Positions 1 through 64,000 of a stretch of DNA of 64,000 nt are shown here, piece by piece. The stretch is from contig CAWKKR010000005.1 of assembly GCA_963850305.1 (NCBI GenBank), positions 128,001 to 192,000 on the forward strand, in the 5' to 3' direction. The notes under the pieces were generated by a model, which was not told the DNA's origin, did no database searches, and was given only the letters and a program-made list of their open reading frames with translations. Position 1 is the first letter of the stretch, and each line of letters starts with the position of its first letter. This DNA comes from an uncultured delta proteobacterium (lineage in GTDB: Bacteria > Myxococcota_A > Polyangia > Polyangiales > Polyangiaceae). A program made the position numbers and the translations under genes.

Positions 1-941
1 ATCTTTCCACGACGGGCCCGACGTCCATGACCAAATGGAAGTCCCGCATGCTCGACGACCTGTTTCTCGCGACCGACGACATGCTCTCCGGGTCGTCGGG
101 GCTCGATGCGCAGCGCCTCTCGGGCGTTCGCAAGCAGGTGAAGGAACGATGGGCGGTGCCGGAGGCCGACGGCTTTTTGGACCAGTTTCTCGACTCCATG
201 CCCGAGCGCTATCTGCTGTCCCACGCCGCGGACGAGATCGTCGCGCATGCGAGGGTCGCGCTCGAGGGGAGGGAGAGTGTGGTCAGTGCGGATTTCGTTC
301 CGTCGCGCCATCCGGAAGTTGCAGAGCTCTGCGTCGTGACGGGCGACGTTGCGAGCGCGCCGGGGCTCTGCATCGTGACGGGCGATCGGCCGGGGCTCCT
401 CGCGTCCATCACGGCCGCCATCGCGTCGAACGGGCTCGAGGTCCACGCGGCGCAGATCCATACGCGGCAGCTCGCCGACGGCGGCACGCAGGCGGTCGAT
501 CTGTTCTGGATCACCGACCGCACCGACGAACCCGGCGACATCAGCCTCGTTCTTCCCAGGCTCCGGCGGGATCTCCAGCGAGTGATCACCGGATCCGTCC
601 CGGCACGCGATCTCATCCGGAAGCGAAGTGTCTGCCGCTGGAGCGAGCGCCCTCTCCCCGCCGTGAGCACGGAGATCGTCGTCGACAATCGCTCGTCCGC
701 GCGCCACACCCTCGTGGAGGTCGTGACGCGCGACCGGCCGGGCCTCCTCTACATGCTCTCGCAAGCGCTCCACCAGCTCGACCTCACGATAGTCGTCGCG
801 AAGATCAACACCGAAGGAACGCGCGTCGTGGACGTCTTCTACGTCACGGAGCTGGACGGCAAGCGCCTCGAGACGGCGGGGCGCATCCAGGCGGTGAGGG
901 AAGGGCTGTTCGCGGCGTTGAAGCCATCAGTCGCGGCATAG
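1..941 (+). CDS. glnD: [Protein-PII] uridylyltransferase, C-terminal part with two ACT domains (5' end outside window)
   Basis: Two ACT-like segments (DRPGLLASITAAIASNGLEVHAAQIHT...AVDLFWI and VVTRDRPGLLYMLSQALHQLDLTIVVAKINTEGTRVVDVFYVT), preceded by MPERYLLS; typical GlnD C-terminus. Confidence 0.9.
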   Translation, partial: LSTTGPTSMTKWKSRMLDDLFLATDDMLSGSSGLDAQRLSGVRKQVKERWAVPEADGFLDQFLDSMPERYLLSHAADEIVAHARVALEGRESVVSADFVPSRHPEVAELCVVTGDVASAPGLCIVTGDRPGLLASITAAIASNGLEVHAAQIHTRQLADGGTQAVDLFWITDRTDEPGDISLVLPRLRRDLQRVITGSVPARDLIRKRSVCRWSERPLPAVSTEIVVDNRSSARHTLVEVVTRDRPGLLYMLSQALHQLDLTIVVAKINTEGTRVVDVFYVTELDGKRLETAGRIQAVREGLFAALKPSVAA

Positions 942-944
942 CGG

Positions 945-1007
945 GGCGTCCTCCCGCCGGGATCACGCGTCCTCCCGCCGGGATCACGCGTCCTCCCGTC
1001 AGGGTCA
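945..1007. repeat. 21-bp minisatellite, left part (interrupted by IS481)
   Basis: About 2.5 copies of GGGATCACGCGTCCTCCCGYC directly after the glnD stop. Confidence 0.85.
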
Positions 1008-2564
1008 GGTGCAAACCGGGTGCTCTGGTGACACTTTAGACCGGGTCCCTGGGTGACACTTTTTGGGTGACGGGTCTGCCTGACGGCGGGCTGACGGCTA
1101 ATTGCCGCCATGCCGTGGAAGGAAGCCCGGATCGTGGACGAGCGAGTTCGATTCATCGCGGCTGTCGCGGAGGACCCGAGGGGAAACTTCACCCGCCTGT
1201 GCGCCAGCTTCGGCATCAGCCGGGCGAAGGGCTACAAATGGCTGGAGCGGTACGAGCGGCTAGGCCCGGCGGGGCTCGAGGACCAAAGGTCGGTCGCGAA
1301 GAGCTGCCCGCACCGCACGCCGGATGACGTGGTCGACCGGATCATCACGCTGCGGAAGCGGTTTCCATTCGACGGTCCCAAGAAGCTGCGCGTCCGGCTC
1401 CGAGACATCGATGGTGCTGACTTCGCTCTCCCCGCAGCGAGCACGATCGGTGAGATTCTGGATCGCTACGGGCTCGTGCGTCCGCGCCGCTCGCGGCTTC
1501 GTGTTCCGCCGAGCACGGAGCCCTTGGCCCACGCCGAGCTGCCCAACGACGTCTGGTGCACGGACTTCAAGGGGCACTTCGCTTGCGGCGATGGCACCCG
1601 CTGCCACCCGTTGACCATCACCGACGCGATGAGCCGGTACCTCGTCAAATGCGAGGGGCTACCCGGTGAGAAAGAAGGACCGGTGCGTGAGCAGTTCGAG
1701 CTCGCGTTCCGCGAGTTCGGAGTGCCCCGTCGCATTCGCTCGGACAACGGGTCGCCGTTCGCCAGCAAGGCTTTAGGCGGACTTTCCCGCCTCAGCATGT
1801 GGTGGATTCAGCTCGGCATCGTGCCCGAGCGCATCGAGCCAGGGCAACCGCAACAGAATGGTCGTCACGAGCGCATGCACAAGACGCTCAAGGAGCAGAC
1901 CGCCAATCCACCGGCTGCAACGCCGATTGATCAGCAACGCGCCTTCGATCGCTTTCGCGCCGACTACAACGACCATCGTCCGCACGAAGCGCTCGGCCTC
2001 ACGCCGCCTGCGCGACACTACGAGCCGTCGCTGCGTCCCATGCCGGAGCGTTTGCGAGCTCCCGCTTACGGCGACGATTTCGACGTGCGGCGAGTTAACA
2101 CAAGCGGGGTTCTGAAGTTCAAGGGCAAGCAGCTGACCGTCAGCACACTCTTCACCGATCAGCCGCTCGGTCTTCAGCGGGTCGACGAGGAAGAGTGGGA
2201 CCTTCACTACGGCCCGGTGCTCCTCGGTCATGTTCTCCTGCGCAACGGCGAGCTGCGACTCGAGCGGCCGTAGCCCAGAGCTCAGCCGCCCCCCTCCATC
2301 TACCGCGTCCGTCTCTCGCTCCCGGACTGCGCTTCCGTCGCCTCCGGCTCCGTCAGCCCGAACCCGGATTGCGCCCGGATAGCGTCTTCGCTCGCTGAGG
2401 CTTTGTCTCTTCGCGATCGGTCCGTGTCGTTGCGCTTCCCGGTCTGTGTCTTAGAGGCACCCGGTTTACGTCCCCACAGCACCGAATCTGTGATTGAACA
2501 GAGCCGGACCTGTAACCAAGGGTCCCGGTCTATTCCGTCACCCAGGCACCCGGTCGCTCACCCC
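1008..2564 (+). mobile_element. IS481-family insertion sequence
   Basis: Imperfect ~50-bp terminal inverted repeats (1010-1058 TGCAAACCGGGTGCTCTGGTGACACTTTAGACCGGGTCCCTGGGTGACA versus the reverse complement of 2511-2560) enclose a transposase. Possible GTCA duplication at 1004-1007 / 2565-2568. Exact tips uncertain by a few bp. Confidence 0.8.
1110..2273 (+). CDS. IS481-family DDE transposase (HTH + rve integrase core)
   Basis: MPWKE start, N-terminal HTH (LCASFGISRAKGYKWLERY), WCTDFKG, IRSDNGSPF, PQQNGRHERMHKTLK, YNDHRPHEAL. Confidence 0.95.
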   Translation: MPWKEARIVDERVRFIAAVAEDPRGNFTRLCASFGISRAKGYKWLERYERLGPAGLEDQRSVAKSCPHRTPDDVVDRIITLRKRFPFDGPKKLRVRLRDIDGADFALPAASTIGEILDRYGLVRPRRSRLRVPPSTEPLAHAELPNDVWCTDFKGHFACGDGTRCHPLTITDAMSRYLVKCEGLPGEKEGPVREQFELAFREFGVPRRIRSDNGSPFASKALGGLSRLSMWWIQLGIVPERIEPGQPQQNGRHERMHKTLKEQTANPPAATPIDQQRAFDRFRADYNDHRPHEALGLTPPARHYEPSLRPMPERLRAPAYGDDFDVRRVNTSGVLKFKGKQLTVSTLFTDQPLGLQRVDEEEWDLHYGPVLLGHVLLRNGELRLERP

Positions 2565-2910
2565 GTCATGCGGCAAACCCGCCGGGATCGCCGGCACTCC
2601 CGTCGGGATCATGCACACTCCCGTCGGGATCACGCGTCCTCCCGCCGGGATCACGCGTCCTCCCATCGGGATCATGCACTCTCCCGGCCGGGATCGCCGA
2701 CACTCCCGTCGGGATCACGCGTCCTCCCGCCGGGATCACCGACACTCCCGTCGGGATCACGCGTCCTCCCAGCCGGGGTCACGCGTCCTCCCGCCGGGAT
2801 CACGCGTCCTCCCGTCGGGATCACGCGTCCTCCCAGCCGGGATCACGCGTCCTCCCGGCAGGGTCAAGCGACAAACCCGACGGGAGTGCCGACGATCCCG
2901 CCGGGATCGT
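2565..2910. repeat. 21-bp palindromic minisatellite, right part
   Basis: 13 GGGAT/GGGGT-anchored units at 21-22 bp spacing from 2584 to 2839, core TCCCGYCGGGA, followed by inverted or degenerate copies. Confidence 0.9.
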
Positions 2911-3243
2911 CGGTTACCCTGGTGAGGTCGTTCCGGATTCCGGGAGAACCGGCGCTCGTGCCGCGACGCGGGTCGATGATTCCGTATGGGAGCGGCGCTG
3001 ATCTCCGCGGGATCGTCGGCCATCGCGGCGAGATCGGCGTGGACCTCGCGTGGGATGGCGCTGGCCCCGGCGGTCGAAGGCACCCTGTCGACGAGGTCGC
3101 GAGCAAGCGCGGCGCGCGAGGCAGGTAACGCGCGCAGCGATCGGCCCACCCTGCGTCGCGATCGATCGTGACCTCGTCGCAGTGCGCAGGCTGCTTCGCG
3201 ACCGCGTGGCCGACGCGCGAGAGTGTCGTCGAAATGCGCCGGT

Positions 3244-3611
3244 GGCCTTGCCCCCGCGGCTCGCTTCGCGCCCGCTCCCCCCGCCGCCTTCGGCGGGCTC
3301 GCTCCGCTCGTTAGGTAAAGGGGGCCTTGCCCCCGCGGCTCGCTTCGCGCCCGCTCCCCCCGCCGCCTTCGGCGGGCTCGCTCCGCTCGTTAGGTAAAGG
3401 GGGCCTTGCCCCCGCGGCTCGCTTCGCGCCCGCTCCCCCCGCCGCCTTCGGCGGGCTCGCTCCGCTCGTTAGGTAAAGGGGGCCTTGCCCCCGCGGCTCG
3501 CTTCGCGCCCGCTCCCCCGCCGCCTTCGGCGGGCTCGCTCCGCTCGCGTAGTTCCGCGCTTGTTTCATCCCTCGGGGACGACGTGCATCGTCGATGCGGA
3601 ACTACTAGGAA
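3244..3611. repeat. Modular REP/BIME-like element copy 1: four ~79-bp units plus terminal GTAG hairpin module (3548-3605)
   Basis: Unit GGGGGCCTTGCCCCCGCGGCTCGCTTCGCGCCCGCTCCCCCGCCGCCTTCGGCGGGCTCGCTCCGCTCGTTAGGTAAA; module GTAGTTCCGC...TGCGGAACTAC. Confidence 0.9.
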
Positions 3612-3713
3612 CGTAGATTTCCAACCGGTTCATACATCGAGTCGAGTGTTGCGATCCCGCGGAGCGAGGGGTTTACTCTGATCACACTGTATGCACAGGG
3701 GAGCGAGCGGCAC

Positions 3714-4904
3714 ATGAAAACTCACACCGGCGCACCGCGGGCACGTCTTGATTCCATGCTTATCGGGTTGGCGCTGACGCTGCCCCTCAGCGCCGCGTGC
3801 TCGGCGTCGAGCGGCGGAAGCGGCTCGGGCGGCGAGGCCGGTGGTCAATTCAACTCGGGCGTCGGCGGCACCTCCGGGAGTAACGGCGGCACGTTCGGCG
3901 AGGTGGGTGGGGGTAACGACCTCGGCACCGGTGCGGCCGCCGGGGGCAGCAACGTCGCCAGCGGAGGTTCTTTCACGGACAACGGCAGCGGCGGCGAGCT
4001 CGCGGGCAACGGGGGCGAGCCGAGCGGAAGCGGAGGCACCACGGGCGGCGGCACGGGCGGCACAGTGGAGACAGGCGCGGGAGGCGCGACTCAGGTGCAA
4101 CCGGGAACATTCTGCTTGCAAGCTGGCTCGGGCGACTACTCGAAAGCGGGTCCGTACGCGGTGAGCACGATGGCGAACGTGGATCTGGCGAGCGTACTAC
4201 CGGCGGGGACCGCGACGCCGACGACCTATACGATCTTCTACCCGACCAACATGGAAGCAAACTGCCCGCACCCCGTGATCGCCTGGGGTAACGGCACCGG
4301 AGTCACGGGCTCCCAGGTGTACGGCTTCTTCAACAACAATGCGGCGAGCTGGGGCATGGTCGTCATCGCTTCGGACAATTCGAACGTCGGGAGCGGCGTG
4401 TATCAGACGGCAGGCGTGGACTACCTCATGGCCGAGAACGGGGATCCGACGAGCCCGTTCTATCAAAAGCTCGGCACGCGGGCGGGCGTCTCGGGGCATT
4501 CCCAGGGCGCCTTCGGCGCTACCGTCGCGACGAGCGACCCGAACATCGTCTCGGAGGTGCAGGTGGAGGGGGGCGGAAACCCGAAAGCCGGCATCTCGTT
4601 CCTGGCCCTCTCCGGAACCGCGGACAACGTCGTGACGACGGGACCGCCCACCGCGAGCTACGCCGCGGCGACCGGTCCATCCATGCTCGCGATCTACACC
4701 GGCGCCGATCATGTCACCACACCCACCCTCGCTGGCTGGGCCCAGCAGAACCCGGGCACCATCCAGTTCATGCGCTTCTACACCGCGTGGTTCCGCTGCT
4801 TTCTCGCGGACGACGCCAACGCCTGCGCGATGTTCAAGGGCGGACAGAGCTGCGGCGTGTGCAAGGACCCGAACTGGTCGTCGATAGAGACGAAGAACCT
4901 GTAA
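3714..4904 (+). CDS. Lipoprotein alpha/beta hydrolase (lipase/cutinase/polyester-hydrolase-like) with Gly/Ser-rich linker
   Basis: Lipobox LSAAC; Gly-rich tether; HPVIAWGNGTG; nucleophile GHSQG; candidate Asp (GTADNVV) and His (GADHVT). Confidence 0.8.
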   Translation: MKTHTGAPRARLDSMLIGLALTLPLSAACSASSGGSGSGGEAGGQFNSGVGGTSGSNGGTFGEVGGGNDLGTGAAAGGSNVASGGSFTDNGSGGELAGNGGEPSGSGGTTGGGTGGTVETGAGGATQVQPGTFCLQAGSGDYSKAGPYAVSTMANVDLASVLPAGTATPTTYTIFYPTNMEANCPHPVIAWGNGTGVTGSQVYGFFNNNAASWGMVVIASDNSNVGSGVYQTAGVDYLMAENGDPTSPFYQKLGTRAGVSGHSQGAFGATVATSDPNIVSEVQVEGGGNPKAGISFLALSGTADNVVTTGPPTASYAAATGPSMLAIYTGADHVTTPTLAGWAQQNPGTIQFMRFYTAWFRCFLADDANACAMFKGGQSCGVCKDPNWSSIETKNL

Positions 4905-5091
4905 CCGACTCCGGGCGGAGCTTCTCCGGCCGCCCGAGATTCGGGCCGGCGATCGCGCACTGAACGTGATTGACGCCGGATTGACGAAACCGTGGGCGGA
5001 AGCGCGAATGGCTTGCTAGGTTTCCGATCGGTTCACGCCAGTGGACACTGGCACGGCGCGGGGCTCTCCCCCCGGCGTCATTCCCGTTAGA

Positions 5092-5475
5092 ATGGCCGAC
5101 GATCGCCTTCCAGAAGTCGTCAGGACGCTAGTGGCCCAGTGCATCGAGTCGGTGCCGGCGCTCGAGACGTTGCTGCTACTGCGAGCCGCGGCGCCGGAAC
5201 GGATGACGCTCGAGCGCGTCGCCAGGATGATTTTCGTCAGCGAGCCCGCCGCCGCGATCGTGCTGACGCAACTGGAGGAGAGCGGCCTGGTCGCCTCTAC
5301 CGCCGGCGACCAGTTTCTGTATGCCCCTCGCACGCCGGAGCTCGCCGCCGCGGTCGACCAGCTTGCGCGCTCGTACATGACGCATCTCCTGCCGCTGACA
5401 CGACTCATTCACGCGAAGCCCGGCGCAAATGTTCTCGCCTTCGCAGATGCATTTCGCATCCGAAAGGACAAGTAA
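5092..5475 (+). CDS. Hypothetical protein, probable winged-helix-like fold
   Basis: IESVPALETLLLL...LERVARMIFVSEPAAAIVLTQLEESGLV pattern; first gene of a tightly coupled three-gene unit. Confidence 0.7.
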   Translation: MADDRLPEVVRTLVAQCIESVPALETLLLLRAAAPERMTLERVARMIFVSEPAAAIVLTQLEESGLVASTAGDQFLYAPRTPELAAAVDQLARSYMTHLLPLTRLIHAKPGANVLAFADAFRIRKDK

Positions 5476-5477
5476 GC

Positions 5478-5735
5478 GTGGCCGCACTCATCTACTCCGT
5501 CTGTGCTCTGGCCGCCTTCACCTGCGCGTTCGTCCTGTTGCGCGCATATCGGCGCTCGGGGATGCGCTTGCTGTTCTGGAGCGGCCTCTGCTTCTCGCTC
5601 CTGACGCTCAACAATGCGCTCATCACCGTGGACCTGCTGGTGATTCCCGACACGGACATCTTCTTCGTGCGGAACTTGAGCGCGCTCCTGGCAATCGGAT
5701 CGATGCTCTACGGCCTCGTCTGGGAGGCGAAGTGA
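5478..5735 (+). CDS. Small 3-TM membrane protein, DUF5985-like
   Basis: GTG start 2 nt after the upstream stop; LLRAYRRSGMRLLFWSGLCF...LYGLVWEAK. Confidence 0.75.
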   Translation: MAALIYSVCALAAFTCAFVLLRAYRRSGMRLLFWSGLCFSLLTLNNALITVDLLVIPDTDIFFVRNLSALLAIGSMLYGLVWEAK

Positions 5736-5737
5736 CG

Positions 5738-6010
5738 ATGGACGCTTTCAACCGGACCCTGCTCGGTGCCATCGCGATGGGTTTTCTCGTGTCGGGGGTA
5801 TTTTTCGTTCGCTTCTGGCGGCAGAGCCAGGATCGGTTCTTCCTGCTGTTCGCGCTTTCATTTCTTCTGCAAGGAGTCGATCGAGCCGCGCTGGGTCTCC
5901 TCGAGCGGCCGAACGAGGGGAACCCGGCCATCTACCTGCTCCGGCTCGTCGCCTACCTGTTCATCCTGATCGCCGTACTCGAGAAGAACGCGATCAGGAG
6001 CAAGCGCTGA
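5738..6010 (+). CDS. Small 3-TM membrane protein, DUF5985-like (second paralog)
   Basis: ATG 2 nt after the upstream stop; [33 protein letters not shown]...[19 protein letters not shown]. Confidence 0.75.
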
Positions 6011-6026
6011 ACGGCGGGCACCGGCT

Positions 6027-12291
<6,265 letters not shown>

Positions 12292-12300
12292 GGTCGTTCC

Positions 12301-14022
12301 TCACCGTTCCGAGGTTCTGTCAGTGCCGTCAGACGCGAGGTCTTCGTCCTGTCGCCGGCGTCGACTCAGGTCGATGAACACGGCGACCTTCTTCCGGACG
12401 ATCTCGGAATCCAGCGGCTTGACCAGATAGTCCACGCCGCCCGCCGCGTAGGCTCGATGGATCTGTTCGGGGTCGTCACCGTACGCGGTGATGAAAATGA
12501 TGGGAATGTCGCGGCTCCGCTCGAGCTCCTTCAAGTGGGTGGCGACCTCGAGCCCGTCCATTCTGGGCATCGCGACGTCGATGAGGGCCACGGAGAACTC
12601 CTCGCGCAGCGCCAGCCGGAGCGCCTCTTCTCCCGAGTCCGCGGTCACGAGCCGGTAATCGGGGCGCTCGAGAATGGCCTTCAGCGAGAGAAGGTTCTCG
12701 GGACGGTCATCGACGAGCAGGATGTTCGAAACCGAATTCGTCTTCGGCCGGGGAGGTGTCTCTGCAACGCTCGGGACGGTGAAGAAAAGGGTCGTTCCCG
12801 CGCCGGCCGTGGTCTCGGCCCAGATCTGGCCACCGTGGGCCTCGACGATCGCCTTGCAGATCGTCAGCCCGAGTCCGGTGCCGCGCCGTTCCTTTTTCCT
12901 CGCCTGCCAGAATCGATCGAAGATGTGAGGCAACTGCTCCGGCGCGATGCCCGAGCCACTGTCCTTCACCCAGATGAGCACCTCGCCCTCTTTGCGCGCT
13001 GCCCCCACGACTATCGTTCCCCCGGCGCTCGTGAACTTGAGGGCGTTGCCGATCAGGTTCTCCAGCACCTCGAGAAGGCGCTCCTCGTCTGCTTCGAGAC
13101 GCGGCAGGTCGGGTGAGAGATCCGTTGCGACGATGACGGACGCTTCCGAGGCAGGGCCATGCTGCGACTCGAGCGCCGTCAGTACCAATTCTGCCGTTTC
13201 GACCGGTCGCGTGTCGATGGTGAATCCATTCGTCGCGATGGCGTTGATCTCGAGCAAGTCCTGAACGATCCGGTCCGCTCTCTGCGTGCCCCGCATGATC
13301 CTGTGGATGGATCGCCGGGTCGTCGAGTCCGGGAACCTGAGGAGGAGCGTATTGGCCGCGATCGAGATGGCGTGGAGCGGGTTCCGCAGATCGTGGGCGA
13401 CGACCGCCAGTACGTCGTCGCGAGACCGAACTCCTTGCACCAGGGTTTCGTGGTCTGCCCGTCGGACGATCGCTGCCGCGGCCGGTGTGGACAGGGCGAC
13501 CAAGAGGCTTCTTCGTTGCTCCGGAAGGTCGTGCTCCGCGAATGTGCCGAGGTAAAGAACCCCTACTGTCCCGTCGACGTCGACCAGCGGCAGAGCATGG
13601 AGCGCGCGCACTCCTTTCTCTCGGATGGCGTCGCTTCTTGCCGCTGACTCCAGCCTGACGGCCGAGATGAGCGGCGCGGGGCTTCCCGGCGTCCTTTCGG
13701 GAAGGCCTTCCGCGATGGGGAGCGAGAAGCCGTTCAGCACCTCCTCCTCGAGCCCCAGCGCGGCGCGGGACACCAGTCGATCGTTTTCGCAGAGCCGCAG
13801 TACGCCGACGTCCACGCGCCCCGCTTCCACGAACAGTCGGACCAGGTCTTGCAGAAGCTCCTCGAGGGTCGCGCGTGCAGTCACGACGGTCGCGAGCTGC
13901 TGGAATGCCCGGGCGATGGACGCGTCAGGCTCGGCTTCGAGCACCACGCGGTTCCGCAGGCGACGCTCCTGTTCGAGCTCGCGCGAAAGGTCCTCGCTCG
14001 AACGCCCCTTGTCAGCGGTCAT
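12301..14022 (-). CDS. Hybrid sensor histidine kinase (GAF-HisKA-HATPase-REC)
   Basis: VVAHDLRNPL H-box, ENLIGNALKF, DSGSGI, GTGLGL, C-terminal ILLVDD...DVAMPRMDG...KP. Confidence 0.93.
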   Translation of the reverse strand: MTADKGRSSEDLSRELEQERRLRNRVVLEAEPDASIARAFQQLATVVTARATLEELLQDLVRLFVEAGRVDVGVLRLCENDRLVSRAALGLEEEVLNGFSLPIAEGLPERTPGSPAPLISAVRLESAARSDAIREKGVRALHALPLVDVDGTVGVLYLGTFAEHDLPEQRRSLLVALSTPAAAAIVRRADHETLVQGVRSRDDVLAVVAHDLRNPLHAISIAANTLLLRFPDSTTRRSIHRIMRGTQRADRIVQDLLEINAIATNGFTIDTRPVETAELVLTALESQHGPASEASVIVATDLSPDLPRLEADEERLLEVLENLIGNALKFTSAGGTIVVGAARKEGEVLIWVKDSGSGIAPEQLPHIFDRFWQARKKERRGTGLGLTICKAIVEAHGGQIWAETTAGAGTTLFFTVPSVAETPPRPKTNSVSNILLVDDRPENLLSLKAILERPDYRLVTADSGEEALRLALREEFSVALIDVAMPRMDGLEVATHLKELERSRDIPIIFITAYGDDPEQIHRAYAAGGVDYLVKPLDSEIVRKKVAVFIDLSRRRRQDEDLASDGTDRTSER

Positions 14023-14428
14023 GATCCGCTCTCCCTGCGTCGAGGGCTCGCGCGATCACCTCGAGAAGAGTCGGGACATTCAGGGGTTTGCTGAGGAGTG
14101 CCGTGAGCTCGAGTGACGCCGCGTCGTCCTTCACGGTCGGGTCTCCCGTGACTGCGACGACGGGAATCGTCGCATCGGAACCGCTCGTCAGGTGCTTCTG
14201 CCGGAACTCTCTGCCGTTCATGTTCGGCATCTGGATGTCGAGCAGGATGAGATCGGGGCGTGAAGAAGGCCGATCGCCGACGTTCCGGAGATATTCGAGG
14301 GCACGCGCGCCGTCACCGACGGCGGCAACGGCGTATCCTGCTTCTTCGAGTAGCTCGCTTAAGCCGTCTCTCTGATCCGGATCGTCTTCCACGACGAGGA
14401 TGCGGCGCGGTTGGTGCGGATGGGACAT
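14012..14428 (-). CDS. Single-domain response regulator (CheY-like)
   Basis: ILVVEDD, PDLILLDIQMPNMNG, LSKP; its stop overlaps the next kinase start. Confidence 0.92.
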   Translation of the reverse strand: MSHPHQPRRILVVEDDPDQRDGLSELLEEAGYAVAAVGDGARALEYLRNVGDRPSSRPDLILLDIQMPNMNGREFRQKHLTSGSDATIPVVAVTGDPTVKDDAASLELTALLSKPLNVPTLLEVIARALDAGRADHDR

Positions 14429-14863
14429 GCCTGTTCTCCGTTGAGGGCTCCGCCAGTCATCGATCCCCTCGAAACTTTAGAACTTTGTTAGACCAATTGG
14501 CGGCTGGACGGCAAGACGCCGGGTCGACCGACGCAGACGTGCGAGCCATTTCCACCGGCGCACGACCCACCCAAGGTGCGGTGATGCCTGGTCTTTCAGC
14601 CGCGTGATGGTCCCTCGTCTCGTGGCGCCGAAAAATCGCGGGTCGTCACTTCGCGCGCCCCGACCTCGCCGGGCTGAAGACGCGGCGACGTGCCGGGTGG
14701 GACCTGCGTCGCGGCGCGCGCCACGCCATGGCCGCTAATTGCGAATGTCGCTCGCGGGGGCACATCGCGCCCACGAGATCGTCCAATCCACCGGAAGGGG
14801 AGCGACCGATTTTCGGCGCCTCAAGGACGAGGGATTTCGCCCGTCGCGGACCCCGCTACGCCG

Positions 14864-15112
14864 TCACACCTGCTTCTCGACGAACTTCCGGATCGAACGA
14901 GCAACGTCGAGCGCGGCGTTCGCCGAAGCCGCCGTTACTTTCTCGGCCCGCTTCGTGACCTTCCGCTGGAGCGCCTGCGTCTTGACCTCGAGATCGCCCA
15001 GCGCACGGCGCGCCTGGATCGAGAGCACCTCGAGCTTGACTCGAGCCGCATTGCGGGCGCCATCGAGCTCGCTCACTGCTTCGTTCAACGTTTTCATCGA
15101 TCCGTTCAACAT
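14864..15112 (-). CDS. Small helical hypothetical protein
   Basis: AAAGGAGA RBS upstream of ATG; amphipathic helical sequence. Confidence 0.65.
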   Translation of the reverse strand: MLNGSMKTLNEAVSELDGARNAARVKLEVLSIQARRALGDLEVKTQALQRKVTKRAEKVTAASANAALDVARSIRKFVEKQV

Positions 15113-15256
15113 CCGCGTGTCTCCTTTGGTGTGCTCCACGTCAGTGGTCCGCTCGCCGAATCATCCGAGCTTCGTCCCCGGGCTCCTTCGACTGCTGGAG
15201 TAGCTCCCACGAGTTTCCCGATCTGGCAAGCCGTCGAAACGCGTTCAGCCACGCGG

Positions 15257-15793
15257 TCATGGTCGGCCCGATGCGTGACCTGAACGTATCCCCCGCGTTT
15301 CAGAGGGGCTCCAGAACGACCGCTTCATCCTGGACGAGCCCACCGAGACTGACCGAGCAGCGGGGCGCGGGAAGCATCTCCCGGGCTCGCGCGGATCAGG
15401 GCAGCAATGACATCCGCTCGGGCACAGGTACTTCGAGCAATCCCCGGCGCAGTACTGCCCGGTGCCGGCGTCGTCACACTTCTCGCCCGCCGCGGCGTTG
15501 ACGACGCCGTCGCCGCAGACGACGGGCGAACAGTCGCCGTCGCAGGTCGCGGTCGCTTTGCCGTCGTCGCAGGTCTCGCCTGCTTCCACGATACCGTCGC
15601 CGCACAGGGGACGCGGATCCCGGTACTGCTTGCAAACGAAGGGCTTCGTCTCGAAGTCGCATGTGACCCGACCACCCTGGCGCTCGGAAAAAACACCGGA
15701 TCCCTCGGGCGGAGGGGGAGCCGAGCGTCGCCGAGGGGGTGTCGATGTGATAGAATCAAAGGTTGGTTCAGCAAGTTGGGTCGATGGCGCCAC
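15257..15793 (-). CDS. Myxococcus cysteine-rich repeat (DUF4215-like) protein or gene fragment
   Basis: Two CGDG(I/V)V...GE.CDD motifs; start uncertain and no signal peptide seen. Confidence 0.5.
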   Translation of the reverse strand: MAPSTQLAEPTFDSITSTPPRRRSAPPPPEGSGVFSERQGGRVTCDFETKPFVCKQYRDPRPLCGDGIVEAGETCDDGKATATCDGDCSPVVCGDGVVNAAAGEKCDDAGTGQYCAGDCSKYLCPSGCHCCPDPREPGRCFPRPAARSVSVGSSRMKRSFWSPSETRGIRSGHASGRP

Positions 15794-15831
15794 TCATCAG
15801 GGGGGCCTTCCCCCTGAAAGCGACGCTTACC

Positions 15832-17790
15832 ATGCGCACCCTCCACATCACTCTCAGTGCGCTCGGCGCGACACTGGCTCTCGGATGCTCACCCGGAAAC
15901 GCTAGTTCGGCTCCGGGGAGGGTGGGGAGCAGCTACGGCGGGGCCACGGCCGGCTCGGGCGGCGGCGGCACTTCGTTCCCGTCCGGCAACGGCGGAGGCC
16001 TGAACCTCGTCACTGTCACGCCCACCGATGCAGGCCAGTCGCCGGGGGTCGTGGCCACGGTCCTCCCGCCGACGAACACGCCCGTGAACATCGACGATTG
16101 CTCGCCGACGAACGCCGCGGGCATGAGCGCGGCGGCGGTTCAGACCCTCGAGGCGGGCAGCGGCGGTCCTGGGGATCTTCAGATCCTCAATCCGTACGAC
16201 GGCACGGTGCTCCCGCGCGGGCTCATCGCGCCGCTCCTGATGTGGAACGGCGGGGCGGGCGCCAACGTCGTCTACCTGCACATCGAGTCGAGTACCTTCG
16301 AATACAAGGGGTGCCTGGTGCCGACCGCGCCGGGCCAGCTCCAGATCCCGCAGGATGTCTGGGACCAGGCAAGCGCCCACACCGGGGGCCCGAGTGATCC
16401 CTTCACGCTCGAGCTCACCACGTCGGCGGGCGGCACCGTGACCGGCCCGGTCACGGAGACGATCATCGTCGCGCAGGCGACGCTCAAGGGAACGATCTTC
16501 TACAACAGCTACAAGTCGAAGCTCGTGCAGCCGACGGACCTCATCGGCGCGTTCACCGGTGGACAGGGTGCCGTGCTTCGTCTCGTGCCCGGCCAGCAAG
16601 CAGACGTGTTCCTCGGGCAAACGACGTGCACGGGGTGCCACGCGGTGTCGGCGAACGGCACGCGCATGGTCGCGTCCCTGATCGGCGGACCGAGTACGAC
16701 GGGTGGCTCCACGTATGCGATTCCGGTGGGCGCGCCCCCGGCCCCGCCGCAACTGGTTCCGAATGCGGTGAGCAGCAGCTTCGTCGGGGTATCGCCGGAC
16801 GGTTCACTCTATCTGTCGAATGCGCATCCGAACGGCATGGGCACACGCACGGGTGCGAGCATCGGGGCGGCCAACGCATCCCTGTACGAGACGGACACCG
16901 GGAACGAGGTTCTGAACTCGGGCCTCCCCGTGGGCGCGATGACGCCGATATTCTCACCGAGCGGCAACTTCATCGCGTTCAACGACTACGCCATCGGCAA
17001 CGGGCACGGCCTGGCCACGATGACGTTCAACCAGAGCGCGCGCACCTTCGGCGGGTACAAGCAGGTCTTCCAGATCGCCGACCAGACGAAGTTTCCCGGC
17101 TGGCCATTCTTCTTGCCGGACGAGAACGGCCTCGTGTTCGCGGTGGGCAGCGCCAGCGACTTCTCGGGCATGGCCACCGGCATCGACGTCGCGGGCATTC
17201 CCTCCGGTGCCAATGCAACCAGCGATCTCTTCATCCTGGATCTCGCGAGCGGCACCTCCACGCTACTCGCCAACGCCATGGGCTTCCGCTCCGCGCAGGA
17301 CGCGCAATCCGGAAACACGTACCTGCCGTTCGGCGCCGAAGAGCTGCACCACACGTTCTACCCGACGGTGTCGCCGGTAGCTGCGGGCGGCTATTTCTGG
17401 ATCTTCTTCGACTCCTACCGTCACTACGGCAACCACTCGGATGGCCTCGTGCGCCAGCTCTGGGGCACGGCGCTCGACATCTCGGCGAACGGCACGTACA
17501 CGACGGACCCGAGTCACCCGGCGTTCTACCTGACGGGTCAAGAAGACGTCGGCGGCAACCATCGCGCGTTCACGGCGCTCGATCCGTGCAAGACCGATGG
17601 CGCCACCTGTACGACCGGCATCGACTGCTGCGGTGGCTTCTGCACGGACGGAGTCTGTGGGGCTCCACCGCCGCCGGTGAGCGGACCGCCTCCGTGCGCC
17701 CAGACCGACGAGAAGTGCACCACGCAGAGCGACTGCTGCACCGCCAGCGACCGGTGCATCAGCGGATTCTGCGGGGAGATCCTGCACTAG
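15832..17790 (+). CDS. Large lipoprotein, probable TolB-like beta-propeller with Cys-rich C-terminus
   Basis: Lipobox LALGC; SPDG, FSPSG and FLPD propeller-blade motifs; CTGCH; C-terminal CC-containing Cys repeats. Confidence 0.75.
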   Translation: MRTLHITLSALGATLALGCSPGNASSAPGRVGSSYGGATAGSGGGGTSFPSGNGGGLNLVTVTPTDAGQSPGVVATVLPPTNTPVNIDDCSPTNAAGMSAAAVQTLEAGSGGPGDLQILNPYDGTVLPRGLIAPLLMWNGGAGANVVYLHIESSTFEYKGCLVPTAPGQLQIPQDVWDQASAHTGGPSDPFTLELTTSAGGTVTGPVTETIIVAQATLKGTIFYNSYKSKLVQPTDLIGAFTGGQGAVLRLVPGQQADVFLGQTTCTGCHAVSANGTRMVASLIGGPSTTGGSTYAIPVGAPPAPPQLVPNAVSSSFVGVSPDGSLYLSNAHPNGMGTRTGASIGAANASLYETDTGNEVLNSGLPVGAMTPIFSPSGNFIAFNDYAIGNGHGLATMTFNQSARTFGGYKQVFQIADQTKFPGWPFFLPDENGLVFAVGSASDFSGMATGIDVAGIPSGANATSDLFILDLASGTSTLLANAMGFRSAQDAQSGNTYLPFGAEELHHTFYPTVSPVAAGGYFWIFFDSYRHYGNHSDGLVRQLWGTALDISANGTYTTDPSHPAFYLTGQEDVGGNHRAFTALDPCKTDGATCTTGIDCCGGFCTDGVCGAPPPPVSGPPPCAQTDEKCTTQSDCCTASDRCISGFCGEILH

Positions 17791-17820
17791 CGCGGCGGTC
17801 GAGCGGAGCGCGGGTCGCGC

Positions 17821-18444
17821 CTATGTCGGCGGCATCAGGCGCTTGCGAAACTCGTCGGTCGTATTGACGTGCGGAAACGGCTCCTCCGGAACCGGGAGAC
17901 CGAGTCCGGTACAGAGCGGTCCCCAGCCGTCCGCAGCGCGCCACTCGACCAGTCGATTTGCCGGGATGCGACGGCGCACTTCCTCGGTGTGCCGCTCGAA
18001 CGCCGCGATCGAGGCGGCTCGATTGTCCACCGCGCCCTCCACGAAGCGCCGGTTCAGGAGATCGGTCACCATGCCCAGCCAGGGCGTGTTCTCGCCTCGG
18101 GCGATCTGCCGACGCAATCCTTCGAAGATGGTCGCGTCCGCGCTCTTCCACCAGCTCGCCGCGTCCCTGAGCGAGAGAAGGACGATGGCGTCCGGAAAGG
18201 CTTCCGCCATTTCCTCGTAGAACGCGGACGCCGGCCAATCGACGGCGGCGACGTAACCGGAGAGCAGCGCCGGAAAGTCGACCTTTTCGCCGCGCGCGGC
18301 CGCGTGCCAGACCGGCACGTGTTCCGGGTGCGGGAACACTTCCACCATGTGATAGCAGGGGCCACCGAGGAGCCGCTCGAGCGCAAGCTTCAGAGAGTGA
18401 GTTCCAGTCCGTCCTAGCCCAGCGCCGACTACACGCATCGCCAT
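17821..18444 (-). CDS. Sulfotransferase-family (P-loop) protein
   Basis: VVGAGLGRTGTHSLKLALERL, CYHM, AAVDWP, GWGPLC..LG..VPEEPFPHVN. Confidence 0.85.
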   Translation of the reverse strand: MAMRVVGAGLGRTGTHSLKLALERLLGGPCYHMVEVFPHPEHVPVWHAAARGEKVDFPALLSGYVAAVDWPASAFYEEMAEAFPDAIVLLSLRDAASWWKSADATIFEGLRRQIARGENTPWLGMVTDLLNRRFVEGAVDNRAASIAAFERHTEEVRRRIPANRLVEWRAADGWGPLCTGLGLPVPEEPFPHVNTTDEFRKRLMPPT

Positions 18445-18579
18445 TTATGGAGCCTCCAGCGCAGGACGGTATCCGTTCGCATCGCGTGCCACAACCCGAG
18501 AAAAAGTCGCGCGCGCCGTCACCTGCGCGATGGACTGGAGCTTCGATCCATTGCCGCCTCTCTGGCGCTCGCGTACTGG

Positions 18580-19521
18580 ATGCGGCGAATGAAGCCGAGC
18601 CCGCGCGCCCCTGAACGCATCGTCTCGTTGCTGGCGAGCGGCACGGAGCTCGTGTGTGCGCTCGGGTTGGGGGACAAGCTCGTCGGACGATCGCACGAGT
18701 GCGATCATCCGGAGTGGGTCAAGCGCCTGCCGCAGGTGAGCCGGCCGACGTTCGACGTGACCGGCTCGAGCCACGACATCGACGAGCTCGTGCGGCAGCG
18801 CCTGCATGCGGGCGACCCTCTTTACGTCGTCGACGAGGCGCTGCTGACGTCGCTCGCGCCGGACGTCGTCATCACGCAGACGCACTGCGAGGTCTGCGCC
18901 GTGAGTCCCGCCAATCTCGCGCACGGCGGCGCGCCCCGGCTCGTGCGTGAGCGCGTCGTCGCGCTTCACGCGAGCACGCTCGACGGCATCCTGGACGATT
19001 TCATGGACGTGGCGCGAGTGCTCGCCCGGGTGGACGCCGGACGCGCGCTCGTCGAGCGAGAGCGCGCCCGTCTCGCAGCCGTCGAGGCGCGCACGCGCTC
19101 GCTCGAAAGGCCGCGCGTCGTCTGTCTCGAGTGGGCGGACCCCGTCTTCGCGATGAGCAACTGGGGACCGGAGCTCGTCGAGTTCGCAGGGGGCGAGAAC
19201 ACGCTCGGCGCTCCCGGCGCCCATTCCACGACGATTCCCTGGAACACCGTTGCGGATGTGGACCCCGATGTGCTCGTGCTGGCGCCCTGCGGGTTCGGTC
19301 TCGAGCGCGCGCTCCGTGAGATGCCGCTGCTCGAGCGCCAGCCCCGGTGGGGCGAGCTTCGAGCGGTGAAAGAGAAGCGCGTGTTCGTCGCGGACGGCAA
19401 TCTCTACTTCAACCGCTCCGGTCCCAGCGTCTTCGAGACCGCCGAGATTCTCGCGGAGATCCTTCACCCCGGGGCGTTCCCCCCGGAGCACGAGGGGCGC
19501 GCCTGGAAGTCCTGGGGCTGA
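18580..19521 (+). CDS. BtuF-like (cobalamin/iron-siderophore family) substrate-binding protein
   Basis: RIVSLLASGTELVCALG...VGRSHECDHP, PDVVITQ..CEVCAV, DGNLYFNRSGP. Confidence 0.85.
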   Translation: MRRMKPSPRAPERIVSLLASGTELVCALGLGDKLVGRSHECDHPEWVKRLPQVSRPTFDVTGSSHDIDELVRQRLHAGDPLYVVDEALLTSLAPDVVITQTHCEVCAVSPANLAHGGAPRLVRERVVALHASTLDGILDDFMDVARVLARVDAGRALVERERARLAAVEARTRSLERPRVVCLEWADPVFAMSNWGPELVEFAGGENTLGAPGAHSTTIPWNTVADVDPDVLVLAPCGFGLERALREMPLLERQPRWGELRAVKEKRVFVADGNLYFNRSGPSVFETAEILAEILHPGAFPPEHEGRAWKSWG

Positions 19522-19587
19522 GCCTGTGCCACGCTTGTCGTGGGCTCGTCGATGCCCTAGGCACTCCTCTCAACCAGGGAGAGTGAC

Positions 19588-20235
19588 ATGAGCAAAGTCG
19601 CGGTATTGGGTTCCGGGCAGGTCGGGCAGGTCCTTGCGGATGGCTTCCTGAAGCACGGGCACGCCGTGATGCGAGCGAGTCGGGATCCGGCGAAGCTCGC
19701 GGCGTGGAAAGCGGGAGCAGGAGCGAAGGCGAGCACGGGCACCTTCGCGGAAGCGGCCAAGTGGGGCGACCTCGTCGTGCTCGCCGTGAAAGGCGCCGCT
19801 GCGGAGCAGGTCGTCGAGCAAGCGGGGGTGGGGAACCTCGCCGGCAAGGTCGTTCTCGACACGACCAACCCCATTGCCGAATCGCCGCCGCAAAATGGCG
19901 TCCTCCGCTTCTTCACGAACCTCGACGAATCGCTCATGGAGCGACTTCAGAAAAAAGCCCCCGCCGCACATTTCGTGAAGGCCTTCTCCTGCGTGGGGAG
20001 CGCGCTCATGGTCGACCCCGTCCTTTCCGGTGGACCTCCGACGATGTTCATCTGCGGCAGCAACCCCGGAGCAAAGGCGACGGCGCGTGAGCTCCTGACC
20101 CAGTTCGGGTGGGAAACGGCGGACATGGGTGCGATAGAAGCCGCGCGCGCCATAGAGCCCTTGTGCATCCTCTGGTGCATCCCCGGCATGACCGGCGGCG
20201 GCTGGACCCACGCCTTCAAGCTCCTGCGGTCCTAG
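19588..20235 (+). CDS. NADPH-dependent F420 reductase / NADP oxidoreductase family protein
   Basis: Rossmann GSGQVG, DTTNP, VKAF, MFICG, AARAIEPL. Confidence 0.85.
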   Translation: MSKVAVLGSGQVGQVLADGFLKHGHAVMRASRDPAKLAAWKAGAGAKASTGTFAEAAKWGDLVVLAVKGAAAEQVVEQAGVGNLAGKVVLDTTNPIAESPPQNGVLRFFTNLDESLMERLQKKAPAAHFVKAFSCVGSALMVDPVLSGGPPTMFICGSNPGAKATARELLTQFGWETADMGAIEAARAIEPLCILWCIPGMTGGGWTHAFKLLRS

Positions 20236-20378
20236 ACCAACCCTCGCTCCACGCGAGCCGACAGGCAGGGCCCCGTCGGCCGCCGAGACCACGATCGGCC
20301 AAAAAAGGGCGCGTGAGAAATGCCGGCATGGCCGGCGAGGGCCGCTCGCAGATAGCGAACGACGCGATGCGGGCTAGT

Positions 20379-20426
20379 CAAAGAGTCAAAGAGCCAAAGA
20401 GCCAAAGAGCCAAAGAGCCAAAGAGC
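20379..20426. repeat. 8-bp tandem repeat (CAAAGAGC)x6
   Basis: CAAAGAGT followed by five CAAAGAGC, intergenic. Confidence 0.95.
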
Positions 20427-20498
20427 CCTAGTAAATGGCCGCCTCGCCAGGCTACGCTCGAGAGTCCGTCTTTAGCATCGGATCAAGGAGCCCTGGCA

Positions 20499-21080
20499 AT
20501 GCACAGAGTGATGGTGGGAGCGGTACTGGCGAGTGTGATTGGGGGCACGTGGGGATGCGTGCCGCGTCTAGCAACAGAGGAGGAACGCGTATTTTCCGCG
20601 CGATCCGTCGTGAATGTGGCGCCCGGGTCGTCGCCGCCGCTCGTGGGGACGTATGATTTCGACTTGCTCGGCGATGCGCAGGGACAAGCCTGCGCGGAAT
20701 GGGGCGACATGAACAAGCTCGGATTCCGGCAGATCCTCGTCGACGGACACCCGGCCATCTACACGGCCGCGGTCGCTGGCGCGACCTTCGACAGCGACGA
20801 TCCCCTCGTCCGGCAAGCGGAGTCGGCGGCCGTGTTCAACGCGCTCAGCAAGCTGAACGGCGCAGATCTGATGTTCGTCACGCGATCGTCGTTGACCTCG
20901 GACACGGCGGAAAAGCTCTGCGCGACGGTCTGGGGGCAGATCGTTCGATTGAAGAAGGGGCCAACGCTGTCGCCGAAGGCCATCGCAGAGCTGCCGGCGA
21001 CCATGCCGTCGCCGTCGCCGGCGCCAGGCACGGCACCGCCGCCCCCGCCGGCCGCCGCGCCCGCGCCCGCCGCTCAGTAG
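20499..21080 (+). CDS. Hypothetical lipoprotein with Pro/Ala-rich tail
   Basis: AAGGAG RBS; signal peptide ending TWGC; two further Cys. Confidence 0.7.
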   Translation: MHRVMVGAVLASVIGGTWGCVPRLATEEERVFSARSVVNVAPGSSPPLVGTYDFDLLGDAQGQACAEWGDMNKLGFRQILVDGHPAIYTAAVAGATFDSDDPLVRQAESAAVFNALSKLNGADLMFVTRSSLTSDTAEKLCATVWGQIVRLKKGPTLSPKAIAELPATMPSPSPAPGTAPPPPPAAAPAPAAQ

Positions 21081-21210
21081 ATGCCCATCGGCGAGAGCGC
21101 CTTCCCCGAAGCATGAAGCTCGGGTCGTCGCGTGGACGGTGGAGTCGAGTGTATCCTGCCGCGGCGTCGGGAACGAGGTCGGCCGTGACTTGGTGCCAAG
21201 AACCCGTTCA

Positions 21211-21344
21211 GTAGTTCCGCATCGACGAGCAGCGTCGTCCCCGAGGAATGAAAGCGGTGCGGAACTACCGAGCGCAGCGAGTACCGGGGGGAGGGGTTGC
21301 GTAGCAAGCCCCGGGGGGCGGGCAACGCCCCCCTTTCCTAGTAG
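21211..21344. repeat. Modular REP-like element copy 2 (reverse orientation): GTAG module 21211-21268 plus one variant unit
   Basis: GTAGTTCCGCA...TGCGGAACTAC, then hairpins GGGGTTGC-GTA-GCAAGCCCC and GGGGGGCG-GGCAA-CGCCCCCC. Confidence 0.85.
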
Positions 21345-21459
21345 ATGGACCCGGAGCCCTGCGAGCACCCCGAATTGTGACCACGGGTCGAAAGATTCCG
21401 GGAGCACGCCTAGTAGACTTCGATGACGAGGGCTCCTCTCGACGCGCCGAAAGGAGGAG
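21345..21459 (+). ncRNA. Candidate IS110 bridge/seek RNA region
   Basis: Stem GGAGCCCT (21353-60)/AGGGCTCC (21429-36), inner CCCGAAT/ATTCCGGG and GACC/GGTC stems; loop contains CCTAGTAGA (21409-17), identical to the element junction. Confidence 0.55.
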
Positions 21460-21465
21460 ATGGTC

Positions 21466-22692
21466 ATGGAAGTCATGTATCCCCGTTGCGCGGGCCTCGA
21501 CGTCCACAAGGATAGCGTCGTTGCCTGCGTGCGCTGCGTCAGCGAACCAACGCGGCGCGAGGTCCGAACGTTCGGCACGACCACACGTAGCCTCTTCGAG
21601 CTGGCGGAATGGCTCGAGGAGCACGGCGTGACCCACGTGGCGATGGAGGCCACCGGCGTGTACTGGAAGCCGGTCTGGCACATGCTCGAAGGGAGCTTCG
21701 AACTCGTGCTCGCGAACGCCCAGCACATTCGCAACGTGCCAGGGCGCAAGACCGACGTGAACGACGCGACGTGGATCGCCGATCTGCTCGCGCACGGGCT
21801 GATCCGCAGCAGTTTCGTGCCTCCTGCGCGAATCCAGGAGCTGCGCGATCTCACTCGAACGCGCAAGCAGCTCGTGCGAGAAATCGCCCAGCACACGCTG
21901 CGCATACAGAAAACGCTCGAGGACTCGAACATCAAGGTCGCGAGCGTCCTGTCCAGCGTGCTCGGGACCAGCGGCCGGGCGATGCTCGCCGCTCTCATCG
22001 CCGGAGAAGATGACCCCGAGCGCCTTGCCGATCTCGCGGTCGGTACCGCGCGCAAGAAGAGGGCCGACTTGATCGAAGCGCTGCGCGGGCGGGTTACCCC
22101 TCATCACCGAGCCATGCTGAAGCTGCATCTCGGCGTCATCGGCTCGCTCGAAGGGGCCCTGGCCGAGATCGATGCAGCTGCGGGAAAAGCGCTGGAGCCG
22201 ATCCGGGCGCACGCCGAGATCCTGACGACGATGCCGGGAGTGAGTGACATCGTCGCGAACGTGATCGTGGCGGAGATCGGCGTCGACATGTCGCGCTTCC
22301 CGTCTGCGGGACACCTCGTGTCCTGGGCCGGCCTCTGCCCCCGCAACGACGAGAGCGCCGGCAAGCGTCGCTCGACGCGCGTCCGCAAGAGCGCCAACTG
22401 GCTCAAGACGACGCTCGTCACATCCGCCTGGGCCGCGGTGCGCACGAAGGAAAGCTACCTTCGAGCCCAGTTTCTCCGGCTCAAGTCCCGCCGTGGAGCA
22501 AAGAAGGCGATCTTGGCCGTCGCCGCATCGATGCTCACCGCCGCCTTCTACATGCTCCGCGACGGCACTCCCTACCGCGACCTCGGACCCCATCACTTCG
22601 ACCGCCGCGACCAGAGCAAGACCATCAAACGCCTCGTCCGCCGCTTGACCGACCTCGGCTGCGAAGTCGAGATCAAACCTCATGCGGCGTAG
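21466..22692 (+). CDS. IS110-family DEDD recombinase/transposase
   Basis: CAGLDVHK, VAMEATGVYW, GRKTDVNDA (DEDD) and C-terminal WAGLCPRNDESAGK containing the conserved Ser; RBS AAGGAGGAG favours ATG 21466. Confidence 0.96.
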   Translation: MEVMYPRCAGLDVHKDSVVACVRCVSEPTRREVRTFGTTTRSLFELAEWLEEHGVTHVAMEATGVYWKPVWHMLEGSFELVLANAQHIRNVPGRKTDVNDATWIADLLAHGLIRSSFVPPARIQELRDLTRTRKQLVREIAQHTLRIQKTLEDSNIKVASVLSSVLGTSGRAMLAALIAGEDDPERLADLAVGTARKKRADLIEALRGRVTPHHRAMLKLHLGVIGSLEGALAEIDAAAGKALEPIRAHAEILTTMPGVSDIVANVIVAEIGVDMSRFPSAGHLVSWAGLCPRNDESAGKRRSTRVRKSANWLKTTLVTSAWAAVRTKESYLRAQFLRLKSRRGAKKAILAVAASMLTAAFYMLRDGTPYRDLGPHHFDRRDQSKTIKRLVRRLTDLGCEVEIKPHAA

Positions 22693-22701
22693 AGCTTCCT
22701 A

Positions 22702-23111
22702 GTAGTTCCGCACCGACGAGCACCGTCGTCCCCGAGGGATCAAAGAGCTGCGGAACTACGCGAGCGCAGCGAGCGCGCCGAAGGCGGCGGGGGAGCGGTC
22801 GCGGAGCGAGCCGCGGGGGTCAAGACCCCCTTGCGAACACGAGCCCGCCGAAGGCGGCGGGGGAGCGGTTGCGAAGCAAGCCGCGGGGGTCAAGACCCCC
22901 TTGCGAACACGAGCGCGCCGAAGGCGGCGGGGGAGCGGTCGCGAAGCGAGCCGCGGGGGTCAAGACCCCCTTGCGAACACGAGCGCGCCGAAGGCGGCGG
23001 GGGAGCGGTCGCGAAGCGAGCCGCGGGGGTCAAGACCCCCTTGCGAACACGAGCCCGCCGAAGGCGGCGGGGGAGCGGTCGCGAAGCAAGCCGCGGGGGT
23101 CAAGACCCCCC
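22702..23111. repeat. Modular REP-like element copy 3 (reverse orientation): GTAG module 22702-22759 plus five 70-bp units
   Basis: CAAGACCCCC recurs at 22821, 22891, 22961, 23031 and 23101. Confidence 0.92.
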
Positions 23112-23148
23112 TTGAGCAGCCCTGGCCGGGTAAGGACCTCGCTGCAGT

Positions 23149-24138
23149 TCAGTACGGCGCCTCGCCGATGTAGTTGCCGGCGGGGCTGTAGTTGCAGATC
23201 CAGATGTCTTCTTGGAACGCGCCGTCCTGGCAGGTCGAGACGCCGCAGCCGAGCTGGGTGCTGTTCCGCCAAACGATCTGCGTGTAATGGCCGCACCCGT
23301 CGCTGTTGAGCGCCTCGTAGCACGTCGGATTGCATTGCTCGGTCCCGGAGATCGTCCCGTACGTCCAGCACGACTCCTCCGCGGCCCAGCCGCTCACGGC
23401 TTGCTGCGCCGTACTTCCGTTGCCGCCGGCATACCTGAAGACGGCGAGGTTTTCTCCGTACCCCACCTGCTCGAGTTCTTGCTCCGTGCGGTGGTGCGGG
23501 CTGGCGCAGTCGGTCTGCGCGAGGCTATCGGCCCATTGCTGTGCATACGCGGCGATCGTCGGTGACCACGTGAGCGGTGGCAACGGTGTCGAAGTCTGGA
23601 CCGCCGCGCGCACGGCGTTGTGTGCGGCCGTGATACCGGCGAGCCGTCCCGTTTCGGGATCACCGCCACTCGACCCGCCGGTGCCGGCACCCCCCGCCCC
23701 AGCGCCACCGTTGCCGATCGCGCCACCGTTGCCGATCGCGCCACCGTTGCCGATCGCGCCACCGTTGCCGATCGCGCCACCGTTGCCGGAGCCGATCGCG
23801 CCACCGTTGCCGATCGCGCCGCCGTTGCCGATCGCGCCACCGTTGCCGGAGCCGATCGCGCCACCGTTGCCGGAGCCGATCGCGCCACCGCTGCCGATCG
23901 CGCCACCGTTGCCGGAGCCGATCGCGCCACCGTTGCCGATCGCGCCGCCGTTCCCGGAGGCGTTCGCACCACCATTACCGACTGCGCCCCCGTTTCCACC
24001 GAACACCATCGCGCCGCCCTGACTTCCGTTCCCGAGTTGCGATGGCGGCGGGCTCGCGCCGTCCGCGCTGCACGCGACGGCGCCCAAAGTGCACCCGGCG
24101 GCCACTACCGCGCACCACAGTCGAGACGTCTGCGCCAT
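23149..24138 (-). CDS. CAP/SCP (PR-1-like) domain lipoprotein with GNGGAI repeat linker
   Basis: AHNAVRA, LTWSPTIA..AQQWA, YGENLA, CGHYTQIVW...LGCG, ICNYSPAGN; lipobox AVAC; start could also be 24150. Confidence 0.9.
   Translation of the reverse strand: MAQTSRLWCAVVAAGCTLGAVACSADGASPPPSQLGNGSQGGAMVFGGNGGAVGNGGANASGNGGAIGNGGAIGSGNGGAIGSGGAIGSGNGGAIGSGNGGAIGNGGAIGNGGAIGSGNGGAIGNGGAIGNGGAIGNGGAIGNGGAGAGGAGTGGSSGGDPETGRLAGITAAHNAVRAAVQTSTPLPPLTWSPTIAAYAQQWADSLAQTDCASPHHRTEQELEQVGYGENLAVFRYAGGNGSTAQQAVSGWAAEESCWTYGTISGTEQCNPTCYEALNSDGCGHYTQIVWRNSTQLGCGVSTCQDGAFQEDIWICNYSPAGNYIGEAPY
23700..23955 (-). repeat. Intragenic 18/24-bp tandem repeats encoding (GS)GNGGAI
   Basis: Repeated GCGCCACCGTTGCCGATC on the plus strand. 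Confidence 0.9.
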
Positions 24139-24315
24139 CACACACCTCATGGCAAAAGAAGAGGCCCGACTCTAGCGAGCCATCGCTTGATCCGACATCG
24201 ACAAATCCAATTTTGCTTCGGGACGACAGTGACGGCGGAGACGTTTCAGCGGAGCGCAACGCGAGGGCGTGCTGGTGTGAAATGCCGTCCGAAGTGCAAT
24301 CCCGGGAGCCGGTGG

Positions 24316-25782
24316 CTAGCGAATCCAACCAGCGCGGTAGGCGTATCCCTCGAGGTAGAGTTCGTCATGGACGTCGACCTCCGGATCGGAGGAGAGCTTC
24401 GCCCAGATGCCCTGCAGCGTGCTCGCCGACAGTACGCCTTGATTCGATAGCCAGGCACCGGCGGAGAAGATCGTCGCGGCGGAGGAGCGGAAATCCGGCA
24501 CGTCCCTGTAGCCTTCGACATAGGCCGCAACGTCCTGCCCGCCGTAAGTGCGGACCTGAAATGCGGCAAGGTAGTTGGCCACGTTGAAGTCGAGCGGCGC
24601 CCCCGCCGTGGTCAACATCGCGACCAGGGCCGACGAACCCGCGGCGAGCCCGGCTGCGACCGATGTGGAGAGCGCCGCGGTCGCAAACGACGCGAGGTAA
24701 AGGTCGGGCTGGTCATCGTCGCCGAGTTCCGTCTGGTCGACCTCCTGGTATCGCCGGGCCCAGTCGCCGGGAACGGCCGGGCACGTCTCGGCGGATGACG
24801 TGGGCGTGGCGTCGGAACGGCACTCGATCCATGAGGCCGCCTCCGTGCACGGGGCGAGAACGCCCGCAAGCTGATCGATCGTCTCGGTAGCGGGGGCCGC
24901 GAGTGCCGCGTCGCACGCGGTACTCAGCAGATCGAGAATGCCGTCGGGATTGCCGTCGACGAGCGCAGTGGCGGTATCTGCGTTGAGGTAAACGGCCTGG
25001 TTGGCGAGGACCTGGTCCGCCGTCGTGCTTTCGCCGACCGAAATCATCGACGCGGGCAGCGGGTTTCCGAGCGCGGCGTGCAGTGGCGCCGACGCGGTGG
25101 CGTCGAGCGCGACGTTCACCGCGTCCCCTGCGATGAGATCCTCGCCGGAGACGGCGTGATGAGCCAGCCCGACGAGCTCTCCGTCGTCGTCGAGCAAAGG
25201 CGAACCGCTGTTGCCGGGAAGGATGTACGCGTCGGACCGGACCCAGTCCCCTTCGACGTCGTAGACGATGCCGTCGGTCCATTTTTTCAACCCGCCCTCG
25301 GGGTGCCCGACGATGGTGACGTGGCTCCCGAGCAGAGCCGTCGGGGAATGGAGCGCCCAGCGTAGATAGTCGGGTGTGGAGAGCATGGCTCCGGCGCGCG
25401 TGTCGAAGAGCTGAACGACCGCCATGTCGAGGCCCTCGTCGACGGACGTCGGGATCCCGAACACTCGTTCCGCCTGCGGCGGCGGTGAGCCCCGCTGGTA
25501 GAGCCGCGTGATCTCGAGCGAGCAGCCCTCGATGGGACAAATCGGCACCCCGAGGACGTGGTTGTTGGTCAGGAGAAGACCCGTCGGAGAGATGAACGAG
25601 CCCGTCGCCACCTGACCCGAGGTCCCGACCCGGACGACTGCGCGCGCGGCCGTCCGAATCGCGCTGGGCGCCGTCTCGACGTCGTCGAAGTGCGGCAACC
25701 TCGTCGATGCCGCAGGGCTGCACGCGCACATGCCGAGTGCCGAGACGAGCCGCCACCGACCCGCGCGTCGACGCTGCTGCAT
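24316..25782 (-). CDS. Secreted trypsin-like serine protease with helical C-terminal extension
   Basis: Triad motifs LLTNNHV, GLDMAVV, PGNSGSP; N-terminal signal with MCAC. Confidence 0.82.
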   Translation of the reverse strand: MQQRRRAGRWRLVSALGMCACSPAASTRLPHFDDVETAPSAIRTAARAVVRVGTSGQVATGSFISPTGLLLTNNHVLGVPICPIEGCSLEITRLYQRGSPPPQAERVFGIPTSVDEGLDMAVVQLFDTRAGAMLSTPDYLRWALHSPTALLGSHVTIVGHPEGGLKKWTDGIVYDVEGDWVRSDAYILPGNSGSPLLDDDGELVGLAHHAVSGEDLIAGDAVNVALDATASAPLHAALGNPLPASMISVGESTTADQVLANQAVYLNADTATALVDGNPDGILDLLSTACDAALAAPATETIDQLAGVLAPCTEAASWIECRSDATPTSSAETCPAVPGDWARRYQEVDQTELGDDDQPDLYLASFATAALSTSVAAGLAAGSSALVAMLTTAGAPLDFNVANYLAAFQVRTYGGQDVAAYVEGYRDVPDFRSSAATIFSAGAWLSNQGVLSASTLQGIWAKLSSDPEVDVHDELYLEGYAYRAGWIR

Positions 25783-25832
25783 GAAAGGAGATTGTACGGG
25801 AAGCTTTTCCCCTCGTCGCGGGTTGTTCGGAT

Positions 25833-26051
25833 ATGCGCCCGCGACCCCTGCGAGAGTGCGAACGAGCCGTGGGCGTGGCCGCCCTCGTCGCGATCACGCT
25901 GGGCGCGCTGCCGAAGTCCTGGCAGTTGCCAGCCGGCATGTTGCTCGTCGCCGCTGCCATTGGCGCCATGCTCGGCGGGTTTCGGTTCGGGGCGGATCGG
26001 CCCGTTCGTCCGCGGGGCCTCGGTGGTCACCCGCACTCGCGCCGACGCTGA
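25833..26051 (+). CDS. Possible small two-TM membrane protein
   Basis: Two hydrophobic stretches; fills the intergenic gap before the SirB1-like gene. Confidence 0.3.
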   Translation: MRPRPLRECERAVGVAALVAITLGALPKSWQLPAGMLLVAAAIGAMLGGFRFGADRPVRPRGLGGHPHSRRR

Positions 26052-26106
26052 AGGGCCGGCCGGCGCGAGAGGTGGGATGGTGGTAGCCTCAAGCGCTCTC
26101 GCGACC

Positions 26107-26916
26107 ATGGACTTCGCCGACCTTGCCGCGCTCCCGGACGATCGGATCGACGTGCTCACCGGCGCGCTGCTGATAGCGAAGGATGAGTACCCGTCGCTCG
26201 ATCTCGGGTGCGAGCGACGGCGCGTGGACGAGCTGGCCGCGTCGCTCGGGCGACTCGACGGGCTCGACGCCGCGGATCAAGCGAACCTTCTCGCCGAAGG
26301 CCTGTTCGGCGACGGCGGTTTTCGCGGCAACGCGGACGACTATTACGATCCGCGGAACTCGTTTCTCAACGCGGTCATGGATCGCAAGCTAGGCATCCCC
26401 ATCTCGCTCTCCGTCGTCTATGTGGAGGTGGCTCGCCGCGCCGGCGTTCGCGCGAGCGGGGTCGGGTTTCCCGGCCACTTCCTCGTGCGCATCGAGACCC
26501 ACACGGGTGAGCCGCTCATGATCGATCCCTTCGGCGGAGGGCGCATCGTCGGGCGCGGGACGCTCGAGGCGCTCATCGAACGAGGCCCGCACGTGAAACC
26601 GGGCCTGCGTGCTTTGCTCTCGCCGACGTCGCCGCGGGTAATCCTGTCGCGCATGCTCGCCAACCTGAAGGGCATCTACGCGTCCCGGGGCGAGCTGTCC
26701 CGGTTGCTCGTCGTCACCAGCCGCATGCTCGAGCTCTGTCCGGATTCCGCCAGTGACCTCCGGGATCGCGGGCTCGTCGCCATGCGATTGGGATCGGTCC
26801 GGGTAGCCGAGAGCGATCTGACCCGCTACGCGGAGCTTTCGCCGGACGCATCGGACATCGCCGAGGTCCGGCGGATGGTCGAAAAGCTGAGGGACCAGGA
26901 AAGGCCCACCAACTGA
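26107..26916 (+). CDS. SirB1/YchA-like transglutaminase-like protein with TPR
   Basis: GFRGNADDYYDPRNSFLNAVMDRKLGIPISLS, GVGFPGHFLVR, IDPF, RDRGL. Confidence 0.9.
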   Translation: MDFADLAALPDDRIDVLTGALLIAKDEYPSLDLGCERRRVDELAASLGRLDGLDAADQANLLAEGLFGDGGFRGNADDYYDPRNSFLNAVMDRKLGIPISLSVVYVEVARRAGVRASGVGFPGHFLVRIETHTGEPLMIDPFGGGRIVGRGTLEALIERGPHVKPGLRALLSPTSPRVILSRMLANLKGIYASRGELSRLLVVTSRMLELCPDSASDLRDRGLVAMRLGSVRVAESDLTRYAELSPDASDIAEVRRMVEKLRDQERPTN

Positions 26917-26935
26917 TTCACGGCCGGCGTCGGGA

Positions 26936-27362
26936 CTACCAGGAAAGGGGGCCTTGCCAGCCTTGCCCCCGCGGCTCGCTTCGCGCCCGCTCCCCCGCCG
27001 CCTTCGGCGGGCTCGTGCTCGCAAGGGGGTCTTGACCCCCGCGGCTCGCTTCGCGCCCGCTCCCCCGCCGCCTTCGGCGGGCTCGCGCTCGCAAGGGGGT
27101 CTTGACCCCCGCGGCTCGCTTCGCGCCCGCTCCCCCGCCGCCTTCGGCGGGCTCGCGCTCGCAAGGGGGTCTTGACCCCCGCGGCTCGCTTCGCGCCCGC
27201 TCCCCCGCCGCCTTCGGCGGGCTCGCGCTCGCAAGGGGGTCTTGACCCCCGCGGCTCGCTTCGCGCCCGCTCCCCCGCCGCCTTCGGCGGGCTCGCTCCG
27301 CTCGCGTAGTTCCGCAGCTCTTTGATCCTCGGGGACGACGCTGCTTGTCGATGCGGAACTAC
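26936..27362. repeat. Modular REP-like element copy 4: five ~70-bp units plus GTAG module 27306-27362
   Basis: GCAAGGGGGTCTTGACCCCC at 27021, 27091, 27161 and 27231; starts with CTACCAGGAAAGGGGG. Confidence 0.92.
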
Positions 27363-27640
27363 TGCTTCTCGCAGTGGTACTCGCCGAAGAAGATCGCCGT
27401 CCGCGCGCACTTCACGGCGACGTGGCCGCCCTTTTCGAGCTGGTACGCATACTCGTGCGAAAACGGTGAGCGCTGGAATTCGGTCATCTGGGCGGGGCAC
27501 GGAGTTCCGCCGCACGCCGTCTGCATCGCCAGGCGTTCGACATCCGTGGAGTCGCCATACGTGTTCAGGAGCCCCGCGGTGGTGAGCACCACGACCACCA
27601 GCGGCAACAGGACGCGACGCACGACACCGGGTTCGGACAC
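27359..27640 (-). CDS. Small exported protein with four Cys
   Basis: GTG overlaps the stop of the methyltransferase; N-terminal hydrophobic segment. Confidence 0.65.
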   Translation of the reverse strand: MSEPGVVRRVLLPLVVVVLTTAGLLNTYGDSTDVERLAMQTACGGTPCPAQMTEFQRSPFSHEYAYQLEKGGHVAVKCARTAIFFGEYHCEKQ

Positions 27641-28239
27641 TATTTCGTTCCTCCGATCTCGAGTTCGTAGAACGGCGCTTCCCGATCCTTCGGCCAGTAG
27701 AGTCCAGCGCCGATGATGAGCAGATGTTTCGCGAGGAGCCCGCGGTAGTAAGAACCGTTGCGCACGAAGATGTCGGAGTCCGTCCGCGTTCTGTCCGTGT
27801 TCTCCCGGAGATCGCCGCGGGTGGTGATCTCCAGGTACACCAGCCCCTTGGCCATCGCGGCGATGTTGGCCACGGCGGGAGCGACGTCGGGATCCGGCAA
27901 GTACTGGAGCACGCCCTGGCAGACGATGAGGTCGTACTTTTTCCGGTCGCGCCACCGTGCGATGTCGCGGTGCTCGAAGCCGTGCTTCTTGCACATCGCC
28001 TGACTGACCTCGGTGCCGGTGTACTTCGCCGACTTCTCGTGCTTCGCGATGTAGTCTCGCCAGAGGCCGACGCCCGCGCCGATGTCGAGCACGGATTTCA
28101 CCTCGAGCTTGTTCCACTTCGCGAAGGCAAAGACGAAGTCTGCCAGGTGCGCGTGTTCCTCGGCGGAGTGCACGCGCGTCGCGGGATTTTCGTAAAAGCG
28201 ATGATAATAGGCTTCGTCGAAGCGGCGAAACCGGTCCAT
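27640..28239 (-). CDS. Class I SAM-dependent methyltransferase
   Basis: VLDIGAGVG motif [13 protein letters not shown]. Confidence 0.88.
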
Positions 28240-28522
28240 GCGGGTGAGTCTAGCCCGAAGTGCCAAGCATCCCGGGCCGTTGCGCCATGGTTCCGTCGTT
28301 TTCGAGCGTTTGCCGCGGGCGTCGCTCGCAAGTGTTGAACTTTACTTGCTGTTATATATTCTTCCCGTTCGCGCCCCGGTCGGCGCATCCGTCGTCGAAG
28401 TAAGCCCGCGAGGCGCGTTCAGCGGGCGTCGCGCTCCAAGGTGTGAGATCACGGGGCGAACGCGTTTGCCAGAAATCCCCCGCGGCCGGGCCGCGGGCTC
28501 GGAAAATAAGGAAGCTGAAGCA

Positions 28523-29881
28523 ATGGCTCAAACGAACATCGACCCCACCGGCAAGAGCACCGCGGTTCCGACCCGCGACGGCGGCACCTACCACGTCGCG
28601 GATCTCGGTCTTGCGGACTGGGGCCGAAAAGAAATCCAGATCGCCGAGACCGAAATGCCGGGCCTGATGGCGCTCCGCGAGGAGTACGGCGCGAAGCAGC
28701 CGCTCAAGGGCGCCCGCATCGCCGGCTGTCTGCACATGACCATCCAGACCGCGGTGCTCATCGAAACGTTGAAGCACCTCGGTGCCGAGGTCACATGGAC
28801 GACCTGCAACATCTACTCGACACAGGATCATGCGGCCGCGGCGATCGCGAGGGCCGGAATTCCCGTGTTCGCATGGAAGGGGGAGACGGAGCCCGAGTAC
28901 TACGAGTGTATCGAGCGGCAGCTCAAAGCGTTCGCGGGCGGCAAGGCCCCGAACATGATCCTCGACGACGGCGGGGATCTGACCCATGTCGTGCACGACA
29001 AATATCCTGAGATGTTCGCGGGTGTGGATCCGATCCGCGGGCTCAGCGAAGAGACGACGACGGGCGTGCACCGGCTCTACGAAATGTTCAAGAAGGGCAC
29101 GCTCAAGTGTCCGGCCATGAATGTCAACGACTCGGTCACGAAGAGCAAATTCGACAACCTGTACGGCTGCCGCGAGTCGGGCATCGACGGGATCAAGCGC
29201 GCCACCGACGTCATGTTCGCCGGCAAGGTCGCGGTCGTGGCCGGCTACGGCGACGTGGGTAAAGGCTGCGCGCAGTCGTTGAGAGGGCAGGGGGCGCGTG
29301 TTCTCATCACGGAGATCGATCCCATCTGCGCGCTCCAGGCGGCGATGGAAGGCTATCAGGTCGTCACGATGGACGAGGCGGCCCCGCTTGGCGACATCTT
29401 CATCACGGCGACCGGGTGCCTCGACGTCGTTCGCGGCGACCACATGCGCGCCATGAAGAACGAGGCGATCCTGTGCAATATCGGCCACTTCGACATGGAA
29501 ATCGACATGCGATTCCTCGAGAGCACGCAGGGGATCAAGGAAGAGAACATCAAGCCCCAGGTCGACCACTTCACCTTCCCAGACGGCAAGAAACTCATCG
29601 TGCTCGCCCGCGGACGGCTCGTGAACCTCGGTTGCGCGACGGGTCATCCGAGCTTCGTCATGAGCACGAGCTTCACGAATCAGGTCGTGGCGCAGATAGC
29701 GCTCTTCAACGAGAAATTCCCGATCGGCGTGCACCTCATTCCGAAGAAGCTGGACGAAAAGGTCGCGCGGCTGCACCTCGGCAAGCTCGGCGTGAAACTC
29801 GACAAGCTGACGACGAAGCAAGCGGAGTACCTCGGCGTCTCCGTCGAGGGCCCATACAAGGCCGATCTTTACCGGTACTAG
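28523..29881 (+). CDS. ahcY: Adenosylhomocysteinase
   Basis: [68 protein letters not shown]. Confidence 0.98.
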
Positions 29882-30210
29882 GGGGTCTTGACCCCCGCGG
29901 CTCGCTTCGCGACCGCTCCCCCGCCGCCTTCGGCGTGCTCGTGCTCGCAAGGGGGTCTTGACCCCCGCGGCTCGCTTCGCGACCGCTCCCCCGCCGCCTT
30001 CGGCGTGCTCGTGCTCGCAAGGGGGTCTTGACCCCCGCGGCTCGCTTCGCGACCGCTCCCCCGCCGCCTTCGGCGTGCTCGTGCTCGCAAGGGGGTCTTG
30101 ACCCCCGCGGCTCGCTTCGCGACCGCTCCCCCGCCGCCTTCGGCGTGCTCGCTGCGCTCGCGTAGTTCCGCAGCTCTTTGATGCTTCAGGGACGGCGTGC
30201 TCGAGCGGAC
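29881..30210. repeat. Modular REP-like element copy 5: four 70-bp units plus partly decayed GTAG module from 30162
   Basis: GGGGGTCTTG at 29881, 29951, 30021 and 30091. Confidence 0.92.
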
Positions 30211-30243
30211 CCGCCCCCCGTAGCGCGGGGGCGGGGCTTCTTC

Positions 30244-31413
30244 TCAGTCCCGCATCGCGACGAGCGGCGACGTTCTCGCGGCGCGGAGGGCGGGCAAGAG
30301 GCCCCCCAAAATCCCCATGAGGCCACCGGAGATCAGCGCCGTCGCGATGATCTTCGCCGTTGGCTCGAAGGTGACGACTACCTCGGACCACGTCGTCATG
30401 TTCATGATGCTGAACTTCACCCACATCATGCAAAGAGACGCGAGCGCGCCCACGGCTCCGCCGAGCACGGCGAGCAGGAACGCCTCCAGCAGAAACGACA
30501 CGAGCACCTGGGTACGCGAGAAGCCGAGTGCGCGGAGCGTGCCGATCTCACGCTGCCGGTTCGCGACCGCCGCGTACATCGTGATCATGGCGCCGATCAT
30601 GGCGCCGAGAGAGAAGAAGAAGACGATCGCGTTGCCGAGGAAGCGAACGAAGTCCGCCGTGCCCTCGGACTGCTTCTCGTAGTACGTGCTCTCCCGCTGT
30701 ACCTTCAACCCGAGCTGCTTGTCGTGCTCCATCGCCGCAGCGAACGCGTCGTAACTCCCTCGCGACGCGAGCCGGACGGTCACCGAAGACACGGCCGCCG
30801 GTCGGCCGAACGCTGCACGCATGAAGTCCAGATCCGTCCAGATCTCCGATTCGAAAGACGAGCCGCCGCTCTCGAAGACGCCGACCACGGTGACGGGGCG
30901 GTTCTTGTTCAGGTCGAAGGTCGAGCCGAGATCGATCCCCTTGAAGCGTCCGATGACCCGCTTGCCGATGATGACCTCGTTCGTCCCCGGCTTCGCGGAT
31001 CGACCTTCGACGATGTGAACTTGCGGGCGCACGTCGAGACTCCCTCCGTCGATGCCCCGGACGAGGACGTTCGCGATTTGCCCCGGTGATTCCGCAAGCT
31101 CCGCCGAGATCACCATCACGAGCTCGCCCGCGCCGAGCGGGGTCCCATCCGGCTTCTTCTTCACGCCCGGAGCGGATTCGATGATGCCGACGACGTTATT
31201 TTCGATGTTGCTCGCCAGCTCGGCGTCCGACCCCTTGCGCAGCACGAGCGCATTGTCGTCGCTCCCGGAGAGGGTCATCGTCTTCTTGATGCCATGCGCC
31301 AGCATCTGCGACGCCGAGAGCACGAACACGACGAGAGCCACGCCGAAGATCGTCGCGAGCGTGGTCGTCTTCCGGACGAACAGGCTGCGCACGTTGTAAG
31401 AGACGGGGATCAT
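30244..31413 (-). CDS. ABC transporter permease (MacB/FtsX-like)
   Basis: N-terminal TM, periplasmic domain, REIGTLRALGF, three C-terminal TMs. Confidence 0.92.
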   Translation of the reverse strand: MIPVSYNVRSLFVRKTTTLATIFGVALVVFVLSASQMLAHGIKKTMTLSGSDDNALVLRKGSDAELASNIENNVVGIIESAPGVKKKPDGTPLGAGELVMVISAELAESPGQIANVLVRGIDGGSLDVRPQVHIVEGRSAKPGTNEVIIGKRVIGRFKGIDLGSTFDLNKNRPVTVVGVFESGGSSFESEIWTDLDFMRAAFGRPAAVSSVTVRLASRGSYDAFAAAMEHDKQLGLKVQRESTYYEKQSEGTADFVRFLGNAIVFFFSLGAMIGAMITMYAAVANRQREIGTLRALGFSRTQVLVSFLLEAFLLAVLGGAVGALASLCMMWVKFSIMNMTTWSEVVVTFEPTAKIIATALISGGLMGILGGLLPALRAARTSPLVAMRD

Positions 31414-31425
31414 GTCGTCCGGTTC

Positions 31426-32592
31426 TCAGCCCACGCGGCGGAGCGCGTCGATGGTGTTGAGCTTCGAGGCCTGGTAGGCCGGCAGCGCCGCCACCCCACA
31501 GGCAAGTCCGACGGCCAGGGCTGCGGACAGGAAGACGTCCTTGGCTGCGACCCGGAAATAGGGGAAGAACGAAGCCATGTTCTCCTCGAGGTATCGCCCG
31601 ACGCCGTGATCGATCAGCGGCACCGCGACGGCGAGTCCGATCGCGGCGCCGACGACACCGATGACGACCGCCTCTCCGAGAATGAACGCGACGAGGTGCT
31701 TCGGCAGGAAGCCGATCGCGCGGAGCACGCCGTATTCGTGGGTTCGTTCGCGCACCCCCATGGCAATCGTGTTGCCCAGGATGAGCGCCATGATGACGAG
31801 AATGATGATCGACACGAAGTTCATCGCCTTCAGGATGGCCGAGAACATGCCGAGGAACGAGGTGTTCATGGCGCGCTCGCTCATCGTCAGCGTCGGCGTG
31901 TCCTGGGTCGAGAACGCGTCGTCGATGCGCTTGGCGATGGTCGCGGCTTGTCCGGGGTCGTCGATGCGCGACGTGATCCAGCCGACGCGATCCTTCCGCG
32001 AAGCGTCTAGCGACTCGTTCAAGTAGTCCCAGTGGAAGAAGAACGTGGAGCGGTCGATGCTCCGCCGGGCGGCCGTGTAGATCCCGTCGACGATGAAATC
32101 CCAGTCGCCCGGATAGATGGTGCCGGCGAGCGTGACCTTGTCGCCCACCTTCCATTTGAACTGCTTTGCGATCACGTCGCCGATGAGCGCGCCGCGTCGA
32201 TCGTTCAGCCAGTCTTCTCGCTGCGCGGCGGGAACCTGTATCTCGTCCATGACGTTCAGGAACGTCTTGCTGTCGACGGCGAGAGTCGCGAAAAAGGTAT
32301 CCTCCGCGTTCGGATTCTTGCCGCCGAACCAGTTCGCCCAGCTCGCCGCCTTGACGCCCGGGACGTTCCGGACCTGGTCCACGTAACGCAACGGTAGCGG
32401 GAGCACGAACGTCACCTTGTGGCGTGTCGCGAGGCGATCTTTCGCCGCATAGTCGACGCCGGCCGTCCACGCCGACAGGATGGTCCGCAAGAACAGGAAC
32501 GCGATCACGGCGACAGCGACGCCGAGCATCGTCAGGAACGCGCGCACCTTGTTGCGCCAGGCGTTCCGGAGACCGATGCCGAGAATCGTCAC
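31426..32592 (-). CDS. ABC transporter permease (MacB/FtsX-like)
   Basis: RNAWRNKVRAFLTMLG, VRERTHEYGVLRAIGF. Confidence 0.92.
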   Translation of the reverse strand: MTILGIGLRNAWRNKVRAFLTMLGVAVAVIAFLFLRTILSAWTAGVDYAAKDRLATRHKVTFVLPLPLRYVDQVRNVPGVKAASWANWFGGKNPNAEDTFFATLAVDSKTFLNVMDEIQVPAAQREDWLNDRRGALIGDVIAKQFKWKVGDKVTLAGTIYPGDWDFIVDGIYTAARRSIDRSTFFFHWDYLNESLDASRKDRVGWITSRIDDPGQAATIAKRIDDAFSTQDTPTLTMSERAMNTSFLGMFSAILKAMNFVSIIILVIMALILGNTIAMGVRERTHEYGVLRAIGFLPKHLVAFILGEAVVIGVVGAAIGLAVAVPLIDHGVGRYLEENMASFFPYFRVAAKDVFLSAALAVGLACGVAALPAYQASKLNTIDALRRVG

Positions 32593-33272
32593 TTCAACGT
32601 TCCCTTGTCGAGCCGCCGGATGATCGTCGCGCGCTCGGCTGCGGCGGGATCGTGCGTGACCATGAAGATGGTCTTCTTGAACTCCGTGTTCAGCCGCACC
32701 AGAAGTTCCAGGATTTCGTCCGCGCTCTTGCGATCGAGATCTCCGGTCGGTTCATCCGCGACGATGATCTTCGGATCGGTCACGATGGCGCGCGCGATGG
32801 CGACCCGCTGCTCTTGCCCGCCCGAGAGCTGGCGCGGATGGTGCCCCCCGCGATCCTCGAGGCCGACGACGCGAAGGGCGGTCTGCGCGCGCTGTTTCCG
32901 CTCGGTCGACGGCAAGTTGGTCAGAAGCAACGGTAACTCGACGTTCTCGAGCGCCGTCAGGACCGGCATCAAGTTGTAGGTCTGGAAGATGAAGCCGATG
33001 GTGGATGCTCGCCACGCGGCGCGATCGCCTTCGGACATCGCGACGAGGTCCGCGCCTGCGACGTGCACGGCGCCGGAGGTGGGGCGGTCCAGTCCCGCGA
33101 TGAGATGGAGCAGGGTCGATTTGCCGGAGCCAGAGGGCCCCATGAGCGCCTCGAAGGACCCTTCAGGCGCGGAGAGATCGAGATTCACCAGGACGTCGAG
33201 AGTCTCGCCGCCGCGCGTATAGCTCTTGGTGACTCCGCGAATGTCGATGATCGGCTTGCTGTCGTCGCTCAT
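32589..33272 (-). CDS. ABC transporter ATP-binding protein (LolD/MacB-like)
   Basis: GPSGSGKS, LSGGQEQRVAIARA, ADEPTG, VTHD. Confidence 0.96.
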   Translation of the reverse strand: MSDDSKPIIDIRGVTKSYTRGGETLDVLVNLDLSAPEGSFEALMGPSGSGKSTLLHLIAGLDRPTSGAVHVAGADLVAMSEGDRAAWRASTIGFIFQTYNLMPVLTALENVELPLLLTNLPSTERKQRAQTALRVVGLEDRGGHHPRQLSGGQEQRVAIARAIVTDPKIIVADEPTGDLDRKSADEILELLVRLNTEFKKTIFMVTHDPAAAERATIIRRLDKGTLK

Positions 33273-34501
33273 CCCTGACCCTTTTCCTTGATCTGCTGCC
33301 CATCCGCGAGCTGGGGCGGCGGATCCTTCACGATGCGCGTTCCGGCGGCGGGCCCGCTCACCAGCTCGAATCCGGATCCGAAAGGCTCGCCGAGCTTCAC
33401 CGGAACCATCCGCACGGCACCAGCGTCGATGACATACACGACTTTCGCCCCGGCCCGGTCGGAAATTCCGGACGCCGGAACGACGAGCTTTGGCGGTTCT
33501 TGCATCGCCCGGGCGTCGAGTGCGTTGGTCAGAAAGCTCACCCGCGCCGCCATGTCCGACAGCACGCCTTCCGTCGAATCCACGAACCGAACCTTGACGG
33601 TCACCGTCGCCTTCTGGCGATTGATCTTCGGACTGATCTCGAGGACGGCCCCGCGGAACCTCCGGCTCGGGTAAGCGTCGAGCACGATCTCGCAGGGGGC
33701 CCCCAGCTTCACGAGCGCCAGGCGTGACTCGGGGACGTCGGTTTCGACCGCGAGGGTGGACATGTCGGCGATTTCGATGGTGAGCGGCGTCAGCGTCAGG
33801 GCGCCGACCAGTTCGCCCAGCTGCGGCGGTTTGCTTATGATCTCGCCATTGATGGGAGATCGGAGCGTAAGGTAGGTGAGGTTCACCTGTGCGGCCGCGA
33901 CTTCCGAAAGCGCGGCACTGGTTTCTGCCTGTGCCGCCTTCACGTTTGCGTCGAGGGCGGCGAGGTGCGCCGTCAGGTTCTCGGCGTTGGCTTTCGGGGA
34001 GATGCCGGCGGCGACGAGGCGCGTCTCACGGTCGAGCTGGACCTGCGTCTCGGCTGCCGACGCGCGCTCGGCTTGTGTCTTCGCACGGGCCGACGCGACG
34101 CGCGTCTCGGCCGCGCTCAGCTGAGCTCGATAGTCCGCGCTGTCGAGCTCCATGAGCAGATCGCCGGACTTCACGGAGTCCCCCTCCTTCACGTAGATTC
34201 GCGTCACGCGACCCGGGATCTTCGCGCCAACGAGCGAGTGCACCTGCGGCACCACGTACCCCGTCGAAGACAGCTCGATCGACGCTTGCGCCGGTGAGAC
34301 CAAGGCAATTTCCGTGACGTCGACCTCCGTCTTGAAGAACTCGGCCTCTAGCCGCGGCCGCGCATAGACGTAGGTCGCCCCCAGGGCCCCCGCGATGCCG
34401 AGCGCGATGAGGATCGCCCCGAACGGCCACCGCCCGGACGGCTTACGTGTGGTTCGATCGATCCGCAGCGAAGCCAGGTCGGAGGAGAGCTGATCGGCCA
34501 T
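33269..34501 (-). CDS. Efflux periplasmic adaptor (MacA/HlyD-like)
   Basis: N-terminal TM, VKEGDSVKSGDLL lipoyl half, coiled hairpin, LRSPINGEI. Confidence 0.92.
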   Translation of the reverse strand: MADQLSSDLASLRIDRTTRKPSGRWPFGAILIALGIAGALGATYVYARPRLEAEFFKTEVDVTEIALVSPAQASIELSSTGYVVPQVHSLVGAKIPGRVTRIYVKEGDSVKSGDLLMELDSADYRAQLSAAETRVASARAKTQAERASAAETQVQLDRETRLVAAGISPKANAENLTAHLAALDANVKAAQAETSAALSEVAAAQVNLTYLTLRSPINGEIISKPPQLGELVGALTLTPLTIEIADMSTLAVETDVPESRLALVKLGAPCEIVLDAYPSRRFRGAVLEISPKINRQKATVTVKVRFVDSTEGVLSDMAARVSFLTNALDARAMQEPPKLVVPASGISDRAGAKVVYVIDAGAVRMVPVKLGEPFGSGFELVSGPAAGTRIVKDPPPQLADGQQIKEKGQG

Positions 34502-34615
34502 GGGTCTCGCGACGGTGGGGGCAGATCATAGTCCAGAGACCCGGTCTTCGACGAGCCCGTTACGGACGAATCCCGGTCGGGCGCCGTCACGGACCGGGAG
34601 TGCTACGAAGGCGGC

Positions 34616-35509
34616 ATGCCTTCCGTTCTTCGTGTTGCGACCCTCAACATATGGAACCGGTCCGGACCCTGGTCGGACCGCGTTGAGTTGATCCGAGCGG
34701 AGCTCGCCCGCCTCGACATCGACGTCATCGGCTTACAGGAGGTTCTCCGCCCGACCGCGCCAGGAGCCTCGCCGCACGCCATGTGGATCGCCGAGGAAAC
34801 GGCACTGACGGACCCTTCCGCGGATCAGGCGAGCGCCATTTGCGCAACGACGCATCCCCACGTCGCCTACGGGGCCGCCGCGGACTACGGCAACGGGCTG
34901 CTCTTCGGGAACGCCCTCGCGAGTCGCCATCCGATCGTCGAGCACTCGGCGTTCGAGCTGCCAGGGCGCGAGACGGGGGAGTCGCGGTCGCTCCTCTACG
35001 CTCTCGTCGAGCATCCTCTGGGGCGACTGCCGGTCTTCGTCACGCACCTGAACTGGAAGCTCCATCACGGTTCCGTGCGAGTGCGGCAAGTGGTGGCAAT
35101 ATCGGAGCATGTGAAGCGGCTCGCGCCTCTGGACGAGTCGCGGTTGCCCCCTCTGCTCATGGGCGACTTCAACGCGGAGCCCGACTCGGACGAGATTCGG
35201 TTCCTGCGAGGACTTGCGACGATTGGAGACAAGAGCGTCTATTTCGCGGACGCGTGGATTTACGGCGGGGACGGCTCTCCCGGCTACACCTTCGACCGTA
35301 AGAATCGGTTCGCCGCGCTCGCGCACGAGCCGCCGCGACGCATCGACTACATCTTCGTACGGGGTCCTGACGGAAAACTTCGCGGGGAGCCGCGGAAGAC
35401 GCGCCTCGCCTTTGCCAGTCACGTCCCCAAGGCGGACGGCCCACTCTGGTGTTCGGACCACTTCGGCGTTGTCACCGAGCTGACGGCGGAGCCCAGTTCT
35501 TGGGGATAG
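34616..35509 (+). CDS. Endonuclease/exonuclease/phosphatase family protein
   Basis: ATLNIW, GLQEV, THL, MGDFNA, RIDYIF, SDHFGV. Confidence 0.92.
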   Translation: MPSVLRVATLNIWNRSGPWSDRVELIRAELARLDIDVIGLQEVLRPTAPGASPHAMWIAEETALTDPSADQASAICATTHPHVAYGAAADYGNGLLFGNALASRHPIVEHSAFELPGRETGESRSLLYALVEHPLGRLPVFVTHLNWKLHHGSVRVRQVVAISEHVKRLAPLDESRLPPLLMGDFNAEPDSDEIRFLRGLATIGDKSVYFADAWIYGGDGSPGYTFDRKNRFAALAHEPPRRIDYIFVRGPDGKLRGEPRKTRLAFASHVPKADGPLWCSDHFGVVTELTAEPSSWG

Positions 35510-35516
35510 TGTCCGG

Positions 35517-37061
35517 ATGATGGCGTCGCCGGAGAACGTCGCGCTCGCGGAGCAAGTCGGGAAGCGACGCTTCCCGTGGAGCGAACCGGCAAGCTATGTC
35601 CTGACCCGGGGCGCGCTGCTGCGCGGGCTCGGGTTCGTTTACGCGGTCGCGTTCTTCTCGCTGTCGAACCAGCTCATGGGCTTGATCGGGAGCCACGGGC
35701 TGCTGCCCGCGAGTCGCTATCTGGACGAGCTCCGGAGCTTCGGCAACGGCGCGCCGTTCGAACCGACGCTGTTCTGGTTCTCGAGCTCGGACGCCGCTCT
35801 CCGCGCCGCGTGCGACGCGGGGCTCGTGCTCTCGGTGATCGCGTGCGCAGGCTTCGCGAACTCGGTCGTCATGGCGGCGCTGTGGGTGCTCTACACGTCG
35901 TTCGTCAACGTGGGACAGGTCTTCTACGGATACGGCTGGGAGCTTCTCACGCTCGAAGCGGGGTTTCTGGCGGTCTTTCTGGCGCCACCCTGGGATCCGC
36001 GCGGCCGCAGATCGCCTCCGCCGACGGCCATCGTGTGGCTTTATCGATGGCTCCTGTTCCGCGTCATGTTCGGCGCCGGCCTCATCAAGTTGCGTGGCGA
36101 TCCGTGCTGGGTCCATCTTACGTGTCTCGCGGATCACTACGAAACACAGCCGATTCCGAACCCTCTGAGCTACTACCTCCATGCGCTCCCAATGTGGGTG
36201 CACAAGGCGGGCGCGCTGTTCAATCACTTCGTGGAGCTCGTCGTGCCTTGGGGGTTGTTCGGGACGCGTCGAATCCGCCACGCGGCGGGCGTGTTCACGA
36301 TCCTCTTTCAGGTCATGCTCATCCTGAGCGGTAACCTTTCATTCCTGAACTGGCTCACGATAGTCGTCGCCCTGTCGGCGTTCGACGACGGCGCGTTCGA
36401 GGAGCTGTTGCCCGCTCGCGCTCGCGTAGCGGCTCGTATTGCGAGTTTGCGTGACCTTACCCCGACGACGGCGCGCCGGTACGTCGTCACGGGCGTCACC
36501 GTGGTCATCCTGATGCTCAGCATCTTTCCCGCCGTGAACATGATCTCCCCCGATCAGCGCATGAACGGGTCCTTCGAACCCTTTCATCTCGTCAACACCT
36601 ACGGCGCCTTCGGGAGCGTGGAGCATGAACGCGACGAGGTCGTTCTGGAGGGCACTTACGACGATCCCGGTTCGCCCTCCGCGCGATGGCTCGAGTACGA
36701 GTTTCCGTGCAAACCGGGTGATCCGAAGCGACGCCCCTGCTTCGTTTCGCCGTATCACTACCGGCTGGACTGGCAGATGTGGTTTGCGGGGCTCTCGAAC
36801 TACCGGCGCGAACCCTGGATCGTGAAGCTCGTCTACGAACTATTGAGAGGAAACTCCACCGTCCTGGCGCTCCTGTCGAAGAACCCGTTCCCGGGGCGTC
36901 CCCCGCGTTACGTGCGCGCGCTGCTCTATCGCTATGAGTTCACGAGAAACCGGAAAGACGGCTGGTGGAAACGGACGCTCGTCGGAGAATATCTCCGTCC
37001 GATGGCGCTCGACGACCCGGGCCTCCATGAATTCCTGAAGGACCGAGATTGGCTTCCGTGA
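35517..37061 (+). CDS. Lipase maturation factor family membrane protein
   Basis: GLIGSHGLLP, GQVFYGYGWELLTLEAGFL, FRVMFGAGLIKLRGD, HYETQPIP, PYHYRLDWQMWFA. Confidence 0.93.
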   Translation: MMASPENVALAEQVGKRRFPWSEPASYVLTRGALLRGLGFVYAVAFFSLSNQLMGLIGSHGLLPASRYLDELRSFGNGAPFEPTLFWFSSSDAALRAACDAGLVLSVIACAGFANSVVMAALWVLYTSFVNVGQVFYGYGWELLTLEAGFLAVFLAPPWDPRGRRSPPPTAIVWLYRWLLFRVMFGAGLIKLRGDPCWVHLTCLADHYETQPIPNPLSYYLHALPMWVHKAGALFNHFVELVVPWGLFGTRRIRHAAGVFTILFQVMLILSGNLSFLNWLTIVVALSAFDDGAFEELLPARARVAARIASLRDLTPTTARRYVVTGVTVVILMLSIFPAVNMISPDQRMNGSFEPFHLVNTYGAFGSVEHERDEVVLEGTYDDPGSPSARWLEYEFPCKPGDPKRRPCFVSPYHYRLDWQMWFAGLSNYRREPWIVKLVYELLRGNSTVLALLSKNPFPGRPPRYVRALLYRYEFTRNRKDGWWKRTLVGEYLRPMALDDPGLHEFLKDRDWLP

Positions 37062-37093
37062 TTCGCCGGATTCGTGCGATATAGTGGGCTTCC

Positions 37094-37489
37094 ATGACTC
37101 CCGGTGAAAAGAACGTGTTGAAGTCGCTGGTCGCGGTTGCCTGGGCGGACGGGCAGATCGCCGACGGCGAGTTCGGTGTCATCGAGGGTTTGCTGGCGGG
37201 CTTCGATGCGACGGAGGATGAGGAGACCGAGATCCTCGAGTATGCGAAGACCCCGCGGAGCATCGAGCACGACGTCCCGTTTGCCGATCTGAGCGACGAG
37301 GATCGCGAGCTTTTGCTCTCGAACGCGGCGCTCCTCACCCAGGCGGACGGTGAGCAGAGCGACGGCGAGCGAGAGTTGCTCGACGAATTGGTGGATCTTC
37401 TCGGGTTCTCGCGCGACGAGGCCGACGAGATCATCGACGCGACCCGGGACGGAGTCTTGAACCTGGGAACCAAGCCGCTCGACGACTGA
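37094..37489 (+). CDS. TerB-like (tellurite resistance family) protein
   Basis: Two ADG...E motifs (AWADGQIADGE; QADGEQSDGE); acidic and helical. Confidence 0.8.
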   Translation: MTPGEKNVLKSLVAVAWADGQIADGEFGVIEGLLAGFDATEDEETEILEYAKTPRSIEHDVPFADLSDEDRELLLSNAALLTQADGEQSDGERELLDELVDLLGFSRDEADEIIDATRDGVLNLGTKPLDD

Positions 37490-37491
37490 AC

Positions 37492-38286
37492 ATGACTATC
37501 TTCAAGGACAGGCTACTTGCGGGTCGCGTTGCATTCGTCACGGGTGGCGGTTCGGGGATCGGATCTGGCATTGCTAGAGGGCTCGCGGCGCAAGGTGCGA
37601 AGGTGGCAGTCCTGGGGCGTCGCGCCGAGATGCTCGAGGCGGTCGCGAAGGAGATCCGCGATGCCGGGGGCTCGGCCCTGGCGACCCCAGCGGATGTTCG
37701 CGAGTACGGCGATGTCGAGAAGGCGATCGAGAGCACCGTCGCCGAATTCGGTCGGCTCGACATCCTGATCAACTCCGCCGCCGGCAACTTCGTCGCACCC
37801 GCGGCGCAGCTCAGCGCGAACGGGTTCAAGGCGGTCGTCGGCATCGACCTGCTGGGTACGTTCAACGCTTGCCGGGCTGCCTTCGCGCCATTGTCGGTCC
37901 AGGGCGGCTCGATCGTGAACATCTCCGCGCCGCAGGCCTTCGTGCCGACTCCGGCGCAGGTCCATGTGGGTGCGGCAAAGGCGGGCATCGAGAAGCTCAC
38001 GCGCGACCTCGCTCTCGAGTGGGGCCGGGTCGGGATCCGCGTCAACTCGGTCGTGCCGGGACCGACCGAGGACACGGAGGGAATGCGACGCCTGGGGCCG
38101 TCCGACCCCGAAGTTCAGGCGCGCATGAAGAAGAACATTCCACTCGGACGCTGGGGAAGAATTCAGGAGCTCTCGGACGCCGTCATCTATCTGGTCTCGG
38201 ATGCCGCCGCGTACATTACTGCGACGACGCTCGTCGTCGACGGGGGCTCGTCGCTGGTGTCGCGTGGCTCCATCGGTGAGCTCTGA
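37492..38286 (+). CDS. SDR oxidoreductase, peroxisomal 2,4-dienoyl-CoA reductase-like
   Basis: TGGGSGIG, NSAAGNF, LSANGFKAVVGIDLLGTFN, HVGAAKAG. Confidence 0.88.
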   Translation: MTIFKDRLLAGRVAFVTGGGSGIGSGIARGLAAQGAKVAVLGRRAEMLEAVAKEIRDAGGSALATPADVREYGDVEKAIESTVAEFGRLDILINSAAGNFVAPAAQLSANGFKAVVGIDLLGTFNACRAAFAPLSVQGGSIVNISAPQAFVPTPAQVHVGAAKAGIEKLTRDLALEWGRVGIRVNSVVPGPTEDTEGMRRLGPSDPEVQARMKKNIPLGRWGRIQELSDAVIYLVSDAAAYITATTLVVDGGSSLVSRGSIGEL

Positions 38287-38289
38287 GGA

Positions 38290-39411
38290 TCAGATCTTGT
38301 CGAGTCCAAGCAAGCGCATGGCGTTCTTTGCGTACACCTTCTCGAGCACGTCGCGCGTGAGGTAGATCCCGTCGATCGTCCACGTCCCTTGGATGGGAGT
38401 CGGGTGAGCGAAGCCGCGGTCGCCCGTCTCGAAGAAGCGATGGGTCGCGCTGAAGAACAGCTCCTGTTCGGCGGGGGTCGGTGGTTTCGGTCCCGATGAG
38501 CCGAGGAAGAGCGGTTCAGGATCCGGACCGACCCCGAGATCGGAGCCGTACAGGATCCGGTCCTGGAACTCCTCGAAGAACGCATGCAGTTTCTCGGCCG
38601 GGTGGCGGCCCATCTCCGGAATTCGCGCGGCGGTGTCGATGTACATGTTCGGATAACGGCGGAGCATCTCAGCCACGCGATCCATGTCTTCCGCGCAATT
38701 GCCGAAATGAACGGAGATGAACTTCGTCCTTGGGTGCCGCGCAATGCGGCGCTCGAGCGCCTTGGACATCTCGTCGAACGAGGGCACGTCGCGGCCGTAG
38801 AGTGCCCATCCTGGGTGAGCGGTGAGCTCCGCATAACGCTCGTTGTGGGCGTCCACCGGCTGCCAGAAGGCTCGCGGATCCCCCGAGTGAATCGCTACGG
38901 GCATGCCGAGCTCGCCTGCCATCTCGAACACGGGGTCCAGCTCGGCGTCGTCGACGGGAACGAGTTTCCCGTCGGGACCAGTGAGCCCGAGGCCGAGTGC
39001 TTTCGTGATCTTCAGCCCCTTCGCGCCGAGATCGTGGCCCATTCGGACGAATTCCGCCATGCGCCGGCCGTAGCCCGGGGCCTGCGCCTGCTCGTACGCG
39101 AGCCCGGTGAACACCGTGATCCTGCCGCCCGATGCTCGTGCGGCCGCCATCTGCTTCGGAAGGCTGCCCATCGGATGTCCGCCGGACAGGTTCACGATGT
39201 GAGCGATGCCGTAACGTTTCATGAGCGCCAGGAGTCGGATGTCCCCGCCGACCGCCAGATGGACGTGCGCGTCGAGCATGGGGATGTGCCGGGCATCCGG
39301 GGAAATGCTCGACCGCTCTTGTCTGCGGCGCGCGATCGGGAGGAGCGCCGTGAGAAGGCTGGCCACCACGATGGTCGACGCAACCGCGGCCAGAATTTTC
39401 CGTCGGGCCAT
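38290..39411 (-). CDS. Exported amidohydrolase-family protein
   Basis: DAHVH, GLK, AIHSGDP, VHFG, LYGSD; N-terminal TM. Confidence 0.88.
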
Positions 39412-39494
39412 ATCGCCACTTTATCTCGGACGTTCGTGGCCCGGACACGCTTCGTGGCCTTTTCTCGTCGGCTCGTCTTTGGTACACGAGCGCC

Positions 39495-39965
39495 ATGATG
39501 ATGTTCGATTGTCGTCTCGTCGTTCGCGCCGCGCTCTTGTCCCTCTGCCTCGTCGCTTGCGACAAGAGAGTGCCCGAGCCCGAATCGCGCCCCGAGGTCC
39601 CCGCGCCGTCGGGAGAGAGCATCTCCGAGGTCCCCGCGCCCGCGGAGCTCGTCAAGGAAGACGTTCTGGTCGGCAAGGGCAGGGAAGCCAAGAACGGGGA
39701 TCACGTGGTCGTCAACTACACGGGCACGCTCACGGACGGGACGAAGTTCGACAGCTCGCTGGACCGCAACGAACCGTTCGACTTCACGCTCGGAGCCGGG
39801 ATGGTGATCAAGGGGTGGGATCAGGGCGTCCTCGGGATGAAAGTCGGCGGAAAGCGACGCCTGACGATTCCGTCGCAGCTCGGCTACGGCGAGCGAGGCT
39901 CGCCGCCGAAGATCCCGCCGAACGCGACGCTCGTCTTCGACGTCGAGCTCGTTGCCATCAAGTAG
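39495..39965 (+). CDS. FKBP-type peptidyl-prolyl isomerase (lipoprotein)
   Basis: [45 protein letters not shown]; lipobox LVAC. Confidence 0.95.
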
Positions 39966-40071
39966 CTACGAGTAAAGGGGGCCTTGCCTGCCTTGCGCGG
40001 GCTCGCTCCGCGAGCTAGGCCGCAGCTCTTTGAGCCCTCGGGGACGACGCTGCTCTTCGATGCGGAATTAC
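39966..40071. repeat. Modular REP-like element copy 6 (degenerate, short)
   Basis: AAAGGGGGCCTTG...GCTCGCTCCG followed by CCGCAGCTCTTTGA..CCTCGGGGACGACG...TGCGGAATTAC. Confidence 0.75.
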
Positions 40072-41234
40072 TTGGTCCGCGGATAGCTGCCGAGGACGCG
40101 TACCATGTCGCACTGGGCTTCGAGCCGAGCGAGCGCGCGCGTCACGCTAACGTCGAATCGGTGACCCTCGAGGTCCGTGAAGAACACGTATTGCCAGAGT
40201 TCTCCACGACGCGGACGGGATTCGATGCGAGAGAGGTTGATGCGTTCTTCGTCGAAAATCTCGAGTACGCGTCGCAGAGCTCCGCGTTCGTCGCGGGTAG
40301 AAAATAGAATCGATGTTCGGTCGTCACCGGTCGGAGGGGCGTCGTGTTGCGCGAGCACCACGAACCTCGTCGCATTTTCCTTCCGGTCCTGGATGCTGTC
40401 GCGGAGGACCGTCAGCCCCGTCAGCTCCGCGGCGAGCCGGCTCGCGATGGCCGCGGCGGAGGGGTCCGCTGCGGCTTCTCGCGCAGCGCTGCTGGTCGAC
40501 AGCGAAACGACGAGCTGCGCCTGCGGCAGGTTCTTCGCGAGCCAATCCCGGCATTGAGCCAGTGCTTGTGGGTGCGAGTGCACGCGCGCGATCCTGCCGA
40601 GGTCGTCGGTCAAGCCGACCAGGCATTGAGAAACGTCGAGGACGACCTCGCCGCGCACCATCACGGACGTCTCGAGCAGACAGTCGAGAGTGTGCGTGAC
40701 GCCGCCTTCCGTCGAATTCTCGATCGGCGCAACGCCGTACGTCGTCGTGCCGCGAGCGACGGCATCGAATACGGCCGGAATCGTCGCGGACTCGACGTAG
40801 CGCGCGGCCGTGCCGAAGCTACTTCGCGCGGCCATGTGAGTGAAGGTGCCAGGCGGGCCGAAATAAGACACGCTGATTCCCTCCTCGAGCGATAGGCAGG
40901 CGCTGATGATCTCGCGAAACACGGGACGGACGCCTTCGCTTGGAAACGCCGGATCCTGGGTCTCGTCGAGCCTCTGCTCGAGACGCTCGTAGATTTGCTG
41001 CTCGCGCTCGGGGTCGTGCATCCTTCGCGCGGTGTCGCGCTTGCGTTTACCGACGTCGCGAACGAGGTGCGCGCGTCGATTCAGCAGGTCGAGTAGCTCG
41101 TCGTCTATCTTGTCGATCTGGGTTCTGAGCTCCGCGACCGTCTTTTCGCGTCCGACGTCCCTCGCTTTCGTGCGCGATGGCCGCACGGAGGGTGCGCGAT
41201 GCCCGGACGACTTGGGAGGGGCCCGCACGGTCAC
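40068..41234 (-). CDS. pheA: Chorismate mutase/prephenate dehydratase
   Basis: LRTQIDKIDDELLDLLNRRA, GPPGTFT, PIENSTEG, SHPQALAQC, NATRF, LSRIESRP, LGSYP; GTG overlaps the upstream TGA. Confidence 0.95.
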   Translation of the reverse strand: MTVRAPPKSSGHRAPSVRPSRTKARDVGREKTVAELRTQIDKIDDELLDLLNRRAHLVRDVGKRKRDTARRMHDPEREQQIYERLEQRLDETQDPAFPSEGVRPVFREIISACLSLEEGISVSYFGPPGTFTHMAARSSFGTAARYVESATIPAVFDAVARGTTTYGVAPIENSTEGGVTHTLDCLLETSVMVRGEVVLDVSQCLVGLTDDLGRIARVHSHPQALAQCRDWLAKNLPQAQLVVSLSTSSAAREAAADPSAAAIASRLAAELTGLTVLRDSIQDRKENATRFVVLAQHDAPPTGDDRTSILFSTRDERGALRRVLEIFDEERINLSRIESRPRRGELWQYVFFTDLEGHRFDVSVTRALARLEAQCDMVRVLGSYPRTK

Positions 41235-41974
41235 CCGCGCTCGGCGAGCAGTGCGACCCGCACCGCGTGCGCGGCGTGCGCGCGCGCGGCCCTTGGCCAG
41301 CCGAGGATCTTCGCCGTGGCGTCCACGACGGCCGCCCACGCGTCCGCCTCGCCTCGCAATTCGCGAACGACATGCACGACCTGCGAGAATTCCTGCTTCG
41401 ATTTCACGTGTCTGGGAAGGCTCGCCCAGAGGATCTGCGCGCACTCGCCGTATGCGCGCTCACACTCGGCCTGAGGTGTCTCGCGGATTGCCGAATGAGC
41501 CTTTTCGATTAGGCGCGCAATCCGCGCGACGTTCTTGTCGCCCGACCCATCGAGTTCCCACGCAGCCCATGCGCGTTCGATGCTCGCCTCGAGGAGCGGC
41601 GCGACTCGTCCGTCGCGAATCGCCGCTTCCAGCGCCAGCGACATCCTGCGAGCGCGAAGCATCCATCCCGGCGCGTTCTCGGGAAGCGGGCTTCCAAAAT
41701 CGGGCGCCGTGCGCGCCGCGTCGGGGGTCCGACTCCCGGGCGGTGGCCGGGTGCGGCGCAATTCGTCCGGGTCAGGAGGTGGGGGCTGATAATCGTTGGA
41801 CGAGGGCGGCGCCATCTCCACGGGCGACGACTGCGCTGGCGGTCTCGCGGAACGCCGTGAAGCCGGTCCCGACTGCGGCGGTGCAGGATTAGTGCGGGCC
41901 GGCGAGGGCGACACCATTCGGTGGGCCGTCACGGTCGGCGTCCCCTGATGCAGCGTCTTTTTGATGTCCGCCAT
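41231..41974 (-). CDS. Hypothetical protein (Pro-rich N-terminus, helical C-terminus)
   Basis: ORF coupled to pheA through a GTGA overlap. Confidence 0.65.
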   Translation of the reverse strand: MADIKKTLHQGTPTVTAHRMVSPSPARTNPAPPQSGPASRRSARPPAQSSPVEMAPPSSNDYQPPPPDPDELRRTRPPPGSRTPDAARTAPDFGSPLPENAPGWMLRARRMSLALEAAIRDGRVAPLLEASIERAWAAWELDGSGDKNVARIARLIEKAHSAIRETPQAECERAYGECAQILWASLPRHVKSKQEFSQVVHVVRELRGEADAWAAVVDATAKILGWPRAARAHAAHAVRVALLAERG

Positions 41975-42133
41975 ACCGTCGTCCCGACCGAAATCGCCAC
42001 GGTATCATCCTTTGTCGAGTGTCCACCAGTGTGGCCTCGCCTTGACCTCCATAGGATCCGTCTTCGACCGTCGACGTCGGGTTTTTTTCGCCCGATTCGA
42101 TCGCTCGGATGATTGTCGAGGATCTCCTGGGGT

Positions 42134-42177
42134 AAAAAAGAAAGCGGGTGCCGGAGCGTCAGCTCGTGGCACCCGTT
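42134..42177 (-). terminator. Rho-independent terminator after the SCP2 gene
   Basis: Minus strand CGGGTGCC...GGCACCCG stem followed by CTTTCTTTTTT. Confidence 0.8.
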
Positions 42178-42195
42178 GCAGGCCCAAGGGCGTGC

Positions 42196-42522
42196 TTATT
42201 TGATCATGTCGGTGAGCTTCTGAAGCTTCATCGCGAGACCCATGTCTCCTTCGATCTTCAGCTTGCCCGTGAAAAACAGCTGCTGGCCATTGGCGCGACC
42301 TTCGACCATGTCGACGTAGTCCTTCGCCGCCATCTTGATCGTGCATTGCGCGGCGCCGTCGCCCTCGGTGACCCCGGGAGCGTCCTTCAGGTTCATGATG
42401 TACGTACCGCCGCCATCACCATCGAGGACGAACTTGTAGACTGCGCCGATCTGGCTCGCCTGCGCCTTGTTCTCCTCGATCTTCGTCTTTGCCGTACTCA
42501 TCAGCTCTTTGGCTGTTGCCAT
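42196..42522 (-). CDS. SCP2 sterol/lipid-binding domain protein
   Basis: AVYKFVL.G..GG.Y, CTIKM...D, QQLFFTGKLKIEGDMGLAMKL. Confidence 0.92.
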   Translation of the reverse strand: MATAKELMSTAKTKIEENKAQASQIGAVYKFVLDGDGGGTYIMNLKDAPGVTEGDGAAQCTIKMAAKDYVDMVEGRANGQQLFFTGKLKIEGDMGLAMKLQKLTDMIK

Positions 42523-42609
42523 TTTCGTTCTCTCCTGTGTTCTTCCTGTTTCGATGGTCTTCTGACCGGGAGTGCCGTCGGGCGAGGCCCTCTGGCGCGT
42601 GTGATGTTT

Positions 42610-43344
42610 TCAAGCAGGTCGGGGCGGTTCGGCCCTGCCGTGCTGCTCGAGCAGATCGACGAATTGCTGGTGACGCCACGTCCAGATCCATCGGACGAGC
42701 GAGCGGGCACGTTCGGCGTCGCGGCCGGCAATCGCCGCAACGACGTGATCGTAGCCTTCGACCACGGAGTCCGGCGCGACGTAGAGGGTCTCGAGGAGCG
42801 GTGCGTACTTCCTGAGTAGAGCGCGGACGGAGTTCATCACCAGTCTCGGCACGATGTTTCCGGCCGCGCCAGCGAGCGCCCAGTGAAAGTCAAAGTCGAG
42901 CGCGGAGATTTTCGAGAGCCGGTTCTCGGCTCGCATCGCCGCCACCACGGCGCGCAAGCGAACGAGATCCGATTCGTTGCGCCGTTCCGCGGCGAGCGCC
43001 GAGACTTCCGTGCTGAGGACGCGCGCGGCTTCGAGGAGATTGCTCAGGACGAAGGGATTCACGCGCCCATCGGGGCCAATCACCAGATCCTCGATGACAT
43101 CGACGCTCGCGTGCTCGCTGTAGTCGAGAACTACCGTTCCCGCGCCGGGCCGCCGGGCGATGAGGTGCATCTGCTCGAGCTTGTTCATCGCCTCCCGCAC
43201 GGTGAATCGATTCACGCGGAAGTGCGAGGCAAGCTCGAACTCGGGCCGGAGCTTCTCGCCGGGCGCATGTATCCCGGACAGAATCTCCATCCGGATCTGA
43301 GCCGCCACGCGATGAGCGAGCGTTCTCTTCGAAGCCTCGGACAC
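42610..43344 (-). CDS. GntR/FadR-family transcriptional regulator
   Basis: PGEKLRPEFELASHFRVNRFTVREA...RRPGAGTVV; FCD domain DFDFHWALA..AGN; start approximate. Confidence 0.92.
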   Translation of the reverse strand: MSEASKRTLAHRVAAQIRMEILSGIHAPGEKLRPEFELASHFRVNRFTVREAMNKLEQMHLIARRPGAGTVVLDYSEHASVDVIEDLVIGPDGRVNPFVLSNLLEAARVLSTEVSALAAERRNESDLVRLRAVVAAMRAENRLSKISALDFDFHWALAGAAGNIVPRLVMNSVRALLRKYAPLLETLYVAPDSVVEGYDHVVAAIAGRDAERARSLVRWIWTWRHQQFVDLLEQHGRAEPPRPA

Positions 43345-43381
43345 CGAGGTCCGTTTAGGACGTGCCAATCCGACAAGCAAT

Positions 43382-43400
43382 TAGTTTGTTGGACAAACTA
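43382..43400. promoter_or_regulatory. Probable GntR/FadR operator palindrome
   Basis: Perfect TAGTTTGT-TGG-ACAAACTA inverted repeat ~40 bp upstream of the regulator. Confidence 0.7.
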
Positions 43401-43424
43401 TAGACGCGCTGCGTCGGGCCGTTT

Positions 43425-44099
43425 TCAGTTCGATGGGCAAGCGGCACCACAGGGGCCACCACCCGCCGTTATGCTGACCTCGGTTACGCACAGGGCGTTC
43501 CAGGCGCTGTCGCAACAGGAGCTATCTTTCTTGCAGACGCACGCCTGGATGGTCGAATCCGTGCAACCAGGGCTCCCCGAAGCGGTGCAGCAGTCGTTGG
43601 TCGGACACGTTCCGCAAGCGAGTGCGGAAACGAGCGTGACGCAAGTCGAGTCCCACCCGTCCTGCCCGGTCTCACAGCAATCGGCGACCTGATCGCACAC
43701 ACATTGCTCGATCGTCGTGTCGCTACAGCCGCGCGATGCGTGGGCCGTGCAGCAGGGCCCTGTCCCCACGCCGGAATCTGCTTGCTCGCGCCCGCCACCG
43801 CCGGAACCGCCGCCGCTCCCCGCGCCTCCCGCCGCTCCGGCGCCACCGGTTGAGGCGTCCCCGTTCGGCATCCCGCCAAGAGCGGATGCGCCGCCGATTG
43901 GCGCTCCGCCAGCGCTTACGGCACCTCCAGAGCTCGAACCGCCGTTGCTGCTCGACGAGCCACCCGCGCTCGACGAGCCTCCAGTCGTCACACCGGCTGC
44001 GCCCCCGCTCTCGCCGCCCGAAGAACCGCCATTGCTGGATGAGCACGCAAACAAGAACGGAATCAGCGCGACAAAACCAAGGTGGTACCGGCGGGTCAT
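43425..44099 (-). CDS. Lipoprotein with Gly/Ser linker and two Cys-rich repeats
   Basis: Lipobox LFAC; repeats CC.A....GC.D.TI..CVC.....CC.....W...CV. Confidence 0.8.
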   Translation of the reverse strand: MTRRYHLGFVALIPFLFACSSSNGGSSGGESGGAAGVTTGGSSSAGGSSSSNGGSSSGGAVSAGGAPIGGASALGGMPNGDASTGGAGAAGGAGSGGGSGGGGREQADSGVGTGPCCTAHASRGCSDTTIEQCVCDQVADCCETGQDGWDSTCVTLVSALACGTCPTNDCCTASGSPGCTDSTIQACVCKKDSSCCDSAWNALCVTEVSITAGGGPCGAACPSN

Positions 44100-44189
44100 G
44101 GGATCTCCCTCAAAAGCCATGGGCAGCGGCCCTTTCTGGAGCCGCTGCCCGTTTGCATCAAGCAGAAATTTTGCAAGCAGTGCGCGTGC

Positions 44190-45146
44190 TCACTGACCGA
44201 GGCAGGTCGTCGCCTGCGTCGCGCACGTGACCGGATTCGCACCCGGAGTCAGAAGGCACTGGGCTGCCGTCTGGCTGCAGGTCAGTGCACCCGTTGCCGT
44301 CGGGAGCTGGATGATCGGGGGCAGGAGACTGTTGATGTCCGCAACCGTCTGGTCGACGACCGTGGTCGCGCCGTTCACGCAGGTCTGCAAGGTGCCCTTG
44401 CACGCGCTGATGTCCGTGATGCTCACGGCACCGTCCAGGCAGCTCGTGGCCTGCTTCTGACACGCGGTAAAATCCGTCGCAACCTGCGACGGCGTCGGCA
44501 CGGGGAGGTCGCCGACGGCCTTGTCGGCCACCGTCACGGCGCCGCCGAGGCAGGTCTCGAAGATATCCTGGCAGGAGCTGACGTTCGTCACGCTCAACGC
44601 GCCCTTGATGCACGAATCAGCCGTCGACTCGCAGGCGCCAACCGCGTCCAGTGCGCTGGACGCTACGCCCGACGCATCCTGAAGCGTCGTGAGAGCGACC
44701 TGAGTCGCTTTATCGATAGCGCTCTTCGCCGTAGAAACGGCGTTCGTCAGCGCATCGCCGGCCGTGGACACGATGTCCGACGCACAAGCGTCGTAGACGG
44801 TCCGGCAAGCAGTGATGTCGCTCAGCGTGACCGCACCATCGAGACACGAGTTCGCCTTCGACGTGCAGTTGGCGAGTAAGTTTGGTTGGCCAACGGCGTC
44901 CTTGGCGGCCTGGACCGAGCAAGCCGTAAAGGTCGTGGTGCAGGCGCCCACTGCGGCGAACGATTTGGCTGCTTGAACGCAAGTTGCCGCCTGCTTCTGG
45001 CAGTCGGTGAGTGTCACGGCCTGTGCCGTCGTTCCGACATTGAGGCTCGGTGCCGCTTCGGAGCCCTGGCTCGGGCTGACACCGCAACCCGCCAAGGTCC
45101 CCACCGCGGCCAACATCAACACGCTCTGAATGTTCTTGATCGTCAT
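44190..45146 (-). CDS. Lipoprotein with repeated Cys-paired helical units
   Basis: AGGAG RBS; lipobox LAGC; repeated C-x6-C-x10-C-x6-C units. Confidence 0.8.
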   Translation of the reverse strand: MTIKNIQSVLMLAAVGTLAGCGVSPSQGSEAAPSLNVGTTAQAVTLTDCQKQAATCVQAAKSFAAVGACTTTFTACSVQAAKDAVGQPNLLANCTSKANSCLDGAVTLSDITACRTVYDACASDIVSTAGDALTNAVSTAKSAIDKATQVALTTLQDASGVASSALDAVGACESTADSCIKGALSVTNVSSCQDIFETCLGGAVTVADKAVGDLPVPTPSQVATDFTACQKQATSCLDGAVSITDISACKGTLQTCVNGATTVVDQTVADINSLLPPIIQLPTATGALTCSQTAAQCLLTPGANPVTCATQATTCLGQ

Positions 45147-45471
45147 TTTCCGTCTCCTGGTGGGTGACCGCTGGGCCCCCGGTGATTTCGCGAAGGTTGC
45201 GTCTCGCTTCGGTTCGTTAATGTCGACGAAACCCAAATCCGTCACGCTTTGCGATATTTTTTTCAAGTTATCTCGCGCACTTGCGTGTACATAACTTGCG
45301 CAACAGCCCGTCCAATGTCTCGCAAGCTGCACAGTGCGAAGCGATCGAACACTGTGTGCGGACCGTTGCGCAGGCCAGGGTCACGACGATGCGGCTCGTG
45401 TGGTCGTCGCGGGTTCGGCTCAATCACTGCCGAAGAGCGTCGCGTGTACGCAGCTCACGTTGCGGCAAGCA

Positions 45472-46443
45472 CTATGGCCGGGTCGCGTGGGCCGCCGAGT
45501 CGAGCGCATTTTGCACACGTTGGGCGAACGGACTGTCCGGATGCTCGCGAAGATAGGGGGCGGCGAGTCGACGCGCATCGTCCACGCGGCCGAGTTCGAT
45601 CAACGCGAGGAGAAGGATGTGAACGCGCTCCTCATGGAAGAGGCCGTGAGGAAACTCTCGTTGCCCGCGCTCGGAGAGTTCGAGTGCACGACGCGGATCG
45701 CTCGAAAGTGCGCGCTTCGCCTCAACGAGGTCCGCCATCTCGCGCGCCAGCTCGTCGTCTGGGGCACGAGCGGGTTCGGAGGGTTTCGCGACCGCAGGCG
45801 TACGGACCGATCCGACGGAATTTCCAGCCGCGTGTGACGTTACCGCCGAGGTGCTTCCCGGCGGCGGCTCCGTGATTGTCGCGGGTGATGTGCCCTGCGC
45901 GGCGGTCGTCTCCTCCGCAGGCACGGGTTTCGGTGGGGAAGCCTCGTATGCCACCGAGGTAACGGTCGAGCGCGATTTCGCGGCGGCCCGCGGCTCCACG
46001 GGTACGATCTCCGGGGCCTCTAGCTCGATGGCAGGCACGGGGGACACGCTCGTCGTTCTGGACGCCTCGATTCCTGCCGAATGGGAGGCCAGTGGAGGCG
46101 TTGGTTTGGCGGGCAGGGCCATGAAGATCGATGGAGGCGTGCGAACTCGTCCGACAGGAACGTGCGCCCTCGCAGCGAAACCCAGCCCCGCGATCAGCGA
46201 GGCCACCACGACTGGAAGCGCGATCGCCGAGGCCACTGCTTTCGCCGAAATGCTTGCCGCGACTTTGGACATTTCAGCCGCGGGACCACCATGGGGCAAT
46301 ACCGGCGCGACCCCAACTGCCGCGAGATGAAGCTGTAAGCCTTTGGCGAAGTCATAATCGACCTCTTCGGCGACTCCGGCAGCGAGCAGTGCGCGGACTT
46401 GCGGGCAAGCCGCGAAATCCTCCGAAGTGGCGGGATCACTCAC
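45472..46443 (-). CDS. Putative anti-sigma factor (TM, Pro-rich linker, TPR-like C-terminus)
   Basis: Overlaps the sigma gene stop; single TM; ...ALELSERGQREFPHGLFHEER...HPDSPFA tail. Confidence 0.7.
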   Translation of the reverse strand: MSDPATSEDFAACPQVRALLAAGVAEEVDYDFAKGLQLHLAAVGVAPVLPHGGPAAEMSKVAASISAKAVASAIALPVVVASLIAGLGFAARAHVPVGRVRTPPSIFMALPAKPTPPLASHSAGIEASRTTSVSPVPAIELEAPEIVPVEPRAAAKSRSTVTSVAYEASPPKPVPAEETTAAQGTSPATITEPPPGSTSAVTSHAAGNSVGSVRTPAVAKPSEPARAPDDELAREMADLVEAKRALSSDPRRALELSERGQREFPHGLFHEERVHILLLALIELGRVDDARRLAAPYLREHPDSPFAQRVQNALDSAAHATRP

Positions 46444-47021
46444 CGAGCCACCTGAACGCGCTGCTTCGCCTTCATCCTCACCGTGGGCGCGCTTTCCTCT
46501 TCGCGTTCTGCAGCTTCTCGGAAGAGCCGCCGCGCCGCTCGCAGACGGGAGTGCGCCGTATCCGTCGGAATCCCGAGCCCGCTGGCTATCGACACGATGC
46601 TCTCTCCCTGCAGCTCCGCGAGCACGAATACGGCGCGCTTGTCCTCGTCCAGGGCCTCGAGCGCGTGCTGCAATCGGCGGAGTTGTTGCCGATTCGTGGC
46701 GGCTTCTTCCGGGTTGGCGCCCCCGCTCGCCCTAGCGACTCTCTCGTCATCCGCTTCCACGAACGCTCGAACGCGGCGTTTTCGTCGTTCGGTGTGAACC
46801 AGCTTGAACGCAATGCTCGCGAGGTACGTCGTCGGTTTCGCCGGGCCCGGTTGGTACCCGCCATTGCGGTGCGCGATGAGGAAGACTTCCTGCATGAGGT
46901 CGTCCAGGTCCGCGCGCGGCGCACCCATGCGAAGGAGAAACTTCGCGACGAATGGCGCGTGCTGCCGGAACAGCTCGGCCGAATCCAGCGGTTGCTCTTC
47001 AGCCAAGGACCGCTCTTCCAT
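46440..47021 (-). CDS. ECF sigma-70 factor
   Basis: DLDDLMQEVFL (region 2); LDEDKRAVFVLAELQG...IA..LGIP..TAHSRLRAAR (region 4). Confidence 0.92.
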   Translation of the reverse strand: MEERSLAEEQPLDSAELFRQHAPFVAKFLLRMGAPRADLDDLMQEVFLIAHRNGGYQPGPAKPTTYLASIAFKLVHTERRKRRVRAFVEADDERVARASGGANPEEAATNRQQLRRLQHALEALDEDKRAVFVLAELQGESIVSIASGLGIPTDTAHSRLRAARRLFREAAEREEESAPTVRMKAKQRVQVAR

Positions 47022-47080
47022 GAATGCCGCGACGCACCACTTCCGTCATGGTTTCTGCGCGAGGCTCACCCGAACCTTGC

Positions 47081-47989
47081 TCAAAAGAAGAACGTGGCCC
47101 CGAACCGTACGACGCCCATCGTCCCCCCAACCTGCTTTGAGACGACGATTTGCTTTTGAGTATCGAGTATTTGAGCATCCGTGTCTCTGAAGGGGACCAG
47201 AGCGTCGACGGCCAGGTGGAGTCCGAGCACCGGCGTGAAACGCGCATGCAACTCGAGTGCCGCTCCCAGGGCTGACCACAAGGCGGCGTTCGTGCGGTTC
47301 TCCGCGAGGCCGCTTCCGGACGTCGACAGCGCGCCGAGCCGGAAGCCCATGCACCCGACGGCGAACAGCCACGGCGTCGGCCACGTCGCAACGCAGCCAT
47401 CTAGGTTCCCCGCGAGGAGTCGCGTGTCGAAGCGGGCGGGAAGCTCCGCGCTCAGCGACTGCTCCGCGGTCTGCGCCGCAAAGAACCCGACCCGAGGCAC
47501 GAACCAGTCCCGCAGGGGCACATACAAGTCCGCGCTTCCGCCCAGCCCAACGCGGCTCGGCAGGGACGTCGTGACCGCGCCGTCCACCGTGACGAGGATG
47601 GGAGTGGTCCGTGCCAACCGCGACCGAGGCGCCACCGCGTCGATGGCGAGAGCCACCGAAAGCGCAATTGCGGCTCGCTGCTCCTCGCAATCCGGGGGCA
47701 GATGAGAGAATGCGCGCGTCAGTGGCTCCTTGGTGGCCATGCGAACGGAGAACGATACCGCCTCGTTCGATTCCCGCACGTCGATCGAAAGCCGAGCATC
47801 GACACGGCTCCGGCCGAGCCAGTGTTCTATCTCGTCGACGAGAGCGGTTTGCTCGAGACAGGGATTCAGCGTCAAGACGCGCACGGCCGAGGACAGGTCG
47901 CGCTCGGGCGGACGCGTCGTCGCCGACGCCGGCGCGACGCGGCAAAGGTTTGCGACCATCAGTGCACCGCCGAAAGACCGTGGCAGCAA
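47081..47989 (-). CDS. Hypothetical protein, possible C-terminal outer-membrane beta-barrel
   Basis: Alternating beta-strand pattern and terminal aromatic residues (GATFFF); start uncertain. Confidence 0.55.
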   Translation of the reverse strand: MLPRSFGGALMVANLCRVAPASATTRPPERDLSSAVRVLTLNPCLEQTALVDEIEHWLGRSRVDARLSIDVRESNEAVSFSVRMATKEPLTRAFSHLPPDCEEQRAAIALSVALAIDAVAPRSRLARTTPILVTVDGAVTTSLPSRVGLGGSADLYVPLRDWFVPRVGFFAAQTAEQSLSAELPARFDTRLLAGNLDGCVATWPTPWLFAVGCMGFRLGALSTSGSGLAENRTNAALWSALGAALELHARFTPVLGLHLAVDALVPFRDTDAQILDTQKQIVVSKQVGGTMGVVRFGATFFF

Positions 47990-48017
47990 GCGCGACTCGC
48001 GCCATGCTCGGGGTCCG

Positions 48018-49169
48018 ATGCGTCCTGCGGGCTCGATGGGGATCCTTTTCGGTCTGCTCTGGTCCGGAGCCGGGTGTACGGATGCCGTAAATACCCTTGG
48101 AATACTGGCTCACGCGGGCCCCGCGGCGCCCTGCACCGACGGTAGCACGCTTCGTTCGAGCGCCGGCAACGCCGAGTGCGCGGCGATCTCCAAGGAGGCC
48201 GGCCTGTTCGACGCTGCGTCCGACGGTGACGCGAGCACGACGGTCGAAGCCGGTCTCGGCGATGCCGCGCCGCCGGGCTTGGACGCTTGCCCGACGTCAC
48301 GCGCTCCCGCGACTCGTCGCGGATTGAATCTTTTCCTGCTCGTCGATGATTCGTTGTCCGTCGTGCTCCAACCGGAATGGGGACAGCTCACGGCGGCCAT
48401 CACCGCGTTCGTCGACGAAGGACGGAACGCGGGGCTCGGGGTGGGCGTCACCTATTACGGGACCTCGTGCTCGTCGCAGTTCTACGCGGTCCCGACGGTG
48501 CCGATCGGCGTGTTACCTGGCCAGGCGTCGGCCATCACGGGTTCGTATCCGCTCCCCATCAACGGCAAGGCCATCACACCCGCGATGATGGGCGCAGTCG
48601 CGTACGTGGCCAACGAGATCGTCGCGAGCCCGGATCGCGACACCGTGCTGTTGCTCGTGACGGACGGCATCATCGATCCCCTCTGCGGCTCTACCGAGAC
48701 CAGTGCCGCGCAAGAGGCGGGCGCGGCTCTCGGGGCCAGCCCGTCCGTCAGGACGTACGTCATAGGACTCGACCCCGGACCCACGCTCATCAATCCCGGC
48801 GATGTCGTCGACATGAGCCCTCTCGACTCCGTCGCCGTCGCGGGTGGAACCGATCAGGCGCTCGTCGTTCAGGTCAACGCGAGCGGCAACGGCGCGCTCA
48901 CCGATGCTCTCGATCAAGTCGTGAACGCTGCGTCACCGTGCACGTACGTCGTCCCCGAGGGCATGCGTGCGGCGGCCGCGTCGATCGAATGGCAAGCTGC
49001 GTCCGGCAAAGCCCGAACGGATTGGCCCAACGTCGGCGAGCCGTCCGCGTGCGGCACTCGCCCGGGCGTATTTCCGACGGGCACGGGCCTGCTCGGGCTG
49101 TGTCCAGCCTCCTGTACGGCGCTTCGCGGCAGCTCGTCGAGTACCGCCTGGGCGGTTCAGGGCTGCTGA
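48018..49169 (+). CDS. VWA-domain lipoprotein
   Basis: MIDAS-like LLVDDSLS and LLVTDG, TYVIG, AVAGGT; signal ending GAGC. Confidence 0.78.
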   Translation: MRPAGSMGILFGLLWSGAGCTDAVNTLGILAHAGPAAPCTDGSTLRSSAGNAECAAISKEAGLFDAASDGDASTTVEAGLGDAAPPGLDACPTSRAPATRRGLNLFLLVDDSLSVVLQPEWGQLTAAITAFVDEGRNAGLGVGVTYYGTSCSSQFYAVPTVPIGVLPGQASAITGSYPLPINGKAITPAMMGAVAYVANEIVASPDRDTVLLLVTDGIIDPLCGSTETSAAQEAGAALGASPSVRTYVIGLDPGPTLINPGDVVDMSPLDSVAVAGGTDQALVVQVNASGNGALTDALDQVVNAASPCTYVVPEGMRAAAASIEWQAASGKARTDWPNVGEPSACGTRPGVFPTGTGLLGLCPASCTALRGSSSSTAWAVQGC

Positions 49170-49319
49170 GCCGCGAGCTCCGAACCAGCCCCTCTGCTCG
49201 AGAGCGCATCGGAACGTCGAGCGCGGGGTCCCCGGAGAGATGCTGGTTGGTCCGGATTCGATGTCGGTTCGATAGCCGCTTTCTGGGCCAATCTCCGGGG
49301 ATTTGGCACTCCTCGGTCC

Positions 49320-50930
49320 ATGCGCGGACAGGCATTCCAGCTCGTTGGATGGATCGCGCTCTCGGCCCTGGTCGCCTCGGCGACGGGTTGCAGGCTACGA
49401 TCATCGAACGGAGGGAAAACGCCGTCACTGTCGCGCGTCAAGCCGGAGAATGGTGGCGTCATCGCCGCTGGGCCGTTTTCCGAGATACCCATGCCCGCTG
49501 CCGACGGCCCGGCGCTCGCGCCCACCGCGCTGGTCGTTCCGGTCGTGGCAACCCCGACGCGCGGCGCACCGACGATCGGCTACCTGCGGCTTGGTTCCAG
49601 GGTTCCGCGGTCGCCCGAGCCCGTCTCGCGCGACGGCTGCCCCGAGGGCTGGTACGCGGTCCGTCCCGCGGGCTTCGTCTGTGTCGGGGCGGACGCGACG
49701 CTGAAGCTCGACGCCCCGCTCGTCCGGGCCGTCGCGGTCGAGCCGGATCGCGCGAAGCCCATGCCGTATGCCTACGCCTTCTTGCGCGCCATCGCGCCAA
49801 ACTATCTCCGCGTGCCGACCAAGGACGAACAGGTCAAGTACGAGATGGGCCTGGCGCGGCATCTCCGAAGCTGGACTCGGCTGTCGAAGAAGTGGGACGA
49901 CCTCGATGTCGGCGCGAATGACGTCCCGCTCGACGCCAACGGTTTCGCCGCGGGGCCGATTCCCGAACGCGCGGCGCCCCTCGACGTGAACCATCGCTTC
50001 GGTGGCAACGGTGACGACACGCTGCCCTGGTGGCTCGAAGGCGAACGACGGATCCCCAACGTCTCCTCGTTCAAGGCGCCGCCATACGCCGTCATGGCCA
50101 ATCGGATCAAGCGTCATGCCGGTGTGGCGTTGATCGGGACCTTCGTCGCGGGACCCGGAGCCCAGAACCGGCGCTTCGCCGTCACGACCGACGTACGACT
50201 GATCCCGGCGGACAAACTAAAGGCCGACTCCGGGTCACCGTTCCACGGCGAGGACATCAGCCGCGTCGGTCTGCCCGTCGCGTTCGGCGCCCGCGACGGA
50301 GCCACCTACTACGAGGGAAGCGAACTCGAGAAGGGCGCTCCGATCCCGTTCCGGTCGCTCGTGCCGCTGACCGGTCGCGTGCGCATGTTCCACGACGAGC
50401 GATTCGTGGAGACCAAGGACGGTCGGTGGGCGAAGAGCGACGAGCTTCGCACGGCGGCCAAGCCCGGCGATCTCCCGTGGTTCGCGAAAGGCAAGACGAA
50501 GTGGATCGACGTTTCGATCCTCTCGCAGACACTCGTGCTGTGGGAGGGTTCGACGCCCGTCTACGCGACACTCGTCTCGACGGGTAAGGACGGCCTGGGC
50601 GATCCGAAGACCACCCACAGCACGCCGACAGGTATCTTTCGCATCTACCAGAAGCACGTGACCACCACGATGGACTCGGATGTAGCCGACCACGAGTTCG
50701 AGCTCCGCGACGTGCCCTGGGTGATGTACTTCGAGGGGGGCTACGCTCTTCATGGCGCCTACTGGCACGACGATTTCGGACGTGCTCGCTCTCATGGCTG
50801 CGTCAACCTCTCGCCGATCGACGCCCGCTACGTCTTCTTCTGGACCGATCCCGCCGTCCCCGCGCACTGGCACGCCGCGTATTCGGGCGACACGTTCGGC
50901 AACGGCACTCTCGTCGACATCCATCCGTGA
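49320..50930 (+). CDS. L,D-transpeptidase (YkuD domain) lipoprotein
   Basis: WIDVSI..QTL, VSTG, TPTG.F, ALHGAYWH..FG..RSHGCVNL. Confidence 0.92.
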   Translation: MRGQAFQLVGWIALSALVASATGCRLRSSNGGKTPSLSRVKPENGGVIAAGPFSEIPMPAADGPALAPTALVVPVVATPTRGAPTIGYLRLGSRVPRSPEPVSRDGCPEGWYAVRPAGFVCVGADATLKLDAPLVRAVAVEPDRAKPMPYAYAFLRAIAPNYLRVPTKDEQVKYEMGLARHLRSWTRLSKKWDDLDVGANDVPLDANGFAAGPIPERAAPLDVNHRFGGNGDDTLPWWLEGERRIPNVSSFKAPPYAVMANRIKRHAGVALIGTFVAGPGAQNRRFAVTTDVRLIPADKLKADSGSPFHGEDISRVGLPVAFGARDGATYYEGSELEKGAPIPFRSLVPLTGRVRMFHDERFVETKDGRWAKSDELRTAAKPGDLPWFAKGKTKWIDVSILSQTLVLWEGSTPVYATLVSTGKDGLGDPKTTHSTPTGIFRIYQKHVTTTMDSDVADHEFELRDVPWVMYFEGGYALHGAYWHDDFGRARSHGCVNLSPIDARYVFFWTDPAVPAHWHAAYSGDTFGNGTLVDIHP

Positions 50931-50969
50931 GCACAGACGGCAGCCTGCGGGGGCCGTCGGACCGGGCGC

Positions 50970-53060
50970 TCAGGGAATTCTGACGGTCTTCGAGACGCGC
51001 ACCGGTTCACCCGAGAACGCCGGCACGTGTGTGCCCCGGAATACGCGGGCAATGCACCCGCCGATCGGGCTGCCGGCGAAGTCGCCCGAGACAACGGCGT
51101 TCGTCGAGCGCCCGTCGTTCATGAACGTGATGGTGACCTTACCGACGCCGTGATTGCCGGGCTGGCTCGCGCACTGGCCTTCGGCGTTCGACGTCGCCGC
51201 ACCGAGGGCTGCGGAAGCCGCCTCCTTGTTGAACTCGGGTCCGGCGGCGGCCGGAGCGGGCGCGGCAGCTTTCGTCTCGGCTGCCGGGCTCGACTCGGCG
51301 TGCGTCTTCGGCGTCCCCTCGCCGGCAGGATGCGCCTCCGCAACGGGATGCGCCTCGGCAGCAGGATGTACCTCGCCCGCAGAGGGAGCGGTTGCCGGAG
51401 CAGGAGCGGCGCTGCCCGCCACTGCCGCCGCGGTGGAGGCCGCTGCGGAGGTCGTGGCGGCTGGTTCGGACGGCACTGCCGCACTGGGCGCTGGCGGGAC
51501 CGCAGTCGCCGCCGGTGGCGGGGCCGCTGGAGTGGTCACTGCAGGTGCCGGTGCCGGCGGGGTCGGCTTCAGAAAGAAGAACGCCCCGGCGCCGCCCCCC
51601 ACGAGGAGCAGCGCGCCGATTCCTATGAAGAGCCCCGCTTTCGAGCCTTTCGCCGGTGCGGTGGCTGGCGGCCCCGAGCTCGGTCGTGAGTGCACCGGCG
51701 CGGATGCGGCCGGCGGCGCCATGAAATCGGGTGCGGCCATGGCGGCGGCCCCGAACAGGGCTCCGCCGCCCAGATTCGCGACCGACGGAGGGGCCGCCTC
51801 GTCGCTCTGGCCGCCGAAGAGCAGCGCTTCCGCGGCCGCCTTGTCGCTCTTCTTGGGTGCAGGCTTTGGCTTCGCGGCACCCGCGAGGGCGTCGAGCGAG
51901 AACAGCACCGAGCTCTCGTTCCTCGCACCGGTGAGGGTGTGCCCCGCACCGGTCTCGGGTGAAATGCTGGGCATTCTCGAGCGCTGAGCCGCCTCATCGG
52001 CGTCCACTTTTGCGAAGAGATCTTGCCCGCGCTCGCGCGTCCGTTCAGCGCGGCGTGCGGCGACCGGTCGTGGTTCCGCCGAGCTGACGACTTCACTCTC
52101 TTCCGGCGCCTCGAACGGCAACCGAAACTGCTCCTCGGGGCTCGTCTCGGGCGGTGCCTCCGCGGCGGGAGCCGCGGCCACCGGCTCCTCTTTCGGGGCC
52201 GCCACCGGACCAGCCTCTTCTTCCGCGACGGGAGCGGGCCTCGGCGACGCCTCGGCTGCTTTCGGCGCCGACGAATGAGCTTCTTCGGCCGAAATGGCGG
52301 CGTCGAGCAAGGCCTGGGCCTTCGGCGCCGTCATTGCGACCGTGACTTCGTCGTAGTTCGGGCCGGGCTTCTGCTCCCCGCCGTCCCACTTGCCGGGTTC
52401 ACGCCAGCCGCCGGACGGAGTGCCGCTCGTGTCCGCGTTGTCTTCCGGAACCTCGTTCGTACGGGGCTCGAGCCCGCCGGCTTTCAGCGCCGAGGCGATC
52501 TCCGGGATCTCGAACGGCGTGAGCCAGTCTTCCATGCCCTCACGCCAGATGAACGTTTCCGCGTCAATCGTACGCGCCGCATACAGCTCGACCACCTTGG
52601 CCGTCGGCATGTCGCGATGATCGTCATCGGTGACCGCGACGGTCCACGGCTTCTCAACGACGGCCTTCGGCGTCAGTGGCTTTGCCGCTGCGGCCGGGGC
52701 CTTGACCGCGCTCGCGACGGCCGCCTTCGCGGCGGCCGGAAAGGCGCCCGCCGGTGCCGCCGCCTTGGCGGCTGCAAGTTTCGAGGTTGCCGCTGCTCCG
52801 GCTACCGCTTGCGGTGCCGCCTGGAGTCCGCCCAGCATCGTCTTCTGGCGCGGACGCTCGACCTCGGCCTTCTTCTCGGGGGCTCCTGCCGCGGGTTGCG
52901 CGCCGGAAGCCGGAACCGCGGCCGCCGAGCTGGCGAGCTCCGTGCCGTCGACGATGATGGCCGCTCCGCACTTCTTGCAAGTGATGCGGACCTTCCGCCC
53001 GCGCACTTTTTCGTCCGGGACGGCGTACTTGGCGGGGCAACTACTGCAAGCGACGTTCAT
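50970..53060 (-). CDS. Zinc-ribbon/GYF-like/TM/TonB-C-like protein (AgmX/GltJ-like gliding-motility family)
   Basis: CSSCPAKYAVPDEKV...CKKC; TFIWREGMEDW; GARNESSVLFSL; single TM; C-terminal Cys-paired domain. Confidence 0.8.
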   Translation of the reverse strand: MNVACSSCPAKYAVPDEKVRGRKVRITCKKCGAAIIVDGTELASSAAAVPASGAQPAAGAPEKKAEVERPRQKTMLGGLQAAPQAVAGAAATSKLAAAKAAAPAGAFPAAAKAAVASAVKAPAAAAKPLTPKAVVEKPWTVAVTDDDHRDMPTAKVVELYAARTIDAETFIWREGMEDWLTPFEIPEIASALKAGGLEPRTNEVPEDNADTSGTPSGGWREPGKWDGGEQKPGPNYDEVTVAMTAPKAQALLDAAISAEEAHSSAPKAAEASPRPAPVAEEEAGPVAAPKEEPVAAAPAAEAPPETSPEEQFRLPFEAPEESEVVSSAEPRPVAARRAERTRERGQDLFAKVDADEAAQRSRMPSISPETGAGHTLTGARNESSVLFSLDALAGAAKPKPAPKKSDKAAAEALLFGGQSDEAAPPSVANLGGGALFGAAAMAAPDFMAPPAASAPVHSRPSSGPPATAPAKGSKAGLFIGIGALLLVGGGAGAFFFLKPTPPAPAPAVTTPAAPPPAATAVPPAPSAAVPSEPAATTSAAASTAAAVAGSAAPAPATAPSAGEVHPAAEAHPVAEAHPAGEGTPKTHAESSPAAETKAAAPAPAAAGPEFNKEAASAALGAATSNAEGQCASQPGNHGVGKVTITFMNDGRSTNAVVSGDFAGSPIGGCIARVFRGTHVPAFSGEPVRVSKTVRIP

Positions 53061-53188
53061 GGTGGCCAGTGAGCGGGGCGAGCGGACGAGCGGGTGGGCG
53101 GAGCGGGGGAGGAGGGCAGCGTATCATCCTCGCGTGTTTTCCTCAAAGAACCCTGCCGCTTGGATATACTCGGGCGCCCGCGCTCCCC

Positions 53189-53908
53189 ATGCCCGCCCCT
53201 TCTTTCGACGTGCTCGCGCGAGTCGCGATGGAAACGGCCCGGATCAGCGTTCCGACCATTTTCGAAGCTGCCGTGGGCACGCTCACCCCCCGGATCTGCG
53301 ATGAGCGTCTCGATTCGTGGTCGAGAGAGCTGGTTCGCCAGGCGGGGATCCGGATCGACGCGTGCGGGCGCGAGAACATCGTCCCCGGCGAGTCGTTCGT
53401 CGTGATGAGCAACCATCAATCACACTACGACATTCCCGTTCTGTATCAAGCGCTCGGTATCCCCATGCGCATGGTCGCGAAGAAGGAAATCTTTCGCATC
53501 CCTCTCATGGCCCGTGCGATGCGCGCCGCCGGCTTCATCGAGGTCGACCGAAAGAACAGCCAGACCGCGATCCGGAGCTTGAGCTCCGCGCACGAACGGC
53601 TGGGCGGCGTCAGTCTCTGGATCGCGCCGGAGGGCACGCGCAGCAAGACCGGCCACCTCGGCACGTTCAAGAAGGGCGGCTTCCATCTCGCACTCAAGGC
53701 CGGTCTCCGCATCCTGCCCGTCACCATCGACGGCACTCGCTTCGCGCTTCCCGCAGGCGGTCTTCACGTCACTCGCGGCGCGCTCGCGCGCGTCACCGTC
53801 GGTAGCCCGATCGCCGTCACCGATTTCGGAAGCGAGCGCATCGCGGAGCTCGTCGGCGCGGTCCGCCAGGCGATCGTGAAGGCGCTACCGCCCGACCTCC
53901 GTGACTGA
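53189..53908 (+). CDS. plsC: 1-acyl-sn-glycerol-3-phosphate acyltransferase family protein
   Basis: NHQSHYD, PEGTRS, FKKGGF, ILPVTIDG. Confidence 0.88.
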   Translation: MPAPSFDVLARVAMETARISVPTIFEAAVGTLTPRICDERLDSWSRELVRQAGIRIDACGRENIVPGESFVVMSNHQSHYDIPVLYQALGIPMRMVAKKEIFRIPLMARAMRAAGFIEVDRKNSQTAIRSLSSAHERLGGVSLWIAPEGTRSKTGHLGTFKKGGFHLALKAGLRILPVTIDGTRFALPAGGLHVTRGALARVTVGSPIAVTDFGSERIAELVGAVRQAIVKALPPDLRD

Positions 53909-53948
53909 TCCGCACCAGCAAACAACTCTGCCCGTCGGAGCGACCAGA

Positions 53949-54040
53949 AGCCTAGGCTGCCCCCATCCGTCGCGGCTTCGCCGCGCCGACTTCCCCCAAC
54001 TCGCCTGCTCGCCAAGCCTGCGCGGGCTTGGGGGGAAGTC
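53949..54040. repeat. Palindromic intergenic element between convergent genes
   Basis: AGCCTAGGCT, CGCGGC-TTC-GCCGCG, GACTTCCCCC...GGGGGAAGTC, CCAAGCC...GGCTTGG. Confidence 0.6.
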
Positions 54041-54053
54041 CCGCGGGGACGCG

Positions 54054-55505
54054 CTACCTCAGGATGCCCGCGACCCTCGGTGTCCGGAGCTCGGTCTGGC
54101 CGACGAGGTACTGATCGATCCCCGCCGCAGCTTTGCGACCGTCGGCGATGGCCCAGACGACGAGAGATTGGCCGCGCTGCATGTCGCCCGCGGCGAACAC
54201 GCCGGGGACGCTCGACATGAAGTTCGCGTCGATGGCGACGTTGCCGCGCGCGTCGAGCTTCACGCCGAGGTCCGTGAGCAACCCGTCGTGCTCCGGATGC
54301 ACGAAGCCCATTGCGAGGAGGACGAGCTCGGCTTCGATGTGGAACTCGGAGCCCGGGACGTTCTCGAACTTACCGCTCTTGAACTCGACGCGGATGCAGT
54401 CGATGCCGGTGACGCGGCCCTCGGCGTTCCCCGTGAAGCGGACCGTCGAGACGGCGAAGTCGCGGTTCACGCCCTCTTCGTGCGACGACGAGGTACGGAG
54501 CATGAGCGGCCAGAGTGGCCACGGCGTCGTGGGGCTCGGTTCCTCGGGCGGTCTCGGCATGATCTCGAAATTGATGACGCGCGTCGCGCCCTGGCGGTTC
54601 GACGTGCCGATGCAGTCGCTCCCCGTGTCTCCGCCGCCGATGACGACCACGTTCTTGCCCGTCGCGAGGATTCCGACTTCGGCAGGCACCACGTCCCCCG
54701 CGACGCGACGGTTCTGCTGCTCGAGGAACTCCATCGCGAAGTGCACCCCGCGAAGCTCGCGCCCGGGAACCGGTAGATCGCGCGGTTTGCGCGAGCCGCC
54801 CGCGAGGCACACGGCGTCGTAGTTCTTCTTCAGATCCTCGGCCGTGACGTCCACGCCGACATTAACGGAGGTTTTGAACTCGACGCCCTCGGCGCGCATC
54901 TGCTCGACGCGCCGGTGGACGAGGTGCTTCTCCATCTTGAAGTCGGGAATGCCGTACGTCAGAAGCCCGCCCAGGCGATCGGCGCGCTCGAGTACGGTCA
55001 CGCTGTGCCCTGCGCGGGCGAGTTGCTGCGCTGCCGCGAGTCCCGCGGGCCCCGAGCCCACGACGGCGACGGTCTTGCCCGTCTTCCGCTGCGCCGGGCG
55101 CGGAGTGATGAGCCCCTTCGCCCAGGCTTCATCGACGATCGCGTGTTCGATGAGCTTTATGCTCACCGGGTCGTCGTTGATGTTGAGCACACACGAGGCC
55201 TCGCACGGCGCGGGGCAGATGCGCCCGGTCACCTCCGGGAAGTTGTTCGTCGCGTGGAGTGACTCGATCGCCGCTCGGACGTCGCCGCGATACACGTGGT
55301 CGTTCCAATCCGGAATCAGGTTCCCGAGCGGGCACCCGGTGTTGCAGAACGGAACGCCACAGTCCATGCAGCGCGCGGCCTGGTTCCGGAGATCCTCCTG
55401 GATCACGGGCAGCTCGAACTCCCGGTAGTCCTTCACCCGTTCCGCGACGGGACGCTTCCGCGCGTCGGTGCGCGCGTATTCCATGAATCCGGTGACTTTT
55501 CCCAC
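54054..55505 (-). CDS. gltD: Glutamate synthase small subunit
   Basis: [62 protein letters not shown]. Confidence 0.97.
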
Positions 55506-55547
55506 GAGATTGGCCTGATTCGCGAAAGGGGGGTCTGGGTTACGGGG

Positions 55548-60089
<4,542 letters not shown>

Positions 60090-60347
60090 CGTCGTGGGGC
60101 TCCTGACGGCAACATGGGCAGCTGGGTCGGGGGGTTGCGCTCCGGGGCGCGCCCGGGCTCCAGGAGCGCGGGCCGACGCGGGGACAACTTTGGAAACGGT
60201 CACGGCCGGCTCGAAGATCCCGTGTCGATCGCCGAGGGACGCGACGTGCCACCTGGAGCATGGCAGTTTCGAGATTCTGTACGCAGGCCCGCGGACTCGC
60301 AAGTGGGATCTGGCGGGGGTACCGTCCCGTGTCGCTGAATTGCGACG

Positions 60348-61205
60348 TCAGGGACGGGCGTCCCGGCAGCACCGGAAACCGATCTCGTAGCCCCAGTCGG
60401 ACTCGTCGTGGAAGCGCACGGTCGGGCGACACCGATCGCGAACAGGGCCCCACCATCCGCCTTTCAGTGCCGATCGATGCGGGTACTTCTCGCCGGGCAC
60501 GTTGACCCATTCGTTGACGTTTCCGTTCATGTCGTGGACTCCGAAGGGGGAGATACATCGGTCGAACGCCCCTGACGGCTCGCGCTGGTCGAGGCGCTCG
60601 AAATCTGCACGACACGTAGCCGAAGCCATGCACTCGTCCCAGAGCTCGAGTTTCCGGGGCCGTTCGACGTAAGGCCGATCGATCACGCACGCCGACGGGT
60701 CGCGCGTGTACCCGTTCACGTACGGCAGCATCTCTTCGCCCTCGCAGGCGAAGAGCCACTCGTCCTCGTCGCAGAGCCGCTTTCCGACGGACTCGCACGA
60801 TGCCTTCGCGCCGCCCCAGTCGACGAGCACATGCGGCAACTCGCCTTCGCGGTTCGGCCACTCGTAGCGGTCCACGCAATATCTGACGAGCACCCGCTTT
60901 TCGGAAACGCACCGACTGGGCTCCGAGAAACGGAGACAGCGCTCGCTCTTCTTCGGATTGGTTACGTACCCCGCCGCGTGCGCCTCGCACTGCTCATCAG
61001 CGTCCGGGCAAAATCGCCCCTCCACCAGGACCATGTCGCCGGGACACGCCACGGGCATGGGCGCGGCGGGGCCGGGCGCCACGCTCGCCCTCGGGCCGGT
61101 CGAGGCCGGGGCCGGCTTCTGGGGTGGTTCGGGGCTCGGTGACGGCGGAACCGTGCCACAGCTCACCGCGAGCAGGGCGGCGGCTCGGGTGAGCCTTCGA
61201 ACCAT
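60348..61205 (-). CDS. Formylglycine-generating-enzyme (SUMF1) domain lipoprotein
   Basis: CPGDMVLVEG, GKRLC...EW..ACEG, FGVHDMNGNVNEW, IGFRCC; lipobox AVSC. Confidence 0.88.
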   Translation of the reverse strand: MVRRLTRAAALLAVSCGTVPPSPSPEPPQKPAPASTGPRASVAPGPAAPMPVACPGDMVLVEGRFCPDADEQCEAHAAGYVTNPKKSERCLRFSEPSRCVSEKRVLVRYCVDRYEWPNREGELPHVLVDWGGAKASCESVGKRLCDEDEWLFACEGEEMLPYVNGYTRDPSACVIDRPYVERPRKLELWDECMASATCRADFERLDQREPSGAFDRCISPFGVHDMNGNVNEWVNVPGEKYPHRSALKGGWWGPVRDRCRPTVRFHDESDWGYEIGFRCCRDARP

Positions 61206-61353
61206 CAGGCTCGGCTTACTTGGTCGGCCGAGATGGGCGAAGTTTTCGGCCAAGGAAGGGGACGACCCGGGCCTTTGGTCTACCTCTCGTCCTCGTCCCT
61301 CTGCCTGGAAACGGTCGCCGACCCAGGGGGCGGCGGGGTAGCCTCTCGCGCCC

Positions 61354-62946
61354 GTGCGCGCTTCCCCCTCATCCAGGGTCCCTCGCGGAACCGCCGCGCT
61401 CGGCTGGCTCGTCCTGGCGGGCGGTTTCGTGCTGACCGTCGCGGCTTCCCGCGTGATCGGCCCGGCTTTCGACGAGGAGCGGCGGATCACCGTCGCGTAT
61501 CACGCCACGGACGTCGCGCGCGCGGTGACACGCCTGGGCCCCCGGGCGCTTGGCGCCCCTTCGACCAAGGCCATCTTCGAGGAGCTCATTCCATTCGGGG
61601 TGCTCCCGGGTCTCCTCTCGGGGTGGCTGGGCGAGGTCTTTGCCTCTGCCGGGATGATCGATCGTCTGACGGGCGCGCGCATCGGGTGGCTGCTGTGGAC
61701 CGGGCTCGCCCCGGCCGCGGTCTATCTGATGGTCGAGCCGAGTCGCGGGCGGCGCACGGCGGCGATATCGGCGTGTGCCTTGTTCGCGATGCCCCGGTTC
61801 GTGTACGCCGCCGCCACGGCGCGCGAGCCGGCGGTCGTGACGAGCATCTGGCTCGTCGTGATCGCTCTGTACTTGCGAGCGATTCCGCCGTCGTCGGAGG
61901 AGCGGCGGCGTGGCGTCGAGCGACGGTTCCGTCTCTTCGCGCCGCTCTGCGCGATGGTGCTCGGGCTCGGCATCGCGACGGATCTGGCGGTGATCGGCGT
62001 CATTCCTCTGATCGCGGTTCACTATTTCCTCACGCGCGGGGTGGCGACGTGGCGCTCGTGGCGTCGCGGTCTGACGCCTGTGCCGAGCGCGTTTCTCTGG
62101 GCGGTGTTGATCACGCCAATCGTCCTCCTCGCGGCGGCGCCGGCGCTCTGGCGCGGCGCCTCGTCCGATGCGGAGTGGCTCCTCGGTCCGCTCGCCCCGA
62201 CGATCGAACCCGTGCTCTATCACGGGGGTCCAGTGGCATCGGTTCGCGACGTGCCGTGGAGTTACTCGGTGAACTGGCTGGCCGCGACGCTGCCGATCGG
62301 GATTCTCGCGCTCGCCATCGGGGGAGGGGGCATCCTGCTCGCCGAGCGCATCGCGGTAACTCGCGGAGCGGCCCGTCGCGATGCGACGCACTTCGGGTGG
62401 CTCGCGCTCCTCGTGATCGCGGGGGTCACCCTCGGGCCTATCGTCACGCCCGCGGTGCTCACGCGGTTTCCGCCTCGCGTCGAACTCGCGCTTCCGTTCA
62501 TTGCCTGTCTCGCGGCAATTGCCCTCGACGGCATGGCCACGAGGCTGGTCGGGCTGAAGCGGAGCGCGTGGATTGCGGGCCCCGTCTGTCTCGGGCTACT
62601 CGCGTTCGGCCTGTCCGGCCTTCCGACGTCGAGTGCGTCCTTCGGGTTGCTCGGGGGAGGCACCCGCGGCGCCGTGGCGAGTCGGTTCTGGGCGGTCGGG
62701 GACGGCAGCGAGCTCGCCGCGCTCGCGCCTTCGATCGATGCTCTCGGACCGCGCGTGTACATCGAGTCCCGGGACGTGCCGCGATCCTACTGGTCGCTCC
62801 TGAACGCGGCCGGCCGCATGCGGGCTCACGTCGAAGGCGGCCGCAGGGGCGAGCCGGCCGTGGTGGTCGCCCGGGGGGCGCGGGACCACGCGATGGCGAC
62901 GGTCGCGCGGGACGGTGCGGTCCTGTGGTCGCTCAATCGGCGCTGA
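61354..62946 (+). CDS. Polytopic membrane protein, GT-C (PMT/GT39-like) glycosyltransferase-like
   Basis: About 10 hydrophobic segments; acidic DE motif after TM1 (GPAFDEE). Confidence 0.55.
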   Translation: MRASPSSRVPRGTAALGWLVLAGGFVLTVAASRVIGPAFDEERRITVAYHATDVARAVTRLGPRALGAPSTKAIFEELIPFGVLPGLLSGWLGEVFASAGMIDRLTGARIGWLLWTGLAPAAVYLMVEPSRGRRTAAISACALFAMPRFVYAAATAREPAVVTSIWLVVIALYLRAIPPSSEERRRGVERRFRLFAPLCAMVLGLGIATDLAVIGVIPLIAVHYFLTRGVATWRSWRRGLTPVPSAFLWAVLITPIVLLAAAPALWRGASSDAEWLLGPLAPTIEPVLYHGGPVASVRDVPWSYSVNWLAATLPIGILALAIGGGGILLAERIAVTRGAARRDATHFGWLALLVIAGVTLGPIVTPAVLTRFPPRVELALPFIACLAAIALDGMATRLVGLKRSAWIAGPVCLGLLAFGLSGLPTSSASFGLLGGGTRGAVASRFWAVGDGSELAALAPSIDALGPRVYIESRDVPRSYWSLLNAAGRMRAHVEGGRRGEPAVVVARGARDHAMATVARDGAVLWSLNRR

Positions 62947-64000
62947 ACCGCAGCGCCTCGGCGAGCCCGGAAGCGCGGAGCGCGGGGCGCCCCACGGCTT
63001 CGCGGACCGCCGCTTCGGTCGCGTGCACGACGGCGCGGAGGCGAGCCCGCGTCACGGCCGTGTAGAGCAGCTCCCGCGTCAGCAGCGGCGACCCCTCGCG
63101 CGGGAGCACCACGGCCACTTCGTCGAACTCGGAGCCCTGACTCTTGTGCACGCTCATCGCGAACGCCGGTTCATGGGGCGGGAGTCGCGACGGCGAGAGC
63201 GAGCGAAGCGTGCCGTCTCCGCGCCGGAAGACGGCGCGCAAGGTTCCCCCCTCCCTGAAAACGATCCCGACGTCGCCGTTGAACAACTCGAGCGAAGGAT
63301 CGTTCCGGTGAATGAGCACCGGGTGAACGACGCCGGTGCGACCGAGGAGGCCGTGTTCCCGCAGCGCGAGTTCAATCTCGGCGTTCGCCGACTCCACGCC
63401 GAGCGGGCCCTGGCGATTGCCGAGGAGCACGCGGAATCGAGACAGAGCATCCAGTGCCTGCTCGGGCGTCGAGCTCCGCGCACACGCCTCGAAGCCGGAG
63501 ACCGCCAGCTCGATGAGGCGAGGGTCCAGGCCGTCCCCCGCCGGAACGAGGAGGGCCGCGCCGTCGCTCTCGAGCGCGGTCAGGACCGCGGTCACGTCGC
63601 CGCGCTGGATGAACACCGACAGAGCGCCGAGGGCGCTCCGTTCGTCGAAGCGAAAGCTCTTCTTGAGCGTGACGACGGAGTCGTCGATGGAGAAGGGCCT
63701 CGCGCCGACGTTCGCGGCGGGCAGGGGTTCGTCGAATGTCCGGGTCAGGCGCGCGTCGAGCTCGGGCGAATAGTGCGCTCGCGCGGGGTCCCCGCAGATA
63801 TCGGCCAGGACGGCTCCGGCCTCGACCGACGACAGCTGGTATCGATCCCCGAGGAGGACGAGCCGGGCGCGCGGCGGCACCGCTTCCACGAGCCGGCGCA
63901 TCAGCGCGACGTCAATCATCGACGCTTCGTCGACGACCACGACGTCCGCGAACAGCGGGCGCTCGCGGTCGACGCGGAATCGGCCTTCGCGGTCCACCTC
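62933..64000 (-). CDS. recD: RecD helicase, C-terminal part (5' end outside window)
   Basis: VVVDEASMID, LLGDRYQLSSVEAG, LFNGDVG, AFAMSVHKSQGSEF, RELLYTAVTRA. Confidence 0.95.
   Translation of the reverse strand, partial: EVDREGRFRVDRERPLFADVVVVDEASMIDVALMRRLVEAVPPRARLVLLGDRYQLSSVEAGAVLADICGDPARAHYSPELDARLTRTFDEPLPAANVGARPFSIDDSVVTLKKSFRFDERSALGALSVFIQRGDVTAVLTALESDGAALLVPAGDGLDPRLIELAVSGFEACARSSTPEQALDALSRFRVLLGNRQGPLGVESANAEIELALREHGLLGRTGVVHPVLIHRNDPSLELFNGDVGIVFREGGTLRAVFRRGDGTLRSLSPSRLPPHEPAFAMSVHKSQGSEFDEVAVVLPREGSPLLTRELLYTAVTRARLRAVVHATEAAVREAVGRPALRASGLAEALRFSAD

What the first reader, a model, noticed from the sequence alone, without database searches (positions are those of the whole stretch)
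21335..22705. IS110 recombinase inserted at a repeat-family junction, with a candidate guide RNA carrying its own junction sequence
Seen: an intact DEDD recombinase is flanked on both sides by TTCCTAGTAG (21335-44, 22696-705). Excising it regenerates CCCCCTTTCCTAGTAG|TTCCGCA, the junction between two modules of the dispersed repeat family. The ~115-nt left non-coding end folds (GGAGCCCT/AGGGCTCC outer stem, CCCGAAT/ATTCCGGG and GACC/GGTC inner stems). Its internal loop contains CCTAGTAGA (21409-17), a 9-nt match to the predicted circle junction CCTAGTAG|A and an 8-nt match to the target. A uniform-base estimate of chance occurrence is ~115/4^9, about 4e-4. Established: IS110 elements use bridge/seek RNAs from their non-coding ends, and IS621 targets REP sequences. 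Inference: donor and target share 10 bp, far more than the 2-bp core of IS621. I can see only one obvious guide, so this may be a compact variant in which one guide segment reads both donor and target. I could not identify convincing right-side guides.
Basis: partly seen in the sequence, partly recalled or inferred. Interest (0 to 1): 0.85.

Follow-up and report, generated by a model that had tools for sequence, protein, structure and literature searches.

The report
IS110 jumping gene, guide RNA interrupted

Summary
All 8 genome copies share a further 134-bp left segment (window 21081-21214). It joins directly to ATGGACCC in 6 of 8 copies and in relatives from other phyla. The true left end (about 254 nt without the insert) encodes a two-arm bridge RNA with conserved, covarying helices. 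One 8-mer (TTCAGTAG, 21207-14) covaries with the left target flank. The shared core is AG.

In the window copy and one other, a 130-bp gene-less element (21215-21344) with IS-like ends sits exactly after the target guide. Relatives of this small element occur about 47 times, and their left flanks match the IS's target guide. This resembles ssr9/ISPpu9 modular transposition.

The "compact single-guide" idea is refuted. Two side results remain. Guide order within each loop is reversed relative to IS621. The guide-coding DNA acted as a target for its own system. No RNA data were available.

The parts
21074..21080 (+). Left target half-site plus core (TCAGT+AG). TAG is also the stop codon of ORF 20109-21080.
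   Evidence: All 8 copies diverge into unique DNA left of this point; 7 read TCAGTAG and 1 reads AGTAGTAG. It matches the target guide at 7 of 8 positions.
21081..21214 (+). True left end, part 1 (134 bp). It holds two 5' hairpins, the P1 5' strand (21164-70), the P2 5' strand GGTC (21177-80), a candidate right-target guide CCGTGACT (21183-90), hairpin P3 (21191-206) and the left-target guide TTCAGTAG (21207-14).
   Evidence: Present in all 8 copies and nowhere else in the genome. Contiguous with 21345 onward in 6 of 8 copies and in relatives. Helix covariation; guide/flank covariation.
21215..21344 (+). 130-bp gene-less non-autonomous element inserted after the target guide. Its left about 40 nt resemble the IS left end.
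   Evidence: Absent from 6 of 8 copies and from relatives. Metagenome contigs join 21209 to 21340. End similarity. Family members sit at 32 unique sites with a TCAGTAG-like left flank.
21345..21459 (+). True left end, part 2. It holds the P2 3' strand GACC (21348-51), P4 (21353-60 with 21429-36), the donor-loop 5' strand (21361-75), UGUG/CACG (21376-79 with 21405-08), the apical hairpin (21384-400), the donor guide CCTAGTAG (21409-16), the P1 3' strand (21439-45) and the ribosome-binding site GGAGGAG (21453-59).
   Evidence: Donor guide against right end.
21460..22692 (+). DEDD/Tnp bridge-type recombinase gene (410 aa). The real start may be the ATG at 21466.
   Evidence: Pfam PF01548 and PF02371. 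Distant match to IS621 transposase 8wt6, E 1.1e-12. Intact in 8 of 8 copies.
22693..22705 (+). Very short right end: AGC, then the left-donor arm TTCCTAGT, then core AG.
   Evidence: Right ends of relatives end in the 7-8 nt that match their own loop-2 guide, after a conserved TTTC/CTTC motif.
22706..23116 (+). Array of the same non-autonomous family directly after the right end. One left-end-like hairpin module (22706-22760) is followed by 4.9 tandem 70-bp units (22770-23110), ending in a degenerate right-end-like motif.
   Evidence: 7 of 8 IS copies are followed by such an array.

Best explanation
The locus is one copy of an eight-copy IS110-group insertion sequence.

Shown:
- The element runs from 21081 to 22705, about 1.49 kb without the insert.
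- It recombines at an AG core.
- Its left end (about 254 nt without the insert) encodes a bridge RNA built as a three-way junction (P1) with two arms. In each arm an internal loop carries an 8-nt guide directly after a conserved GAGCNCG helix strand.
- Arm 1 (UUCAGUAG) is identical to the top strand of the left target flank plus core.
- Arm 2 (CCUAGUAG) is identical to the top strand of the element's own right end plus core.
- In the window copy a 130-bp gene-less derivative carrying IS-like left and right termini has inserted exactly after the target-guide-coding DNA. This separates the P1 5' strand, P2 5' strand, P3 and the target guide from the P2 3' strand, the donor arm and the P1 3' strand.

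Inferred:
- As in IS621, the guides pair with the bottom strands of target and donor, and the recombinase exchanges strands at the core.
- The small element family (about 47 copies) is mobilised in trans by this IS. The family's left flanks fit this IS's target guide, and this IS encodes the only IS110-type recombinase genes found in the genome.
- The guide-coding DNA was hit because it is itself a perfect left half-site, and right-flank matching is loose here.
- The window copy depends on bridge RNA from the six uninterrupted copies. An identically interrupted copy at a second locus suggests it still moved.
For: Boundaries:
- The 1371-bp query has 8 genome matches. Only 2 include the left TTCCT.
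- Flanks are CGTTCAGTAG|ATGGACC in 6 of 8 copies.
- All 8 copies share 134 bp further left and diverge left of TCAGTAG|ATGCCC.
- The contiguous left end gives 6 full matches and 2 split matches (1-134 and 130-329).

Relatives:
- 41 related loci were found, from several phyla.
- The upstream segment is contiguous and conserved in nearly all of the 36 relatives read (L045 lacks it).

Structure (21 sequences):
- 26 pairs, 91.7% of cells paired against 31-50% when partners are slid.
- 17 pairs have compensatory changes.
- 0 of 500 shuffles reach the observed values.
- Frequent G-U pairs, including one invariant U-G, fit a plus-strand RNA.

Guides:
- Target guide against left junction: at least 7 of 8 positions match in 17 of 21 cognate pairs, against 2 of 412 non-cognate pairs.
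- Donor guide against right end: at least 7 of 8 in 16 of 17 cognate pairs, against 28 of 268 non-cognate pairs.

Small elements:
- 47 left ends were found: 32 at unique sites, 7 after the IS right end, 6 in tandem, and 2 inside the guide.
- At the 32 unique sites the left flank reads T20 C16 A25 G30 T25 A31 G29 of 32, which spells TCAGTAG.
- Their termini resemble the IS termini.
- Only 8 PF01548 genes exist in the genome.
- The insert is 100% identical only in the two interrupted copies.

Mechanistic frame: Durrant 2024, PMC11208160 (passages). ISPpu9/ssr9 precedent: PMC12288879 (abstract and passages).
Against: - No RNA evidence. No RNA run holds the sequence, no promoter-like site was found in 20950-21500, and no circle junction was seen in contigs.
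- Single-sequence folding recovers neither P1 nor P2, even in an uninterrupted copy. The structure therefore rests on comparison alone.
- Right-side guides are weak. The 42 right flanks in this genome show no consensus beyond A or C at position 1.
- The candidate right-target guide reaches 6 or more Watson-Crick pairs in only 2 of 14 relatives (0 of 182 non-cognate).
- No right-donor guide was identified.
- 4 of 21 relatives miss the 7-of-8 target-guide mark. By eye L028 is an alignment slip (7 nt match at the true junction) and L018 matches 6 nt; L037 and L041 do not fit.
- The two interrupted copies differ at body positions 521-522. A single origin therefore needs later gene conversion, or the copying was itself conversion and not transposition.
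Confidence: 0.85

Rival explanations
1. The element is 21345-22695, bounded by a 10-bp duplication. It has a compact bridge RNA of about 115 nt in which one guide (CCUAGUAGA) reads both donor and target.
For: The 10-bp repeat and the 9-mer exist. The P4 stem is real. Removing this unit would regenerate a junction type seen elsewhere in the genome.
Against: - 6 of 8 copies lack the left TTCCT.
- Covarying helices P1 and P2 cross the proposed boundary.
- A separate target guide covaries with the true left flank.
- In relatives the loop-2 8-mer follows the right end, not the target. L012 has target TCAATAG with loop CCTAGTAG.
- The base after the 8-mer is A in nearly all relatives, while the first base of their left end is mostly T. 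The ninth matching base is therefore coincidence.
Confidence: 0.03
2. The 134-bp upstream segment is not part of the IS. It is a conserved landing pad (another small repeat) into which the 'body' inserts at AGTAG.
For: The body is bounded by AGTAG on both sides. By analogy with the partial circles of ISPpu9 (PMC12288879, abstract), it might excise as a sub-circle.
Against: - There are no solo copies of the 134-bp segment. It occurs 8 times, each with a body.
- It is conserved and contiguous with the body across phyla, and RNA helices pair across the joint.
- The flank left of the 134-bp segment, not the segment itself, covaries with the guide.
Confidence: 0.04
3. The 130-bp piece is ancestral, and the six contiguous copies are precise deletions of it.
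For: Recombination between the two AGTAG cores would delete it precisely.
Against: No relative has it. It has both IS-like termini. Its family sits alone at 32 unique sites. The nearest other family member is 97.7% identical.
Confidence: 0.05

Closest known systems
IS621 of Escherichia coli with its 177-nt bridge RNA (Durrant 2024, PMC11208160; Hiraizumi 2026, PMC13626964; PDB 8wt6)
   Same: - DEDD plus Tnp recombinase.
- Long left end and very short right end.
- Non-coding RNA upstream of the gene with two internal loops, the first for the target and the second for the donor.
- 7-8-nt guides identical to the top strand of the left target and of the right end, each including a shared 2-nt core.
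   Different: - The protein is only distantly related (E 1e-12; 410 aa against 328 aa).
- The core is AG, not CT.
- The two arms hang on a three-way junction closed by P1.
- In both loops the long left guide lies 3' of the apical hairpin and the candidate right guide lies 5'. In IS621 the order is the reverse: left guide on the 5' side, LTG around nt 53 and HSG at 81-82.
- Right-side pairing looks weak.
- No Rfam family matched.
ISPpu9 and its ssr9 module (A/B and A'/B' boxes) in Pseudomonas putida KT2440 (PMC12288879; abstract and passages read)
   Same: - AG core.
- A palindrome close to the left end.
- A gene-less module carrying copies of both IS termini, found directly downstream of the recombinase gene in most copies and alone elsewhere.
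- In ISPpu9 circles of the IS, of IS plus module and of the module alone were shown. The layouts here (IS alone 1 of 8, IS plus array 7 of 8, module alone 32) fit that.
   Different: - Here the module is 130 bp or longer, with 70-bp tandem units, and is far more numerous (about 47).
- No small-RNA function is known for it.
- One module sits inside the bridge-RNA gene.
- No experiment has been done here.
Half-match recombination and expanded IS110 loci (bioRxiv 10.64898/2026.08.31.748434 and 10.64898/2026.08.14.744561; abstracts and outlines only)
   Same: Insertions here share the left half-site but not the right one. Loci have grown by tandem additions at the right end.
   Different: Those works concern IS621 in vitro and large cargo-bearing loci. 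No insertion into the guide-coding DNA is mentioned in what I read.

Membership tests
IS110 family (IS110 group) | Recombinase with an N-terminal DEDD (RuvC-like) domain and a C-terminal Tnp domain | tested here: met
   PF01548 at 98.2 bits (cut-off 29) and PF02371 at 80.3 bits (cut-off 21.3). IS621 transposase is the only PDB match.
IS110 family (IS110 group) | Long left and short right non-coding ends; no terminal inverted repeats; short shared core at both junctions | tested here: met
   Left end about 254 nt in the uninterrupted copy (220-263 in most relatives; 192 in L033). Right end 13 nt. AG at both junctions in own copies and relatives; AT in L014.
Bridge-RNA-guided recombination system | Structured RNA in the non-coding end with two internal loops | tested here: met
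   Consensus structure with 17 of 26 pairs compensatory; 0 of 500 shuffles reach it. The topology differs from IS621.
Bridge-RNA-guided recombination system | The loop-1 guide covaries with the left target plus core | tested here: met
   17 of 21 cognate pairs match at 7 or more of 8 positions, against 2 of 412 non-cognate.
Bridge-RNA-guided recombination system | The loop-2 guide covaries with the right end (left donor) plus core | tested here: met
   16 of 17 cognate pairs match at 7 or more of 8 positions, against 28 of 268 non-cognate.
Bridge-RNA-guided recombination system | Right-target and right-donor guides complementary to the top strand next to the core | tested here: inconclusive
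   - The candidate right-target guide lies on the 5' strand of loop 1.
- The Dehalococcoidia element reads UGUC against right flank GACA at 4 sites (a fifth, L015, has GACA 2 nt in).
- The match is 7 bp including one G-U pair in L029, and 8 bp in L028 with a 1-nt shift.
- No consensus appears in this genome's 42 right flanks.
- No right-donor guide was found.
Bridge-RNA-guided recombination system | The RNA is made and bound by the recombinase; circular intermediate | not testable with these tools
   No RNA run is listed. Contigs show no circle junction.
Non-autonomous IS110 derivative (ssr9/ISPpu9-type module) | No recombinase gene, copies of both IS termini, same target preference as the parent IS, found alone and next to the IS | tested here: met
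   Only one IS110-type recombinase family is present in the genome. Mobility itself was not tested.

The most novel reading that the evidence does not exclude
This clade's bridge RNA is a permuted version of the IS621 design. The two guide arms sit on a three-way junction, and in both loops the order is right guide, apical hairpin, left guide. The DNA that encodes the left-target guide is a natural half-match target of its own system. Bridge-RNA genes can therefore be disabled, or re-wired, by their own non-autonomous derivatives. After the insertion, the guide next to P2 reads CCUAGUAG, the same as the donor guide.
Probability: 0.3. Interest if true: 0.55.

Novelty: new member of a known kind. 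Interest (0 to 1): 0.35.

Why it matters
As submitted, the finding promised a minimal one-guide bridge RNA, which would matter for genome-editing design. That is not what is here.

What remains is useful but modest:
- It is a clean natural example of an IS110 element whose target and donor guides can be read off directly and checked by covariation across phyla.
- The hitch-hiker family's roughly 47 insertions form a natural specificity record. They show strong left half-site dependence and almost no right-flank dependence, which fits the recently proposed half-match recombination.
- It shows that guide-coding DNA can be hit by its own system, a point to keep in mind when bridge RNAs are encoded in cis.
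- The reversed guide order within the loops may be of interest to people modelling bridge-RNA diversity.

Tried and rejected
- Rfam scan of 20800-23300 at E up to 10 gave only two chance-level hits.
MFE and partition folding of the whole left end, intact or interrupted, recovers neither P1 nor P2. It therefore says nothing about whether the interrupted RNA can still fold.
- Promoter and terminator scan of 20950-21500 found none.
- Sequencing runs: no RNA holder is listed. Contigs of 4 soil-metagenome runs from one study only re-show the uninterrupted copies, and no circle junction appears.
- Right-donor guide: I looked for complementarity between loop 2 and the first 12 nt of the left end and found nothing consistent. 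Instead the 5' strand of loop 2 (CACC-NNNN) is identical to left-end positions around +20 to +28. The longest common substring averages 6.1 for cognate pairs against 4.35 for non-cognate pairs. This is unexplained.
- Stop-codon targeting: 5 of 7 IS sites end an open frame of 100 or more codons, but so do 4 of 6 internal control sites. The test does not discriminate in this GC-rich genome.
- I considered that the interrupted copy's CCUAGUAG-next-to-P2 guide drives insertions at right-end-like sites, and set it aside. Such sites differ from the normal guide only at two positions that are often mismatched anyway. None of the 8 IS left ends follows such a site.
- Earlier notes of this scan hold nothing for this place or sequence.
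- Literature: a search for IS110 + non-autonomous + bridge RNA returned 2 papers, of which only the ISPpu9 paper is relevant. A search for bridge RNA + IS110 + permuted found nothing on guide order. Figures and bioRxiv supplements could not be seen, so the reversed order may already be drawn somewhere. A preprint reports 86 bridge-RNA models, many unlike IS621.
Full report
**1. What is in the sequence**

- TTCCTAGTAG lies at 21335-44 and 22696-705, and CCTAGTAGA at 21409-17.
- An intact 410-aa ORF at 21460-22692 carries the DEDD_Tnp_IS110 and Transposase_20 domains.
- Its only relative with a solved structure is the IS621 transposase, and the relationship is distant (8wt6, E 1.1e-12).
- The 136-nt stretch does not fold better than shuffled sequence (z -0.38). 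Rfam has no match.

**2. The element was delimited wrongly**

- The genome holds 8 copies at least 99.5% identical, all with open recombinase frames.
- Only 2 of the 8 have TTCCT left of AGTAG|ATGGACC. The other 6 read ...GAACCCGTTCAGTAG|ATGGACC.
- Aligning 700 bp upstream shows that all 8 copies share a further 134 bp (window 21081-21214). They become unrelated only left of TCAGTAG|ATGCCCATCGG (7 copies) or AGTAGTAG|ATGCCC (1 copy).
- This 134-bp segment occurs 8 times in the genome, never alone.
- A BLAST of the contiguous left end gives 6 full matches and 2 split matches (1-134 and 130-329). The split ones are the window copy and C8:718137.
- Contigs from soil-metagenome runs also show the form that skips 21210-21339. 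This only re-shows the other copies.

**3. Relatives settle it**

- 41 related loci were found (48-85% protein identity), in MAGs labelled Polyangiaceae, Anaeromyxobacteraceae, Eisenbacteria, Beta- and Alphaproteobacteria, Vulcanimicrobiota, Acidobacteriota, Dehalococcoidia and others.
- In nearly all of the 36 read, the counterpart of the 134-bp segment runs straight into the counterpart of ATGGACCC; L045 lacks it. Left ends are 220-263 nt in most.
- On 21 non-redundant left ends, RNAalifold gives 26 pairs in 5 helices. 91.7% of cells are paired, against 31-50% with slid partners.
- 17 pairs show compensatory changes, and 0 of 500 shuffles reach the observed values.
Relatives have UGUG/CACG plus a capped hairpin.
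- The many G-U pairs fit a plus-strand RNA.

**4. Two guides, not one**

- The 8 nt after the conserved GAGCCCG (own: TTCAGTAG, 21207-14) match the DNA immediately left of the element at 7 or more of 8 positions in 17 of 21 relatives. The rate for non-cognate pairs is 2 of 412.
  - Rows dropped before that count were L045 (no conserved upstream segment), L021 (contig starts inside the left end) and exact duplicates of guide pairs.
  - Of the four misses, L028 is by eye an alignment slip (7 nt match at the true junction), L018 matches 6 nt, and L037 and L041 do not fit.
- The 8 nt after GAGCACG (own: CCTAGTAG, 21409-16) match the last 8 nt of the right end at 7 or more of 8 positions in 16 of 17 relatives. 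The non-cognate rate is 28 of 268, and many of those come from near-identical guides.
- The two guides share only the final AG in most relatives (AT in the Dehalococcoidia element). The core is therefore AG, as in ISPpu9 (PMC12288879, passages).
- In this genome the target arm (TCAGT) and donor arm (CCTAGT) also happen to share AGT. This gives AGTAG on both sides.
- This is the bridge-RNA logic of Durrant et al.: the first loop reads the target and the second the donor, and long guides pair with the bottom strand (PMC11208160, passages).

**5. What the left TTCCTAGTAG is**

- Bases 21215-21344 are a 130-bp gene-less element.
- Its first about 40 nt align with the first about 40 nt of the IS left end.
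- Its last bases, CCCTTTCCTAGTAG, mimic the IS right end.
- It sits exactly after the target-guide-coding AG.
- The genome has 47 such left ends (at most 1 mismatch to a 19-nt pattern):
  - 32 at unique sites,
  - 7 directly after an IS right end,
  - 6 in tandem behind another unit,
  - 2 inside the guide.
- At the 32 unique sites the left flank reads T(20) C(16) A(25) G(30) T(25) A(31) G(29) of 32, which is the IS's target guide.
- The 42 unique right flanks show nothing beyond A or C at position 1.
- The only IS110-type recombinase genes found in the genome are these 8.
- The closest precedent is the ssr9 module of ISPpu9, with copies of both IS termini. It occurs with and without the recombinase gene and was shown to form its own circles.
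- TCAGTAG is rare here: 68 sites against about 363 expected from base composition. 24 of them are occupied: 7 IS copies, 11 small elements and the 6 internal guide sites.

**6. Reading of the window copy (inference)**

- The DNA coding the target guide is by construction a perfect left half-site, and right-flank matching is loose in this genome. It is therefore a legitimate target for the system.
- A hitch-hiker landed there and split the bridge-RNA gene.
- The insert is 100% identical only in the two interrupted copies. The next best family member is 97.7% identical. This points to one insertion event followed by copying to a second locus with different flanks.
- Since six intact copies can supply RNA and protein in trans, this is plausible. 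However, the two copies differ at body positions 521-522, so gene conversion is an alternative.
- Whether the interrupted RNA still works cannot be told. Folding is uninformative and no RNA data exist.
- The window copy also carries two private changes in the donor-arm hairpin: A for G at 21383 and an extra T at 21396.

**7. Differences from IS621**

- The long left guides lie 3' of the apical hairpin in both arms.
- The only candidate right-target guide lies on the 5' strand (21183-90).
  - In the Dehalococcoidia element, UGUC faces right flank GACA at 4 sites, and a fifth (L015) has GACA 2 nt in.
  - The pairing is 7 bp (including one G-U pair) in L029 and 8 bp with a 1-nt shift in L028.
  - Overall only 2 of 14 cognate pairs reach 6 or more Watson-Crick pairs, against 0 of 182 non-cognate pairs.
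- In IS621 the order is left guide then right guide: 5' side against 3' side, with LTG around nt 53 and handshake dinucleotides at 81-82 (PMC13626964, passages).
- I could not see figures or preprint supplements. A preprint reports 86 bridge-RNA covariance models, many unlike IS621, so I do not claim this topology is new.
- One thing is unexplained. The 5' strand of loop 2 repeats, rather than complements, left-end positions around +20 to +28. The same CCCCGA is kept in the small elements.

**8. Verdict**

This is a new member of a known kind. The compact single-guide reading is refuted. The side observations are worth a note but rest on sequence comparison only:
- the hitch-hiker family as a natural half-site specificity record,
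- the self-hit in the guide-coding DNA,
- the reversed guide order.

Noticed in passing
window 21074-21080 with ORF 20109-21080: The IS sits immediately after the TAG stop codon of the upstream ORF. The 7-mer target TCAGTAG carries stop codons on both strands and is about 5-fold under-represented in the genome (68 sites against about 363 expected). It may act as a gene-end 'safe' landing site, but the ORF-end test did not discriminate against an internal control.
   Followed up: partly
window 22770-23110: There are 4.9 tandem copies of a 70-bp GC-rich unit (96% matches), forming the body of the hitch-hiker array to the right of the IS. Array length differs between IS copies. No function is known and there is no Rfam match.
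   Followed up: partly
window about 3534-3601 and about 27292-27358 (genome C5:131534-131601 and C5:155292-155358): These are further partial copies (about 68 nt, 87-90% identical) of the left-end-like hairpin module of the small element family, elsewhere in the window.
   Followed up: no
left ends of relatives, alignment A1 columns about 20-44 and 173-187 (window 21100-21112 and 21366-21374): The 5' strand of the donor loop (CACC-NNNN) covaries as an identical copy, not a complement, of left-end positions around +20 to +28. Those positions form the 5' strand of a hairpin with the conserved loop ATGAA. The mean longest common substring is 6.1 for cognate pairs against 4.35 for non-cognate pairs. 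This could be a distal donor contact or an alternative RNA pairing.
   Followed up: partly
genome C8:1022309-1022660: Two tandem small elements with an AGTAC/AGTAT core variant are followed by a third mini-element. Its left end (GTGCCCATCGGCGA...) is closer to the IS left end than to the usual small-element end. The family therefore includes intermediates.
   Followed up: no
L017 (Dehalococcoidia relative), right junction: The right end of one IS copy is followed directly by the left end of another copy (head-to-tail tandem), as expected if right-end junctions are re-used as targets.
   Followed up: no
relatives of the genome: The IS is nearly absent from 40 related genomes searched. There are 3 weak partial hits, and none matches over the whole query. 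The closest recombinases (80-85% identity) are in MAGs labelled Anaeromyxobacteraceae, Polyangiaceae, Brocadiaceae and Myxococcales, and 73-79% ones in other phyla, several with the same two guides. This suggests recent horizontal arrival and a burst to 8 copies.
   Followed up: partly
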